From Macrostomum hystrix (taxonomy: Eukaryota; Animalia; Platyhelminthes): DNA of 64,000 nucleotides. The translations under genes were made by a program, and so were the position numbers. This document shows, piece by piece, positions 1-64,000 of this stretch. Within the stretch, counting starts at the first letter, position 1. Each line of letters starts with the position of its first letter. The notes beneath the pieces were generated by a model, which saw only the letters and a program-made list of their open reading frames with translations, did no database searches and was not told the origin of the DNA. Location of the stretch: contig CATNEN010000039.1 of NCBI GenBank assembly GCA_950097015.1, forward strand, positions 16,244,001 through 16,308,000, written 5' to 3'.

Positions 1-1018
1 CCGGCCAGGGCTGTGCGCTTCTGTCAGGTGAAAACGTTATTTTTAACCAGCACCCACCCCTCCTCCGATTTCGTCCTTTGTTAGTACTCAAACCTCCTCC
101 GATACCTTTTCTCGTTTGCATCCACCCCTCATCCAAATTTCATCCTTTGCCAGCACTCAACCCTCCTCCAATTCCGTCCCCGCATGCACCCACCCCTCCT
201 CCAATTCCGTCCCCGCATGCACCCACCCCTCCTCCGATTCCGTCCCTCGCTTGCGAACACCCCTCATCCAATTCAGTCTTTCGCTTGCACCCACCCCTCC
301 TCTGAATTCCATTCTTAGCCAGCACTTACCCCTCCTCAACATCACTCGATAGCACCCACTCCTCATCCAAAATTTCATCCTTTGTTAACACTCACCCCTC
401 CACAAATTTTGCCCCTCGCTTACACCCACCCCTTGTTCAACTTCCGTCAGCATTTATCGACTTTCTGTTTTCTGTTTTGTGGACTGACTGTCAGCGTGCA
501 AAGGACACACAACTCCTAAATTCCAGGAGCTAGTAAACCGGTTTAACTTTCACAACTTCGAGGCTCGCCTAAAGCCCAGCGCCACTGATAAGCTGGACCC
601 GTGCGTGAAACCCTACGAGGCATCGGCGCACGAAGCGTTGACCATTTTCTACGCCGCCTTTCACAACGACGTCGCCGCTCTGCGTCGCGCCTACCTGCGC
701 GGCTTCAACATGCAGCTGAGGGACTACGACCAGCGCACCGCGCTGCACATCGCCGCCTCCGAGGGCCACTTGGCCACCGTCAGGTTTCTGACGGACGTCT
801 GCGGCCTCTCGCCTCGCGATCCGGATCGTTGGGGCTTCACGCCGCTCCTGGAGGCTCAGCGCTTCAACTGGCCAGCCGTTGAGGCTCATCTTGGCCGGGT
901 GCTGCGGGCGCAGGACAGCTCGGCCGCGGCGATGTCGATAACATCGCCAGGACCGTCGGGAGCCGTCGAAACTGTCGATGAAGTCGACGATGACGCCGAG
1001 GGCACGACCCAGGTCTGA
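1..1018 (+). CDS. GLS: Glutaminase (kidney/liver-type), last two coding exons: 1..27 (partial) and 527..1018
   Basis: Splicing GT at 28 to AG at 525-526 gives PARAVRFCQ|ELVNRFNFHNFE, matching the C-terminal end of the glutaminase domain. Ankyrin repeats follow (DYDQRTALHIAASEGH, DRWGFTPLLEA). Stop at 1016-1018. Confidence 0.88.
100..440. repeat. Degenerate C-rich ~36-bp intronic minisatellite
   Basis: Repeated CACCCACCCCTCCTCCAATTCCGTCCC-like units inside the glutaminase intron; source of the spurious Pro-rich ORFs. Confidence 0.8.
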
Positions 1019-1025
1019 TTTTCTT

Positions 1026-1200
1026 ACACGGACTATTTAGTTACGCGTAGTAATTAATTAATTACTAATTGACTAATTAATAATCAGTGCCAAGCCCTGA
1101 ACAGTCGTTTAATTAGTTAACTAATAGTTAATTAGTTACTAATTACTTTTCAATTAGTAATTCATAATTACTAATTAATTAAAAATTGGGTAGTCCGTGT
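1026..1200. mobile_element. Small AT-rich MITE-like element just after the glutaminase stop
   Basis: Terminal inverted repeats ACACGGACTA (1026-1035) and TAGTCCGTGT (1191-1200); interior built from TAATTA/TTACTAAT palindromic units. Confidence 0.6.
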
Positions 1201-1954
1201 GGGCTTCTTGGAATACAGATAAATATTTGTCCTGAATTCAAACATATTTCGTTGTAAAATATATATTTCGTTAGGAAAATTAAGTTTCCGGTCATTTTCG
1301 ATCAATTTTGTACACAAGATCTCTATAGCAAATATCTAGTGAAAATCCTATGAAAAAATAGCCTAGAACTCTATTTATGTTTTAATGTACATCGACTATA
1401 CTGTACATAGTAAATGTACATGTGCTGTACATCCTTGAGCACAATTCACTGATCTAATGTACATAAGTTTTTAAGGGCAAACAAATTTGCCCAATTTGAT
1501 CTAGATCTAGATATTTGTTAATCCTGCACTTTAAAAGTACAATTTAAAAAGCTGAAAAATAGTTTACTATGCTTTTAATTTTGTCGGCTTCGTTGTAGTG
1601 AAAAATGCGTTTCAATTTTGTTTAGTACTGCACTTACTTTACTTGATATCAAATTTCAAGCATTACATTAAAATAAAATCAATTGCATAATACAATTTAA
1701 CGCACAATTAACTATTTAGCGTTGATGAATTTTGCTGAAACATATCACTTGTGACATGCGCATAATATTTACAATTGATCTGTTGCAATTATTTTAGTCT
1801 GTTTCTAAGAAACGCTTACGTAAAGATGCGTATTTTAAAGAATGAAATATACTCGCATAATAATACTTTAGTTCAATAGAACTCACGGCAAACAAGGTGA
1901 GAAGAAAATGACACAAAAAATTATTTAGTCTTTTTCATTGAAAAAACTGATGAC

Positions 1955-2840
1955 AGATGGGACACGGAGTAGTAGATGAGACACGGGAGAGATGAGACTG
2001 AGAGAGATGAGACACGGAATAGTAAATGAGACACGGGAGAGATGAGAATGGGAGAGATGAGACTGAGAGAGATGAGACTGAGAGAGATGAGACTGAGAGA
2101 GATGAGACTGAGAGAGATGAGACTGAGAGAGATGAGACTGAGAGAGATGAGACTGAGAGAGATGAGACTGAGAGAGATGAGACACGGGAGAGATAAGACA
2201 CGGAATAGTAAATGAGACACGGGAGAGATGAAACACGGAATAGTAAATGAGACACGGGAGAGATGAGACTGGGAGAGATGAGACACGGAATAGTAAATGA
2301 GACACGGGAGAGATGAGAATGGGAGAGATGAGACACGGAATAGTAAATGAGACACGGGAGAGATGAGACTGGGAGAGATGAGACACGGAATAGTAAATGA
2401 GACACGGGAGAGATGAGAATGGGAGAGATGAGACACGGAATAGATGAGACACGGGAGAGATGAGACACGGAATAGTAAATGAGACACGGGAGAGATGAGA
2501 CTGGGAGAGATGAGACACGGGAGAGATGAGACACGGGAGAGATGAGACACGGGAGAGATGAGACACGGGAGAGATGAGACACGGGAGAGATAAGACACGG
2601 GAGAGATGAGACACGGGAGAGATGAGACACGGGAGAGATGAGACACGGGAGAGATGAGACACGGGAGAGATGAGACACGGGAGAGATGAGATACGGGAGA
2701 GATGAGACACGGGAGAGATGAGACACGGGAGAGATGAGACACGGAATAGTAGATGAGACAGGAGAGAGATGAGACACGGGAGGGATGAGACACGGGAGAG
2801 TTGAGACACGGCAGAGATAAGATAAGGGAGAGATGAGACA
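1955..2840. repeat. Purine-rich minisatellite (GAGATGAGACACGGGA, 14-16-bp units)
   Basis: Tandem units read directly; the same family recurs at 30060-30660. Confidence 0.95.
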
Positions 2841-3441
2841 AGAAAAGAGAAGACACACAGAAGAGCTTCAAGGAAGATCTGAAATATACCCCCCACTGTC
2901 TCAGCTAAGCAAATTAAATAGTTTGTTTAAACTTTTCTGTAACATTTGTGTTGTTTTCGCGGTAACCTCGATTTCGAACGACCTCGGTGTCGTTGAGTTT
3001 CACAATAGTTTCTGCTGGGTGCAATTTTCGTCCAGTCAGCAGATGAGCAGAGAGCGAACTTGGCAAATTTAGCTCCGCAAAAGCATCAGCCCAGACAGCT
3101 GAACTGCATGGCCGCCAATTAAATGTGTACCCGGCAGAGCACTTTGACCGTGTGCTGATGCTAATGATGCCTAGTCAACATTTATGCTGATTTAGTGGAC
3201 GACCTTAGCAGCTGTTGTTTGGCATCAAATTACCAGTACGAGTCACTGTGAAAGCCTATCGAGGCAAAGTGTCAAGGAAACGGAAGCGACAGTCCATTGC
3301 AATTGCAATAGTCTAGTGTTCCTTCAGCTATAGTCTGCGTATGCTAATTAATTGAGCATATAAATAGTGGACTCTATAGTCTAACAGTAGAGCCATACAG
3401 CAGAAGGTCGCAGGTTCGGTGTTTCTTGCAGCCCCTACACG

Positions 3442-4107
3442 ATGGACGATCTGCCACTGGCGCTCAGTGCGGACGTCCGAAGACGGCTTGAGCGAGCCAA
3501 CCAACTCGAAGCTGTACAGCTGCGCCGACGCCAAGAGTCTCTTACGATGGCCGCAGCCGCAGCCGCCGCTGCCACCGCCGCAGCTGCCACCGTCGCCGCT
3601 GAGGACAATAACGGTGGCGGCTCCTTGCCCAGCCTGTCGGGGACTCTGGGCGCGCTGTCGATGCAGCCGAAGCCGACGAGGCCGGGCTTCAACAGGGCCA
3701 CCTCCTGGAAGGGCCCAGCGAGGCACAGGCAGCATCAGCAGCTGCTGCAGCAGCGGCGCCGACTGCAGAACGCGTCGGAAACGGACGCAACTGCCGAGGC
3801 CGACGAAGAAGAAGTCGCGGGCTGGTACCACGAGCTTCAACGGCGCAGATCGGAGAAACGGCTCAGCATGCAGCAGCGTCAGGACGCGGACGCGATCGCG
3901 GCTCTGCTAAGCGGCTGCCAGGCATGCTGCACAACTTCCGGCGGGCCCGCTTCCTCCTCGTCAGCCAATGACGTCACAGGAGCCGAGCAGCACGAGCAGC
4001 AGCAGCAGCAGCAGCAGCTGTTCAACAGCCAGCCGTCGGCCTCAGCCAAGCTGCCAGGGTATATGCAGCCCACCAACTCGTCCAAGAATAAAAAGACATT
4101 CTTCTGA
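3442..4107 (+). CDS. Intronless uncharacterised 221-aa protein, poly-A/poly-Q, probably coiled-coil or disordered
   Basis: GC-rich, non-repetitive ATG-to-TGA ORF in AT-rich surroundings. Helical charged segments; C-terminal LPGYMQPTNSSKNK motif. Candidate AATAAA at 4485-4490. Confidence 0.65.
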   Translation: MDDLPLALSADVRRRLERANQLEAVQLRRRQESLTMAAAAAAAATAAAATVAAEDNNGGGSLPSLSGTLGALSMQPKPTRPGFNRATSWKGPARHRQHQQLLQQRRRLQNASETDATAEADEEEVAGWYHELQRRRSEKRLSMQQRQDADAIAALLSGCQACCTTSGGPASSSSANDVTGAEQHEQQQQQQQLFNSQPSASAKLPGYMQPTNSSKNKKTFF

Positions 4108-4263
4108 TTGACACGCGGCTTCTCTGGTTGTCGAAGGCTTTGCAAAATGATTGGCAACAAATTTCGATAGCTTATTGTACAGGATCTGTGCACTTTTCAT
4201 AGAAAAGCACGCCAAGTGTATATATTTATTTTAAAAAAATAGAAATCCATCAGTCATACGAGG

Positions 4264-7200
4264 TCACAGGTGGGTGTCTTGTCCGGGGTCGCTTGTCTGC
4301 TTTCGTTTTTCATTTTCATCGATTCGCTTTTGACTGGTTGCAGTAGTAAGTTGGGCGTAGTTTACGGCTAGAAATGTTAGCGACATGATCTGCGGGTGCA
4401 GTTGGTTTTCAGTTTCTTCAATTGAAGCCCTTGCAATTTTTTTGTACTATTATTATTATCTACGTATTTACCTCAAGCTTAATGAATAAATTGTACTTTT
4501 GCGCTGCAATTTTTTCCTAATTTTGTGTTTTAGACTGGCCAAAATAAAACCGCTATTCTATTGTCTTCTGTAGACAACCGACACGTCTTACCAAACTCGC
4601 TTCGGCAAGGCAGACTCCAATGAAAAGCGCCAACGACGGGTAGAACATTGGGAAGTACTGCAAAAAATGCGACTTTTATGGCGTGAAATGCTTTCTGCAA
4701 TCAACGAATAAATATGTCTTTAGAAAGAGGTGTCTTTGAAACGGGGTGTCTTTGGAACGAGGTGTTTTTAGAACAAGACATCTTAGCAACGACGTGTCTT
4801 CGCTTCAGTGTCTTTTGAACGAGGTGTCTTTTGAACAAGGCGTCTTTGGAACGAGGTGTCTTAGGATCAGTGTCTTTTGAACGGCGCATTTTTTTAACAA
4901 GGCGTCTTTGGAACGAGGTGTCTTAGGATCAGTGTTTTTTGAACGGGGTGTCTCTAGAACGAGGTGTCTTTGGAATGAGATGTCTTTGGAACGAGGTATC
5001 CTTGGAACGCGGTTGGTTTTAGAACAAGACATCTTAGCAACGACATGTCTTTGCTTCAGTGTCTTTGGAACGAGGAGTCTTAGGATCAGTGTCTTAGGAA
5101 CGAGGTGTCTTAGGATCAGTGTCTTAGGAACGAGGTGTCTTAGGATCAGTGTCTTAGGAACGAGGTGTCTTTTGAACGAGGTGTTTCAGGATCAGCGTCT
5201 TTGGAACGAGGTGTCTTTGGAACGAGGAATTCTTGGAACAGCGCACCTTAGTTACGAAGTGTCTTTGCAACGAAGTACTATTGAACAAGGTGTTTTAGGT
5301 ACGAGTATAAGAGTTAGACATGTAGAAGAGGTTTTTAAGAGTCCAAATAATATATGTGAGGCCTTTTCAATCCGAAGCTGATAATTAATTGAATCACTCA
5401 GACTAACCGTGGCAGCAATGCTGCCATCAGTGGTCGCATCAGAGTTTTCCAGCACAAGGCCATTGCTGCCATCAGATGCGGTCACCGATGAGGCCACATA
5501 GTGCGCCAAGTCAAACTGCTTCTCACCGTGAGCAAGCTTGGCCGCGAGCATTGCCTGAGCATACAGGGGCAGAAATGCGACGCAGGCCATTAGGACGGTG
5601 CTGGCTATGAGCAGGGTGTCAGTCAGTAGGGTCTGAGGATTGCAAAAAATCTCTGGTGGCTATTATTAATCAATCAATCTTAAATTGGTTTAAAAAAATT
5701 CTGACTAACCAAATAAATGACAGTCTTTAAGCAATGTCCGGGCTTAATCAAATATTTAGGATTCCGCAAGAAATGATTCGCTCTGACACCCAGTAGCACA
5801 TTGGTGACGCAGTGCAGCAGGCTGTACGTCAGTAGGCCGGCAGATAGGCCAGCAATCCAATAGAGCAGGCTTGGAAACCTGAAAGAGGCCGAATTTCAAG
5901 TCATGTAAATGCAGAGTGAGGTAGCTGCGGAGTGATGTGGCTGCGGAGTGAGGTGGCTGCGGAGTGAGGTGGGTGCGGAGTGAGGTGGCTGCGGAGTGAG
6001 GTGGCTGCGGAGTGAGGTGGCTGCGGAGTGAGGTGGCTGCGGAGTGAGGTGGCTGCGGACTGAGGTGGCTGCGGAGTGAGGTGGCCTTGGCGTAGAGGCA
6101 GCTGTGGCGTGAGGCAGCTGTGTAATTTGGAGTGAGGTGGTTGTAGTGTGTGGCTTAAGTAAGCTGTGTAGTTTGGAATGAGGTGGTTGTAGTGTGCGGC
6201 GTGAGGTAGCTGTGGAATTTGGAGTGAGGTGGTTGCAGTGTGTGGCGTGAGGTAGCTGTGGAATTTGGAGTGAGGTGGTTGTAGTGTGTGGCGTGAGGTG
6301 GTTGTACAGAATGGAGTGAGGTGGCTGTAGAGAACGGAGTGAGATGGCTGTAGAGAATGGAGTGAGGTGGCTAGCTGTAGAGAACGGAGGGAGATGGCCG
6401 AAGAATATACGAGTATAGTGTAAAATAATAAATTATGCTGTTAGATAGCGATTAGAGCACGGAGTTAGGTGGCTGTGGATGTGCGCTGCGCAGTGAGTAG
6501 GTGGTTGCCAATTGAAGTGGTTGTAGAGCGGGAAGGCCATCAATAATTATCTTCACAACAATCGAGTTACACCTGGCAAAAACTCTACACTTGCATTGAA
6601 TCAAACGAGACGCCAGTTTTCGTCCGCTGATGCAGCCGAACGTAGCTACCCAATTCCTGCCTGGTTAAGAAGAAGCCGGTGATCAGCAGGATAAGGCCGC
6701 CGCACATCAGACCCAGGGCGAGGGCTGAGCCGCCTGGCAAGTTCGCCATAGCGATGGAGAGGCAGCGGCAGTCGCCTGCTGTACGGTTAGATTGCGAAGG
6801 ATTGGCTATATTGTACATACGGCTCGAAGTAAGCTCACTTATGCATTTAGGTCGGGAGTTCGAATCTCACGTACACAGGTTTGTACGAGTGTACATCTGC
6901 CCTGACTTTCTCATCGTCAGGCAGTGTACACCTCACTGAGCCTTTGAGGTTGGCCGGCCTAACGGGCCTAAATTGCACGAGACCGCAAGCCTTCTCTCCG
7001 CGGCTGCACCCCAAATAATTGTGGCCTCACCGAGGAATCGAGCTCAGGGATCTAGGTGCGAGATGCAAACGCGTTAGACCGCTCTGCCACTGACCCCCAG
7101 TCCAGGAGAAACAATTTCTATTTTCTCTCGAGCAATAGAAACTTAAAATAGCTTTAAAAATATGGTTAGGCATCATTTATATCGATTAATCTATCCATGT

Positions 7201-7377
7201 CAGACGTGTCAGACGCTCACATGGTCCAAGCTGATCCCCATTCTGATGCGTTGACACCCTGCTCGTATCGTCGGTGGCGTCAGTTCGCGCTTGACCGGAT
7301 CCTGTCGTATCTGCTTGACCTTCCAGCTCCGCGTCTGCAGACGCTTCGCAGTCAATCTGCTGTTGCTGCTGCTGCAT
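4264..7377 (-). CDS. Myelin proteolipid protein / M6 (GPM6)-family tetraspan. Exons ~7377..7221, 6778..~6588 (3' boundary uncertain), 5878..5710, 5632..5408, 4657..4592, 4389..4264
   Basis: Phase-compatible GT-AG exons give four TM segments in PLP/M6 order: CRCLSIAMANLPGGSALALGLMCGGLILLITG; FPSLLYWIAGLSAGLLTYSLL; TLLIASTVLMACVAFLPLY; YFPMFYPSLALFIGVCLAEASL|IMSLTFLAVNYAQL. The last resembles PLP/M6 FHLFI..AGA.....L|..F....xNF/WA, including the intron position. Family assigned from recalled similarity. Confidence 0.65.
4715..5300. repeat. Intronic ~15-bp minisatellite (GAACGAGGTGTCTTT)
   Basis: Tandem degenerate units. Confidence 0.85.
5915..6400. repeat. Intronic G-rich minisatellite (GAGTGAGGTGGCTGCG, 16 bp and derivatives)
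   Basis: Tandem units. Confidence 0.9.
6820..7100 (-). mobile_element. tRNA-derived SINE-like element in intron 1 of the M6-like gene
   Basis: Minus strand: A-box TGGCAGAGCGG (7089-7079) and B-box-like GCTCGATTCC (7043-7034) at tRNA spacing. Internal hairpin 6889-6931. A second B-box GTTCGAATCTC lies on the plus strand (6858-6868). Confidence 0.55.
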
Positions 7378-7779
7378 TCTATACTGATTTACTCGAACTA
7401 AAAAACTATATTTTAGCCATAGCTACGGTAGTTTATATAGTCTCATATAGAGGCCATAAGAGACTGCCAAATAAATGAATCTGATAAAATTAATCCGAGT
7501 GCATTGTATAGGCAGCGACAAACCATTAACTGTATTTGGACTGTAGTGGCATTAATAATTAATACCAATTTTGGCATTTACAACAGAAATCCAAGACAAT
7601 GGCTTCCTTAATTATTTAGCGGACTGAATCGTGAATGCCTCAACAGCAGCCTCAAAACATTCAAGTTGTTTTCCTGTTTTTTACTATTTTTAAACGCAGC
7701 ATCGGACAACGCCCAAACCGACGCTCGTGATCTTTCACCGCCTCTTTTAGATCTCTCTCCCAACCTCACTCTTCCCTCC

Positions 7780-8430
7780 ACAACCTCCCTCTCCTAATCC
7801 CAATCTCCCTGTCCGAATCCTAATCTCCCTCTGACTTACTGATCTCCCTCTCCTAATCTCAAATAGTTATCTTCTCTTCCCAATCTCCCTCTCCTAATCC
7901 TAATCTCCCTCTCCTAATCCCAATCTCCCTGTCCTAATCCCAATCTCCCTGTCCCAATCCCAATCTCCCTCTCCTAATCCCAATCTCCCTGTCCTAATCC
8001 CAATCTCCCTGTCCTAATCCCAATCTCCCTGTCCCAATCCCAATCTCCCTCTCCTAATCCTAATCTCCCTCTCCTAATCCCAATCTCCCTGTCCTAATCC
8101 CAATCTCCCTCTCCCAATCCCCATCTCCCTGTCCTAATCCCCATCTCCCTGTCCTAATCCCTATCTCCCTGTCCTAATCCCCATCTCCCTGTCCTAATCC
8201 CCATCTCCCTCTCCTAATCCCAATCTCCCTCTCCCAATCCCCATCTCCCTGTCCTAATCCCCATCTCCCTGTCCTAATCCCAATCTCCCTGTCCTAATCC
8301 CAATCTCCCTCTCCTAATCCCAATCTCCCTGTCCCAATCCCAATCTCAATCTCCCTGTCCCAATCCCAATCTCCCACTCCTAATCCCAATCTCCCTCTCC
8401 CAATCCCAATCTTCCTCTCCTAATCGCAAA
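7780..8430. repeat. 20-bp pyrimidine-rich minisatellite (CTCCCTCTCCTAATCCCAAT)
   Basis: Tandem units. Confidence 0.95.
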
Positions 8431-9379
8431 TCTTTTTCTTCCCTTCCCAATGTTCGAGTTAACAATTAGGAGTTAATTATCAATGAAACACAAATGTGAG
8501 CCCAGTCTAAAAGTGTTTCAAATCATAGCCGGAGCTGTTTATATATAGCTGGTGCTAGTTTTAGTGTATGTAAACATCCTGTTGAAATTAGACAAAATAA
8601 AACGGTAAAACACAATACAGCAATAAAGTGAGATAGACGAATTAAGGAATTATGGAGCAGAAGACGCGGTTCAAGCAAACAAACGTGTGTAACAGTGTGA
8701 TAAGATTATTAATTTATAAATAAATGGATACTTTGAAACAACATTTTAAAGAAACAAAATAAACTAAAGTTTGATGTACAGCAGCAGTTAAAAGTTAACG
8801 GCAGGTTACAAATTGTTCAACATTTTTTGTGTGCAAATAGTTTAATAAACAAAAAATACATTAAAATCTCTTATTTCTACTTATAGTAGTTTAGTCAGTA
8901 ACTAAAGCAGCATTTTTGCGTCGTCAGACAGTTGAAAATCGGCAGAATTTAAACAAGAATAAGGAATAATAAAGATAGGTCAAGTCAGTGCATGCAGGGT
9001 GCGTAAATATGCGAAAAGTGCGGATGGTAAATTAGGCAGGGAAAACAATGTTTCATTTTGTAAAAAAGGGAGTTCGGATTGAAAGCGCGTTCGTTTACGA
9101 GCGTATACATTTCTTGCACAAAGAATGAATCGTTTCGGCTTTTTGTTACGAAATAGTTTCAATCTTAATTTCGAATTTAGTGTTAAGTCTATAAAAATTA
9201 AAATATCAGATTGAAATCAAAGCACAACTCACGATAGGTTAAAGCTTGCAGTAAAGAGAAATAAAAACTTCATAGAAACTAGAGATTAGAGGGGAAAATG
9301 ACGCAGAAATGGCTGAATAATGGCGGATTAGAAATATATATATGGTTTAGCGGATGCGTAGAGGCAAATTAGAAGATAG

Positions 9380-9945
9380 ATGGATTTGGGGGCCGATTAG
9401 AGGATGGTTTTGTGGCGGATTAGAGGATGGATTAGGAGTGGATTAGAGGATGGATTAAGAGGGCCGATTAGAGGATGGATTAGGGGGCCGATTAGAGTAT
9501 GGATATGGCGGATTAGAGGAAGGATTAAAGCGGATTAGAGGGTGCATAAGAGTGGATTAAGGAAAAGATAAGTGCGCTTTAGAATATTGATAGGACGAAT
9601 TAAAGGATGGATAAGGACGGATTGTAGTTGATAGGGATTATTAGAGGATGGATTAGAGAATTGATAGGGCGGATTAGAGGATGTATTATGGGTGGATTAA
9701 AGGGTGTATTATGGGTGGATTAGAGGATGTATTATGGGTGGATTAGAGGATGTATTATGGGTGGATTAGAGGATGGATTAGGGGTGGATTAGAGGATGGA
9801 TTAGGGGGGATTAGAGGATGGATTAGGGGGATTAGAGGATGTATTATGGGTGGATTAGAGGATGGATTAGGGGTGGATTAGAGGATGGATTAGGGGGATT
9901 AGAGGATGGATTAGGGGTGGATTAGAGATGGATTAGGGGCGGATA
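9380..9945. repeat. Purine-rich minisatellite (GGATTAGAGGATGGATTAGGGG-like)
   Basis: Degenerate tandem units. Confidence 0.85.
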
Positions 9946-10355
9946 AGAAGTTGATGAACATTACGCACCAACTTGCTACCATTGTCACTGCAATATTCTT
10001 GACCTGAGGCGTGACCAATTAAAAAAATTATAAGCCAACAAGCTGAAACTTTCATGTTAGGATTTGATAAGACAGACATGCAATTTTGCTTTTCAGTTAA
10101 TTATGCAGGTCAGAGTACACACGCACAGACAAAATCGCACAAACGTTAAACATAAGAATAAAAGTTTCTGTTTTGTGCAATTTATTTAGGCAAAAAACTC
10201 AATCCGATAATATTTCAGATGGATGGATGAACGTGACAAAAGAATTTGAAAATTGGTAAATGGCCTGGCCTATCACTGATTAATACACGTTGAAGTATTA
10301 TTTTCAAAAGTCAGAAGAGAAAACAAACAGATTCGCCCATCCTGAAATCAGACTT

Positions 10356-12997
<2,642 letters not shown>

Positions 12998-13975
12998 GAC
13001 TTAATAAAAAAGCAATATAGTAGCACTACTCAACAACTGTTTTTTTATCTAACTGTTTCTGCTCTTACTTGCTTTAAGAGCTAGCCCAAATTAACAAAAA
13101 TTCAACGAAATCTGAAAGCAAAATAAGTTTTAAATGCTTGATTTGATATATTTCAAATACTTTCTTTCATAGCATTAGGCAAATTTTTGTACAATACTTT
13201 TAAAACTACCATAGAAATGCTACTTTTGTTTCTGTAATAGTTACTACAACAGATTGTTAGATTGTTAAATAAGATTTAACATTAAACTTATACTTAAATT
13301 AGATTAAATTAAATTAAATTAAATTAGATTAGATAAATTTTTATACTTAAATTTATACTTTTAAATTAGATTGTTGAATAAATAAAATAAATAATCAGCA
13401 ACTTAAAAACCAACCACAAGTTTTTTTGAATGAACTACTTAAAAATAATACCAAAATAATCTGATCTGTTTGACTTGATTAAATGAATGAATATTTGTTA
13501 AACATTATAAAACTTTGTTTAAGTGTGTTGCCATTTTTATTACAAAATATGTATAAATATAGCTAAGTTTTGCAAGAGATTCAAATTGTGGTTTCATACC
13601 AAATATGAAATAATAAAAGAATTCAAGAGAGAGAAACGTAGAAAGTATTGCTATATATCTAAGATCATTGGTAGGCTAACACACTTTTCAGAAAGCCTAT
13701 AGATACTCAGAAATATATACAATAAAATAATTGGCCAGGATAAGTAAATATACTACCAAGAAATTCTTTGAAATATATAAAACACATTCTCGGAGACAAA
13801 TTCTAAGAAAATATTGAAATTACTTAAACATTATATTAAAATACCTATTTTGTAGGATATTAAAAATAAGAACTAGGCCTACTACAGCTTTGGTGGCATT
13901 GTGAAAAAAAGTTAGAAGAGTAGGCCTAATTAACTCTATGACAACTTTGTTGACATCATAGGCCTATCCTTAGAA

Positions 13976-14653
13976 GGCAGAGCTTATTCCCACAGTCCCG
14001 TGCCGATAATTTCAATTTTATCCACACGGATCCGTGCCGATAATTTTCTGCTTATCCACACGGCAGCTTGTATGAATAGGTCTACAACTCTTTATATAAA
14101 TATGACGAGCCGTTAATTTCAGAAATTTTATTTACACGGTTCTGTTCATTGAAATGAGGACCTTTCGGGTTTGAACGTTTTGTTGAACCCTCGAGCCAAT
14201 AGATCGACAAAGTTGACAGTGCGTTACGACAGTGTTCTACAATTCGACCTACACATTCATTAACTGACATTAATGTCATCCTTTTTAATTATTGTAATAA
14301 CAAATTACTAAGTCTTTTGTCATGGTTACGTGTTTTTATTCGAATTGTATTGACTTAAAAAGTAAAAAGTCTATCAAAGAAAATCATACAAGTCAACCAG
14401 CAGAATTCTAGTAAGTACCAAACTCGTCACACAAATTATACATCGTTGTTTTTCTTTTACACTATGCATTGATAGTGTACACTATACACTATACTCTGAA
14501 GCAAAAGCCTTATGCTCAGAGAATAATAGGCAGGGACTTGAAAGTAGACCTATTCATACAAGCTGCCGTGTGGATAAGCAGAAAATTATCGGCACGGATC
14601 CATGTGGATAAAAGTGAAATTATCGGCACAGGACCGTGGGAATAAGCACTTTC
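13976..14653. mobile_element. Non-autonomous Mutator (MULE)-like DNA transposon
   Basis: ~105-bp near-perfect TIRs (GGCAGAGCTTATTCCCACAGTCCCGTGCCGATAA...ATAGGTCTAC and its reverse complement). 9-bp TSD TCCTTAGAA at 13967-13975 and 14654-14662. Confidence 0.85.
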
Positions 14654-15139
14654 TCCTTAGAATTGTAATTAAAGAGAGAAGCACCACAATGACTTAGGTA
14701 GGCCTAGCATTATTGGGATAAAGAATTTAATAAGAAGTTAGTCTTTGACACTAGCGAAAACTATAGGCCTAGCCTGTATTATAGGGACCTATGCATATTA
14801 AGTATTATAACTAAATGATATAACAGTACCACAAACTTTTTACAAACATTATTTAAGCCATATTAGTGAATTAAAGTTTAGCTACAAACTGACACAGCTC
14901 ATGTCATAGCCATAGGAACGGGATAGCTATACTGTGAAAACTATCAAAACTCAAAGTAGACAGGCCTTATGTGTTACACTTTAACTTTAAGTTTTAACAA
15001 AAGCAAGGTCAAACTTCCACAAAAAGTAAAAATCTAACTTCGTTGACACTTAAGGGCTATCTAATACCTAACCTAGATTTAAGCTAGGCCTAGCTTACCA
15101 GGACTGGCAAGACACAAGTAATTAAGAATGAAAAATAAC

Positions 15140-15786
15140 TAGGGTAATGTATCATCAACCAAACAAGAATGTGTATTTTTTTAACTTCAAACCTAAGCTA
15201 CAGATTTTCTATTTAAGATATGATGATAAATCAAAAGCCAAGTTATAGAAAACAGTTACATCTTTCTAAAAAGTATCTGCTTTTGCTATTTTGTCAAATA
15301 GAAAAAAAGTTATTCCTGCTTTTTATCTAAAAGCGAACAATGATTTTCATGTATCTTCAAACCAAACAGAGAATTTGATGTTTGGTTGTACAATTTGAGT
15401 GAGTGGTTTAATCTTATTTTAAGGAGTGAACTATAATGAATTATGTCATTTGAAAGCATTTTTCATGCTCTATAAATAACTACATTTATGGTCATTTAAT
15501 TGGCAAGCAACCACATACAATCTTTGTCTAAAGTCCATACTGAAAAAAAGTTGTTAAAAAGTATGCTTTTGCAATAAAAATTTCTACTGAAACATCAATA
15601 TCTTTCTTTTCTCTTAATGCTTCATTGCACATCATGCCTCAGCTTGTAGATAATTTCTTCAACTTTCAAATTAGTTGTTCTGTGAAACATAATAGCTTGT
15701 TTCTATCTTGCACAAGACCAAGGAAAGAGTCAAAATTCTTGTTCGGTTTTGAAGATACATTGTTCAGTTGATGATACATTACCCTA
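15140..15786. mobile_element. MITE with 20-bp terminal inverted repeats
   Basis: TAGGGTAATGTATCATCAAC ... GTTGATGATACATTACCCTA; the terminal TA may be the TSD. Additional subterminal inverted copies of TGTATCTTCAAACC. Confidence 0.75.
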
Positions 15787-18479
15787 CGCCTTAGCTAGGC
15801 CGTCACACATTAAGAAACTTAAATTAAAAAACACTGGTAGCAGCCAAACATAAAATATACAAGTGTCTAGAGTCTATGAATTTATTAGGTACAGGAAAAA
15901 AGATGAATATCGTGCAGTAGATCGTAGATGCATTTTGATTGATTGCCCAGTTACTGTCCGCTTGTAATTATAAATAAAAGTTGCCTTGTACGAATGCCAC
16001 AGAAATAAAGTATGGCCTAGCTAGGGTTTGTAAATTTTATATAATATACCAAAGTAGTTATAAGGCATCTTAACATTTAATAAACATGTTTTGGCTGCAC
16101 AAAGCTGAAAACGTTTGATGCAAAAAAAGTTTTTCTTTGTCGGAACAATTTAAAAGGGTGCGTTTTTAGTGCCGCTAAATGCAACGTTAAAACAAAAACT
16201 TTATTAGCAACCTAGCTACGGGGCATACAGTGATATCTACGCATGGGGCTGTTCAAACTCGGCGCCTTTTGTGATTTTAGAACCCCTCAACTTCTTCGAG
16301 TGCCTTTTTTCATTACTTGTTTTTTAGATGTTTGGATCCAGGCGGTGAACAACTACAAAGAGACGATGCCCAACAAAACGTAGTTAAAACCACAGAATTT
16401 ACTGATTAAAACACCATTGCTACAAAAAGCATCCCTTGAAAGACAAGAATTAAGTATATTATACACACGCAGTACAAATGTCTCTGCTTGCCTACAACAA
16501 GCCTTGCCTTGCACGGCAACATCAACAACTTTTTGGTTTCAAAGCTTTCCAATGCTTGGACGGGCGCCACGCGACCTGTTAGGCAAGTTTTATCAAAAGA
16601 ACAGGCCTTGTATATGTTTCCAATCAAAATCTGTCGCCATTTAAATCTGAAAAAAGTGAAATTTTCATTTAACACCATCTTTAGAGACATCAGCTGCACG
16701 CAGTTCACGTACGACGCGGAGCCGCGAGGTTCTGATGGCGCAGCTCCGGACCAGACACTGCAAGAAGACCGAATTAGAGCTGACTTAGGCTTCAATATAA
16801 GTCAGAGCTTTAGAGACGAGCGGACAGTGGAGCCGTTCCTGCAGCGGTGTCACCCGATCCGATGCTATAGCCAAGTTATTATCGGAACACACGAATCAAC
16901 AACAAAGCACGCTGTCTGGTCAGGGTGCGCTTCTGGCTCGGAAAGAGGCCACAGGTTTTCAGCTTAAAAATGTAAAACGTGTGGCTAGCTACAATTTTCG
17001 GTTGTGGCAGGCTGCAGCACACTGAGGTAGCATGGAATTACACCGAATTAATTCTTTGAACTCCCATTGGGACTTCATGTCCACCGTGATTACTTTTTAC
17101 TCGCGCTGATCTCCTCTTTAATTCCCTCAATCTTCCTCTGATGTCTAAATCCGCACGAAAGAGTGCAGAGGCCAAATTATTTGAAGACTTAACGTACAGC
17201 GGTGTTGTAATCTGACGAAGTAATGCTGATCAGTACTCTTATAAATACAATTATTGAACGCGGTTATAGAGAAAATTCCATTTTGAAGTGTTATATAACA
17301 GCTGAGAAATCTTCTAACTTTTACATGTCTATAACTCGAAAAAAGTATGAAAAAAACGAGGAACTTAACTATTGGTACAAAGTGAACAGGGAAACCACTG
17401 TGGCTCATGCATAGATTTTTAATGCCCATAGTACTAACAACGTAAAATGTCATAAGTTTTTGTGTGGGTGTGCATGGTATGGTGGCCTTTCCAGTCCATG
17501 GACTGGATAGCTGTACTTGTCCTGGACCAGGTGCAAATTCCATTTCTAAGGGTTTCTAAGGACAGGCCATCTTACACAATCTTAGACAATCTCATTAAGC
17601 TCTGTCCCAATTGCATTGAGTGCAATTGAGTTAAAGCGGCATTTCAATCAGACATTGTTGCATTATTTATTGCCCACTAGATCCCAGACAGCTTCGTTTG
17701 GGAATCGTGGCAGAATGCATGGGATTCAAGGCTCACATAAAGACGACAGCTGCTCTAGTAGGAGAGACAAGAAAAAAGGAAATGCCTAATAAAATAGGAG
17801 GGAGGGTGTCCTATAGAAACAGCTAGGACGGTACAGTAGTAGGCGATACTAGCTGGGGAGAAAAAAACTAGAAGAGAATTCTGTTCTCATGCAGCCAATC
17901 GCAGGAAAGGAAGTCCCATACCATCCCACCAACCCACCAGTCGCTGTGTTTTGGTGCAGAAAATATACGTAGCTCCTATGCTCATATCAGGCAGTGTTCT
18001 CATTTGACAACTGTTACCTCCAATACAGACTGTCCTTCATCTCAGTGTACCCTCTAGTATATAGTCGAGTCAATTGAGACTGACAGAGAAATAGAAATTT
18101 AGCATAAGTCTACCTTGACCTTGCATTGTTCTGCAATATTTATTACACTGTACAGAACTGCATTCTCGACACTGCTTCAAGCTTTTAACCTGTCAGTTTA
18201 AGTGAGTCCTTGACTGCTATTCATACTCTAAAGGCTTGCTATAATTGGTCTCCTAGAAGAAAACGATTGACAGCAGAAAAAGCACACAGGAAAAGTCTCT
18301 AGGCAAATTGACTTTAATCTTTGAACTGCTCCGGACGAGAGGTTCAACAGATATTTTTGCACGATGTCAACAGGTACGTGAATTGGCTTTTGCAATATTT
18401 TGAAGACATTACTGTATACTTTGCCATTAATTAGTCTGTTAATGAGTCAGTCAGTTTATGGTTGAGTTTATTCGTGAGT

Positions 18480-19310
18480 TTATGAGTGAGTTCGTGAGTA
18501 ATTTCATGGGCTCATGAGTGAGTTCAGGAGTGAGTTCAAGAGTGAGTTCATGTGTGAGTTCATGAGTGAGTTCATGATTGAGTTCATGATAGAGTTCATG
18601 ATTGAGTTCATGATTGAGTTCATGAGTGAGTTCATGATTGAGTTCATGAGTGAGTACATGAGTGAGTTCATGAGTGAGTTCATGAGTGAGTTCATGAGTG
18701 AGTTCGTGAGTAATTTCATGGGCTCATGAGTGAGTTCAGGAGTGAGTTCAAGAGTGAGTTCATGTGTGAGTTCATGAGTGAGTTCATGATTGAGTTCATG
18801 AGTGAGTTCATGATTGAGTTCATGAGTGAGTTCATGAGTGAGTTCATGAGTGAGTTCATGAGTGAGTTCATGAGTGAGTTCATGAGTGAGTTCATGATTG
18901 AGTTCATGATAGAGTTCATGATTGAGTTCATGATTGAGTTCATGAGTGAGTTCATGATTGAGTTCATGAGTGAGTACATGAGTGAGTTCATGAGTGAGTT
19001 CATGAGTGAGTTCATGAGTGAGTTCATGAGTGAGTTCATGAGTGAGTACATGAGTGAGTTCATGAGTGAATTCATGAGTGAGTTCATTATTGAGTTCAAG
19101 AGTGAGTTCATGAGTGAGTTCATGAGTGAGTTCATTATTGAGTTCAAGAGTGAGTTCATGAGAGAGTTAATGAGTGAGTTCATGAGTGAGTTCATGAGTG
19201 AGTTCATGAGTGAGTTCATGAGTGAGTTCATGAGTGAGTTCATGAGTGAGTTCATGAGTGAGTTCATGAGTGAGTTCATGAGTGAGTTCATTATTGAGTT
19301 CATGAGTGCA
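18480..19310. repeat. 12-bp minisatellite (GAGTTCATGAGT) with a 212-bp higher-order duplication
   Basis: Tandem units; the variant block AATTTCATGGGCTC recurs 212 bp apart. Confidence 0.95.
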
Positions 19311-20048
19311 TCAGTGAGTGAACGATGATTAAATGATTGTGATCCTCGTTTTAGAGTCACTTTATACAATAAACTAAACAATATTATTAGTAAAAAAACG
19401 AGAACTTGCGCCTTTTAGAATTCCGTTCAATGAGTCAGTCGTATACCCGCAAGTTTCAAGTCCCAATGCTAATCAAAAATGCGTTGAGGAATATATTTCA
19501 TTATCTCCATAAGCTTGGAAACATCAGTCAGTGCATAAACGCCAATTTTCTCTATATATAAATATATATGTCCATTCACTCAGCATTTTCTCGCTGTCTG
19601 ATCCGCGCGAATTCCTAACATGATTGAGTGGCCTTCATTATCCAGTGCTTTTTCTAAGTCAGTCTTCTTGCCTATAGTGCTGCTCTATCATTTCATCCGT
19701 GCGGTTGCCTAGCTTCGCGTCTTGCTGCATCAGCATGTGTCCTTGAGTCGTTTTTTCAGTTTGTTTCTTCAGCCAACTCTGCTGATGCGTTACCATGCGG
19801 TTAATGCATGACTAGTAGATTCATGATTATAACCCCTCATGCTATGGGTATCATTGACCCAAGATGTAGGATTTAGTTAGCATCAGTGACATTGGCACAA
19901 ACAGTTTTGCATTCACTAAACTAATTTGTTTCTACAAACGTGTTACCAGTCGTTAATTTTCCACTAAATAATTACATTGTTTTTTTCCACTTCATGCTAT
20001 AAAAGTACATTGAACTTTTTTTCAATAATTTATAGATCAGTTTAATCG

Positions 20049-22143
20049 ATTTGAGCACTCTCTGATCAACTTATGAATTTGAGCACTCTCTGATCAACTC
20101 ATGGATTTGAGCACTCTCTGATCAACTCATGAATTTGAGCACTCTCTGATCAACTCATGGATTTGAGCACTCTCTGATCAACTCATGAATTTGAGCACTC
20201 TCTGATCAACTCATGGATTTGAGCACTCTCTGATCAACTCATGAATTTGAGCACTCTCTGATCAACTCATGGATTTGAGCACTCTCTGATCAACTTATGA
20301 ATTTGAGCACTCTCTGATCAACTCATGGATTTGAGCACTCTCTGATCAACTCATGGATTTGAGCACTCTCTGATCAACTTATGAATTTGAGCACTCTCTG
20401 ATCAACTCATGGATTTGAGCACTCTCTGATCAACTCATGGATTTGAGCACTCTCTGATCAACTCATGGATTTGAGCACTCTCTGATCAACTCATGAATTT
20501 GAGCACTCTCTGATCAACTCATGAATTTGAGCACTCTCTGATCAACTTATGAATTTGAGCACTCTCTGATCAACTCATGGATTTGAGCACTCTCTGATCA
20601 ACTTATGAATTTGAGCACTCTCTGATCAACTCATGGATTTGAGCACTCTCTGATCAACTCATGGATTTGAGCACTCTCTGATCAACTCATGGATTTGACA
20701 CTCTCTGATCAACTCATGAATTTGAGCACTCTCTGATCAACTCATGAATTTGAGCAATCTCTGATCACCTCCTGGATTTGAGCACTCTCTGATCAACTTA
20801 TGAATTTGAGCAATCTCTGATCAACTTATGGATTTAAGCAATCTCTGATCAACTTATGAATTTGAGCAATCTCTGATCAACTTATGAATTTGAGCAATCT
20901 CTGATCAACTAATGAATTTGAGCACTCTCTGATCAACTTATGAATTTGAGCAATCTCTGATCAACTAATGAATTTGAGCACTCTCTGATCAACTTATGGA
21001 TTTAAGCAATCTCTGATCAACTTATGAATTTGAGCACTCTCTGATCAACTTATGGATTTAAGCAATCTCTGATCAACTCATGGATTTGAGCACTCTTTGA
21101 TCAACTTATGAATTTGAGCACTCTCTGATCAACTAATGAATTTGAGCAATCTCTGATCACCTCATGGATTTGAGCACTCTCTGATCAACTTATGAATTTG
21201 AGCAATCTCTGATCAACTCATGGATTTGAGCACTCTTTGATCAACTTATGAATTTGAGCACTCTCTGATCAACTAATGAATTTGAGCAATCTCTGATCAC
21301 CTCATGGATTTGAGCACTCTCTGATCAACTCATGGATTTGAGCCCTCTCTGATCAACTCATGGATTTGAGCACTCTCTGATCAACTCATGGATTTGAGCC
21401 CTCTCTGATCAACTCATGGATTTGAGCACTCTCTGATCAACTTATGAATTTGAGCAATCTCTGATCAACTCATGGATTTGAGCACTCTCTGATCAACTCA
21501 TGGATTTGAGCACTCTCTGATCAACTCATGAATTTGAGCACTCTCTGATCAACTCATGAATTTGAGCACTCTCTGATCAACTCATGGATTTGAGCACTCT
21601 CTGATCAACTCATGAATTTGAGCACTCTCTGATCAACTCATGGATTTGAGCACTCTCTGATCAACTCATGGATTTGAGCACTCTCTGATCAACTCATGGA
21701 TTTGAGCACTCTCTGATCAACTCATGAATTTGAGCACTCTCTGATCAACTCATGAATTTGAGCACTCTCTGATCAACTCATGGATTTGAGCACTCTCTGA
21801 TCAACTCATGAATTTGAGCACTCTCTGATCAACTCATGGATTTGAGCACTCTCTGATCAACTCATGAATTTGAGCACTCTCTGATCAACTCATGGATTTG
21901 AGCACTCTCTGATCAACTCATGGATTTGAGCACTCTCTGATCAACTCATGAATTTGAGCACTCTCTGATCAACTCATGGATTTGAGCACTCTCTGATCAA
22001 CTCATGAATTTGAGCACTCTCTGATCAACTCATGGATTTGAGCACTCTCTGATCAACTCATGGATTTGAGCACTCTCTGATCAACTCATGGATTTGAGCA
22101 CTCTCTGATCAAGTCATGAATTTGAGCACTCTCTGATCAACTC
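20049..22143. repeat. 28-bp minisatellite, about 75 copies
   Basis: Unit GAGCACTCTCTGATCAACTCATGGATTT; no spacers. Confidence 0.97.
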
Positions 22144-22617
22144 TCAGATACGCATTTTATTTGAGCAGAAGCAATCTTTTTCAACTCACGTGTTATTTGT
22201 CCTTTATCAAGCTTCTATATCCCGCAATAATTATTTATTAACACCTCGCTTATTTGGTGGCTAAAAACTGGTTCACACCTTCACTTTATCATCGTTTTGT
22301 CTGTAGCTTCGCAATAGGATTTTTGAACGAATTTAACTAGTAACATAAACGAATTATTACAAACTGTTTTATTATTGCTTGACGTAATTAAATGTAGACA
22401 AAAACGTAGATGCTTTTACAAGTAAATAATTCAACACTTCTCTGTCAAAACTGTTAAAGTGAGCACACCAACAAGTCTTCCATAAAATTAATCGTTAATG
22501 AAATTTTGTCAGAATCCGTTCGTAAAATACATATAGTAAAGGACTCACGAACTATAAACCTAAAAACTCATAAGCACCTAAACACGTGAAGCCGTAAACT
22601 CACGAACTCGTTCCCTC

Positions 22618-23420
22618 CTGAACTCATGAACTCATGAACTCATGAACTCATGAACTTATGAACTCATGAACTCATGAACTCATGAACTTATGAACTCATG
22701 AACTTATGAACTCATGAACTTATGAACTCATGAACTCATAAACTCATGAACTCATGAACTCATGAACTTATGAACTCATGAACTTATGAACTCATGAACT
22801 TATGAACTCATGAACTTATGAACTCATGAACTCATGAACTCATGAACTCATGAACTCATGAACTCATGAACTTATGAACTTATGAACTCATGAACTCATG
22901 AACTCATGAACTCATGAACTCATGAACTTATGAACTTATGAACTCATGAACTTATGAACTCATGAACTTATGAACTCATGAACTCATAAACTCATGAACT
23001 CATGAACTCATGAACTTATGAACTCATGAACTTATGAACTCATGAACTTATGAACTCATGAACTTATGAACTCATGAACTCATGAACTCATGAACTTATG
23101 AACTCATGAACTTATGAACTCATGAACTCATGAACTCATGAACTTATGAACTCATGAACTCATGAACTCATGAACTCATGAACTCATGAACTTATAAACT
23201 CATGAACTTATGAACTCATGAACTCATGAACTCATGAACTTATGAACTCATGAACTTATGAGCTCATGAACTTATGAACTCATGAACTTATGAACTCATG
23301 AACTTATGAACTTATGAGCTCATGAACTTATGAACTCATGAACTTATGAACTCATGAACTTATGAACTTATGAGCTCATGAACTTATGAACTCATGAACT
23401 CATGAACTTATGAGCTCATT
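22618..23420. repeat. 8-bp tandem repeat (GAACTCAT/GAACTTAT)
   Basis: Tandem units. Confidence 0.97.
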
Positions 23421-24064
23421 AACCCATTTACACATAAACTCATGAATTTACTAACTCAAAAAGCTACCATTAAAAATACAGCTGAGCTTGGAATAACTCT
23501 TCAATTACAATCGAAGTACAAAAACGAGCGAAAGTTAAAAAAATGATCGATATTTTTTTAAATAAACTATTAGCATCTCTAGACAGCTCACGGGAAACCT
23601 TTTCTTGGTGGCATTTTTCTAGCTCCAAATATGGTATTAACATTATATTAATGGCTTCCTTTAATGGCAACGGGTTATGAGCACACACACACACACACAC
23701 ACACACTGTGCAATGGTGCATAAAGACATGGTGCAAGAGAATGCCAATAATGCTACATGGCTTATCCGGTCGGGCGAGAAATTGAATTCTCTAAAAGGCT
23801 TAAAAACTGACTTCAACGGTTGAGCGATGCTTGCAATTTATTCACCCTCCCTCGGCTTGCATTTCTCTCCCAGATCCTCACAATGCTGATGCCTTCTGCT
23901 GCTGCTGATGCTGCTGCTGCTGCTGATGCTACTTATTGCCCTGTCCCGCTAAAATATATATTTACGTCTGCACACAAAGATATCGGTGGGATTTTAATTA
24001 ATTGTGTCAGAATCCTACTGTGAAACTGAAATGAAATTAATATTTTTCCTTAGTACTTCTACTA

Positions 24065-24410
24065 AGTGAGTTCATTCTACTAAGTGAGTGAGTTAGTGAG
24101 TTCATGAGTGAGTTAGTGAGTTCATGAGTGAGTTAGTGAGTTCATGAGTGAGTTCATGAGTGAGTTCATGAGTGAGTTCATGAGTGAGTTCATGAGTGAG
24201 TTCATGAGTGAGTTCATGAGTGAGTTCATGAGTGAGTTCATGAGTGAGTTCATGAGTGAGTTCATGAGTGAGTTCATGAGTGAGTTCATGAGTGAGTTCA
24301 TGAGTGAGTTCATGAGTGAGTTCATGAGTGAGTTCATGAGTGAGTTCATGAGTGAGTTCATGAGTGAGTTCATGAGTGAGTTCAAGAGTGAGTTCATGAG
24401 TGAGTTCAAG
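24065..24410. repeat. 12-bp minisatellite (GAGTTCATGAGT), second array
   Basis: Same unit as 18480-19310. Confidence 0.95.
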
Positions 24411-25129
24411 AGCAATCAATCGTCTTTGTAACAATTAACAGATCTTTGTATGGCTAGAAGACGTGGATAAATATCTTAGCATGCAACGCCGACAGTCAAC
24501 TACCCAATACTTATAAATGTAGGCAACTTCACCAACCCACCAACCCGCTGCCACTATAAATTTCAAGACATACGTGGATGCGAAGGAGTAGAAAAAATAT
24601 GAAATTATAGATCATGTTCAGCCCTCTATTTTTCTACAACACGCTGTCATACACATAGATTTATCGTATATTCAGTTGCACTTTAACGATCTTTGCAAAC
24701 AGAAAACAACAAGCCACGACTGAGACGACTTGAAGGCACTGTACATTTGGCTGTGCACTATACAGCCTCCATTGCCTAGATATTTTGCGAACGAAAAATA
24801 TATTTTTTTGAACGACACAAACTGCTATCACACAGAACCCCATCTCAATCTCTTGTCGATCAGTTCCGCGAGACGCCACTTACAACACTAATTAAATGTA
24901 GCACTTGGTTTATTTCCCTAGCGCAATCAATCATCCGGTTTCGTATACTGCCCGGTTCAATTTTCCCTAACTCTAGTGAAAGATTCAGTGAACAGCGAAG
25001 ATTTGAGAACACCGAGTGTGCTCTTGGCTGCCGTTGAGATGATCAGTTCCACTTTAGATAAAATCTAATTAGGATACGTGCAAAAATTACGAGCCTTTGA
25101 GTAAGGCTCACTCAAAGGCTCGGCGTTCT

Positions 25130-26243
25130 ACTCAATTCACAGTCTATGATTTGTTATCGCTAAATGCCCAGGTGTTCTCAATTCACAGTCCATGATTTGT
25201 TATCGCTAAATGCTCAGGTGTTCTCAATTCACAGTCCATGATTTGTTATCGCTAAATGCTCAGGTGTTCTCAATTCACAGTCCATGATTTGTTATCGCTA
25301 AATGCTCAGGTGTTCTCAATTCACAGTCCATGATTTGTTATCGCTAAATGCTCAGGTGTTCTCAATTCACAGTCCATGATTTGTTATCGCTAAATGCCCA
25401 GGTGTTCTCAATTCACAGTCCATGATTTGTTATCGCTAAATGCCCAGGTGTTCTCAATTCACAGTCCATGATTTGTTATCGCTAAATGCTCAGGTGTTCT
25501 CAATTCACAGTCTATGATTTGTTATCGCTAAATGCTCAGGTGTTCTCAATTCACAGTCCATGATTTGTTATCGCTAAATGCTCAGGTGTTCTCAATTCAC
25601 AGTCCATGATTTGTTATCGCTAAATGCTCAGGTGTTCTCAATTCACAGTCCATGATTTGTTATCACTAAATGCTCAGGTGTTCTCAATTCACAGTCCATG
25701 ATTTGTTATCGCTAAATGCCCAGGTGTTCTCAATTCACAGTCCATGATTTGTTATCGCTAAATGCTCAGGTGTTCTCAATTCACAGTCTATGATTTGTTA
25801 TCGCTAAATGCTCAGGTGTTCTCAATTCACAGTCCATGATTTGTTATCGCTAAATGCTCAGGTGTTCTCAATTCACAGTCCATGATTTGTTATCGTTAAA
25901 TGCCCAGGTGTTCTCAATTCACAGTCCATGATTTGTTATCGCTAAATGCTCAGGTGTTCTCAATTCACAGTCCATGATTTGTTATCACTAAATGCTCAGG
26001 TGTTCTCAATTCACAGTCCATGATTTGTTATCGCTAAATGCCCAGGTGTTCTCAATTCACAGTCCATGATTTGTTATCGCTAAATGCTCAGGTGTTCTCA
26101 ATTCACAGTCTATGATTTGTTATCGCTAAATGCTCAGGTGTTCTCAATTCACAGTCCATGATTTGTTATCGCTAAATGCTCAGGTGTTCTCAATTCACAG
26201 TCCATGATTTGTTATCGCTAAATGCTCAGGTGTTCTCAATTCA
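25130..26243. repeat. 46-bp minisatellite, about 24 copies
   Basis: Unit CTCAATTCACAGTCCATGATTTGTTATCGCTAAATGCTCAGGTGTT. Confidence 0.97.
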
Positions 26244-26586
26244 AATTGACGATCATTTATCAGAAGCGAATGAATAGAAGGTTATTCGTTCAGACCATGA
26301 TGTTCTACTGATAGACTCTCTACTTTTAGGTGTTTGTTCTAGACATGTACTTTGATGACAGCAATCATTGATCCAGAAATATTAATGCATTAAAGACTCG
26401 TAGATTTCTTTTGTTGCCAAACAGGCTTGAAGCAGTCCGGTGGTGATGCGTGAATGAAGCTGCTGCCGTGTAAACATAGATAACGCATTCCTTTTAGTGC
26501 CTATTCCGTTCCCATTTCTCATTTGCAAAGGTCGTTCAAGCTTTGAAAAGGCTCAACAGCATCGCCAGCAGCATCATAGTCGCGCA

Positions 26587-29500
26587 ATGAAGCTGCAGCA
26601 ACAGCACCAGCAGCCGCTGCCCGAGCGACCAGAGGACGAAGAGTATGACGATGAGATTGGTGAAAGGACTCAGAACTCACTGCAAGCCAATGGTTCACTT
26701 GAGCAACTGCAAGAAGGGCACCTGCAGTTGCACCACCTGCAGCATCAGCAGCTGTCGCCACCAGATCGTCAACTGGGCAGCGTGAAGCGACAAGCGCAGC
26801 AACACAATCAGCAGCATCAGCAGCAGCAGCAGCAGCTCATTCAGGAGCGCAGAAGATCTCAGGGCAGTGGCAGCTCGATGGACCGCATCGGTGGCGGAGC
26901 TGCGGGAACAGCTGGAGACAATCTCAGTCTAATAAGCGGGGGCAGTCTGGCCATGTACTACAGGAGCCCCGATGGACTTGGTGAGACTTTTCAATTTTCA
27001 AAGCAGTAAAATGTTTTTTTAGAGTGAATTTGCATCATGCTACTTATATAGCATACTAAAGTAGTATGGTTGGAATTGAAGAGACTGTAACGACATATAT
27101 TTCGACAAAAACTGGAAAGACAGACACAACTTACAACATGAACAGACAGACAGCCTGGACAGACAGACACCCCGAATACCCACTCACCAATAGATAGACT
27201 GACACATTGAAGAGATACACACTCATAGACTGACAGATACCATAGACAGACAGACACCCCGAAGAGACACAACCATAGACAGACAGACACCCTGAAGAGA
27301 CACAGCCATAGACAGACAGACACCCTGATGAGACACAACCATAGACAGACAGACATCCCGAAGAGACACACACCTATAGACACACAGATACCATAGACAG
27401 ACAGACACCCCGAAGAGACACACAGATACCATAGACAGACAGACACCCCGAAGAGACACACAGATACCATAGACCATAGACACACAGATACCATAGACAA
27501 ACAGACACCCCGAAGAGACACAACCATAGACAGACAGACACCCCGAAGAGACACAACCATAGACAGACAGACACCCCGAAGAGACACAACCATAGACAGA
27601 CAGACACCCTGATGAGACACAACCATAGACAGACAGACATCCCGAAGAGACACACACCTATAGACACACAGATACCATAGACAGACAGACACCCCGAAGA
27701 GACACACAGATACCATAGACAGACAGACACCCCGAAGAGACACACAGATACCATAGACCATAGACACACAGATACCATAGACAAACAGACACCCCGAAGA
27801 GACACAACCATAGACAGACAGACACCCCGAAGAGACACAACCATAGACAGACAGACACCCCGAAGAGACACAACCATAGACAGACAGACACCCTGATGAG
27901 ACACAACAATAGACACACAGACACCCCGAAGAGACACACACCTATAGACACACAGATACCATAGACAGACAGACACCCCGAAGAGACACACAGATACAAT
28001 AGACAGACAGATACCATAGACAGACAGATACCATAGACAGATACAATAGACAAACAGATACCATAGACAGACAGATACCATAGACAGACAGATACCATAG
28101 ACAGATACCATAGACAGACAGATACCATAGACAGACAGATACCATAGACAGACAGATACCATAGACAGACAGATACCATAGACAGATACCATAGACAGAC
28201 AGATACCATAGACAGACAGAAACCCTGAATAGAAACAACCATTGACAGACAGACACCCCGAAGAGACACACCCATTGACAGGCAGACTAAAATGAAAAAG
28301 AAGGAGACAGTGATATTTAGAAAAAAACAAGTTTAAACGGTCAAGCTAGGGTTGTTTTTGCTTTAAAAAAACAAATAATAAGTACAGGTGTTAAAAAATC
28401 GGACCTTTTAACCCGATTCAAAGAGATTGTTTTTACCAAACAGCTTAGCTAAGGAGCCTTAATGAAGTAACAATCTTTCGAATGAACTAAAGCAAATGAA
28501 ACTGATGATTTTTGAACGAGTTTGTTTTTCTCAAAGGAAAATATGTCAAAGCAGGTGATTATCCGTTTCATTCTAATGAGATGCCTAGGATGCCTAGATT
28601 AAAAAACAGGAGGTCAGCCGGATTCATTTTCTTCGAAGCGTTCCGATTGGTCCGGACAGCTTCAAGGTTGGCTCAGGCAGATGTACTAAAAGCGACAGTC
28701 CTGAGGAGGGGCTGCAGATGCGCAAATTAGTTTCCTTCTCTTCTCTCGCCGTAGTAGACTGTCGCTTGACTGTGAGAATCATGAAAGACTGTAGCGGATC
28801 CAGCGGAGTCGTCGTCGGCGACGTCGATATCGTCGGCGGTAGCGCTCCTGCTCGGACCAGCAGGCGCGGTGTTCTGGTCAGCCACAGGCGGGAGATATTT
28901 CGCATGGAGAGCGCGCTTAGCAACAACAGTTCGTGCGGATATTCGAATTCGTTGGACTATAGCAGCAGCGGCTGTGGCAACAACAGTTCGCTTGAGGAGC
29001 AGGCTGTGTTTAAAGGTTTTTTTAGAGAATATAATCATTCATCATTAATCTATTAATCAATAGTAAAATCCTATTAAGATTCTATCTAGCGGCAGAAATT
29101 TGACACAAGCTTGTCACATGAAAAACATTCGAAAAATAAACTCACATATCATTAGCAGACATTGGACACCATCGAATAGGGATTAATATCCTCTACGAAC
29201 CGGGATCAGGGATGGATAATCCTAAGCTAGGAAAAATCTGTCAAAATTGATTTTGAAAAAGAATTGCCGTTATTACCCCCCACAACTCAATTAAGGAAAT
29301 GGAATATGACCAGCTTGAAACTAAAATGTTGGATACGTTCAGTTGCAATTAGTGTGTCCTTGCAGACCGTTACAACAGAACTAGTATGGCTGTACTCTTC
29401 ACTCGCTCAGTTGTCTGATTCTAACTGATTCACTTTTTTTTACCTAGCCGTTGTTTATCCGTTAAATTTCAGACGAATCTCTGCCCTGTTTGGTAGTGTC

Positions 29501-32500
29501 TCGACTTGAGGTGAGAACAGTCAATGTACTTTATTAGGCACTTCCGCATTTAACAGAAATCACTCTTAGTATTTCGGATTAGAGGATAAAAACAGTAGGA
29601 TTAAGGATTAGAGGAATTAAATATGAAATAGCAAAATTATGAAGAACCAATCAGATCGATTTCAATCAACCCATTTTGGCAGAAAATTCCGTTGAAAGAC
29701 TTCAGCAGCGAGATTCGGGCCAACCTGGACATCGAGCGTTTCCTGAAGGAGGCCACCCTGCTGCTGGATCTGGAGGGCGACAACATTGAATGCATCATCG
29801 ACAGGATGCTGCAGTCAATCTTCAAAGCCGACATTGAAGCCCACAGCGGTAATCATCATCAACATCATCATCACAGTCAGCAGCAGCAGCAGCAACAGCA
29901 GCTGCCAAACACTTCGTCAGCTGCCGCAGTCATCGTCGAAGCTGGTGAAGCTAACGACGCCGCCTTGGATGCCAAAGTGCAAGAGGCAAAGAGGACATTG
30001 TTCTTGCAAGCCTCCTGGATGGACTACAGCTGTGAGAGTCGCCCAGCTGCCGAGGACAGATGGGACTGGGAGAGATGAGACAGGGGAGAGATGCGACACG
30101 GGAGATATTAGACACGGGAGAGATGAGACACGGGAGAGATCAGACACGGGAGAGATGAGACACGGGAGAGATTAGACACGGGAGATATTAGACACGGGAG
30201 ATATTAGACACGGGAGATATTAGACACGGGAGAGATGAAACACGGGAGAGATTAGACACGGGAGAGATGAGACACGGGAGAGATGAGACACGGGAGAGAT
30301 TAGACACGGGAGAGATGAGACACGGGAGAGATGAGACACGGGAGAGATGAGACACGGGAGAGATCAGACACGGGAGAGATGAGACACGGGAGAGATTAGA
30401 CACGGGAGATATTAGACACGGGAGATATTAGACACGGGAGATATTAGACACGGGAGATATTAGACACGGGAGAGATGAGACACGGGAGAGATGAGACACG
30501 GGAGAGATGAGACACGGGAGAGATGAGACACGGGAGAGATGAGACACGGGAGAGATCAGACACGGGAGAGATGAGACACGGGAGAGATCAGACACGGGAG
30601 AGATGAGACACGGGAGAGATAAGACACGGGAGAGATCAGACACGGGAGAGATGAGGCAGAGCAGAAATGAGACTTGGAGCATTTTCGCATTATGTTGGTT
30701 TTAGAAGAACAACAGTCGAAAAGCTAGCACAAAAAGTTCATCGAACAACGGTTTTAAAGTCAAGATAGAAAGACAACGATTGAGATAGATAGAGAAGAGA
30801 AGAGACGAGCATATGATGGTTTGTGAGGGCCAGGCGTGCTCACGGAGCGGGGCGGTATGAGATGCAGTTGAGTAGAGCTGATTTCGAACAGCTCGGAGTT
30901 AGAAGGGCCTGACTCGAACTACACGGCAGAATCTCGCTTTTTCTCTCGGCCGGCCTTTATAAGCTTCTGGACCGATAATTAAATCCCAGAATGATAGTAC
31001 CGCCCCCCCATCCGGGAGATTTCTAGCCTAGGACTCAGTACTCGAGGGCATCCGTGGTTGTTTATAAGGCTCAATCTAACACGCGCCGCAGAGAGACATG
31101 ACGCTGATGGCCTAGAGTCAAGACTTATAAGTCTTTCGCTTCATCTTTTCTCTTTCGCGATCTCGCGATCTCGCCCCATGATATTCTCGACGCGTTTACA
31201 TACAGTGCGGTTTTAGTAACATAATTAATGCGTTTAGATTCACTACAAGCCTTTGGGTAACAAGCAATAGATATGAGAGAAAAACAATAAAGAATTTCAG
31301 AGTAACTAGACATTGGCGAGAGGACAGGCTATAGGCTGATAACAGAGGCGCGAGATAACTAAGATAAGAGAGAATGGAGATAACAGTGAATGGAGATGAG
31401 AGAGAATGGAGATGAGAGAGAATGGAGATGAGAGTGAATGGAGATAAGAGATAATGGAGATGAGAGAGAATGGAGATAAGAGAGAATGGAGATGGGAGAG
31501 AATGGAGATGAGAGAGAATGGAGATAAGAGAGAATGGAGATGGGAGAGAATGGAGATGAGAGAGAATGGAGATGAGAGAGAATGGAGATAAGAGATAATC
31601 GAGATGGGAGAGAATGGAGATGGGAGAGAATGGAGATGGGAGAGAATGGAGATGAGAGAAAATAGAGATTAGAGATAATGGAGATGGGAGAGAATGGAGA
31701 TGGGAGAGAATGGAGATGGGAGAGAATGTAGATGAGATATAATAGAGATGAGAGAGAATGGAGATGAGAGAGAAGGAAGATAAGAGTGAAGGGAGATAAG
31801 CAATAGAGATGAGTGTGAAGGGAGATGAGAGTGAAGGGAGATAAGCAATAGAAATGAGTGTGAAGGGAGATGAGAGTGAAGGGAGATAAGCAACAGAGAT
31901 GAGTGTGAAGGGAGATGAGAATGAAGGGAGATAAGCAATAGAAATAAGAGACATGGATTGATTTGTTGAATAGATTAAGTAACAAATTTGAATGAAAAGA
32001 TATATCTTTCTTAATTCATATAATTTCCAATTGATTTTGAAGTGAAAAACACAATAAGGCCAAATAATCACGCATTCTATTATATTATCTGCTACTGCTA
32101 CTCATTTCAGACCAACGATTAGCGAAAACAATAAAGAGCATCTCAGTAATTGACAGCGAAGGACTGATCACAGATAACAGCTGGCTATGCACCATGTGAG
32201 GGCAATTCGCTTTCATGATTAATTGTCGAATATTTTTCAATTGCGATTCGAACAAAATCACCTTATCTTACCCCAACCTACTCAACTTAGGTGCTCACTT
32301 AGCGGAGTGCACAGGCGTCACGTGGCCATAGCCAGGCTTAGCAGCCCCGTCAATTTGGGCAGGTCTTCCGAGGGCGTCTATTTCATACTGCTGGTGGTCA
32401 CGCCAACCAAGGAGGTCAGTGTCAGTCAGTCAGTCAGTCAGTCAGTCAGTCAGTCAGTTAGTCAGTCAGTTAGTCAGTCAGTCAGTCAGTCAGTCAGTCA

Positions 32501-32544
32501 GTCAGTCAGTCAGTTAGTCAGTCAGTCAGTCAGTCAGTCAGTCA

Positions 32545-32587
<43 letters not shown>

Positions 32588-35500
32588 AGTCAGTCAGTCA
32601 GTCAGTCAGTCAGTCAGTCAGTCAGTCAGTCAGTCAGTCAGTCAGTCAGTCAGTCAGTCAGTCAGTCAGTCAGTCAGTCAGTCAGTCAGTCAGTCAGTCA
32701 TTCAGTCAGCCACTGAAACCCCACCTTAGCAGAAAGGCACCAAAAGCGACATCGAGCTTGGCAGAACCTTTGCCACCATCCTGGCTGACGCAGACTTTCG
32801 TCAGCGCCTGATGCTGGCGGAGTCTGAGGCCGAGTTCAAGTCAATGATGCAGTCGCACGCGCAGGACCTGGGCGAGGAGCAAAAAATCTACAGGCGGAAA
32901 AGTCTGCGAACCAAAGACTTCATGACGCAGGCCTTCAGCTATGTAGGCTGTCTGGGTGTCTGTCCAGGATGTCTGTCTAGGGCGTCTGTCTAGGGTGTCT
33001 GTCTGTCCAGGGTGTCTGTCTGTCCAAGCTGTTTTTCTGTCCAGGTTGTCTGTCTAGGGTGTCTGAGTGATCCAGTGTGTCTGTCTGCTCAGCTATTTCA
33101 GTCTACACCAGTTAACATCCATTCAAAATTTCAATTTATCCACCAAACATTGCTGCAGGAGAACAGCTGGTTGCTATGCAACGGAATCAAAGCCGATCTT
33201 AAACGCAGACTTCGTCACTACCCATCCGACTTCATCGATGGTACGGACCCGAGGGTTGAGACAGCCTAGACTGGATATATTTGGCATTATTTGCACATAA
33301 AACAATTGACCGCCTATGGGACACAACATTATGTTTGTTAGCTATCATGTGTCAGAGTTTGAAGTGACTAAGACTTTAGAGAAAGATTATTTTCTACTGA
33401 GTAACAATTTTCGCCCTTTGTCACTAATTCCTTCGCTAAAATATCGCCTGTAATTATCACCTAATTAGGCGTCCGCGGGCCGAAAACCATAAAGAAGGTT
33501 TTGTCCACAATATTTTTTCTCTACTTTGCCTGCCTGATGCCGTGCATCGCGTTTGGCGTCCTTAACGACAATCAGACTGATGGAAATATCAGTGAGATTG
33601 TTAATTAAATTGTTTTTCATTTCTTCGAATTGTTACCATAGCAACTAGCATAGCAATTAACAATGCGTCCTCCGACCTGTAAGGTGTCCAGCGAGTGATT
33701 CTCTCTCAGAGCATCGGCGGAGTGACATTCGCTCTGATTGGAGGACAGCCGCTCATAGTCATGCTCACAACTGCACCACTGGCTCTCTACACAAGGAGTG
33801 AGTGGCTGACTCAGTTAAGCGAGTCATTAGTTCGTTTTTTGCATTTCTAGCAGAATTTCTAGAATAGTTATATTTTTTTGTAATATACCTAGATAATGAG
33901 TAAATTACCGGGCTTATGAGTGATTTAATGAGTTTATGAGTGATGTAATTAGTTTATGAGTGATGTAATGAGTTTATGAGTGATGTAATGAGTTTATGAG
34001 TGATGTAATGAGTTTATGAGTGATGTAATGAGTTTATGAGTGATGTATTGAGTTTATGAGCTAGAGAAAGAATTTATGAGTTAGGTTACGAGTTTATGAG
34101 TTAGAAAACTAGTTGATAAGTTAGAAAATGCGTTTATGATTTACAGAAAAAGTTTATGAGTTTTCGAGAGACAGAAAAAGTTGATAAGTGAGTTTACCAG
34201 TAAATGAGTCATATAATATGTATTTTTCAGTAAAATTATGAATTGATGGTTGAGATCGTGAGTTTATGAGTATGCAAAGTAAGTTTGTCATAAAGTTTAC
34301 CATTGTCAACAATAAATAGTGACATTATTTATAACAAAAAATCTGCATTGGCGTTATGAGAATCAGAGATGTAGTGAAATGCTAAAACCAACCTCGAGTT
34401 AATAGTTAATTCTTGTTCATTTGGTTGAGAATAATTAAACGATGAATAATTTAAGCAAAGAAAATTTGTCGAATTCAAATTACCTTGAACTAGGCCACCT
34501 GTTTGCGTGTCGAAGAAAAAATAAATTAAAATTGATTGTTGAAAATTTATTATGAAGTCACGAATCAGCAAGTGAAAAAAAATAGTATTTTATTTAACAA
34601 ATTCTTTCCGCAGTAATCTACGAGATTAGCAGGGATCACAAATTGGACTTCTTTGCACTTTTTGGCTGGGTTGGAGTCTTCAACGCACTGCTGCTACTGC
34701 TGTACTCCAGTGTGGACATGGCCAAGCTCATGCGCTGGTCTACTAGAAGCACAGAGGAAATCTTCGCCTTGTTCATCTCCATCGCATTCATGGTTGAGGC
34801 CTGCAAAAGCGTCTACAAAGGTTTGTCGCTAACGGACCGTCAGCCCTTTACTCCAGCGTTATCTGCCCACTTCGGCACCGTTATCTATACTCTCTACCCA
34901 AACGTTATCCGCCATCTACCCCACCGTTATCTGCGCTCTACTCCAACGTTATCCGCCCTGTACGCTCAACTTTATCCGCCCTCTACCCCACCGTTTTCCG
35001 CCCTCTACCCCAGCGTTATCTGCCCTCTACCCCAGCTTTTTTCGCCATCTACCCACCGTTATCCACCATCTAACTCAACATTTTCCGCCCTCTCCCCCAA
35101 ACGTTATCCGCCCTCTACTCCCCATTATCCACCATCTACCCCATCTTTATCCGCCCCTGCCCCACCGTTACTCGCCCTCTGCCCTAACGTCATCAGACAT
35201 CTGCTTCGCCGTTATCCGCCCTCTACCTAACGTCATCCGCCATCTGCTTCGCCGCTAACCGCCCCAACCCCACCGTTATTCGCCCTCTACCTAATCATCA
35301 TCCGCCCTCTACCTAACTATCATCCGCCCTCTACCTAATTATCATCCGCCCTCTACCTAATCATCATCCGCCCTCTACCTAACTATCATCCGCCCTCTAC
35401 CTAATTATCATCCGCCCTCTACCTAATCATCATCCGCCCTCTACCTAACTATCATCCGCCCTCTACCTAATTATCATCCGCCCTCTACCTAACTATCATC

Positions 35501-38500
35501 CGCCCTCTACCTAACTATCATCCGCCCTCTACCTAATTATCATCCGCCCTCTACCTAATTATCATCCGCCCTCTACCTAACTATCATCCGCCCTCTACCC
35601 AATTATCATCCGCCCCCTACCCAATTATCATTCGCTTGGTGCTGTTTTTAAGTGATACTCACTACCATCTGTCATCTCCTAGTTCATAATCGACTTCCGC
35701 TTTGACTTTCGTCCCAAATTTTCAATCTCTTTAATCTCCGCTTCTTTAAGTTGTCTGCAACAAAAGCAGACGCGCTTGGCACATTTAACAGAACACCTGG
35801 AAAAGCATGTCTAATTAGTTTCTTTTCGCAAAACAGTCGCCACTCTATTTTATCAGTCACCTTCTTTGCGAAACAAAAACTGATCCTTTCCTTTCCTTTA
35901 ATCTTGTATCCAGACTTTTCTATACATTTATTTCTTGAGTCAATCTTCGCATCACACACAAGCACGCACACTTACTAGACACACTTGACTCTTATTTTAA
36001 GCTACTCAAAGATGTCTTTCATAGTTGATGAACACACTTCCTTGGAGCTAGCTGCTAGCAGAGATTTCCTGATTTCCTGCCCTTGACTTGTACAATAGTT
36101 TCACTGCTTTGCTGGCTTCTATCAAATTGTGCGTCAGTTTTTAAGCAAGTAATTTGGATGAATTTCGGGTTTTCAAACTCGGTAACTGTAACTGAGGAAT
36201 TTTCGAAATTATGTTGAATACAGTTTAGCATTATCTTGAAGATCTTCCGAAATGCTCAGAAAAAACTGAATATTCTCACAAAATATTTTCCGAAAGACAT
36301 TCTGATGTATTCTCAAAATCCTACATTGGACTCACAAAATCCTCATGAAAAGCTAGAAAAATACTCCCTACAGATCAACCTTTAAAACATCCCAAAATCC
36401 TCCTGAAGAATTCCCTAAGTCCTCCTGAGGAATTCCCTAAATCCTCCTGAAGATTTCCTAAAATCCTCCTGAAGAATTCCCTAAATTCTCATGAGGAATT
36501 CCCTAAATCCTCCTGAAGAATTTCCTAAATCCTCCTGAAGAATTCCCTAAATCCTCCTGAAGAATTTCCTAAATCCTCCTGAAGAATTCCCTAAATCCTC
36601 CTGAAGATTTCCTAAATCCTCATGAGGAATTCCCTAAATCCTCCTGAAGAATTCCCGAAATAATCCTGAAGCATGCCCTAAATCCTAATGAGGAATTCCT
36701 GCCAATCCGCCTGAAGAATTCCTGTTAATCCTCCTGAAGAATTACTCCCGATTCTCCTGAAGAATTTCCTAAATCTACCTGAAGGATTGCTCCTGAACCT
36801 CCTGAAGAATTTACTAAAAAGTTCTAAAGAATTCCTGCCAATAACCTTGAAGAATTTCCTGAATATTCCTGAAGAATTACCGAAATCCTCTAAAATCCCC
36901 CAAACTCTCAGAGTTCCAGAAGAACTACTTCTGCAGCAACCAGTCGTCAGTTGCTTCAGCAGCGACTGACTCCAACTACTCGATGACCGAGTTTTCTCTG
37001 CATTCAATCGTCAATAACAGTAGCAACGACATAATCCAAGCTGGCACTGCGGCCTGTCAGAGGGACATCAGCATCCTGTTTCTGCTGCTGTGCGCTGGAA
37101 CCGTGTTCCTATCCATGTACCTACTAAACTTCACCAAAACGTGAGCCCAATTTGCCGGGATGTGAGGCTGCCTGAGATACTGCCCAGCTGGCTGAACTTT
37201 ACAACCATTAAAGTTCATTCATTAAAGTTCAGTCATTACCCACCATTCACCATCTGTATGTTTGGTCATTACCCACCATTCACCATCTGTATGTTTGGTC
37301 ATTACTCACCATTCACCATCTGTATGTTTAGTCATTACCCACCATTCACCATCTGTATGTTTGGTCATTACCCACCATTCACCATCTGTATGTTTGGTCA
37401 TTACTCACCATTCACCATCTGTATGTTTAGTCATTACCCACCATTCACCATCTGTATGTTTGGTCATTACCCATCATTCACCATCTGAATGTTTGGTCAT
37501 TACCCATCATTCACCATCTGTTTGTTTGGTCATTACCCACCATTCACCATCTGTATGTTTGGTCATTACTCACCATTCACCATCTGTATGTTTAGTCATT
37601 ACCCACCATTCACCATCTGTATGTTTGGTCATTACCCACCATTCACCATCTGTTTGTTTGGTCATTACCCACCATTCACCATCTGTTTGTTTGGTCATTA
37701 CCCATCATTCACCAATATGTTTGTTTGGTCATTACCCACCATTCACCATCTGTTTGTTTGGTCATTACCCACCATTCACCATCTGTATGTTTGGTCATTA
37801 CCCACCATTCACCATCTGTTTGTTTGGTCATTACCCATCATTCACCAATATGTTTGTTTGGTCATTACCCACCATTCACCATCTGTTTGTTTGGTCATTA
37901 CCCATCATTCACCAATATGTTTGGTCATTTCCCCTAATCCACAAATCGGTTGGTTTGGTCATTACCCTTAAATTATTATTTGTATATTTTATCAGTATCA
38001 TTATCATCTTTTATTAAGGATTATATCATCCCGCTATGATCATTGTTATGTTCATTGTCTTTTTTTAGGTTGAAGCAACTGACAAATGGAAACATTTTTT
38101 CTCGCAGAAGAACATGCATTTTTTGAAATTATCGATTTTCTCACCCTTTGAAATCGGAAGCAGCAAGTTTACTTGAAAAACGCAAAATTTTCACTAAAAC
38201 CTACTCAGGCCCTACTTAAACCGGGCGAAACGGGAACTAATGGCAGATTTCTCTTTGCCAGTTGCTGTACTGGTCATGTCCTTCTGCGGAACCTACCTCT
38301 TCAAGGATGTTCAGCGTGAGTACACTGAAGAGCTGCTTGATCATATTTAACAGGAAATTGTTTGCAAAACATTTTTCTAGGGATTAGTGCAATAGAGTTT
38401 GACAGCCATGGTTCGATTAAAAACTATGTGGATTATTCGATACTATAAAGTACAAAAAACATGCTGCTGAAATACATGCAGCAATCAGATTCTAATCAAA

Positions 38501-41500
38501 GCAAAATGCAAATTCGACTGTCTTTTTTGTTGAAAAAAAATTAACATTTTCTGAGCTTTTTTAAATCCTCTAGAATGCAGACTAGTCATCGATGAAATTG
38601 CGGGCCTTTACTTGCATATCACCTTTCGATAGTAAATTGGAGAGCATTTTAAAATAAAGATTTGCTTTCTTCTGCTTTGATATAAAACTAATTATGAAGA
38701 AAGAAGAAACCTTAGAGTACAAAAATTCTACCGCCCACGCATGGGAGAATGACTAAACAATCTCTATAAGAATCCAAAAATTCCCAACTATTGCTGATTT
38801 ATGTAAAAGTCAGCAACCCACTCTACAATGCACCAACTCCCCCTAAATGTCGCCCATTAAGCCTAAAAAGTCGTCCACCAACCTCTTGAGTCCAAACATC
38901 CACCCGAAAAGTCATCCACCAATCCCATTAGAGGCCCACCCACCCCAAAAGTCGTCCACCAAGCCCGAAAGTGGCCCACCAACCCCAAAAATCATCCACC
39001 CAACCCATTAGTGGCCCACCCACCCCAAAAGTCGTCCACTAAGCCCGAAAGTGGTCCACAAACCCCAAAAATCATCCACCCACCCCATTGGCTGCCCACC
39101 CACCCCAAAAGTCGTCTACCAAGCCCGAAAGTGGTCCACAAACTCCAAAAATCATCCACCCACCCCATTGGCGGCCCACCCAACCCACAAGTCGTCCACA
39201 AAGTCCAAAATTGGCCCACCAACCCCAAAAATCATCCACCCACCCCATTAGTGACCCACCCACCCCAAAAGTCGTCCACTAAGCCCGAAAGTGGCCCACC
39301 AACCCCAAAAATCATCCACTCACCCCATTGGCGGCCCACCCAACCCACAAGTCGTCCACTAAGCCCGAAAGTGGTCCACAAACTCCAAAAATCATCCACC
39401 CACCCCATTGGCTGCCCACCCACCCCAAAAGTCGTCTACCAAGCCCGAAAGTGGCCCACCAACCCCAAAAATCATCCACCCACCCCATTAGTGGCCCACC
39501 CACCCCAAAAGTTGTCCACTAAGCCCGTAAGTGGCCCACCAACCCCAAAAATCATCCACCCAACCCATTAGTGGCCCACCCACCCCAAAAGTCGTCTACC
39601 AAGCACGAAAGTGGTCCACAAACTCCAAAAATCATCCACCCACCCCATTGGCTGCCCACCCACCCCAAAAGTCGTCCACTAAGCCCGAAAGTGGCCCACC
39701 AACCCCAAAAATCATCCACCCAACCCATTAGTGGCCCACCCACCCCAAAAGTCGTCCACTAAGCCCGAAAGTGGCCCACCAACCCCAAAAATCATCCACC
39801 CAACCCATTCGTGGCCCACCCACCCCAAAAGTCGTCCACTAAGCCCGAAAGTGGCCCACCAACCCCAAAAATCATCCACCCAACCCATTCGTGGCCCACC
39901 CACCCCAAAAGTCGTCCACTAAGCCCGAAAGTGGCCCACCAACCCCAAAAATCATCCACCCAACCCATTAGTGGCCCACCCACCCCAAAAGTCGTCCACC
40001 AAGCCGAAGAGTGGCCCAGCATCCCGAAAAGTCATCCAACAACCTCAAAAGTGGCACAACCACCCCAAAATTAAAAGTGGTCCTCTCATCGCAAGAGTTG
40101 CAGATTCACCTTAAAAATCGCTCACATACTTTCCCGCACTTTCTCTAAAGTGGAAAAATTCCAGTGCGAGTCAATCGTGAAAGTTCGCTTCACAATCGCC
40201 ACCCCCCTGCCCGCGTCGGCCATCCTGGGCGCTTTCGGATTGGCCATTCCTCTGTCAATGCTGTTCTTCATGGACCAGAACATCAGCTCGGCTATGGTCA
40301 ACAATCCCACTAACAAGTAAGGAGGTTAATTTCCTTTTTTAATTGCTATAGAATGCCGAGGCGCCTATTCTACTGAGAGTAAAGTAGATATAATATAATA
40401 TTTATTAGTTTAGAAAACATTCTTTGAGAACACATTCTTTGAGAACACATTCTTTGAGAACACATACTTTGAGAACACATTCTATGAGAACACATTCTTT
40501 GAGAACACATTCTATTAGAACACATTCTTTGAGAACACATTCTTTGAGAACACATTCTTTGAGAACACATTCTTTGAGAACACATACTTTGAGAACACAT
40601 ACTTTGAGAACACATTCTTTGAGAACACATTCTTTGAGAACACATTGTTTGAGAACACATTCTTTGAGAACACATTCTTTGAGAACACATACTTTGAGAA
40701 CACATTCTATGAGAACACATTCTTTGAGAACACATTCTTTGAGAACACATTCTTTGAGAACACATTCTTTGAGAACACATTCTATGAGAACACATTCTTT
40801 GAGAACACATTCTTTGAGAACACATTCTTTGAGAACACATTCTTTGAGAACACATTCTATGAGAACACATTCTTTGAGAACACATTCTTTGAGAACACAT
40901 TCTTTGAGAACACATTCTTTGAGAACACATACTTTGAGAACACATTTTATGAGAACACATTCTTTGAGAACACATTCTATGAGAACACATTCTTTGAGAA
41001 CACATTCTTTGAGAACACATTCTTTGAGAATACATTCTTTAAAAACACAAACTTTGAGAACACATTCCTTGAGAAAGAATTTTGAATATACTTCGATAAT
41101 AAAACGTTGATTAACTGAATACAAAACTACTCAGGCTGAAGAAAGGCTCAGCTTATCACCTGGACCTGTTGGCGGTCGCGTTAATCAACGGCTGCCTGTC
41201 CTGCCTGGGACTGCCCTGGCTGCATGGCGCACTGCCGCATTCGCCACTGCACGTGAAGGCGCTGGCCGACTTGGAGGAGCGAATCGATCTTGGACAGCAT
41301 GTGCAGCAGACGTGCGTCTTGCTTTTATTAGAGTCTTTTATTAGAATGGGGAATTTTCCTGTCTGACTTTCTTTGTTAACTCTTTGGTAAAAGGATTTCC
41401 CTTGAATTTTTTCTGGGATTTCTCGCAATGCTTACTGAAGGATTTTTCTCTTGTTTGTGATTTTCTGGGATATCCTGTCATGTTGATTATGGGATTCCAC

Positions 41501-43250
41501 AAAATTTCGTTTTTGTCTGGGATTTGCCTTGCTATTTGGGATTCCCCTTGCTTTTTTTTCTGGGAATTCCCGTCATGTACATTCTAGTGGCTGGTGCCTT
41601 TTTGGGAATTCCCGTCATGTACATTCTAGTGGCTGGTGCTTTTTCTTGGAATTCCTGCAACGCTTACTGTGAGAGTTTTTTTGGGATTTCCAGACATTGT
41701 CATTCTGGGATCGCCCTTACTTTTTATATTATAGGATTTCCCGCACTAATCTATTATGGATAAGGGATTCCCTTTGCTAGTGCCTTTTTAGGATTTACCA
41801 ATGTTTTCCCTTCAATGTAATTCCCATTGTCTTTGGGATTCTCTGTTGCTTTTGTGATATCTTCACATGTACACCTGTTTTACTTCAGGGAATGAGAGCA
41901 TTAAAGTTTTATTTATATTATATTGCTTTCGGGTCTGATCCGAAAAGCTTAACGGGATTTCCCGTCAAAAAATCTATTTTTAACTTACCCCCATCCTCAG
42001 GGTGGTGCGCGTACGTGAGACTCGCATCACTGGCATCCTGGCCAACACCATGGTCGGCTTATCGCTGCTGATGTGCCCGCAGCCTCTAAACTTCATTCCA
42101 GTGCCGGTTCTTAACGGTCTGTTTGTCTGCATGGCCATCACCTCCGTAATGGGAAACCAGCTGTTTGAAAGAATTCTACTACTATTCACTGAACAGGTTG
42201 GCGGCTTAGAATGCTTTTAAAATCTTGTCAACAAGGCAGTAAAATTCTGACACTCGACACGCACCCCATTTCTCACCTCCCAGGCGGCCTACCCGCCGTC
42301 TCACTACCTGCGCCGTGTGCCGCAGCGGAAAGTACACATTTTCACTCTCCTTCAGCTGCTGCAGTTGGCTGGTCTGTGCGCCTTTGGGTTCAGCGCCGTC
42401 GCCTACACCAAGATGGTGTTCCCGGTGCTGCTGCTGCTGCAGTTGCCTATCAGGTTTGACTGTTTTTTAGAAAACTTTGAAAGGATTAATATATGATTAA
42501 GAGAGAAACATAGCATTTAAAATGTTTCTAACTCAAGCTATAAGGAAAATGAGCACCATGTTTTTTAATATTAGCTGCGTAAATGTTCTTAGAATATTCT
42601 TGTTCTTAGAATATTATTGTAAATATTCTTAGAATATTATTGTAAATATTCTTAGAATATTCTTGTAAATATTCTTAGAATATTCTTGTAAATATTCTTA
42701 GAATATTCTTGTAAATATTCTTAGAATATTCTTGTAAATATTCTTAGAATATTCTTGTAAATATTCTTAGAATATTCTTGTAAATATTCTTAGAATATTC
42801 TTGTAAATATTCTTGGAAACTAGTAAATATAGTTAGAACGCGCATGCCCATATTTTTGTAGTTTCTTGGAAACTGACCACGATAGGTTCACGAAAAAATG
42901 AATACATTACGATTTCTAGAAAGGATCGGTAAAACAGATCAATTTTGTCAAATTTGCAGTTCTGACGAACTACTCAGAGGCGTTTTAAATTTAACGCCTC
43001 GTGTTCCATAAACGAATAAGGACAGAATAGAAACTAAAAAAATTTCCTTTACAAATGGAATTATATTTTAGGTTAGTTTATTTTTAGAAGGAGTTTTTCT
43101 GCAAACATTGAAAACATAAGGAAATCTACCACTCTATTAGAAAGAAAATCTGACTTCGTCATGTCCACTTAAAACCCTTTTTTAAGACACCTACTAATTC
43201 CGAAATTAATTGACGAGAACTACTTGGAGGCACTAGACAAGCCTATGTGA
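26587..43250 (+). CDS. SLC4A11: SLC4A11-like (BTR1/NaBC1) SLC4 family transporter. Exons 26587..26980, 29473..29510, 29683..30031, 32111..32195, 32291..32414, 32733..32942, 33159..33240, 33469..33591, 33684..33797, 34614..34820, 36912..37140, 38209..38315, 40151..40316, 41135..41311, 42001..42196, 42284..42453, 43187..43250
   Basis: All junctions are GT-AG and phase-consistent. Diagnostic motifs: [198 protein letters not shown]. The start exon is less certain. Confidence 0.93.
27120..28285. repeat. Complex GACA/CATA-rich intronic satellite with a 284-bp higher-order period
   Basis: Units such as CCATAGACAGACAGACACCCCGAAGAGACACAA; identical blocks recur every 284 bp. Confidence 0.9.
28718..29015 (+). 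CDS. Possible alternative first coding exon of the SLC4A11-like gene
   Basis: GC-rich open frame (MRKLV.../MKDCSGS...) ending AAA G|GT in phase 1, compatible with the acceptor of the 38-nt exon at 29473. Confidence 0.4.
30060..30660. repeat. 16-bp minisatellite (GAGATGAGACACGGGA)
   Basis: Same family as 1955-2840. Confidence 0.95.
31360..31950. repeat. GA-rich ~17-bp minisatellite (GAGAGAATGGAGATGAG)
   Basis: Tandem units. Confidence 0.9.
32415..32709. repeat. (GTCA)n microsatellite occupying almost an entire intron
   Basis: Begins at the GTCAGT donor and ends ~20 nt before the acceptor. Confidence 0.97.
33910..34040. repeat. 20-bp minisatellite (GAGTTTATGAGTGATGTAAT)
   Basis: Tandem units. 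Confidence 0.85.
34850..35630. repeat. 22-bp intronic minisatellite (ATCATCCGCCCTCTACCTAATT), degenerate at its 5' side
   Basis: Tandem units. Confidence 0.9.
36395..36890. repeat. 22-bp intronic minisatellite (AAATCCTCCTGAAGAATTCCCT)
   Basis: Tandem units. Confidence 0.9.
37230..37965. repeat. 33-bp intronic minisatellite
   Basis: Unit GGTCATTACCCACCATTCACCATCTGTATGTTT. Confidence 0.95.
38900..40070. repeat. C/A-rich 80-bp (2 x 40) intronic satellite
   Basis: CACCCCAAAAGTCGTCCACTAAGCCCGAAAGTGGCCCACC alternating with AACCCCAAAAATCATCCACCCAACCCATTAGTGGCCCACC. Confidence 0.93.
40415..41070. repeat. 15-bp intronic minisatellite (GAGAACACATTCTTT)
   Basis: Tandem units. Confidence 0.97.
42585..42815. 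repeat. 23-bp AT-rich intronic minisatellite (TATTCTTAGAATATTCTTGTAAA)
   Basis: Tandem units. Confidence 0.93.
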
Positions 43251-43880
43251 CGTTTCGTCAGACATCCTGCGTTATAAGCTAGCGAAACGCACCAAGTGCA
43301 AACCGAAGAGCTGAAGAAGAGAGTCAACTCAACATTAAAATACACACAGGTCAACACCAAGCTCTTAGCGCCATTTTTTCCGGAACCATAAAAACAGTTT
43401 ACGTGGCAAATCGCTAAAAAACTTACCACAACAAGCCGCAAGCCGGCAGGAAAACTCCAAACAGTTATTTTTTGAACGAATTTATTTGTCTGTAATTTCT
43501 CGAACGTGTCTACCTAGCTGTCAGTTTTTATTGTCTACTTTTCTATACATTGTGTTCATTTTATTCGTTCTATCACACACACATCTTCTTATATTTTGTA
43601 ACTTTTTTTAAAGTAAAGCACACTGACAAAAGCCTGTCGATCACTTTTAGTTCAGAAGTAAGCACACTTAAAAAAACTGCACTTATGCTGTTCCCTGATA
43701 GCAATTCCTAATATCATCTCGATGAAATAAATCTGGTACTAAAGCTCGAATATTTGTGTGAGCAATCAAAAGAATATTTTGCTAATTCAATTGCAAAATT
43801 GAACTCAATGAAGACTCTAAAGAATTGTGAGATTGTCAGAACACGATAATAAAATGACAATTATTTTAACGTATTAAACA

Positions 43881-46354
43881 TCTAATATACTAAAAATGAA
43901 AATCTTGCTTGCTTCTTCTAATATACTAAAAATGAAAATCTTGTATGTTTGTTTGCAATCGACTAGCTCCCGAACGGCTCAACCGATTTTCAAAATTCCT
44001 TCGCCAAAAGATCACAAATGGGCCGGAATCGGTACACGTAATTTTATTAAGCTTAATTCCATTGGCAAGGGGATTAAATATTCGAAAAACTGTTTTAAAT
44101 AGGCTTTTCTAATGCATTCTTGTTTTCAGCTTGTGCACAGTGAGGCCTCCAGTGCCAATTTTAATGATTGCATCAGAGCCAGTTTTGATAACGCACGCGC
44201 GTACTGATAAGAACTCACAGGGAGGCTACCCAGAGGGTAGCGAAGGGCAGCTAGTCTTCTAATATCTTTCTTCTAATATACTAAAAATGAAAATCTTGTA
44301 TGTTTGTATGTTTGCAATCGACTAGCTCTCGAACGGCTCAACCGATTTTCACAATTCCTTCGCCAAAAGATCACAATTGGGCCGGAATCGGTACACGTAT
44401 TTTTATTAAGCTTAATTCCATTGGCAAGGGGATTAAATATTCGAAAAACAGTTTTAAATAGGCTTTTCTAATGCATTCTTGTTTTCAGCTTGTGCGCAGT
44501 GAGGCTCCAGTGCCAATTTTAATGATTGCATCAGAGCCAGTTTTGATAACGAACTGATAAGAACTCCAGTGAGGCTACCCAGAGGGTAGCGAAGGCAGCT
44601 AGTCTTAATATACTAAAAATGAAAATCTTGCTTGCTTGTATGTTTGCAATCGACTAGCTCCCGAACGGCTTAACCGATTTTCACAATTCCTTCGCCAAAA
44701 GATCACAATTGGGCCGGAATCGGTACACGTAATTTTATTAAGCTTAATTCCATTGCCAAGGGGATTAAATATTCGAAAAACAGTTTTAAATAGGCTTTTC
44801 TAATGCATTCTTGTTTTCAGCTTGTGCACAGTGAGGCTCCAGTGCCAATTTTTATGATTGCATCAGAGCCAGTTTTGATAACGAACTGATAAGAACTCAC
44901 AGGGAGGCTACCCAGAGGGTAGCGAAGGCAGCTAGTCTTATATACTAAAAATGAAAATCTTGCTTGTATGTTTGCAATCGACTAGCTCCCGAACGGCTCA
45001 ACCGATTTTCAAAATTCCTTCGCCAAAAGACCACAAATGGGCCGGAATCGGTACACGTAATTTTATTAAGCTTAATTCCATTGCCAAGGGGATTAAATAT
45101 TCGAAAAACAGTTTTAAATAGGCTTTTCTAATGCATTCTTGTTTTCAGCTTGTGCACAGTGAGGCCTCCAGTGCAAATTTTAATGATTGCATCAGAGCCA
45201 GTTTTGATAACGCACGCGCGTACTGATAAGAACTCACAGGGAGGCTACCCAGAGGGTAGCGAAGGCAGCTAGTCTAATATACTAAAAATGAAAATCTTGC
45301 TTGCTTGCTTGCTTGCTTGTCTTCTAATATACTAAAAATGAAAATCTTGCTTGCTTGCTTGCTTGCTTGTATGTTTGCAATCGACTAGCTCCCGAACGGC
45401 TCAACCGATTTTCAAAATTCCTTCGCCAAAAGATCACAAATGGGCCGGAATCGGTACACGTAATTTTATTAAGCTTAATTCCATTGCCAAGGGGATTAAA
45501 TATTCGAAAAACAGTTTTAAATAGGCTTTTCTAATGCATTCTTGTTTTCAGCTTGTGCACAGTGAGGCCTCCAGTGCCAATTTTAATGATTGCATCAGAG
45601 CCAGTTTTGATAACGCACTGATAAGAACTCCAGTGAGGCTACCCAGAGGGTAGCGAAGGGCAGCTAGTCTAATATACTAAAAATGAAAATCTTGTTTGTA
45701 TGTTTGTATGTTTGTATGTTTGCAATCGACTAGCTCCCGAACGGCTCAACCGATTTTCAAAATTCTTTCACTAAAAGATCGCAATTGGGCCGGAATCGGT
45801 ACACGTATTTTTATTAAGCTTAATTCCATTGCCAAGGGGATTAAATATTCGAAAAACAGTTTTAAATAGGCTTTTCTAATGCATTCTTGTTTTCAGCTTG
45901 TGCACAGTGAGGCTCCAGTGCCAATTTTAATGATTGCATCAGAGCCAGTTTTGATAACGAACTGATAAGAACTCACAGGGAGGCTACCCAGAGGGTAGCG
46001 AAGGCAGCTAGTAATATACTAAAAATGAAAATCTTGCTTGCTTGCTTGTATGTTTGCAATCGACTAGCTCCCGAACGGCTCAACCGATTTTCGCAATTCC
46101 TTCGCCAAAAGATCACAAATGGGCCGGAATCGGTACACGTAATTTTATTAAGCTTAATTCCATTGGCAAGGGGATTAAATATTCGAAAAACTGTTTTAAA
46201 TAGGCTTTTCTAATGCATTCTTGTTTTCAGCTTGTGCACAGTGAGGCCTCCAGTGCCAAATTTAATAATTGCATCAGAGCCAGTTTTGATAACGCACGCG
46301 CGTACTGATAAGAACTCACAGGGAGGCTACCCAGAGGGTAGCGAAGGCAGCTAG
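43881..46354 (+). mobile_element. Head-to-tail array of 7 non-autonomous Helitrons (~335-395 bp each)
   Basis: Units start TC(T)AATATACTAAAAATGAAAATC, followed by a (CTTG)/(TATGTTTG) microsatellite. They end with the hairpin CTACCC-AGA-GGGTAG and then CTAG. Unit ends at 44254, 44602, 44935, 45272, 45667, 46011, 46354. The array sits between A (43880) and T (46355) with no TSD. Confidence 0.85.
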
Positions 46355-47199
46355 TAAAATTCTAAAATTAAAAAGAACTTTTCGTACCTAAAAATTAAAA
46401 ATTGAAATTTACTATGTTTTCGCACTGCGAAAACTGCGGCAGTTTGTTATACTAATGAGTAAATATTTAAGCGCAAGGAAACAACAAACACACGCTGTGG
46501 ACTACAGTCTAGCCCTTATACTGCGCGTAAAAATGGGGGCGACTAGACTGCGGCTAGACTGCACGCCGTGCAGCCGTGCCGTAACTCCGTCTAGTAGTGT
46601 TTTTCTGTGCTTTGCAAATTTAAACGCGCTTTCTACGAAACTGCATTGAGAAACAAAACACACAATATGTTCATTACGCTGCTAGGAGCTTTCAATAGTG
46701 ATTTAATTTGTTAATATAAATTAAATTTTAGAACGACACAACTACCTGCGTTTGTCTAATCTGTGTGTGCCTTTTCTCACGAGACGCATGTAGCTAAGCC
46801 CTTCGCCCAAGGCCTATCACAATATTTTCCCTTCTTCTAATGCCCTAGTGACCTAGCCTATGCACTAGGGCTAGGCTAGGCTAAATTAACAATTCTAGCT
46901 ATTAAAATAAATTATAAAGGCTCACAGGTAACATATGCTGATAAGACCAGGCCTATAGCTAAGATAAAAATGACTGATAAGGATAAATAAGGAGAACAAG
47001 TTATAACAAGCTAGGATAACTAGCTGTAACAAGGGGCCTAGTTGTAGTCTAGAAAACAATGACATATGGCCTGTATAATGTGCTATTGTTACAATTATTC
47101 AAATTTGTTAGCTAAGACAGCTGAACCAATTTTTTGCTTTGTTATTATGCTTATCTTTTATATATATTTTCTAATAAGGGCCTCAAATATTTAACGCTT

Positions 47200-47650
47200 C
47201 CCTCTGACCTTGGCTTCCCTCCAGATCACTCAAGCTTCTCTTTGGACCCCTTCCCTCCCTCTGGACCCCTGGCTTTCCTCCTGACCCATGGCTTCCTTCG
47301 AGAATTCTGGTTTCCCTCTGGACCCCTGGCTTCCCCCTGGACCCCTGGCTTCCCCCTGAACCCCTGGCTTCCCCCTGAACCCCTGGCTTCCCTCTGGACC
47401 CAGCTGGCTTCCCCCTGAACCCCTGGCTTCCCCCTAAACCCCTGGCTTCCCTCTGGACCACTGGCTTCTGCCTGGCTCTCTGGCTTCCCCCTAAACCCCT
47501 GGCTTCCCCATGAACCCCTGGCTTCCCTCTGGACCCAGCTGGCTTCCCCTGAACCCCTGGCTTCCCTCTGGACCCCTAGCTTCTCCCTGGCTCCCTGGCT
47601 TCATTCGAGACTTCTGGCTTCCCCCTGGATCCCTGGCTTTCCTCTGGATC
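47200..47650. repeat. ~19-20-bp minisatellite (CCCCTGGCTTCCCCCTGAA)
   Basis: Tandem degenerate units. Confidence 0.88.
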
Positions 47651-50600
47651 CAATTGTGGTTTAGCCCAGCTTCCATGTGCCCTGAAAAGCTAAGGGCTAA
47701 TTGGTAATTGAAAGCAGAAGTCCGAATTATGCCGAATCGGAAATATTTTACTTCTTTCTTACAGTTTCAAACTATTTTTACCGCATAGATAACAGCTAGC
47801 GCCATGCGTTAAGGACTACCATGGTACATATGCACATGCTGTTTCCGATTACAGCGCCATGCTCTTGGAATACCACGGTACATAATGCATACTAAACATT
47901 TTTGCCGGACAGCCCTCGAAAAGTATCCAATTCGACAGCCAAAACTACAAACAAACTTACAGTAGCATTTGAGGGGGCGAGTGGGTCAGCGGCTAACGTC
48001 GCTGCCTCGTTAGACCTTGCGGGGGTGGCTGGAGGGCGGTGTACACCGCCGCGCGCTCTCTGGAATTCCGTCAGCACGATTGGATAAGTGTACACTCATC
48101 ACCCGGCCCCCCCTGAGGACTGATTTCTTATCAGCCTTCCGCCCTGGCTTGGTCTGCTCTGTGCGTATGGGGCGGGGGTGGGGGACACTGCTGCCTATTC
48201 TGGGTGCCTCCTGCCCTCCCCGGCTGGTCTGTGCTGCTGTATGTGGTGCCTGCTCAGGGGAGGCGGCGCGATGGGCGCTAAAGCGCCTAGTTCGCCGGTC
48301 TGGGCGCGTGCCGCTCCGTCGCTTGTGCGACAAGTGCCCCGGGCCCCCCTGCAGATAGTAGATAGCGAGAAAGAGCGAGCGAAGCGAGCTCTTTCGAGCT
48401 TGCTTGCCGCAGCCAATCAAGCTGAAAGCACGCACACAAGATCACCGGAAACGATTCAGGCAGCTGGAAAGCCAATGGGCGCGGTAAGCGCTTTTATCCA
48501 GAGGAACTACCTTCTGGAACCAGCCATGCCGTTCAAAAACCAGACTACTCAACTAGTGCAAAAGAGTGCGTGCAACTACCGAGAAATCTAATTTTCGTAA
48601 CCGCTCCGGTGCAGGTCCTGGCAATAGATAGTAGATAGCTCTTTCGAGCTTGCTTGCCGCAGCCAATCAAGCTGACAGCACGCACACAAGATAGATAGAT
48701 AGACAGTAGCATTTGAATTTTTGTTCCTGCACTCTCCTGCACTTACGAGCAGTTCTCTTTGTTTAATTGACAATAGTTTGTACTTGAAGCCTACATCAAT
48801 TTTGTAAGTTTTTGTCGGTGTCCAATTTAACAGCGATAGGCATTTTGCTGAAACATTTTATTCGTTTGCTAATTAAATGACTTCAAAATGTTGAATCGGA
48901 ACAAAAAGTGAATAAAAGATTTTATTACTACAATCGAAAAAAATTAGGGGCAGACACTCACAAGGTGATATACTCATACCTCAGCAGTCAAATATATGCT
49001 CATGCGTCACGCGTTTGATTCGTAATGCACATAAACTAACAGTAAAATCGGCAAGTCTGGTGGCCAAAGAAAGATGCATTACAACAGAATTTACCAGAGA
49101 CCATACCTGTATTACAATTTACACTCACCCAGCCACTCCGAGATGTTTCAATAGCTATCAAATTTCACATAGATCTCGGAGTCCAGGGGGCTGTTTCGGT
49201 ACGCACAGGCGTACCTACTACCCTGGCTCTGTCATCTGCAAAGAGATGCTCAGAGGGCTGATTTGCAAATCCGTCAATTTGCTACTGCATCTTTCTCTGG
49301 TCCACTTAAATGCAGAAAAACATTTCAACTGGTGCAGGGGTAATCGTTTATTTATCATTTATCATTTATTGCGCGACCGCGTGGAGCGAACCTGTTGCAG
49401 GTCGCGCAATGGCTGCTTCTGTGTCTCTGCAGCCAGCTGCGCCGGAAGCTGCGCCCGCAGCTGTTCTATCGCCTGCTCCATCGACGCCCGCTGCTGCTCT
49501 ATCGCCTGCTCCATCGACGCCCGCTGCTGCTCCATCGCCTGCTCCATCGACGCCCGCTGCTGCTCCATCGCCTGCTCCATCGACGCCCGCTGCTGCTCCA
49601 TCGCCTGCTCCATCGACGCCCGCAGCTGTACCAACTCTGCGTCCTTCGCCGGCCGCTGCTGCTCCAACTGATCTGCGTCCTCCTAATAGTAAAACAATAG
49701 AGGGGGCTTCGAAATAGAGGGGGCAAGCTCTGCGTGAAGCTGCGCGTTCTTCGCCACAAACTGTCGTAATGCAGTATCATTTCAGTAGTATAAGTAACGC
49801 ACACGTTATATTCAGCGTGTATAATAACTGTCTCGCGAGTAATGCAAGTCAAACTCGTGGTAGGAAGTTCCTGGTTTTTGATTATTTCAGCGGAAAAAAT
49901 CAATGCTAGTGGGAATTCATCATCACGTAGAACAGCACCCCGAGAGACAAGTGCATCACGAGCAAGAGAAACAGCTGCAGCGAAGTAATGAAATAAAACG
50001 TTTCCATGACATAGCCAGATTTCATTGATTCTTCAGAACCCTCCTCGTATTTCAAAGTGTATGCAGCGGCATCCAGCAATTTCTTGACTGCCTTCTGGGC
50101 ATTCGATGCCTCACTGAAGCAGAATCGATAGAACTCATGGAAACGCATGGAAACAGAGAATGTCGAGTCGGTTCCGAAATTAGCATTATAGCGGCAAACC
50201 GGAAAATTTTCAGGCGAATCAATTGACGCACTCGTTCATGTGCACAGGACACCGGCAAACCAATGAGGGCAGCCAGCACGTCAACTGAACCAACACCTGA
50301 TAACTGAAACCTGATGTTTCCATACAGAGCCCTGATCTCCCCATGCAACTATCAGGATGGAGTACACGCATAATATTTTCAGATAAACTGCAGTCAGACT
50401 GTTTGAATGAAACTATGCCCATTAACTCCTCAAATGTATTCGCTTCGGAAAGTGCAGACAACAACAAGCGAAGATTCCTTCTGGAGGTCGACTGGTCAGA
50501 GAGCAATATTACAATCCGACACAATTTCTCTGTCAGAATGCTAACTTGTGCTGGAGGTGGTGTACTCGGCAATGCAGATAAATCACCGACAAAACAGCTG

Positions 50601-51353
50601 CATACCGCAACTAAGCACACAGTTGTCGCCTGAACGTAGGTTGGCACATGTGGACAGGTGAGGCAGATCGATGAAACCAACAGGCCTATTGGAAAATGTG
50701 CTAAGTACTCGTCTCTAGAAGGGACACAAACTGAACAGTTTGTAGCGATGACAATTTTTGCACGAGCATTTTCATTCTGAACCATGTAAGACGTCAAATA
50801 TCTTGCAACAGAGTCTGTATCTGCAGAATGGGAAGGTAACATTGAATTGACGCGATTCTGGTCTGGTGTCAGCACCAAGAATTGCATTGCACAGCGTTGC
50901 TTTTCGCGCACGTTCTTCGAGTTCTTCAGGTGGCGTGATTGCCCGGTTCAACTCATCCAGAATCCAAAATATAATACGGTTGGTACATGTCTTCATTTCT
51001 ACGAGTCTTTCAATTACTTGCATAGGGAAGTCCATTTGTGCATGATTGAGATCGTTCAAGCCAAATAATGAAATCCGCAAACGGAAGTTCCATCACATGG
51101 AATGGTCATAGTAGTAAGGCCAAGGCAGTGAACCTTTCTGGTGACATTGTGCACGCACCGACTGTCAACTTCTCTGCCGCAGATTGAAGGCGACAACCAA
51201 GTTGTGGTAAAGGAACAGAATTATAGTCCGTGTAGATAGGCAGGAATTCTGTTACCGATGTATCTCTAACGTGATTAGGAAAAAGGGCAGGCACCGCTAT
51301 CTTTGCTTGGTAAGTAACGTCCACATTGTACCTGCTCATACAGCTGAGAATAT

Positions 51354-51610
51354 ACGTTAGAGACCTAGTTTTCCCTGAATCTGAGCTTGCCGCGCACACT
51401 ACGATTGGGATATTAGTACGCGATTTGCCTGAAACTGACAGCGACACTTCAGAAATAGTGTTCAAACTCCTTTCGAAGTATTCTTTGCTCAACCCAGGAT
51501 ATAGTGGAGACTCTAATTCCTTATGCGGATGAAATTCAGGGATGCGAAGTTGCATGAGGAAGGATTCCTGTGACCTGAAAACAGAAAGCAACCAGATATA
51601 ATGAAAATGT
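51354..51610. repeat. 257-bp direct repeat (target duplication), left copy
   Basis: ACGTTAGAGACC...ATAATGAAAATGT; appears identical to 57241-57497 by eye. Confidence 0.95.
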
Positions 51611-54600
51611 TAGTGGTGCTTCTCCACCGGGTAAGATGGAGGTTGGCGGTCCAATCATTAATCTGACGATAAATGACGGTGCTCGGAATCGGAGCCGGGG
51701 GGGAGGGGCCCGGCGCAGAGCTGGCTCCTCCCTGCTTGGCCAGGTGGTCAGCAAGCTCGTTACCAGGGAAACCGGCGTGCCCTGGTATCCACTGAAGTCT
51801 GACGGTATTCTTACCGGCCAGGTTATTGAGCTGCCGGACACAGTCGGAGACTGTCCGGGAGGTTGTGGTGGTGTGACAGAGGGCTTGCAGAGCAGCCTGA
51901 CTGTCCGAGTGAAAGATGATAGTCCTGCCTGAGATGTTTTTCTCATTCAACTCCGCAGCGCAGGAGCTGATGGCCAGGACCTCGTTCTGGAAAACGCTCG
52001 AGGATTTTCCAGTGTGTTGGGCGTGTGTGGCGACAACACGTCCGTTGATAAGGATACAGACCCCGAAGCCAGCGGAGCCATCCTTCATGGATCCGTCCGT
52101 GTAGCAGTGGACCTCCTGGGTGTTCCAGTGGTCGCTAACTTGGTCCCTGGTGGGGATGAGAACCTTAAAGCGCTGAAGGAGGTTGAGCGAGCACGGTTCA
52201 CCGTCCGTAAGGACATTGATTCCGTTGCTCGCACCCAAGTCTCTCAGGCAAAGGTCCGTGTGCGGCAGGAGCTTTCGCTTCGCTGCCGCTCGTTGGGGGA
52301 CGAAGCGCACACCGGCATCAAGGAGACGCCGGGCGGTTTTTGCCGCCTCCCCGCGGATAAAGATATCGAGCGGGAGGATGTTCAAGAAGGCGTTGAGGCC
52401 ATCGAAGGGGGCGGATGGCAGGGCGCTCATGATCGTCCGACATGCGCGACCTTGCACTCTCCGAAGAGTCTCATGGCAGGTCTTAAGCTGAAGGGCACTA
52501 GCCCAGATCAGTCCGGCGTACGAGACAGCCGGCCTGACCATAGCAGTGTAGATCCACCATAGGCGTTTGGGGGTGAGACCCCACGTGTTGCCCACCGCCC
52601 TGCGCAGCTGCGCCAGGATCGCAAAGGCCTTTTTGGCTTTGGCATGGACATGAGGAGTCCAGCTGAGCCTGTGATCGAGCGTTATGCCCAGGCATTTAGT
52701 TTGCTTCTGGAAGGTGATGTCCTTTCCATACAGCTGCAGGGGGCGAATATGCCATTTGTTTTTGCTGGTGAACATGATCGCCGCTGTCTTAGACTCGGAG
52801 AGCTTCAGACCGCAGCGAGTTGCCCATCTTTCGGCGTTGTTGATAAAGTTTTGCAGAAGGTCTCGGAGGGCCTCTGGTACCGGGCCAGATGCCACTGCCG
52901 TAACATCATCCGCATAGCCGACCTTTAGGATGGGGTCTGGCTGAGAGTCTCGTAAGAGCTCGTCGATAACCATGTTCCAGAGAACTGGTGAGAGGACGCC
53001 GCCTTGTGGGCAACCTTTGCAGACAGTGACCGTCCGCTGGTGTCCAAGAAGGTGTGCCGTAGCAGTGCGGTGGCGGACCATGTACATGATCCACCTCCTA
53101 AGATGCGAATGCGTGTGCCGCATACGTAGGGCCCTGTCAAACGCCTCGAAGAGAACGTTGTCGAAGGCCCCGTCAATATCCAGGAAGATGCTCAGGGCAA
53201 AGCCGTTCCCGAGGACGGCCTTTTCCAGAGCGTCCACCAGAGCGTGGAGAGCGCTTTCGGTGGAACGTCCCGACCGAAAGGCGTGTTGATTGCCGCTTAG
53301 TGGCATATTTTTCAGCTCCACAGAGAGGAGGCGCCAGAGCACCAATCTCTCCATCAGTTTGACCATGGTGGAGGTAAGGCTAATTGGCCGAAACGATTTA
53401 ATGGAATGGTAGTCCGGGCGGCCTGGCTTGGGGATAAAAACCACCCTCGCCTCGGTCCATGCCTTCGGAACATACCCAAGCACAATGCAAGCCTTAAGGA
53501 GCTTGCAAAGATTTGTGAGGAAGCCATGGCATTTTACCGCCTCGCGGATGAAGGCTGGTATAATGCCGTCCGGCCCCGGGGATTTGAAGGGTTTGAAAGA
53601 CTGGGCTGCCTTGGTAACCCGGTCTTCAGTAATGATGGACGTCGCAAGGATATGACCTCCCTCGGTGTGATCCGGGGGGTCTGTCCCTGCTGGCTCGCTG
53701 GGGAAAAAGGCTGTGAGCATAGTGTCGAGCGTTTCCCCAGGGTTCTCGGTGGGTCGGCCATCGGCCTTCCTCACCGTCGAAAGCTTGGACATTTTGTCCA
53801 GCGTGAGGGCTTTGACAATTCTGGAGGTGGGGCGAGTGCCCTCAAGCTCCTCACAGTATTGCCGCCACTTGCTGTTTTTGGCGTTTCTGACTTCCTTCTT
53901 GAAGCTATGGATGGCTTCGAGATACGCAGCCTGATCAGCCAGGTTTTTTGTCTTCGTGGCCCTGCGGTGCAGCCGCTTCGCCGTTCGACGGAGCTCGCCG
54001 AGCTGCGGATTCCACCATGGGGCCGAAGTTTTGCCTCTGTAAGCTTTGAGGGGGCAGGAGGCCTCGAAGGCGGTGGTCAGCGAGTTGGTGAGAAACTCAG
54101 CTAGCTCATCCGCTTCATCGCAGGTGTTGGCGGGGGGGCTTAGGTTTCGTTGGGTTCCTTCGAGGTTATGCCTGAAGGCTTCCCAATCGGTATTCCTAGC
54201 GTTCCTTTTCCAAGTGATCTGGTTAGTGCAGCGTGCACCCGCCAGTTGGAAAGAGATGTATTTGTGATCGGAGAGGGTGGTCTCCGGCAGAACCTGCCAC
54301 TCCCTAAGGCTCTGGTAAAGCCCAGGTGTGGCTAGAGTGGCGTCGATGACCTCAGACCACCGGCCATTGTCAAAGGTCGGGGTGCTCCCTGTGTTGCAGA
54401 ACTCCAGGGACGTGGTTAAGATGTAGGCAAGGAGGTCCTCGCCTCTCGAGTTAATGTCAGAGCTCCCCCAGTGGGTGTGGTGGGCGTTAATATCGCCAGC
54501 CACTATGAGCTCATAGTTTTTGGCAGCGCAGGTTTCAATCAGAGAGATCAGCTCCTCAGGGACTGCCGGCCTGTCGCCCGGTAAGTAAACCGAGGCGATT

Positions 54601-54920
54601 AAGACGGTTTTTCCTGGGAGGATGTTCTCCGTCTGGATGACACAGGTGTCCCGATCAGAAAGGTCGGGTCTGTGCCAGGCGTTGAGGGAGTCTCTCACGA
54701 GGATGCACGCCCTGGGAGTTTGGTTCTCCCAGTGACGGCTGTTGTAGAGGCAGTGATACCCATTGGGTACATTTTGAGGCTTACCTTTATGAGTCCACGG
54801 CTCCTGGACGAGGATGAGACCCGGCATGTTGAGCTCGACATAGCGCATCAGATTGACGGATGCAGCTATGCAGTGTTGCAGGTTAACCTGCAGGCAGGTG
54901 ATCCCAGTGTGGCCGATCAT
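51513..54920 (-). CDS. ORF2: apurinic-like endonuclease, reverse transcriptase and RNase H; the last ~32 codons come from flanking host DNA
   Basis: APE: QVNLQH, LVQEPW, SVYLP, GDINAHH, TPTF, IDATL, SDHKYI. RT: KSPGPDGI, FRPISLTS, QHAFRSGRST, FLDIDGAFD, PQGGVLSP, YADD. RNase H: YTDGS, NEVLAI, HSDSQAAL, WIPGHAGFPGNELAD. Confidence 0.97.
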   Translation of the reverse strand: MIGHTGITCLQVNLQHCIAASVNLMRYVELNMPGLILVQEPWTHKGKPQNVPNGYHCLYNSRHWENQTPRACILVRDSLNAWHRPDLSDRDTCVIQTENILPGKTVLIASVYLPGDRPAVPEELISLIETCAAKNYELIVAGDINAHHTHWGSSDINSRGEDLLAYILTTSLEFCNTGSTPTFDNGRWSEVIDATLATPGLYQSLREWQVLPETTLSDHKYISFQLAGARCTNQITWKRNARNTDWEAFRHNLEGTQRNLSPPANTCDEADELAEFLTNSLTTAFEASCPLKAYRGKTSAPWWNPQLGELRRTAKRLHRRATKTKNLADQAAYLEAIHSFKKEVRNAKNSKWRQYCEELEGTRPTSRIVKALTLDKMSKLSTVRKADGRPTENPGETLDTMLTAFFPSEPAGTDPPDHTEGGHILATSIITEDRVTKAAQSFKPFKSPGPDGIIPAFIREAVKCHGFLTNLCKLLKACIVLGYVPKAWTEARVVFIPKPGRPDYHSIKSFRPISLTSTMVKLMERLVLWRLLSVELKNMPLSGNQHAFRSGRSTESALHALVDALEKAVLGNGFALSIFLDIDGAFDNVLFEAFDRALRMRHTHSHLRRWIMYMVRHRTATAHLLGHQRTVTVCKGCPQGGVLSPVLWNMVIDELLRDSQPDPILKVGYADDVTAVASGPVPEALRDLLQNFINNAERWATRCGLKLSESKTAAIMFTSKNKWHIRPLQLYGKDITFQKQTKCLGITLDHRLSWTPHVHAKAKKAFAILAQLRRAVGNTWGLTPKRLWWIYTAMVRPAVSYAGLIWASALQLKTCHETLRRVQGRACRTIMSALPSAPFDGLNAFLNILPLDIFIRGEAAKTARRLLDAGVRFVPQRAAAKRKLLPHTDLCLRDLGASNGINVLTDGEPCSLNLLQRFKVLIPTRDQVSDHWNTQEVHCYTDGSMKDGSAGFGVCILINGRVVATHAQHTGKSSSVFQNEVLAISSCAAELNEKNISGRTIIFHSDSQAALQALCHTTTTSRTVSDCVRQLNNLAGKNTVRLQWIPGHAGFPGNELADHLAKQGGASSAPGPSPPAPIPSTVIYRQINDWTANLHLTRWRSTTNIFIISGCFLFSGHRNPSSCNFASLNFIRIRN

Positions 54921-56503
54921 GGTCCAGCGGGAGTCTCCTTGAGCAGCTCGTCCTCCTCAGACGGGGTCGGGCTGCAGACCTCCATGAGTAGCGGCGCGCC
55001 CGCAACCGCTGTGGAGGGAACGGCGGGAATCGCTGCGGAGAGCTGCTGCTCTGACCGCTGCGTGTCCCGGCCGCTCCACCCAACAACGGTGCAGTCGCTG
55101 CCGTCACTCGACGCCTCGCCCTCGGGGGTCGGGTCCGTGTGGATGGCAGCCTCCTTCCGGTGAGGGGGATCCTCAGACCAGTCGGTGGCCACCGCTCCGT
55201 GGGTCCCGGCACTTTGCGGCTGGCTGGGAGGAAGGGAGGTTTGCGCTTTTGTAGCGCGGGAGCGCTCCAGGTGCTCTCTGAGCGCTCGGGCTTCGCTGAG
55301 CGCCCGCAAGACCAGGCCCGATTTGCGGTTGTTGCGGGCTGGTCTACGATCTCGGGGGCCGGATTCGGCGATGCGGATATTTTTGCCCGGGCGGGGGTCC
55401 GCGGACGTTGCATGCCGCTTAGCTGGCGGAGCTTTCGCTCCAGAGCCAGGAGCGGCCCGCTTATTTTCCGATCCCTCCCCGGCCTTCCTCTCCTGACAAT
55501 CCAGGATGGTCAGCGGGTAGAGTCCCGGTTTGATTACGCTCTTGTGAGGGATCCTTTTGGACCAGGCTTCGGAGAAGCCGTAGATCGCCGTGAAACCCTC
55601 CGCTTCTTTGCGGACGGTTTCGTGGCAGATCAGCCCGGAGGCTGGGAGGTCCGGGTTCATCTTCAGCAGCAGCTGCCGAAGTTGGTCCCCGGACCGGATT
55701 GAGCAGGCGTCGGGGACCCAGACACGATGACGTCGGGTCCGTGGACGCTCGGACTCGGTGGTGCACCTCAGTCTTCCGACATCGGTGCCCCACTTGAAGT
55801 CTTTGATCCGATCGCGCAGTAGGCGGCTATCCCCCGCCGATTTGCACCAGAGGAGGACAGCCCCCTCCTGCGCTTCGGACCTGACAACGCTGACTGGTGT
55901 CCCTGCCAGTGCCAGGTCCGTGAGGCCCTCGTCGATGGTCCTGAGCATGCTTTTGAGCTGCTCGTTTGAGAGGTCCTGTTCCTCGCCGACCACAATGATC
56001 GCCGGCTGGACAGGCTCCCGCTTGGCTTTGGAGGCATAGGTCTCCTTGGCCTTGCTGGCGTTGGACGTGCCGGCCTTGTGGGTGGTGGTGGCCGTGATGG
56101 CGGTGGGGGCGGCGGCTCCAGATGGCCCTGCTGCGCCTTCCACGCTCTTTCCGTCGGCGTCGGTGCCGGCCTTGGAGATGGTGCTGGCCGGAGCGGCGGT
56201 GGGGGGAGCGGCGGATCCAGGTGGCCCTGCCGCATCTTTCGCACCCGCCTCGTGTGCAGGTGTCGGGCGCCCACCAGTCGCAGCCGCCGCAGCATTACGG
56301 CGGCGTTCGTTGCGCTTCTGGTTGCGCCTTACACGCGCTTCCTCCGAGCGCTTGCGGCTCGGGTTGCGTTTATTCTGGTCGACGATTTCAGTGGCGGGAT
56401 TCTCAGTCCCACCAGCTGCACCGAGGACGTGGGACCTGCCAGTGGCAGTGTCCGGAGCGGCCGAGTTTAACTCGGTTTCGAAAGAAGAGATGGGCGAGGC
56501 CAT
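54917..56503 (-). CDS. ORF1 nucleic-acid-binding protein, probable ATG at 56503 (MASPISS...)
   Basis: Basic and low-complexity N-terminus, KETYASKAK, and a globular core ending ...RPRTRRHRVWVP, which recalls DUF4780-type LOA ORF1 (inference). No CCHC knuckles seen. Its stop overlaps the ORF2 start (ATGA). Confidence 0.85.
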   Translation of the reverse strand: MASPISSFETELNSAAPDTATGRSHVLGAAGGTENPATEIVDQNKRNPSRKRSEEARVRRNQKRNERRRNAAAAATGGRPTPAHEAGAKDAAGPPGSAAPPTAAPASTISKAGTDADGKSVEGAAGPSGAAAPTAITATTTHKAGTSNASKAKETYASKAKREPVQPAIIVVGEEQDLSNEQLKSMLRTIDEGLTDLALAGTPVSVVRSEAQEGAVLLWCKSAGDSRLLRDRIKDFKWGTDVGRLRCTTESERPRTRRHRVWVPDACSIRSGDQLRQLLLKMNPDLPASGLICHETVRKEAEGFTAIYGFSEAWSKRIPHKSVIKPGLYPLTILDCQERKAGEGSENKRAAPGSGAKAPPAKRHATSADPRPGKNIRIAESGPRDRRPARNNRKSGLVLRALSEARALREHLERSRATKAQTSLPPSQPQSAGTHGAVATDWSEDPPHRKEAAIHTDPTPEGEASSDGSDCTVVGWSGRDTQRSEQQLSAAIPAVPSTAVAGAPLLMEVCSPTPSEEDELLKETPAGP

Positions 56504-56707
56504 GGCTGAAAAGCAGGTGGGGGGCTGCTCGTTACACGAGTGAGAAAAGCCCGACTGGCCGACACCCCAAGCCAGCCGGGAGCAGAAAAAAGGCACCGTT
56601 AGCGGCTGGAATACTCCCCAACCAAAGCGCGGACTGAAGTCCGGCAAAGCCCAGCAGCACGGATGCACTGGGGACATTAGAGGGTACCAAAAGGCCGGTA
56701 CCGAGGC

Positions 56708-56973
56708 CTGCGGACTGGCCGCATACCCTGTTAAGGTCAAAGGGTGACACCTTTCCCTCAGAGCCGTAGCCAGAGGTACCTGATCACGCACAGGTGCACG
56801 AAAACTGCGGACTGGCCGCATACCCTGTTAAGGTCAATGGGTGACACCTTTCCCTCAGAGCCGTAGCCAGAGGTACCTGATCACGCACAGGTGCACGAAC
56901 GTTGCGGACTGGCCGCATACCCTGTTAAGGTCAAAGGGTGGCACCTTTCCCTCCAGCCGGGGCTAGAGGTACC
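56708..56973 (-). repeat. ~2.7 copies of a 97-bp structured repeat in the retrotransposon 5' UTR
   Basis: TGCGGACTGGCCGCATACCCTGTTAAGGTCAA recurs at 56709, 56806 and 56903. Confidence 0.9.
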
Positions 56974-57015
56974 CAGTTTGGCCAGAGGCCCTGGATGGGT
57001 CATCCAGCGCTGTTG

Positions 57016-57240
57016 CCCATTCTGTCCGGCTGCCCTAGGGGCAGCCTTGAACACTCGCGGGGCGTGTACCCATGGGTCAGCTGACGGGACAGCGTGGAGG
57101 GATTCCTGCACCCGAAGGCACAGGTCTCCTTCCTGCCAAGCCTGCTCAAAAGCGACTGCAGGTGTGAGGCATCGCAGACCTTAGCCCGTGGGCCTGGTCT
57201 GACTCATACCTCACAGGCACTGTGTCCCGCCGGTGCGAGC
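57016..57240 (-). ncRNA. Predicted HDV-like self-cleaving ribozyme at the retrotransposon 5' end
   Basis: P1 GCUCGC (57240-57235)/GCGAGU (57058-57053) with G1-U wobble. P2 CCCAU/AUGGG, P3 GGG/CCC, L3 UACACGC, P1.1 AC/GU, P4 GGCUGCCC-CUA-GGGCAGCC. J4/2 contains C57024. Long structured J1/2. Confidence 0.75.
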
Positions 57241-57497
57241 ACGTTAGAGACCTAGTTTTCCCTGAATCTGAGCTTGCCGCGCACACTACGATTGGGATAT
57301 TAGTACGCGATTTGCCTGAAACTGACAGCGACACTTCAGAAATAGTGTTCAAACTCCTTTCGAAGTATTCTTTGCTCAACCCAGGATATAGTGGAGACTC
57401 TAATTCCTTATGCGGATGAAATTCAGGGATGCGAAGTTGCATGAGGAAGGATTCCTGTGACCTGAAAACAGAAAGCAACCAGATATAATGAAAATGT
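57241..57497. repeat. 257-bp direct repeat (target duplication), right copy
   Basis: Appears identical to 51354-51610. Confidence 0.95.
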
Positions 57498-58076
57498 AAG
57501 ATCCAACATTGGAGAAGAAATGCACTAAATAACACTAAAGCAATATCAACCTATTATCTTACGTGTCATTGGCATGCAGCTCTAATTCCAACTGATTCCT
57601 CTGTTCTCGTGACGCGGGGCCGCGAGTTCGGTCTGGCCAGTCGGGGTCGATGCAGTGCCAGCTGCTGGTCCGTCGCCGTCGCGCCGCGCTCGATGCTGTG
57701 CAACAGGAGTGTCCGGGGAGTGGTTCCGCTTCTGTGGGGAAATGTGAAACATCTCTGTATTATGCAGTCATAATTTTGCTTAGAGCATGTCCTTGAGGCA
57801 GTGGACAAAATGTACTATCGCTCGCCCGCTTCGCTATCGCTCGCTCCTTCGCTAGCTGCTCGCCACGTGCCGAAAACGTGCAGCGTACTATTCAAATATC
57901 CAGCTTTAATATGCATTGACCTAAAAACATTACAATTCATTATAACAATAAAAACAAAACATATCAATATAGGAACAAACTATACTTAAAAGTTGCATAT
58001 ACTTATTTATTTTAAAATCTTTAATTACGGCGTAAATGTAATGAAAGGAAATTTATTTCTAAGCACTATGAAAAAT

Positions 58077-58138
58077 GGTCGTTTCGTCTGCCAAAATACT
58101 TCGGCAAGACGAAATGAACGGCGGCAGACGAAACGACC
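58077..58138. mobile_element. 62-bp mini inverted-repeat element
   Basis: 16-bp perfect inverted repeat GGTCGTTTCGTCTGCC / GGCAGACGAAACGACC, with an internal partial copy. Confidence 0.55.
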
Positions 58139-58599
58139 GCACATCAAATCTCAAAGCCATTTCTCATAGTTCAAGGTGCGAGTGGGAGTGATAAAGTGGG
58201 AGTGGAGGTTAAATTCAAACTCAAACCATTAATTTAAATTACAGTTAAATTGACAATTTACTGCAATCGTGGTCTATTTTGTCTTTGACAAATTGGTATT
58301 TAAATTTAAGTACAGTTCGAATCTATGACAGAGTTCCAAAGTTCTTTGTTACGTTCAGATTTAAATTGCAGGAATATATTATTCACACCGTATGAAATGT
58401 TAATAACATTTGATATTTAAAGAGGCCTTAAGTTCTTTTCAATTGACGTACGAGGTATTTCTTATCATCATGGCGATATGTTATTATTATCAAAAACAGC
58501 ATGGCGTATTAGAAACAGTATGTCGGAAAATGTTCCTATTAAAATTAAAAAAATGTAAAAGGCTATTGTGCTTTCGAAAAACATTGTTCGGATAAAAAC

Positions 58600-59750
58600 C
58601 CATGTATATAACAGACTATGCTGGCGGTACGCAGGAGCTGAGGCAACGCCGCCACCACCGCCGCCGCCACCGCCGCCGCCTCCTCAGCCTACTCAGCTGC
58701 CTACTCCGAAACTGCTGCTGCTCAACAATAGCCCGCCCCCGATCGTCATCGTGCCGATCCAGCACCACAACATCTGGCAGATGTACAAGATGGCGGTTAG
58801 CAGCTTCAGGACTGTGGAACGAGGTAGACATCGGCGAGTACCTGCAGGACTGGCATCAGGTGACGGAGAATGGGAAGCACTTCGTACCCACTTGCTGGTT
58901 TTTATAGCGTCCTTAGAGTCGCCAAGGAGAACCTGGTGCATTTCGCCCAGGAGGATCCGGCCGCGGGCGTTCGCTGGCAAACAAGCCTCTTAATTGGCTG
59001 CCCGACGAGCTGCAGTCAAGGCGCATGGCGCGCTGAGCAGCTGGTGGATCCTTCGCGAGGTCCTGCGCCGCAGTCGCGTTCTCGCCCCTCTCCTCTTTGC
59101 GCTGAACATCAACGACCTACCCGGCTGCTGTCAGAGTACGTGTATTCTGAATGAACGTTGCTTGACGCAGGCGATCTCGCCGTCGCGGTGCAAGGCTTGA
59201 CTGCGAAAAAGGACGAGACGAAAGCGCAGCGGGCAATTGACGCGGTCACCGCCTGAGAGAAAGAAGGGCGAGCAAGTGCGCCGCCTCCCTGTTCACCATC
59301 ATCGTCAGCTTCACCTTTGGCTAAACTATATAACTTTCACCTTGGACCGCAAGCAGCGCTTCCTCGGCATCATCCTGGATCACTGAAATCGGGGTTTCCA
59401 GGCCGCCATCGGCGTCAATATTACACCTGCCTGCCATTTTTTATACGAGATTGAGGAGAAGGCCGCTTACCTATTTATTAACTACACGGCCCTGTCTCTT
59501 CACCACTGCCGCTTCCAGGCACTCCCAGGGTCCTTGCATGGTGCCCGAGGCTGTGTTTTCCGAGCATTTGTGCTGTGCTGAGTTTCCTTAAGGAAGTTGG
59601 AGTCCTCCAACACGACAGCCTGTGCAGATCTCGGATATCTCTGGCCAGACATCCGTTCTGAGGAGAGAACCCTTGGGCGAAGCGCTCGCAGGCAGCTCGC
59701 TCAGCAGCACAGCGGGCTGTCTCCCCTCCTAGCCGGTTGCATGGCCCGCA
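58600..59750 (+). pseudogene. Decayed non-LTR retrotransposon fragments
   Basis: GC-rich, frameshifted. RT remnants VLAPLLFALNINDLP (cf. QGSVL.P.LF...INDLP) and RFLGIILD. Confidence 0.6.
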
Positions 59751-60249
59751 AACACACACAGACACACACAAACATTTTCAAACTCCTTCAGGAAGACCAC
59801 AATGTCTTTAAATGCTTCTAATGCTATAAATATTATAGAACGGTGAGATTACATTTTCTTATTTAAAAAATAACAAAATGCTTCACTTTAACTTTGTCTA
59901 TCGTCGCTTCTTTTACTGAGAATTGCCCGAGTTGGAGCACAATTAACTCCTGGAATTTAAGAGCCGAAAAGAAAGCAAGCTAAAGCCATTTGACTTGTGA
60001 TTATTGATTGACTTTTTATACCTCGTTTTTTTAAAAGCAACGACAGAAAATTGTTTTGAGTAAGTTTTTCTGCAGAGTCAGAGAAACGGGCAAAATGGGG
60101 AAAGTGTGTTCGTTTTTGTAGAAAAATTTGCCTGCGAAAGAATTTTATTTTCGACTTGTCTTATTTAATTCAATTCTTATTTAAGAAGTGAAAAACTTCA
60201 GAGCTCGGAATCAAAATAGAAAGAAGCACTAGACAGGTGATTTAAGAAA

Positions 60250-61989
60250 ATGAATTTCCTGCAGCTTGTTTTTCGGTTGCTTCTTTTGCTTCCGTTGTTG
60301 CACGACGATGTTGTTTCTGGCATCCGGATCTGCAAATCCTTACATTTATCCGGCCACGACTATGAGACCCACAGAAATGTTAGTCGCTTGCAGGCGGACT
60401 TAACGGCTTATGTAGCTGGCTGCCAGTATGTATTCGGCGACGTGAAATTGGACAGTATAGGTTCTGACAAAATAACAAAGAAACCGCTGGACGATGAAAT
60501 TCGAGACATGCAAACTGACTTTCTTGACTCAATTGTGGAGATCAGAGGAAAACTAGTGATCCGGTTCGTCTGCCTTGAGCGCGTCACCTTCCGTAATTTG
60601 CGCACCATCCGAGGTTACACTTTTAAAGAATCTACTGACTTCTCATTTCAATCACTTGTATTATTCAAGTCGCCGAACATGAGGAAGCTGGAATTTCCCA
60701 AGCTGACTGCAATCACAAAGAAACATGTTCATCTAATTGGGCAAATGAAGTCTAGCTTGTACTGCTACCTGTCCTACAGTATCAACTGGACAAGCCTGTT
60801 TCAAGAACCGCACCAGCGGTATTTAGAAAGCGTGTTTTCTGTTATTACTGAAGAAGGCCAAGATCTTCTGAGAGGCAGGAGCTCACATGTGATTAGGCAT
60901 ACCTGCAATCGTCTGCTTTCCTGTCACGCCAATTGTACTCCAATTTATAACCAAACTTGCTGGTCCGACGGTGTTGATGGCTGCCAAAGTAATCATCTGT
61001 GTCGTAAGCGCAAGTGTAACTATACGAACCTATGCTTCCATAACCCAAACACTGGTCAAGAAGACTGTTGCCACGACAACTGCCTTGGTGGTTGCTCAAA
61101 CCGGCCCAACGAGTGCTTCGCCTGTCGGAGTGGAGTATTGTTCAATGGTGTCTGTAGAGAATCCTGTCCGTCGAATACTAGTACCGCTAGTGGAAATGGC
61201 ACTGGCGTGACTGTTTGGCGACAGATCGGCAACATCTGCGTAGAGAAGTGCTCACTGCCCTTTGTTGTTAGCTCTGACGGCAGGCGCTGTTTAATCGAGT
61301 GTCCGTCAGCGGAAGTCCCTATCGAAGGATTTTGCACAAAGTGCATTGACAAAATTAGCTCTAGGCCCTGCAAATCGTGCAATGTCTCCAATAGAATTAC
61401 TGACAAGTTATTGTACTCATTGAGGACTGAGCAGTGTTCCATTTGGAGGGCCAATTATTATCTAGTCGTGAATGTTGATATGTTAAGTAGCTTAGATAAC
61501 CTGAGAGCATTGGAGAATTTAGAGTACTTTTACGGCAATTTAATAATTCGGAAATCTACAAACTTACCAGACAATCTCCGATTCCTACGTAATATCAAAC
61601 TCGTCACTGATTCCTTTGAGATTTTCTCGCTCAAGACGAGATACCTCGGACTAGCTAGCTTGGAATATACTGCTAATCTTCTGCTTATGGTTATTGGTGA
61701 TCTTTGCAGAGCCTGGTATCCAAGCAATCGAATCCGAGAAATCCAGAAAGTCACTAAAGAATTTCAAATTACAATCGATAACCTGAGCTTTGATGACAGC
61801 AGCGAGATTTGCCGGAACGCTACCTGCGATGCTCAGTGCCAGGACGAATGCTGGGGACCCGGCCCAGACATGTGCGTGGCATGTCGGAACTTCAAATTGA
61901 ACGGCCGCTGCTATGCCACCTGTGCGGAGTCGGGCAGGATTGAAGTAAATGGGAATTGTGAACTGCCTGTGCCACAGCTGATCGGCTAA
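60250..61989 (+). CDS. Intronless secreted EGFR/insulin-receptor-like ectodomain (L domain, furin-like Cys-rich, L domain, partial domain IV); no TM or kinase
   Basis: Signal peptide [25 protein letters not shown]1: GCQYVFGDV, FLDSIVEIRGKLVI, FRNLRTIRG, LEFPKLTAI. Cys-rich: CHANC, CCHDNCLGGC, CFACR. L2: LENLEYFYGNLII, LRFLRNI, LGLASLE. Domain IV: CDAQCQDECWGPGPDMCVACRNF. Confidence 0.85.
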   Translation: MNFLQLVFRLLLLLPLLHDDVVSGIRICKSLHLSGHDYETHRNVSRLQADLTAYVAGCQYVFGDVKLDSIGSDKITKKPLDDEIRDMQTDFLDSIVEIRGKLVIRFVCLERVTFRNLRTIRGYTFKESTDFSFQSLVLFKSPNMRKLEFPKLTAITKKHVHLIGQMKSSLYCYLSYSINWTSLFQEPHQRYLESVFSVITEEGQDLLRGRSSHVIRHTCNRLLSCHANCTPIYNQTCWSDGVDGCQSNHLCRKRKCNYTNLCFHNPNTGQEDCCHDNCLGGCSNRPNECFACRSGVLFNGVCRESCPSNTSTASGNGTGVTVWRQIGNICVEKCSLPFVVSSDGRRCLIECPSAEVPIEGFCTKCIDKISSRPCKSCNVSNRITDKLLYSLRTEQCSIWRANYYLVVNVDMLSSLDNLRALENLEYFYGNLIIRKSTNLPDNLRFLRNIKLVTDSFEIFSLKTRYLGLASLEYTANLLLMVIGDLCRAWYPSNRIREIQKVTKEFQITIDNLSFDDSSEICRNATCDAQCQDECWGPGPDMCVACRNFKLNGRCYATCAESGRIEVNGNCELPVPQLIG

Positions 61990-63459
61990 TGCGATGAAGG
62001 CTGCGACGGTCCAGGGCGTGATCAGTGTGTGAACTGAGAAGTTTCGTTTAGAACAAATCAGCGCTTCATTGTAATGATACTACAAGTACTACTAAAAGTA
62101 AGCTACTAAAGTAAACTTCGAGCTACTAAAAGTAAACCAAGATCCCTATGAAAATTCTAAGATGAAATTTTAGAACAAGTTTTTGTCTTTAATCTTCAAT
62201 CTTCAATCTTTGTCTTCAAGTGTTAGCACATGAAGTGACACACCATTGTGACCATATTTGGTCCCCTGAGTTTGACGTCGCCTTTTATTGAAGCCAGTCA
62301 GGAAAAGACCTTTAGCACTTGAGTGTTTTTAGTTCTTTTCGATACCTAAGTAAAAATAGACTCGTACTTCAAAATCAAACTACTACTTCCAGTAGTATTT
62401 GTCGTGCATGCACGACATGCACGCACGCATGTCTTTCATGAGCTTGTACAGTGCTGTAGCTGAGTTAACCATTTGCCTATTAAGTATTTAATCAACAAGG
62501 TGCTTAGTGACTCGCACTTGTATACAGCTGCAGAGCTGCACGATGTCTACTCGATGTACTCAAAGTAGGCCTTGAGTTGAAAAGTCAACGTTTTGTGAAG
62601 AGCCTACACAAGTACCCTTGCTGCTCTTATAATATCCAGTGTAGTGTTGCCATAGGCATGCGATACTGGTGTTATTTTACGGAGCGTCATTTCAAGGCAC
62701 TACAGACTCAAGGATAGGTCTGGCTTGATTACACCAACCTGTGTTCAAAGCACTTTGTTTTAATCTAACGACGCCGTAACAACAATTGTACAGCTGCAGC
62801 TTTCGCCATCCTGCACACCCAACAGTATTGTAACATTTCATTGAGATGAGCCCGACAAAAAATGCACAAAAATGCCTGACACAATAGAATAGAAAATAGA
62901 AATAAAATACAATAGAAAAAATCGATACGTAGATAACACTCAGAAATCATGTGGTGACCTGAATTGCCTTTATTTATTCTCACCTAGTCGACAGAAAATC
63001 GACTATCTTTTTCCTGGTGTTGCACTCACTTTAAATATTGGTTTTGACAATCAATATGAGAAAATGGACAATCAAAATGAAGACAGCCACGCATAGATCT
63101 GCATGCAGCAGCTTAGCGCAGCTTCGCAACAGCTGCGGCTTAGGCCATAGACTTTTGACGATCGAATTGAGAATTGGACAATCAAACTGGTAACTGGAGC
63201 AGTGTGCACGTTTATTTGAACGAAAATTTAACATTAAAGTTTATTACTCACTCTTACAGTTTTGAAACTATTTTTACCGGTCCCAGAAGGCCACTAGTAC
63301 GTCGATAAAGATTTCTCTCGGTCTGGGAGATAGTACGGGCAGGTAAATGTGCTGTTTCTGATAAAGTGCGCCATGCTGGTTTAATAAACAGCGCCATGTT
63401 GTTTCTAATAGAAGCGCCATGCTATAAGGAATAGCATGGTACAAATATAAACATGATGC

Positions 63460-64000
63460 GCCATGCTGTTTCTAATTACAGTGCCATGCTGTTGCTGATT
63501 ACTGTGCCATGCTGTTGCTGATTACAGTGCCATGCTGTTGCTGATTACTGTGCCATGCTGTTGCTGATTACAGTGCCATGCTGTTGCTGATTACTGTGCC
63601 ATGCTGTTGCTGATTACTGTGCCATGCTGTTGCTGATTACAGTGCCATGCTGTTGCTGATTACTGTGCCATGCTGTTGCTGATTACTGTGCCATGCTGTT
63701 GCTGATTACTGTGCCATGCTGTTGCTGATTACTGTGCCATGCTGTTGCCGATTACTGTGCCATGCTGTTGCCGATTACTGTGCCATGCTGTTGCTGATTA
63801 CAGTGCCATGCTGTTGCTGATTACTGTGCCATGCTGTTGCTGATTACTGTGCCATGCTGTTGCTGATTACTGTGCCATGCTGTTGCTGATTACTGTGCCA
63901 TGCTGTTGCCGATTACTGTGCCATGCTGTTGCCGATTACTGTGCCATGCTGTTGCTGATTACAGTGCCATGCTGTTGCTGATTACTGTGCCATGCTGTTG
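63460..64000. repeat. 23-bp minisatellite (GTGCCATGCTGTTGCTGATTACT), continuing past the window end
   Basis: Tandem units. Confidence 0.97.

What the first reader, a model, noticed from the sequence alone, without database searches (positions are those of the whole stretch)
57016..57240. HDV-like self-cleaving ribozyme defines the exact 5' end of the retrotransposon
Seen in sequence (minus strand): the element's first base, G57240, directly abuts the target duplication and begins GCUCGC, which pairs with GCGAGU (57058-57053) through a G1-U wobble. The rest follows the nested double-pseudoknot order: P2 CCCAU (57076-72), P3 GGG, L3 UACACGC, P3' CCC, P1', GU, P4 hairpin GGCUGCCC/GGGCAGCC, then C57024-AGA and P2' AUGGG. 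The usual P1.1 (CC in L3 pairing with GG) is replaced by a compensatory AC/GU pair. J1/2 is ~155 nt and itself multi-hairpin (GGCGGGACA/UGUCCCGUC, UGUGAGGUAU/AUGCCUCACA). Established: HDV-like ribozymes process the 5' ends of R2, RTE, L1Tc and some LOA-type elements. Inference: this is a variant (6-bp P1, A-U in P1.1, CAGA J4/2) that releases element RNA from read-through transcripts.
Basis: partly seen in the sequence, partly recalled or inferred. Interest (0 to 1): 0.9.

Follow-up and report, generated by a model that had tools for sequence, protein, structure and literature searches.

The report
HDV-like ribozyme heading flatworm LINEs
The first 225 bases of this flatworm jumping gene fold like a hepatitis-delta-type self-cutting RNA. 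Its predicted cut site is exactly where every full-length copy begins, so this is a well-supported new example of a known trick, and the same ribozyme head sits on several otherwise very different jumping-gene families.

Summary
Minus-strand 57240-57016 gives the full HDV-like double pseudoknot:
- P1 of 6 bp with a G1-U wobble, P2 of 5 bp, and P3 of 3 bp.
- A 7-nt L3 (UACACGC) and a 2-bp P1.1.
- An 8-bp P4.
- A J4/2 reading C-AGA, with the candidate catalytic C at 57024.
- A 158-nt J1/2 that folds alone into a closed domain (z -4.8).

Support:
- All 30 genomic copies fetched start at the same G, with unrelated upstream DNA.
- In 9 unambiguous full-length copies (11 of 12 pairs scored), an 8-13 bp target duplication abuts that G.
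- A strict descriptor hits 2 other sites in about 668 kb, and 2 of 40,000 shuffles.

Limits: there was no covariation (copies are 96-100% alike), no Rfam match, no RNA reads, and no cleavage assay.

New here: the ribozyme plus a 97-nt repeat array is 96-97% identical on five LINE lineages whose ORF1 proteins are only 36-50% identical.

The genome is Macrostomum hystrix. The scan already reported what appears to be this ribozyme family on other pieces of the genome (s1-278220, s1-394531, s1-408102).

Verdict: very probably a real ribozyme, and a new member of a known kind.

The parts
57241..57497 (-). Upstream copy of the 257-bp target-site duplication (host intron end plus exon). The predicted cleavage site is the bond between 57241 and 57240.
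   Evidence: Direct repeat with 51354-51610. Only these two copies exist in the genome.
57235..57240 (-). P1 5' strand, GCUCGC. G57240 is the element's first base.
   Evidence: All 30 copies start here. P1 has probability 0.40 in a nested ensemble and adds -7.9 kcal/mol.
57083..57231 (-). Structured J1/2 (P1.2-like) domain. It is closed by a 9-bp helix (GGCGGGACA / UGUCCCGUC) and flanked by 3-nt and 6-nt linkers (57234-57232 and 57082-57077).
   Evidence: It folds alone to -79.6 kcal/mol, z = -4.77, and the MFE equals the centroid. Closing-helix pair probabilities are 0.79-0.97.
57072..57076 (-). P2 5' strand, CCCAU.
   Evidence: Pairs with 57020-57016. Invariant in 30 copies. Probability 0.39 in the nested ensemble, where it excludes P1.
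57059..57071 (-). P3 (GGG/CCC) enclosing L3 (UACACGC). A57067 and C57066 are the 5' half of P1.1.
   Evidence: P3 is invariant. L3 shares U1, C3, C5 and G6 with the UCCUCGU loop inside the R2 motif CCUCCUCGUGG quoted in PMC5035012.
57051..57058 (-). P1 3' strand, GCGAGU (57058-57053), then G57052 and U57051, the 3' half of P1.1.
57028..57046 (-). P4 hairpin, 8 bp with a CUA loop.
   Evidence: Pair probability at least 0.99. Older subfamilies carry uncompensated changes at positions 200 and 210.
57021..57027 (-). J4/2, GGACAGA, with the candidate catalytic C57024 four bases before P2'.
   Evidence: Invariant in 30 copies.
57016..57020 (-). P2 3' strand, AUGGG.
56708..56998 (-). Array of 97-nt tandem repeats directly 3' of the ribozyme (3 units here). 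It belongs to the shared 5' head module.
   Evidence: Other copies have 2-9 units. No unusual fold (z = -0.27).
51611..56707 (-). Body of the LINE. ORF1 runs 56821-54920, with a probable true start near codon 107. ORF2 runs from 54920 and carries AP endonuclease, reverse transcriptase and RNase H domains. This copy is truncated about 505 nt before the family's normal 3' end.
   Evidence: Pfam. All other copies continue past 51611 and end in short AAGTCAAG-type repeats.

Best explanation
The first 225 nt of this LINE RNA form an HDV-like self-cleaving ribozyme.

Proposed mechanism:
1. The element is transcribed as part of a longer RNA. In this copy that would be the host gene it sits in, on the same strand.
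2. The ribozyme folds. A very stable 149-nt domain in J1/2 brings P1 and P2 together.
3. C57024 in J4/2 catalyses cleavage of the bond 5' of G57240.
4. This releases element RNA whose first base is G1. That RNA is the template for target-primed reverse transcription, so every full-length DNA copy begins at G1.

Shown here: the fold, its improbability by chance, its invariance across copies, and the exact shared 5' end.

Inferred: cleavage itself, co-transcription, and any role of the fold in translating the uncapped RNA.

The ribozyme travels with a 97-nt repeat array as a 5' head module. That module is now carried by at least five deeply diverged LINE lineages of Macrostomum hystrix.
For: - Canonical order and sizes of all helices, with the G1-U wobble, an L3 reading U.C.CG. 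and a C four bases before P2'.
- Chance rate of about 5e-5 per anchored site in shuffles, and 2 non-family hits in about 668 kb with the strict descriptor.
- 30 of 30 copies begin at G1 with unrelated flanks. In 9 unambiguous full-length copies an 8-13 bp target duplication abuts G1; 11 of 12 pairs scored, two of them inside tandem repeats.
- In a nested ensemble P1 (0.40) and P2 (0.39) are the main, mutually exclusive partners of their strands, as expected for a pseudoknot.
- The J1/2 domain has z = -4.77. This fits the published 'pinch' activation by structured J1/2 domains (PMC4908430).
- Large J1/2 loops of 216-498 nt are active in silkmoth R2 (PMC3774820).
- The head is 96-97% identical on lineages whose ORF1 proteins are 36-50% identical, so it behaves as a retained functional cassette.
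- The same protein architecture (AP endonuclease, RT, RNase H) carries an active HDV-like ribozyme in L1Tc (PMC6765202).
Against: - No Rfam HDV-type family matches, even at E up to 10 on a 261-nt slice. This is expected given the 158-nt J1/2 and the pseudoknots, but it is still a failed test.
- No covariation: 0 pairs change on both sides, because the copies are 96-100% alike.
- P4 carries uncompensated changes in older subfamilies.
- The thermodynamic model favours a 4-bp extension of P4 (189-192 with 214-217, probability 0.8-0.9). That extension would pair the catalytic C with the P1.1 G.
- P2 is only 5 bp and the linkers total 9 nt. In the Agam-2-1 constructs, a shortened P2 with long linkers cleaved slowly (PMC4908430).
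- No RNA reads were available. The only runs found were DNA-like contigs.
Confidence: 0.78

Rival explanations
1. The exact 5' end comes from an internal promoter that starts transcription at G1, as in jockey- or I-type LINEs. On this view the HDV-like drawing is a structured 5' UTR without catalysis. Both could also be true together, as in L1Tc, where the first 77 nt are both promoter and ribozyme.
For: - A uniform 5' end is equally expected from a fixed start site.
- The head includes a tandem 97-nt array. Tandem arrays of this kind serve as promoters in the 5' ends of some LINEs, such as mouse L1 monomers (my own knowledge).
- L1Tc shows that the two functions can coexist (PMC3383444 abstract).
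Against: - This does not explain why a complete double pseudoknot with the catalytic-core signature starts exactly at base 1 (about 5e-5 by chance).
- The repeat array lies downstream of the ribozyme, so a promoter there would not produce RNAs that start at G1.
- The first bases (GCUCGC) do not resemble an initiator motif (inference from my own knowledge).
Confidence: 0.12
2. The fold is a ribozyme-derived relic. It descends from an HDV-like ribozyme but now serves mainly as a protein-binding or translation-initiation structure, with little or no cleavage.
For: - R2 5' ribozyme folds also bind the R2 protein and are thought to act as an IRES (PMC6765202).
- The predicted competing P4 extension sequesters C217.
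- P2 is short and the linkers are long (PMC4908430).
Against: - All catalytic-core positions are intact and invariant in young, 99-100% identical copies.
- The DNA 5' ends coincide with the predicted scissile bond.
Confidence: 0.07
3. The match is a chance resemblance in a GC-rich, highly structured 5' UTR.
For: - With J1/2 left free up to 200 nt, the loose descriptor hits 54 positions in the 64-kb window on both strands.
- The scan has looked at thousands of windows.
Against: - Only 2 of 40,000 shuffles pass when the motif is anchored at base 1 with G-U and a P4.
- The strict descriptor gives 2 non-family hits in about 668 kb.
- The motif sits at the one position where it is predicted to be.
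Confidence: 0.03

Closest known systems
R2 retrotransposon ribozymes (Drosophila, silkmoths and other animals)
   Same: - HDV-like double pseudoknot at the element's 5' end that trims a co-transcript.
- P1 of 6-7 bp and P2 of at least 5 bp.
- A 7-nt L3 of the U.C.CG. type.
- Very long J1/2 loops (216-498 nt in silkmoths) (PMC3774820, PMC5035012).
   Different: - R2 has a restriction-like endonuclease and a single ORF, and inserts only in 28S rDNA.
- This element has an AP endonuclease, two ORFs and an RNase H domain, and inserts at dispersed sites.
- The co-transcript would come from host genes, not from rRNA.
[quoted passage not shown]
   Same: A stable helical domain in J1/2, joined by short linkers, that brings P1 and P2 together (PMC4908430).
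   Different: - Here the domain is a 149-nt multi-branch structure, not a single P1.2 helix.
- P2 is 5 bp here, against 12 bp in Agam-2.
L1TcRz / Pr77 of Trypanosoma cruzi L1Tc and the ingi clade
   Same: - A LINE with AP endonuclease, RT and RNase H.
- An HDV-like ribozyme as its first bases.
- A 5' hallmark shared by several elements of the clade (PMC3185411, PMC4035085, PMC6765202).
   Different: - L1TcRz is compact (77 nt) and doubles as an internal promoter.
- This head is 225 nt and is followed by a 97-nt tandem array.
- Promoter activity was not tested here.
Genomic HDV ribozyme
   Same: - The same helix order.
- A G1-U wobble at the cleavage site.
- A catalytic C four bases before P2'.
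- CAA before P4 (my own knowledge of the HDV sequence, not checked here).
   Different: - P1 is 6 bp here rather than 7.
- L3 is 7 nt here rather than 8.
- P1.1 is C-G plus A-U rather than two C-G pairs.
- J1/2 is 158 nt here rather than a few bases.

Membership tests
HDV-like self-cleaving ribozymes | Nested double pseudoknot in the order P1, J1/2, P2, P3, L3, P3', P1', P1.1, P4, J4/2, P2' | tested here: met
   Read from the sequence. Recovered by my descriptor scans.
HDV-like self-cleaving ribozymes | P1 of 6-7 bp starting at the cleavage site, usually with a G-U wobble as its first pair | tested here: met
   6 bp with G1-U188. The size range comes from PMC3774820 and PMC4908430.
HDV-like self-cleaving ribozymes | 3-bp P3 with an L3 of about 7-8 nt, and a P1.1 of 1-2 pairs between L3 and the bases after P1' | tested here: met
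   GGG/CCC with L3 UACACGC. C175-G189 and A174-U190 form P1.1. All are invariant in 30 copies.
HDV-like self-cleaving ribozymes | Catalytic cytosine in J4/2 just before P2', and P2 of at least 5 bp | tested here: met
   C57024-AGA followed by AUGGG, which pairs with CCCAU. Its role in catalysis was not testable.
HDV-like self-cleaving ribozymes | Site-specific self-cleavage that leaves a 5'-OH on the downstream product | not testable with these tools
   No RNA runs were found. The indirect support is that the DNA copies begin exactly at the predicted product end.
HDV-like self-cleaving ribozymes | Pairings supported by compensatory changes among relatives | tested here: inconclusive
   0 of 80 pairs change on both sides, because the copies are 96-100% identical. 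More distant relatives could not be fetched.
Rfam HDV-type families (HDV_ribozyme, CPEB3, drz-Agam and relatives) | A covariance-model match | tested here: not met
   No such family was reported at E up to 10 on 14 kb, 261 nt or 81 nt slices. These models carry no pseudoknots and have short J1/2 regions.
R2 elements | Restriction-like endonuclease, a single ORF, and insertion in 28S rDNA | tested here: not met
   AP endonuclease, two ORFs and dispersed insertion sites.
RNase H-bearing AP-endonuclease LINEs (I / LOA / ingi-L1Tc group) | ORF2 with AP endonuclease, reverse transcriptase and RNase H, in that order | tested here: met
   Pfam hits PF03372/PF14529, PF00078 and PF00075. The exact clade was not resolved.

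The most novel reading that the evidence does not exclude
The ribozyme plus the 97-nt repeat array is a portable 5' head cassette that has recently been exchanged among at least five deeply diverged LINE lineages of one genome. ORF1 proteins are 36-50% identical across these lineages, while the heads are 96-97% identical. The exchange probably happened by recombination or template switching within the repeat array. If so, a self-cleaving RNA would be acting as a shared, swappable part of LINE architecture.
Probability: 0.55. Interest if true: 0.55.

Novelty: new member of a known kind. Interest (0 to 1): 0.4.

Why it matters
HDV-like ribozymes at LINE 5' ends explain how elements without their own promoter obtain a defined RNA start from host transcripts. 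This case extends the mechanism to free-living flatworms. In the library searched, I found no paper linking HDV-like ribozymes to flatworm LINEs.

It also offers a large natural J1/2 domain for testing the 'pinch' model of ribozyme activation.

The near-identical head on very different LINE bodies suggests that the 5' processing module is exchanged between families. That bears on how LINE 5' ends evolve. M. hystrix has an inbred line and published RNA-seq and Iso-Seq data, and its relative M. lignano has established transgenesis.

Tried and rejected
- **Rfam.** cmscan at E up to 10 on three slice sizes gave no ribozyme family.
- **Covariation across 30 copies.** None, because the copies are too similar.
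- **Older copies.** Eight copies with 89-96% identity were fetched in the hope of diverged heads. All are 5'-truncated.
- **Other families in this genome.** ORF2 families of 1238 aa and 1287 aa were located. I did not try to obtain those letters another way, so their heads were not read. The exception is any head already among the fetched loci.
- **RNA evidence.** Only four small contig-type runs were found, none recorded as RNA. Their contigs break at 57240/57241 into other flanks, which shows other DNA insertions, not RNA ends.
- **Metagenome scans.** Two exact-pattern scans for the core gave 0 hits.
- **Promoter scan.** The bacterial-type promoter and terminator scan of the head is not meaningful for an animal.
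- **HDV-like L3 string in a flank.** A string GCC-UCCUCGCU-GGC in the flanks of L023 and L028 has its P1-like partner downstream rather than upstream, so it does not give the HDV topology. I dropped it.
- **Complex prediction and structure tools.** Not relevant to an RNA finding.

Full report
**What is there**

On the minus strand the window carries a LINE whose first base is G57240. ORF1 runs 56821-54920 and has no Pfam domain above threshold. ORF2 starts at 54920 and has AP endonuclease, reverse transcriptase and RNase H domains.

The genome statistics are 220,453,370 bases in 42 contigs, with contig lengths of 13,505,968 and 35,345,953. They equal Table 1 for the Macrostomum hystrix assembly in PMC10468722. 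The nearest named proteins are from M. lignano.

**Check of the observation**

Numbering from G57240 as position 1:

| Element | Positions | Notes |
|---|---|---|
| P1 | 1-6 with 183-188 | G1-U188 wobble |
| Linker | 7-9 | 3 nt |
| J1/2 closed domain | 10-158 | multi-branch |
| Linker | 159-164 | 6 nt |
| P2 | 165-169 with 221-225 | 5 bp |
| P3 | 170-172 with 180-182 | 3 bp |
| L3 | 173-179 | UACACGC |
| P1.1 | A174-U190 and C175-G189 | 2 bp |
| P4 | 195-202 with 206-213 | 8 bp |
| J4/2 | 214-220 | C217 = C57024, four bases before P2' |

- J1/2 is 158 nt in total.
- The minimum-free-energy fold of the 231 nt recovers P1, the J1/2 domain and P4. It gives a P3 shifted by one base (z = -3.98). 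PMC4908430 reports the same P3 shift for prediction on a proven ribozyme.
- The J1/2 domain alone folds to -79.6 kcal/mol, with z = -4.77 and the MFE equal to the centroid.
- In a nested ensemble, P1 has probability 0.40 and P2 0.39. Each is the main partner of its strands. They exclude each other only because the model forbids pseudoknots.

**Is it more than chance?**

- With J1/2 free up to 200 nt, a loose descriptor is not rare. It hits 54 positions in the 64-kb window on both strands.
- Anchored at the element's first base, it matches 20 of 40,000 dinucleotide shuffles of the first 330 nt.
- With G1-U and a P4 of at least 5 bp, it matches 2 of 40,000.
- A stricter descriptor requires U, C and G at the L3 positions that matter in HDV and R2, the wobble, and a C in J4/2. 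It recovered all 32 instances of this head in the sequence I held (the window's own copy counted more than once). It found only two other sites in about 334 kb scanned on both strands.

**Does the cut site equal the element's end?**

- The first 231 nt have at least 40 scored matches in the genome, from 203 first-look candidates, at 96-100% identity.
- All 30 fetched copies begin with the same G, and their upstream DNA is unrelated.
- For 12 full-length copies I paired the 5' and 3' loci. A duplicated string was found in 11 of them. In 9 it is an unambiguous 8-13 bp target duplication. It abuts G1 on one side and the family's AAGTCAAG-type tail on the other. The other two pairs lie in tandem repeats, which makes the duplication ambiguous.
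- Contigs from two other public studies also break at 57240/57241 into different flanks.
- So the RNA that is copied into DNA starts at G1. That is the 3' product end an HDV-like ribozyme would leave.

**What could not be shown**

- *Covariation.* There is none. Across 19 distinct sequences no pair changes on both sides. P1 (apart from one base change in one decayed copy), P2, P3, P1.1 and J4/2 simply do not vary.
- *Subfamily-level differences in the core.* These are the last base of L3 (C or U) and two uncompensated changes in P4. P4 is the least constrained part of such ribozymes (PMC3774820).
- *Older copies.* Those I fetched were all 5'-truncated.
- *Rfam.* No family matched. I attribute this to the long J1/2 and to the pseudoknots, which such models ignore.
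- *RNA reads.* No RNA run was found.
- *A caveat from thermodynamics.* The nested model favours a 4-bp extension of P4 that pairs C217 with G189 (probability 0.8-0.9). The active fold must therefore compete with an inactive one.

**Comparison with what is known**

  - P1 is 6 or 7 bp and P2 at least 5 bp (PMC3774820).
  - P1.1 is one or two pairs (PMC4908430).
  - J1/2 is 216-498 nt in silkmoth R2 (PMC3774820).
  - Structured J1/2 domains accelerate cleavage by bringing P1 and P2 together (PMC4908430).
- The L3 here shares four of seven bases, in register, with the loop inside the conserved R2 string CCUCCUCGUGG (PMC5035012).
- The element is not an R2, because it has an AP endonuclease, two ORFs and dispersed sites. 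Its ORF2 domain order is that of L1Tc.
- I found no paper in the library that links HDV-like ribozymes to flatworm LINEs. A 2021 paper says that none of the 17 known Schistosoma mansoni non-LTR elements had been tied to a ribozyme before its twister variants (PMC8501958 abstract).
- Earlier notes of this scan (s1-278220, s1-394531, s1-408102) appear to describe the same ribozyme family on other pieces of this genome and reached the same reading. I treated them as leads and repeated the tests.

**A result beyond the finding**

- The 30 heads sit on five different bodies. After the ribozyme and a 97-nt tandem array (2-9 units), the sequences fall into five clusters that do not align at the DNA level.
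- ORF1 proteins of the other four clusters are 36-50% identical to the window's ORF1. Their ORF2s differ too, at 1245, 1273 and 1287-1320 aa.
- Yet the head is 96-97% identical among them.
- Each cluster has 2-14 independent insertions, so each head-body combination transposes as a unit.
- The simplest reading is recent exchange of the head between lineages, with breakpoints in or just after the repeat array. Similarity to the window copy ends at positions 520, 566 or 598 in different clusters.
- This shows the head is a functional cassette. It cannot say which of its parts, the ribozyme or the repeats, is the reason.

**This particular copy is unusual**

- It lacks the last ~505 nt of the family. 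All other copies continue past 51611.
- It is flanked by a 257-bp duplication that contains a splice-acceptor-like site and open reading frame of a host gene on the same strand.
- Normal copies have duplications of 8-13 bp.
- The 3' junction has a 2-base overlap (AC).
- Priming of reverse transcription at an internal site, with widely staggered nicks, would explain both oddities. This is inference.
- The copy cannot be autonomous, but its ribozyme is the young, fully paired form.

**Verdict**

I put the probability that this RNA self-cleaves 5' of G57240 at about 0.78. The main rival is a fixed transcription start without catalysis, which could also coexist with a ribozyme as in L1Tc. It is a new member of a known kind, of moderate interest. 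The shared head cassette is the part most worth following.

Noticed in passing
L012-L014, L017, L018, L020-L030 (first ~530-600 nt of each element) compared with window 57240-56640: The ribozyme plus the 97-nt repeat head is 96-97% identical on five LINE bodies. Their ORF1 proteins are only 36-50% identical and their ORF2 lengths differ (1245, 1273 and 1287-1320 aa). This suggests recent exchange of the 5' head between lineages.
   Followed up: partly
window 56708-56998 (minus strand): A tandem array of 97-nt units lies directly after the ribozyme. There are 3 units here and 2-9 in other copies. It has no unusual predicted RNA structure, and its function (promoter, translation element or recombination site) is unknown.
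   Followed up: partly
window 51354-51613 and 57241-57500: This copy is 3'-truncated by about 505 nt and is flanked by a 257-bp target duplication. The family norm is 8-13 bp. The 3' junction has a 2-base overlap, which suggests internally primed reverse transcription with widely staggered nicks.
   Followed up: partly
window 57461-57497 and 51574-51610 (minus strand): The duplicated target contains a polypyrimidine tract and a CAG that look like a 3' splice site, followed by an open frame (51591-51106, 161 codons, no Pfam hit). The element therefore sits in a host gene on the same strand, and the acceptor is present twice.
   Followed up: no
L034, L037, L038, L039, L044, L045 (3' flanks): Many full-length copies of this family are inserted in tandem-repeat or satellite DNA. 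This hints at a target preference, or at better survival of copies in such regions.
   Followed up: no
L023:1829-1842 (+) and L028:2312-2325 (+): A repeat in the upstream flanks of two copies contains GCC-UCCUCGCU-GGC, which I recall as the HDV genomic P3-L3 string. The complement of the following 7 bases lies downstream, so the arrangement does not give the HDV topology. It is probably unrelated.
   Followed up: partly
window 49419-49682: An array of six 33-nt direct repeats, GC-rich, lies within overlapping open frames on both strands, downstream of the host exon region.
   Followed up: no
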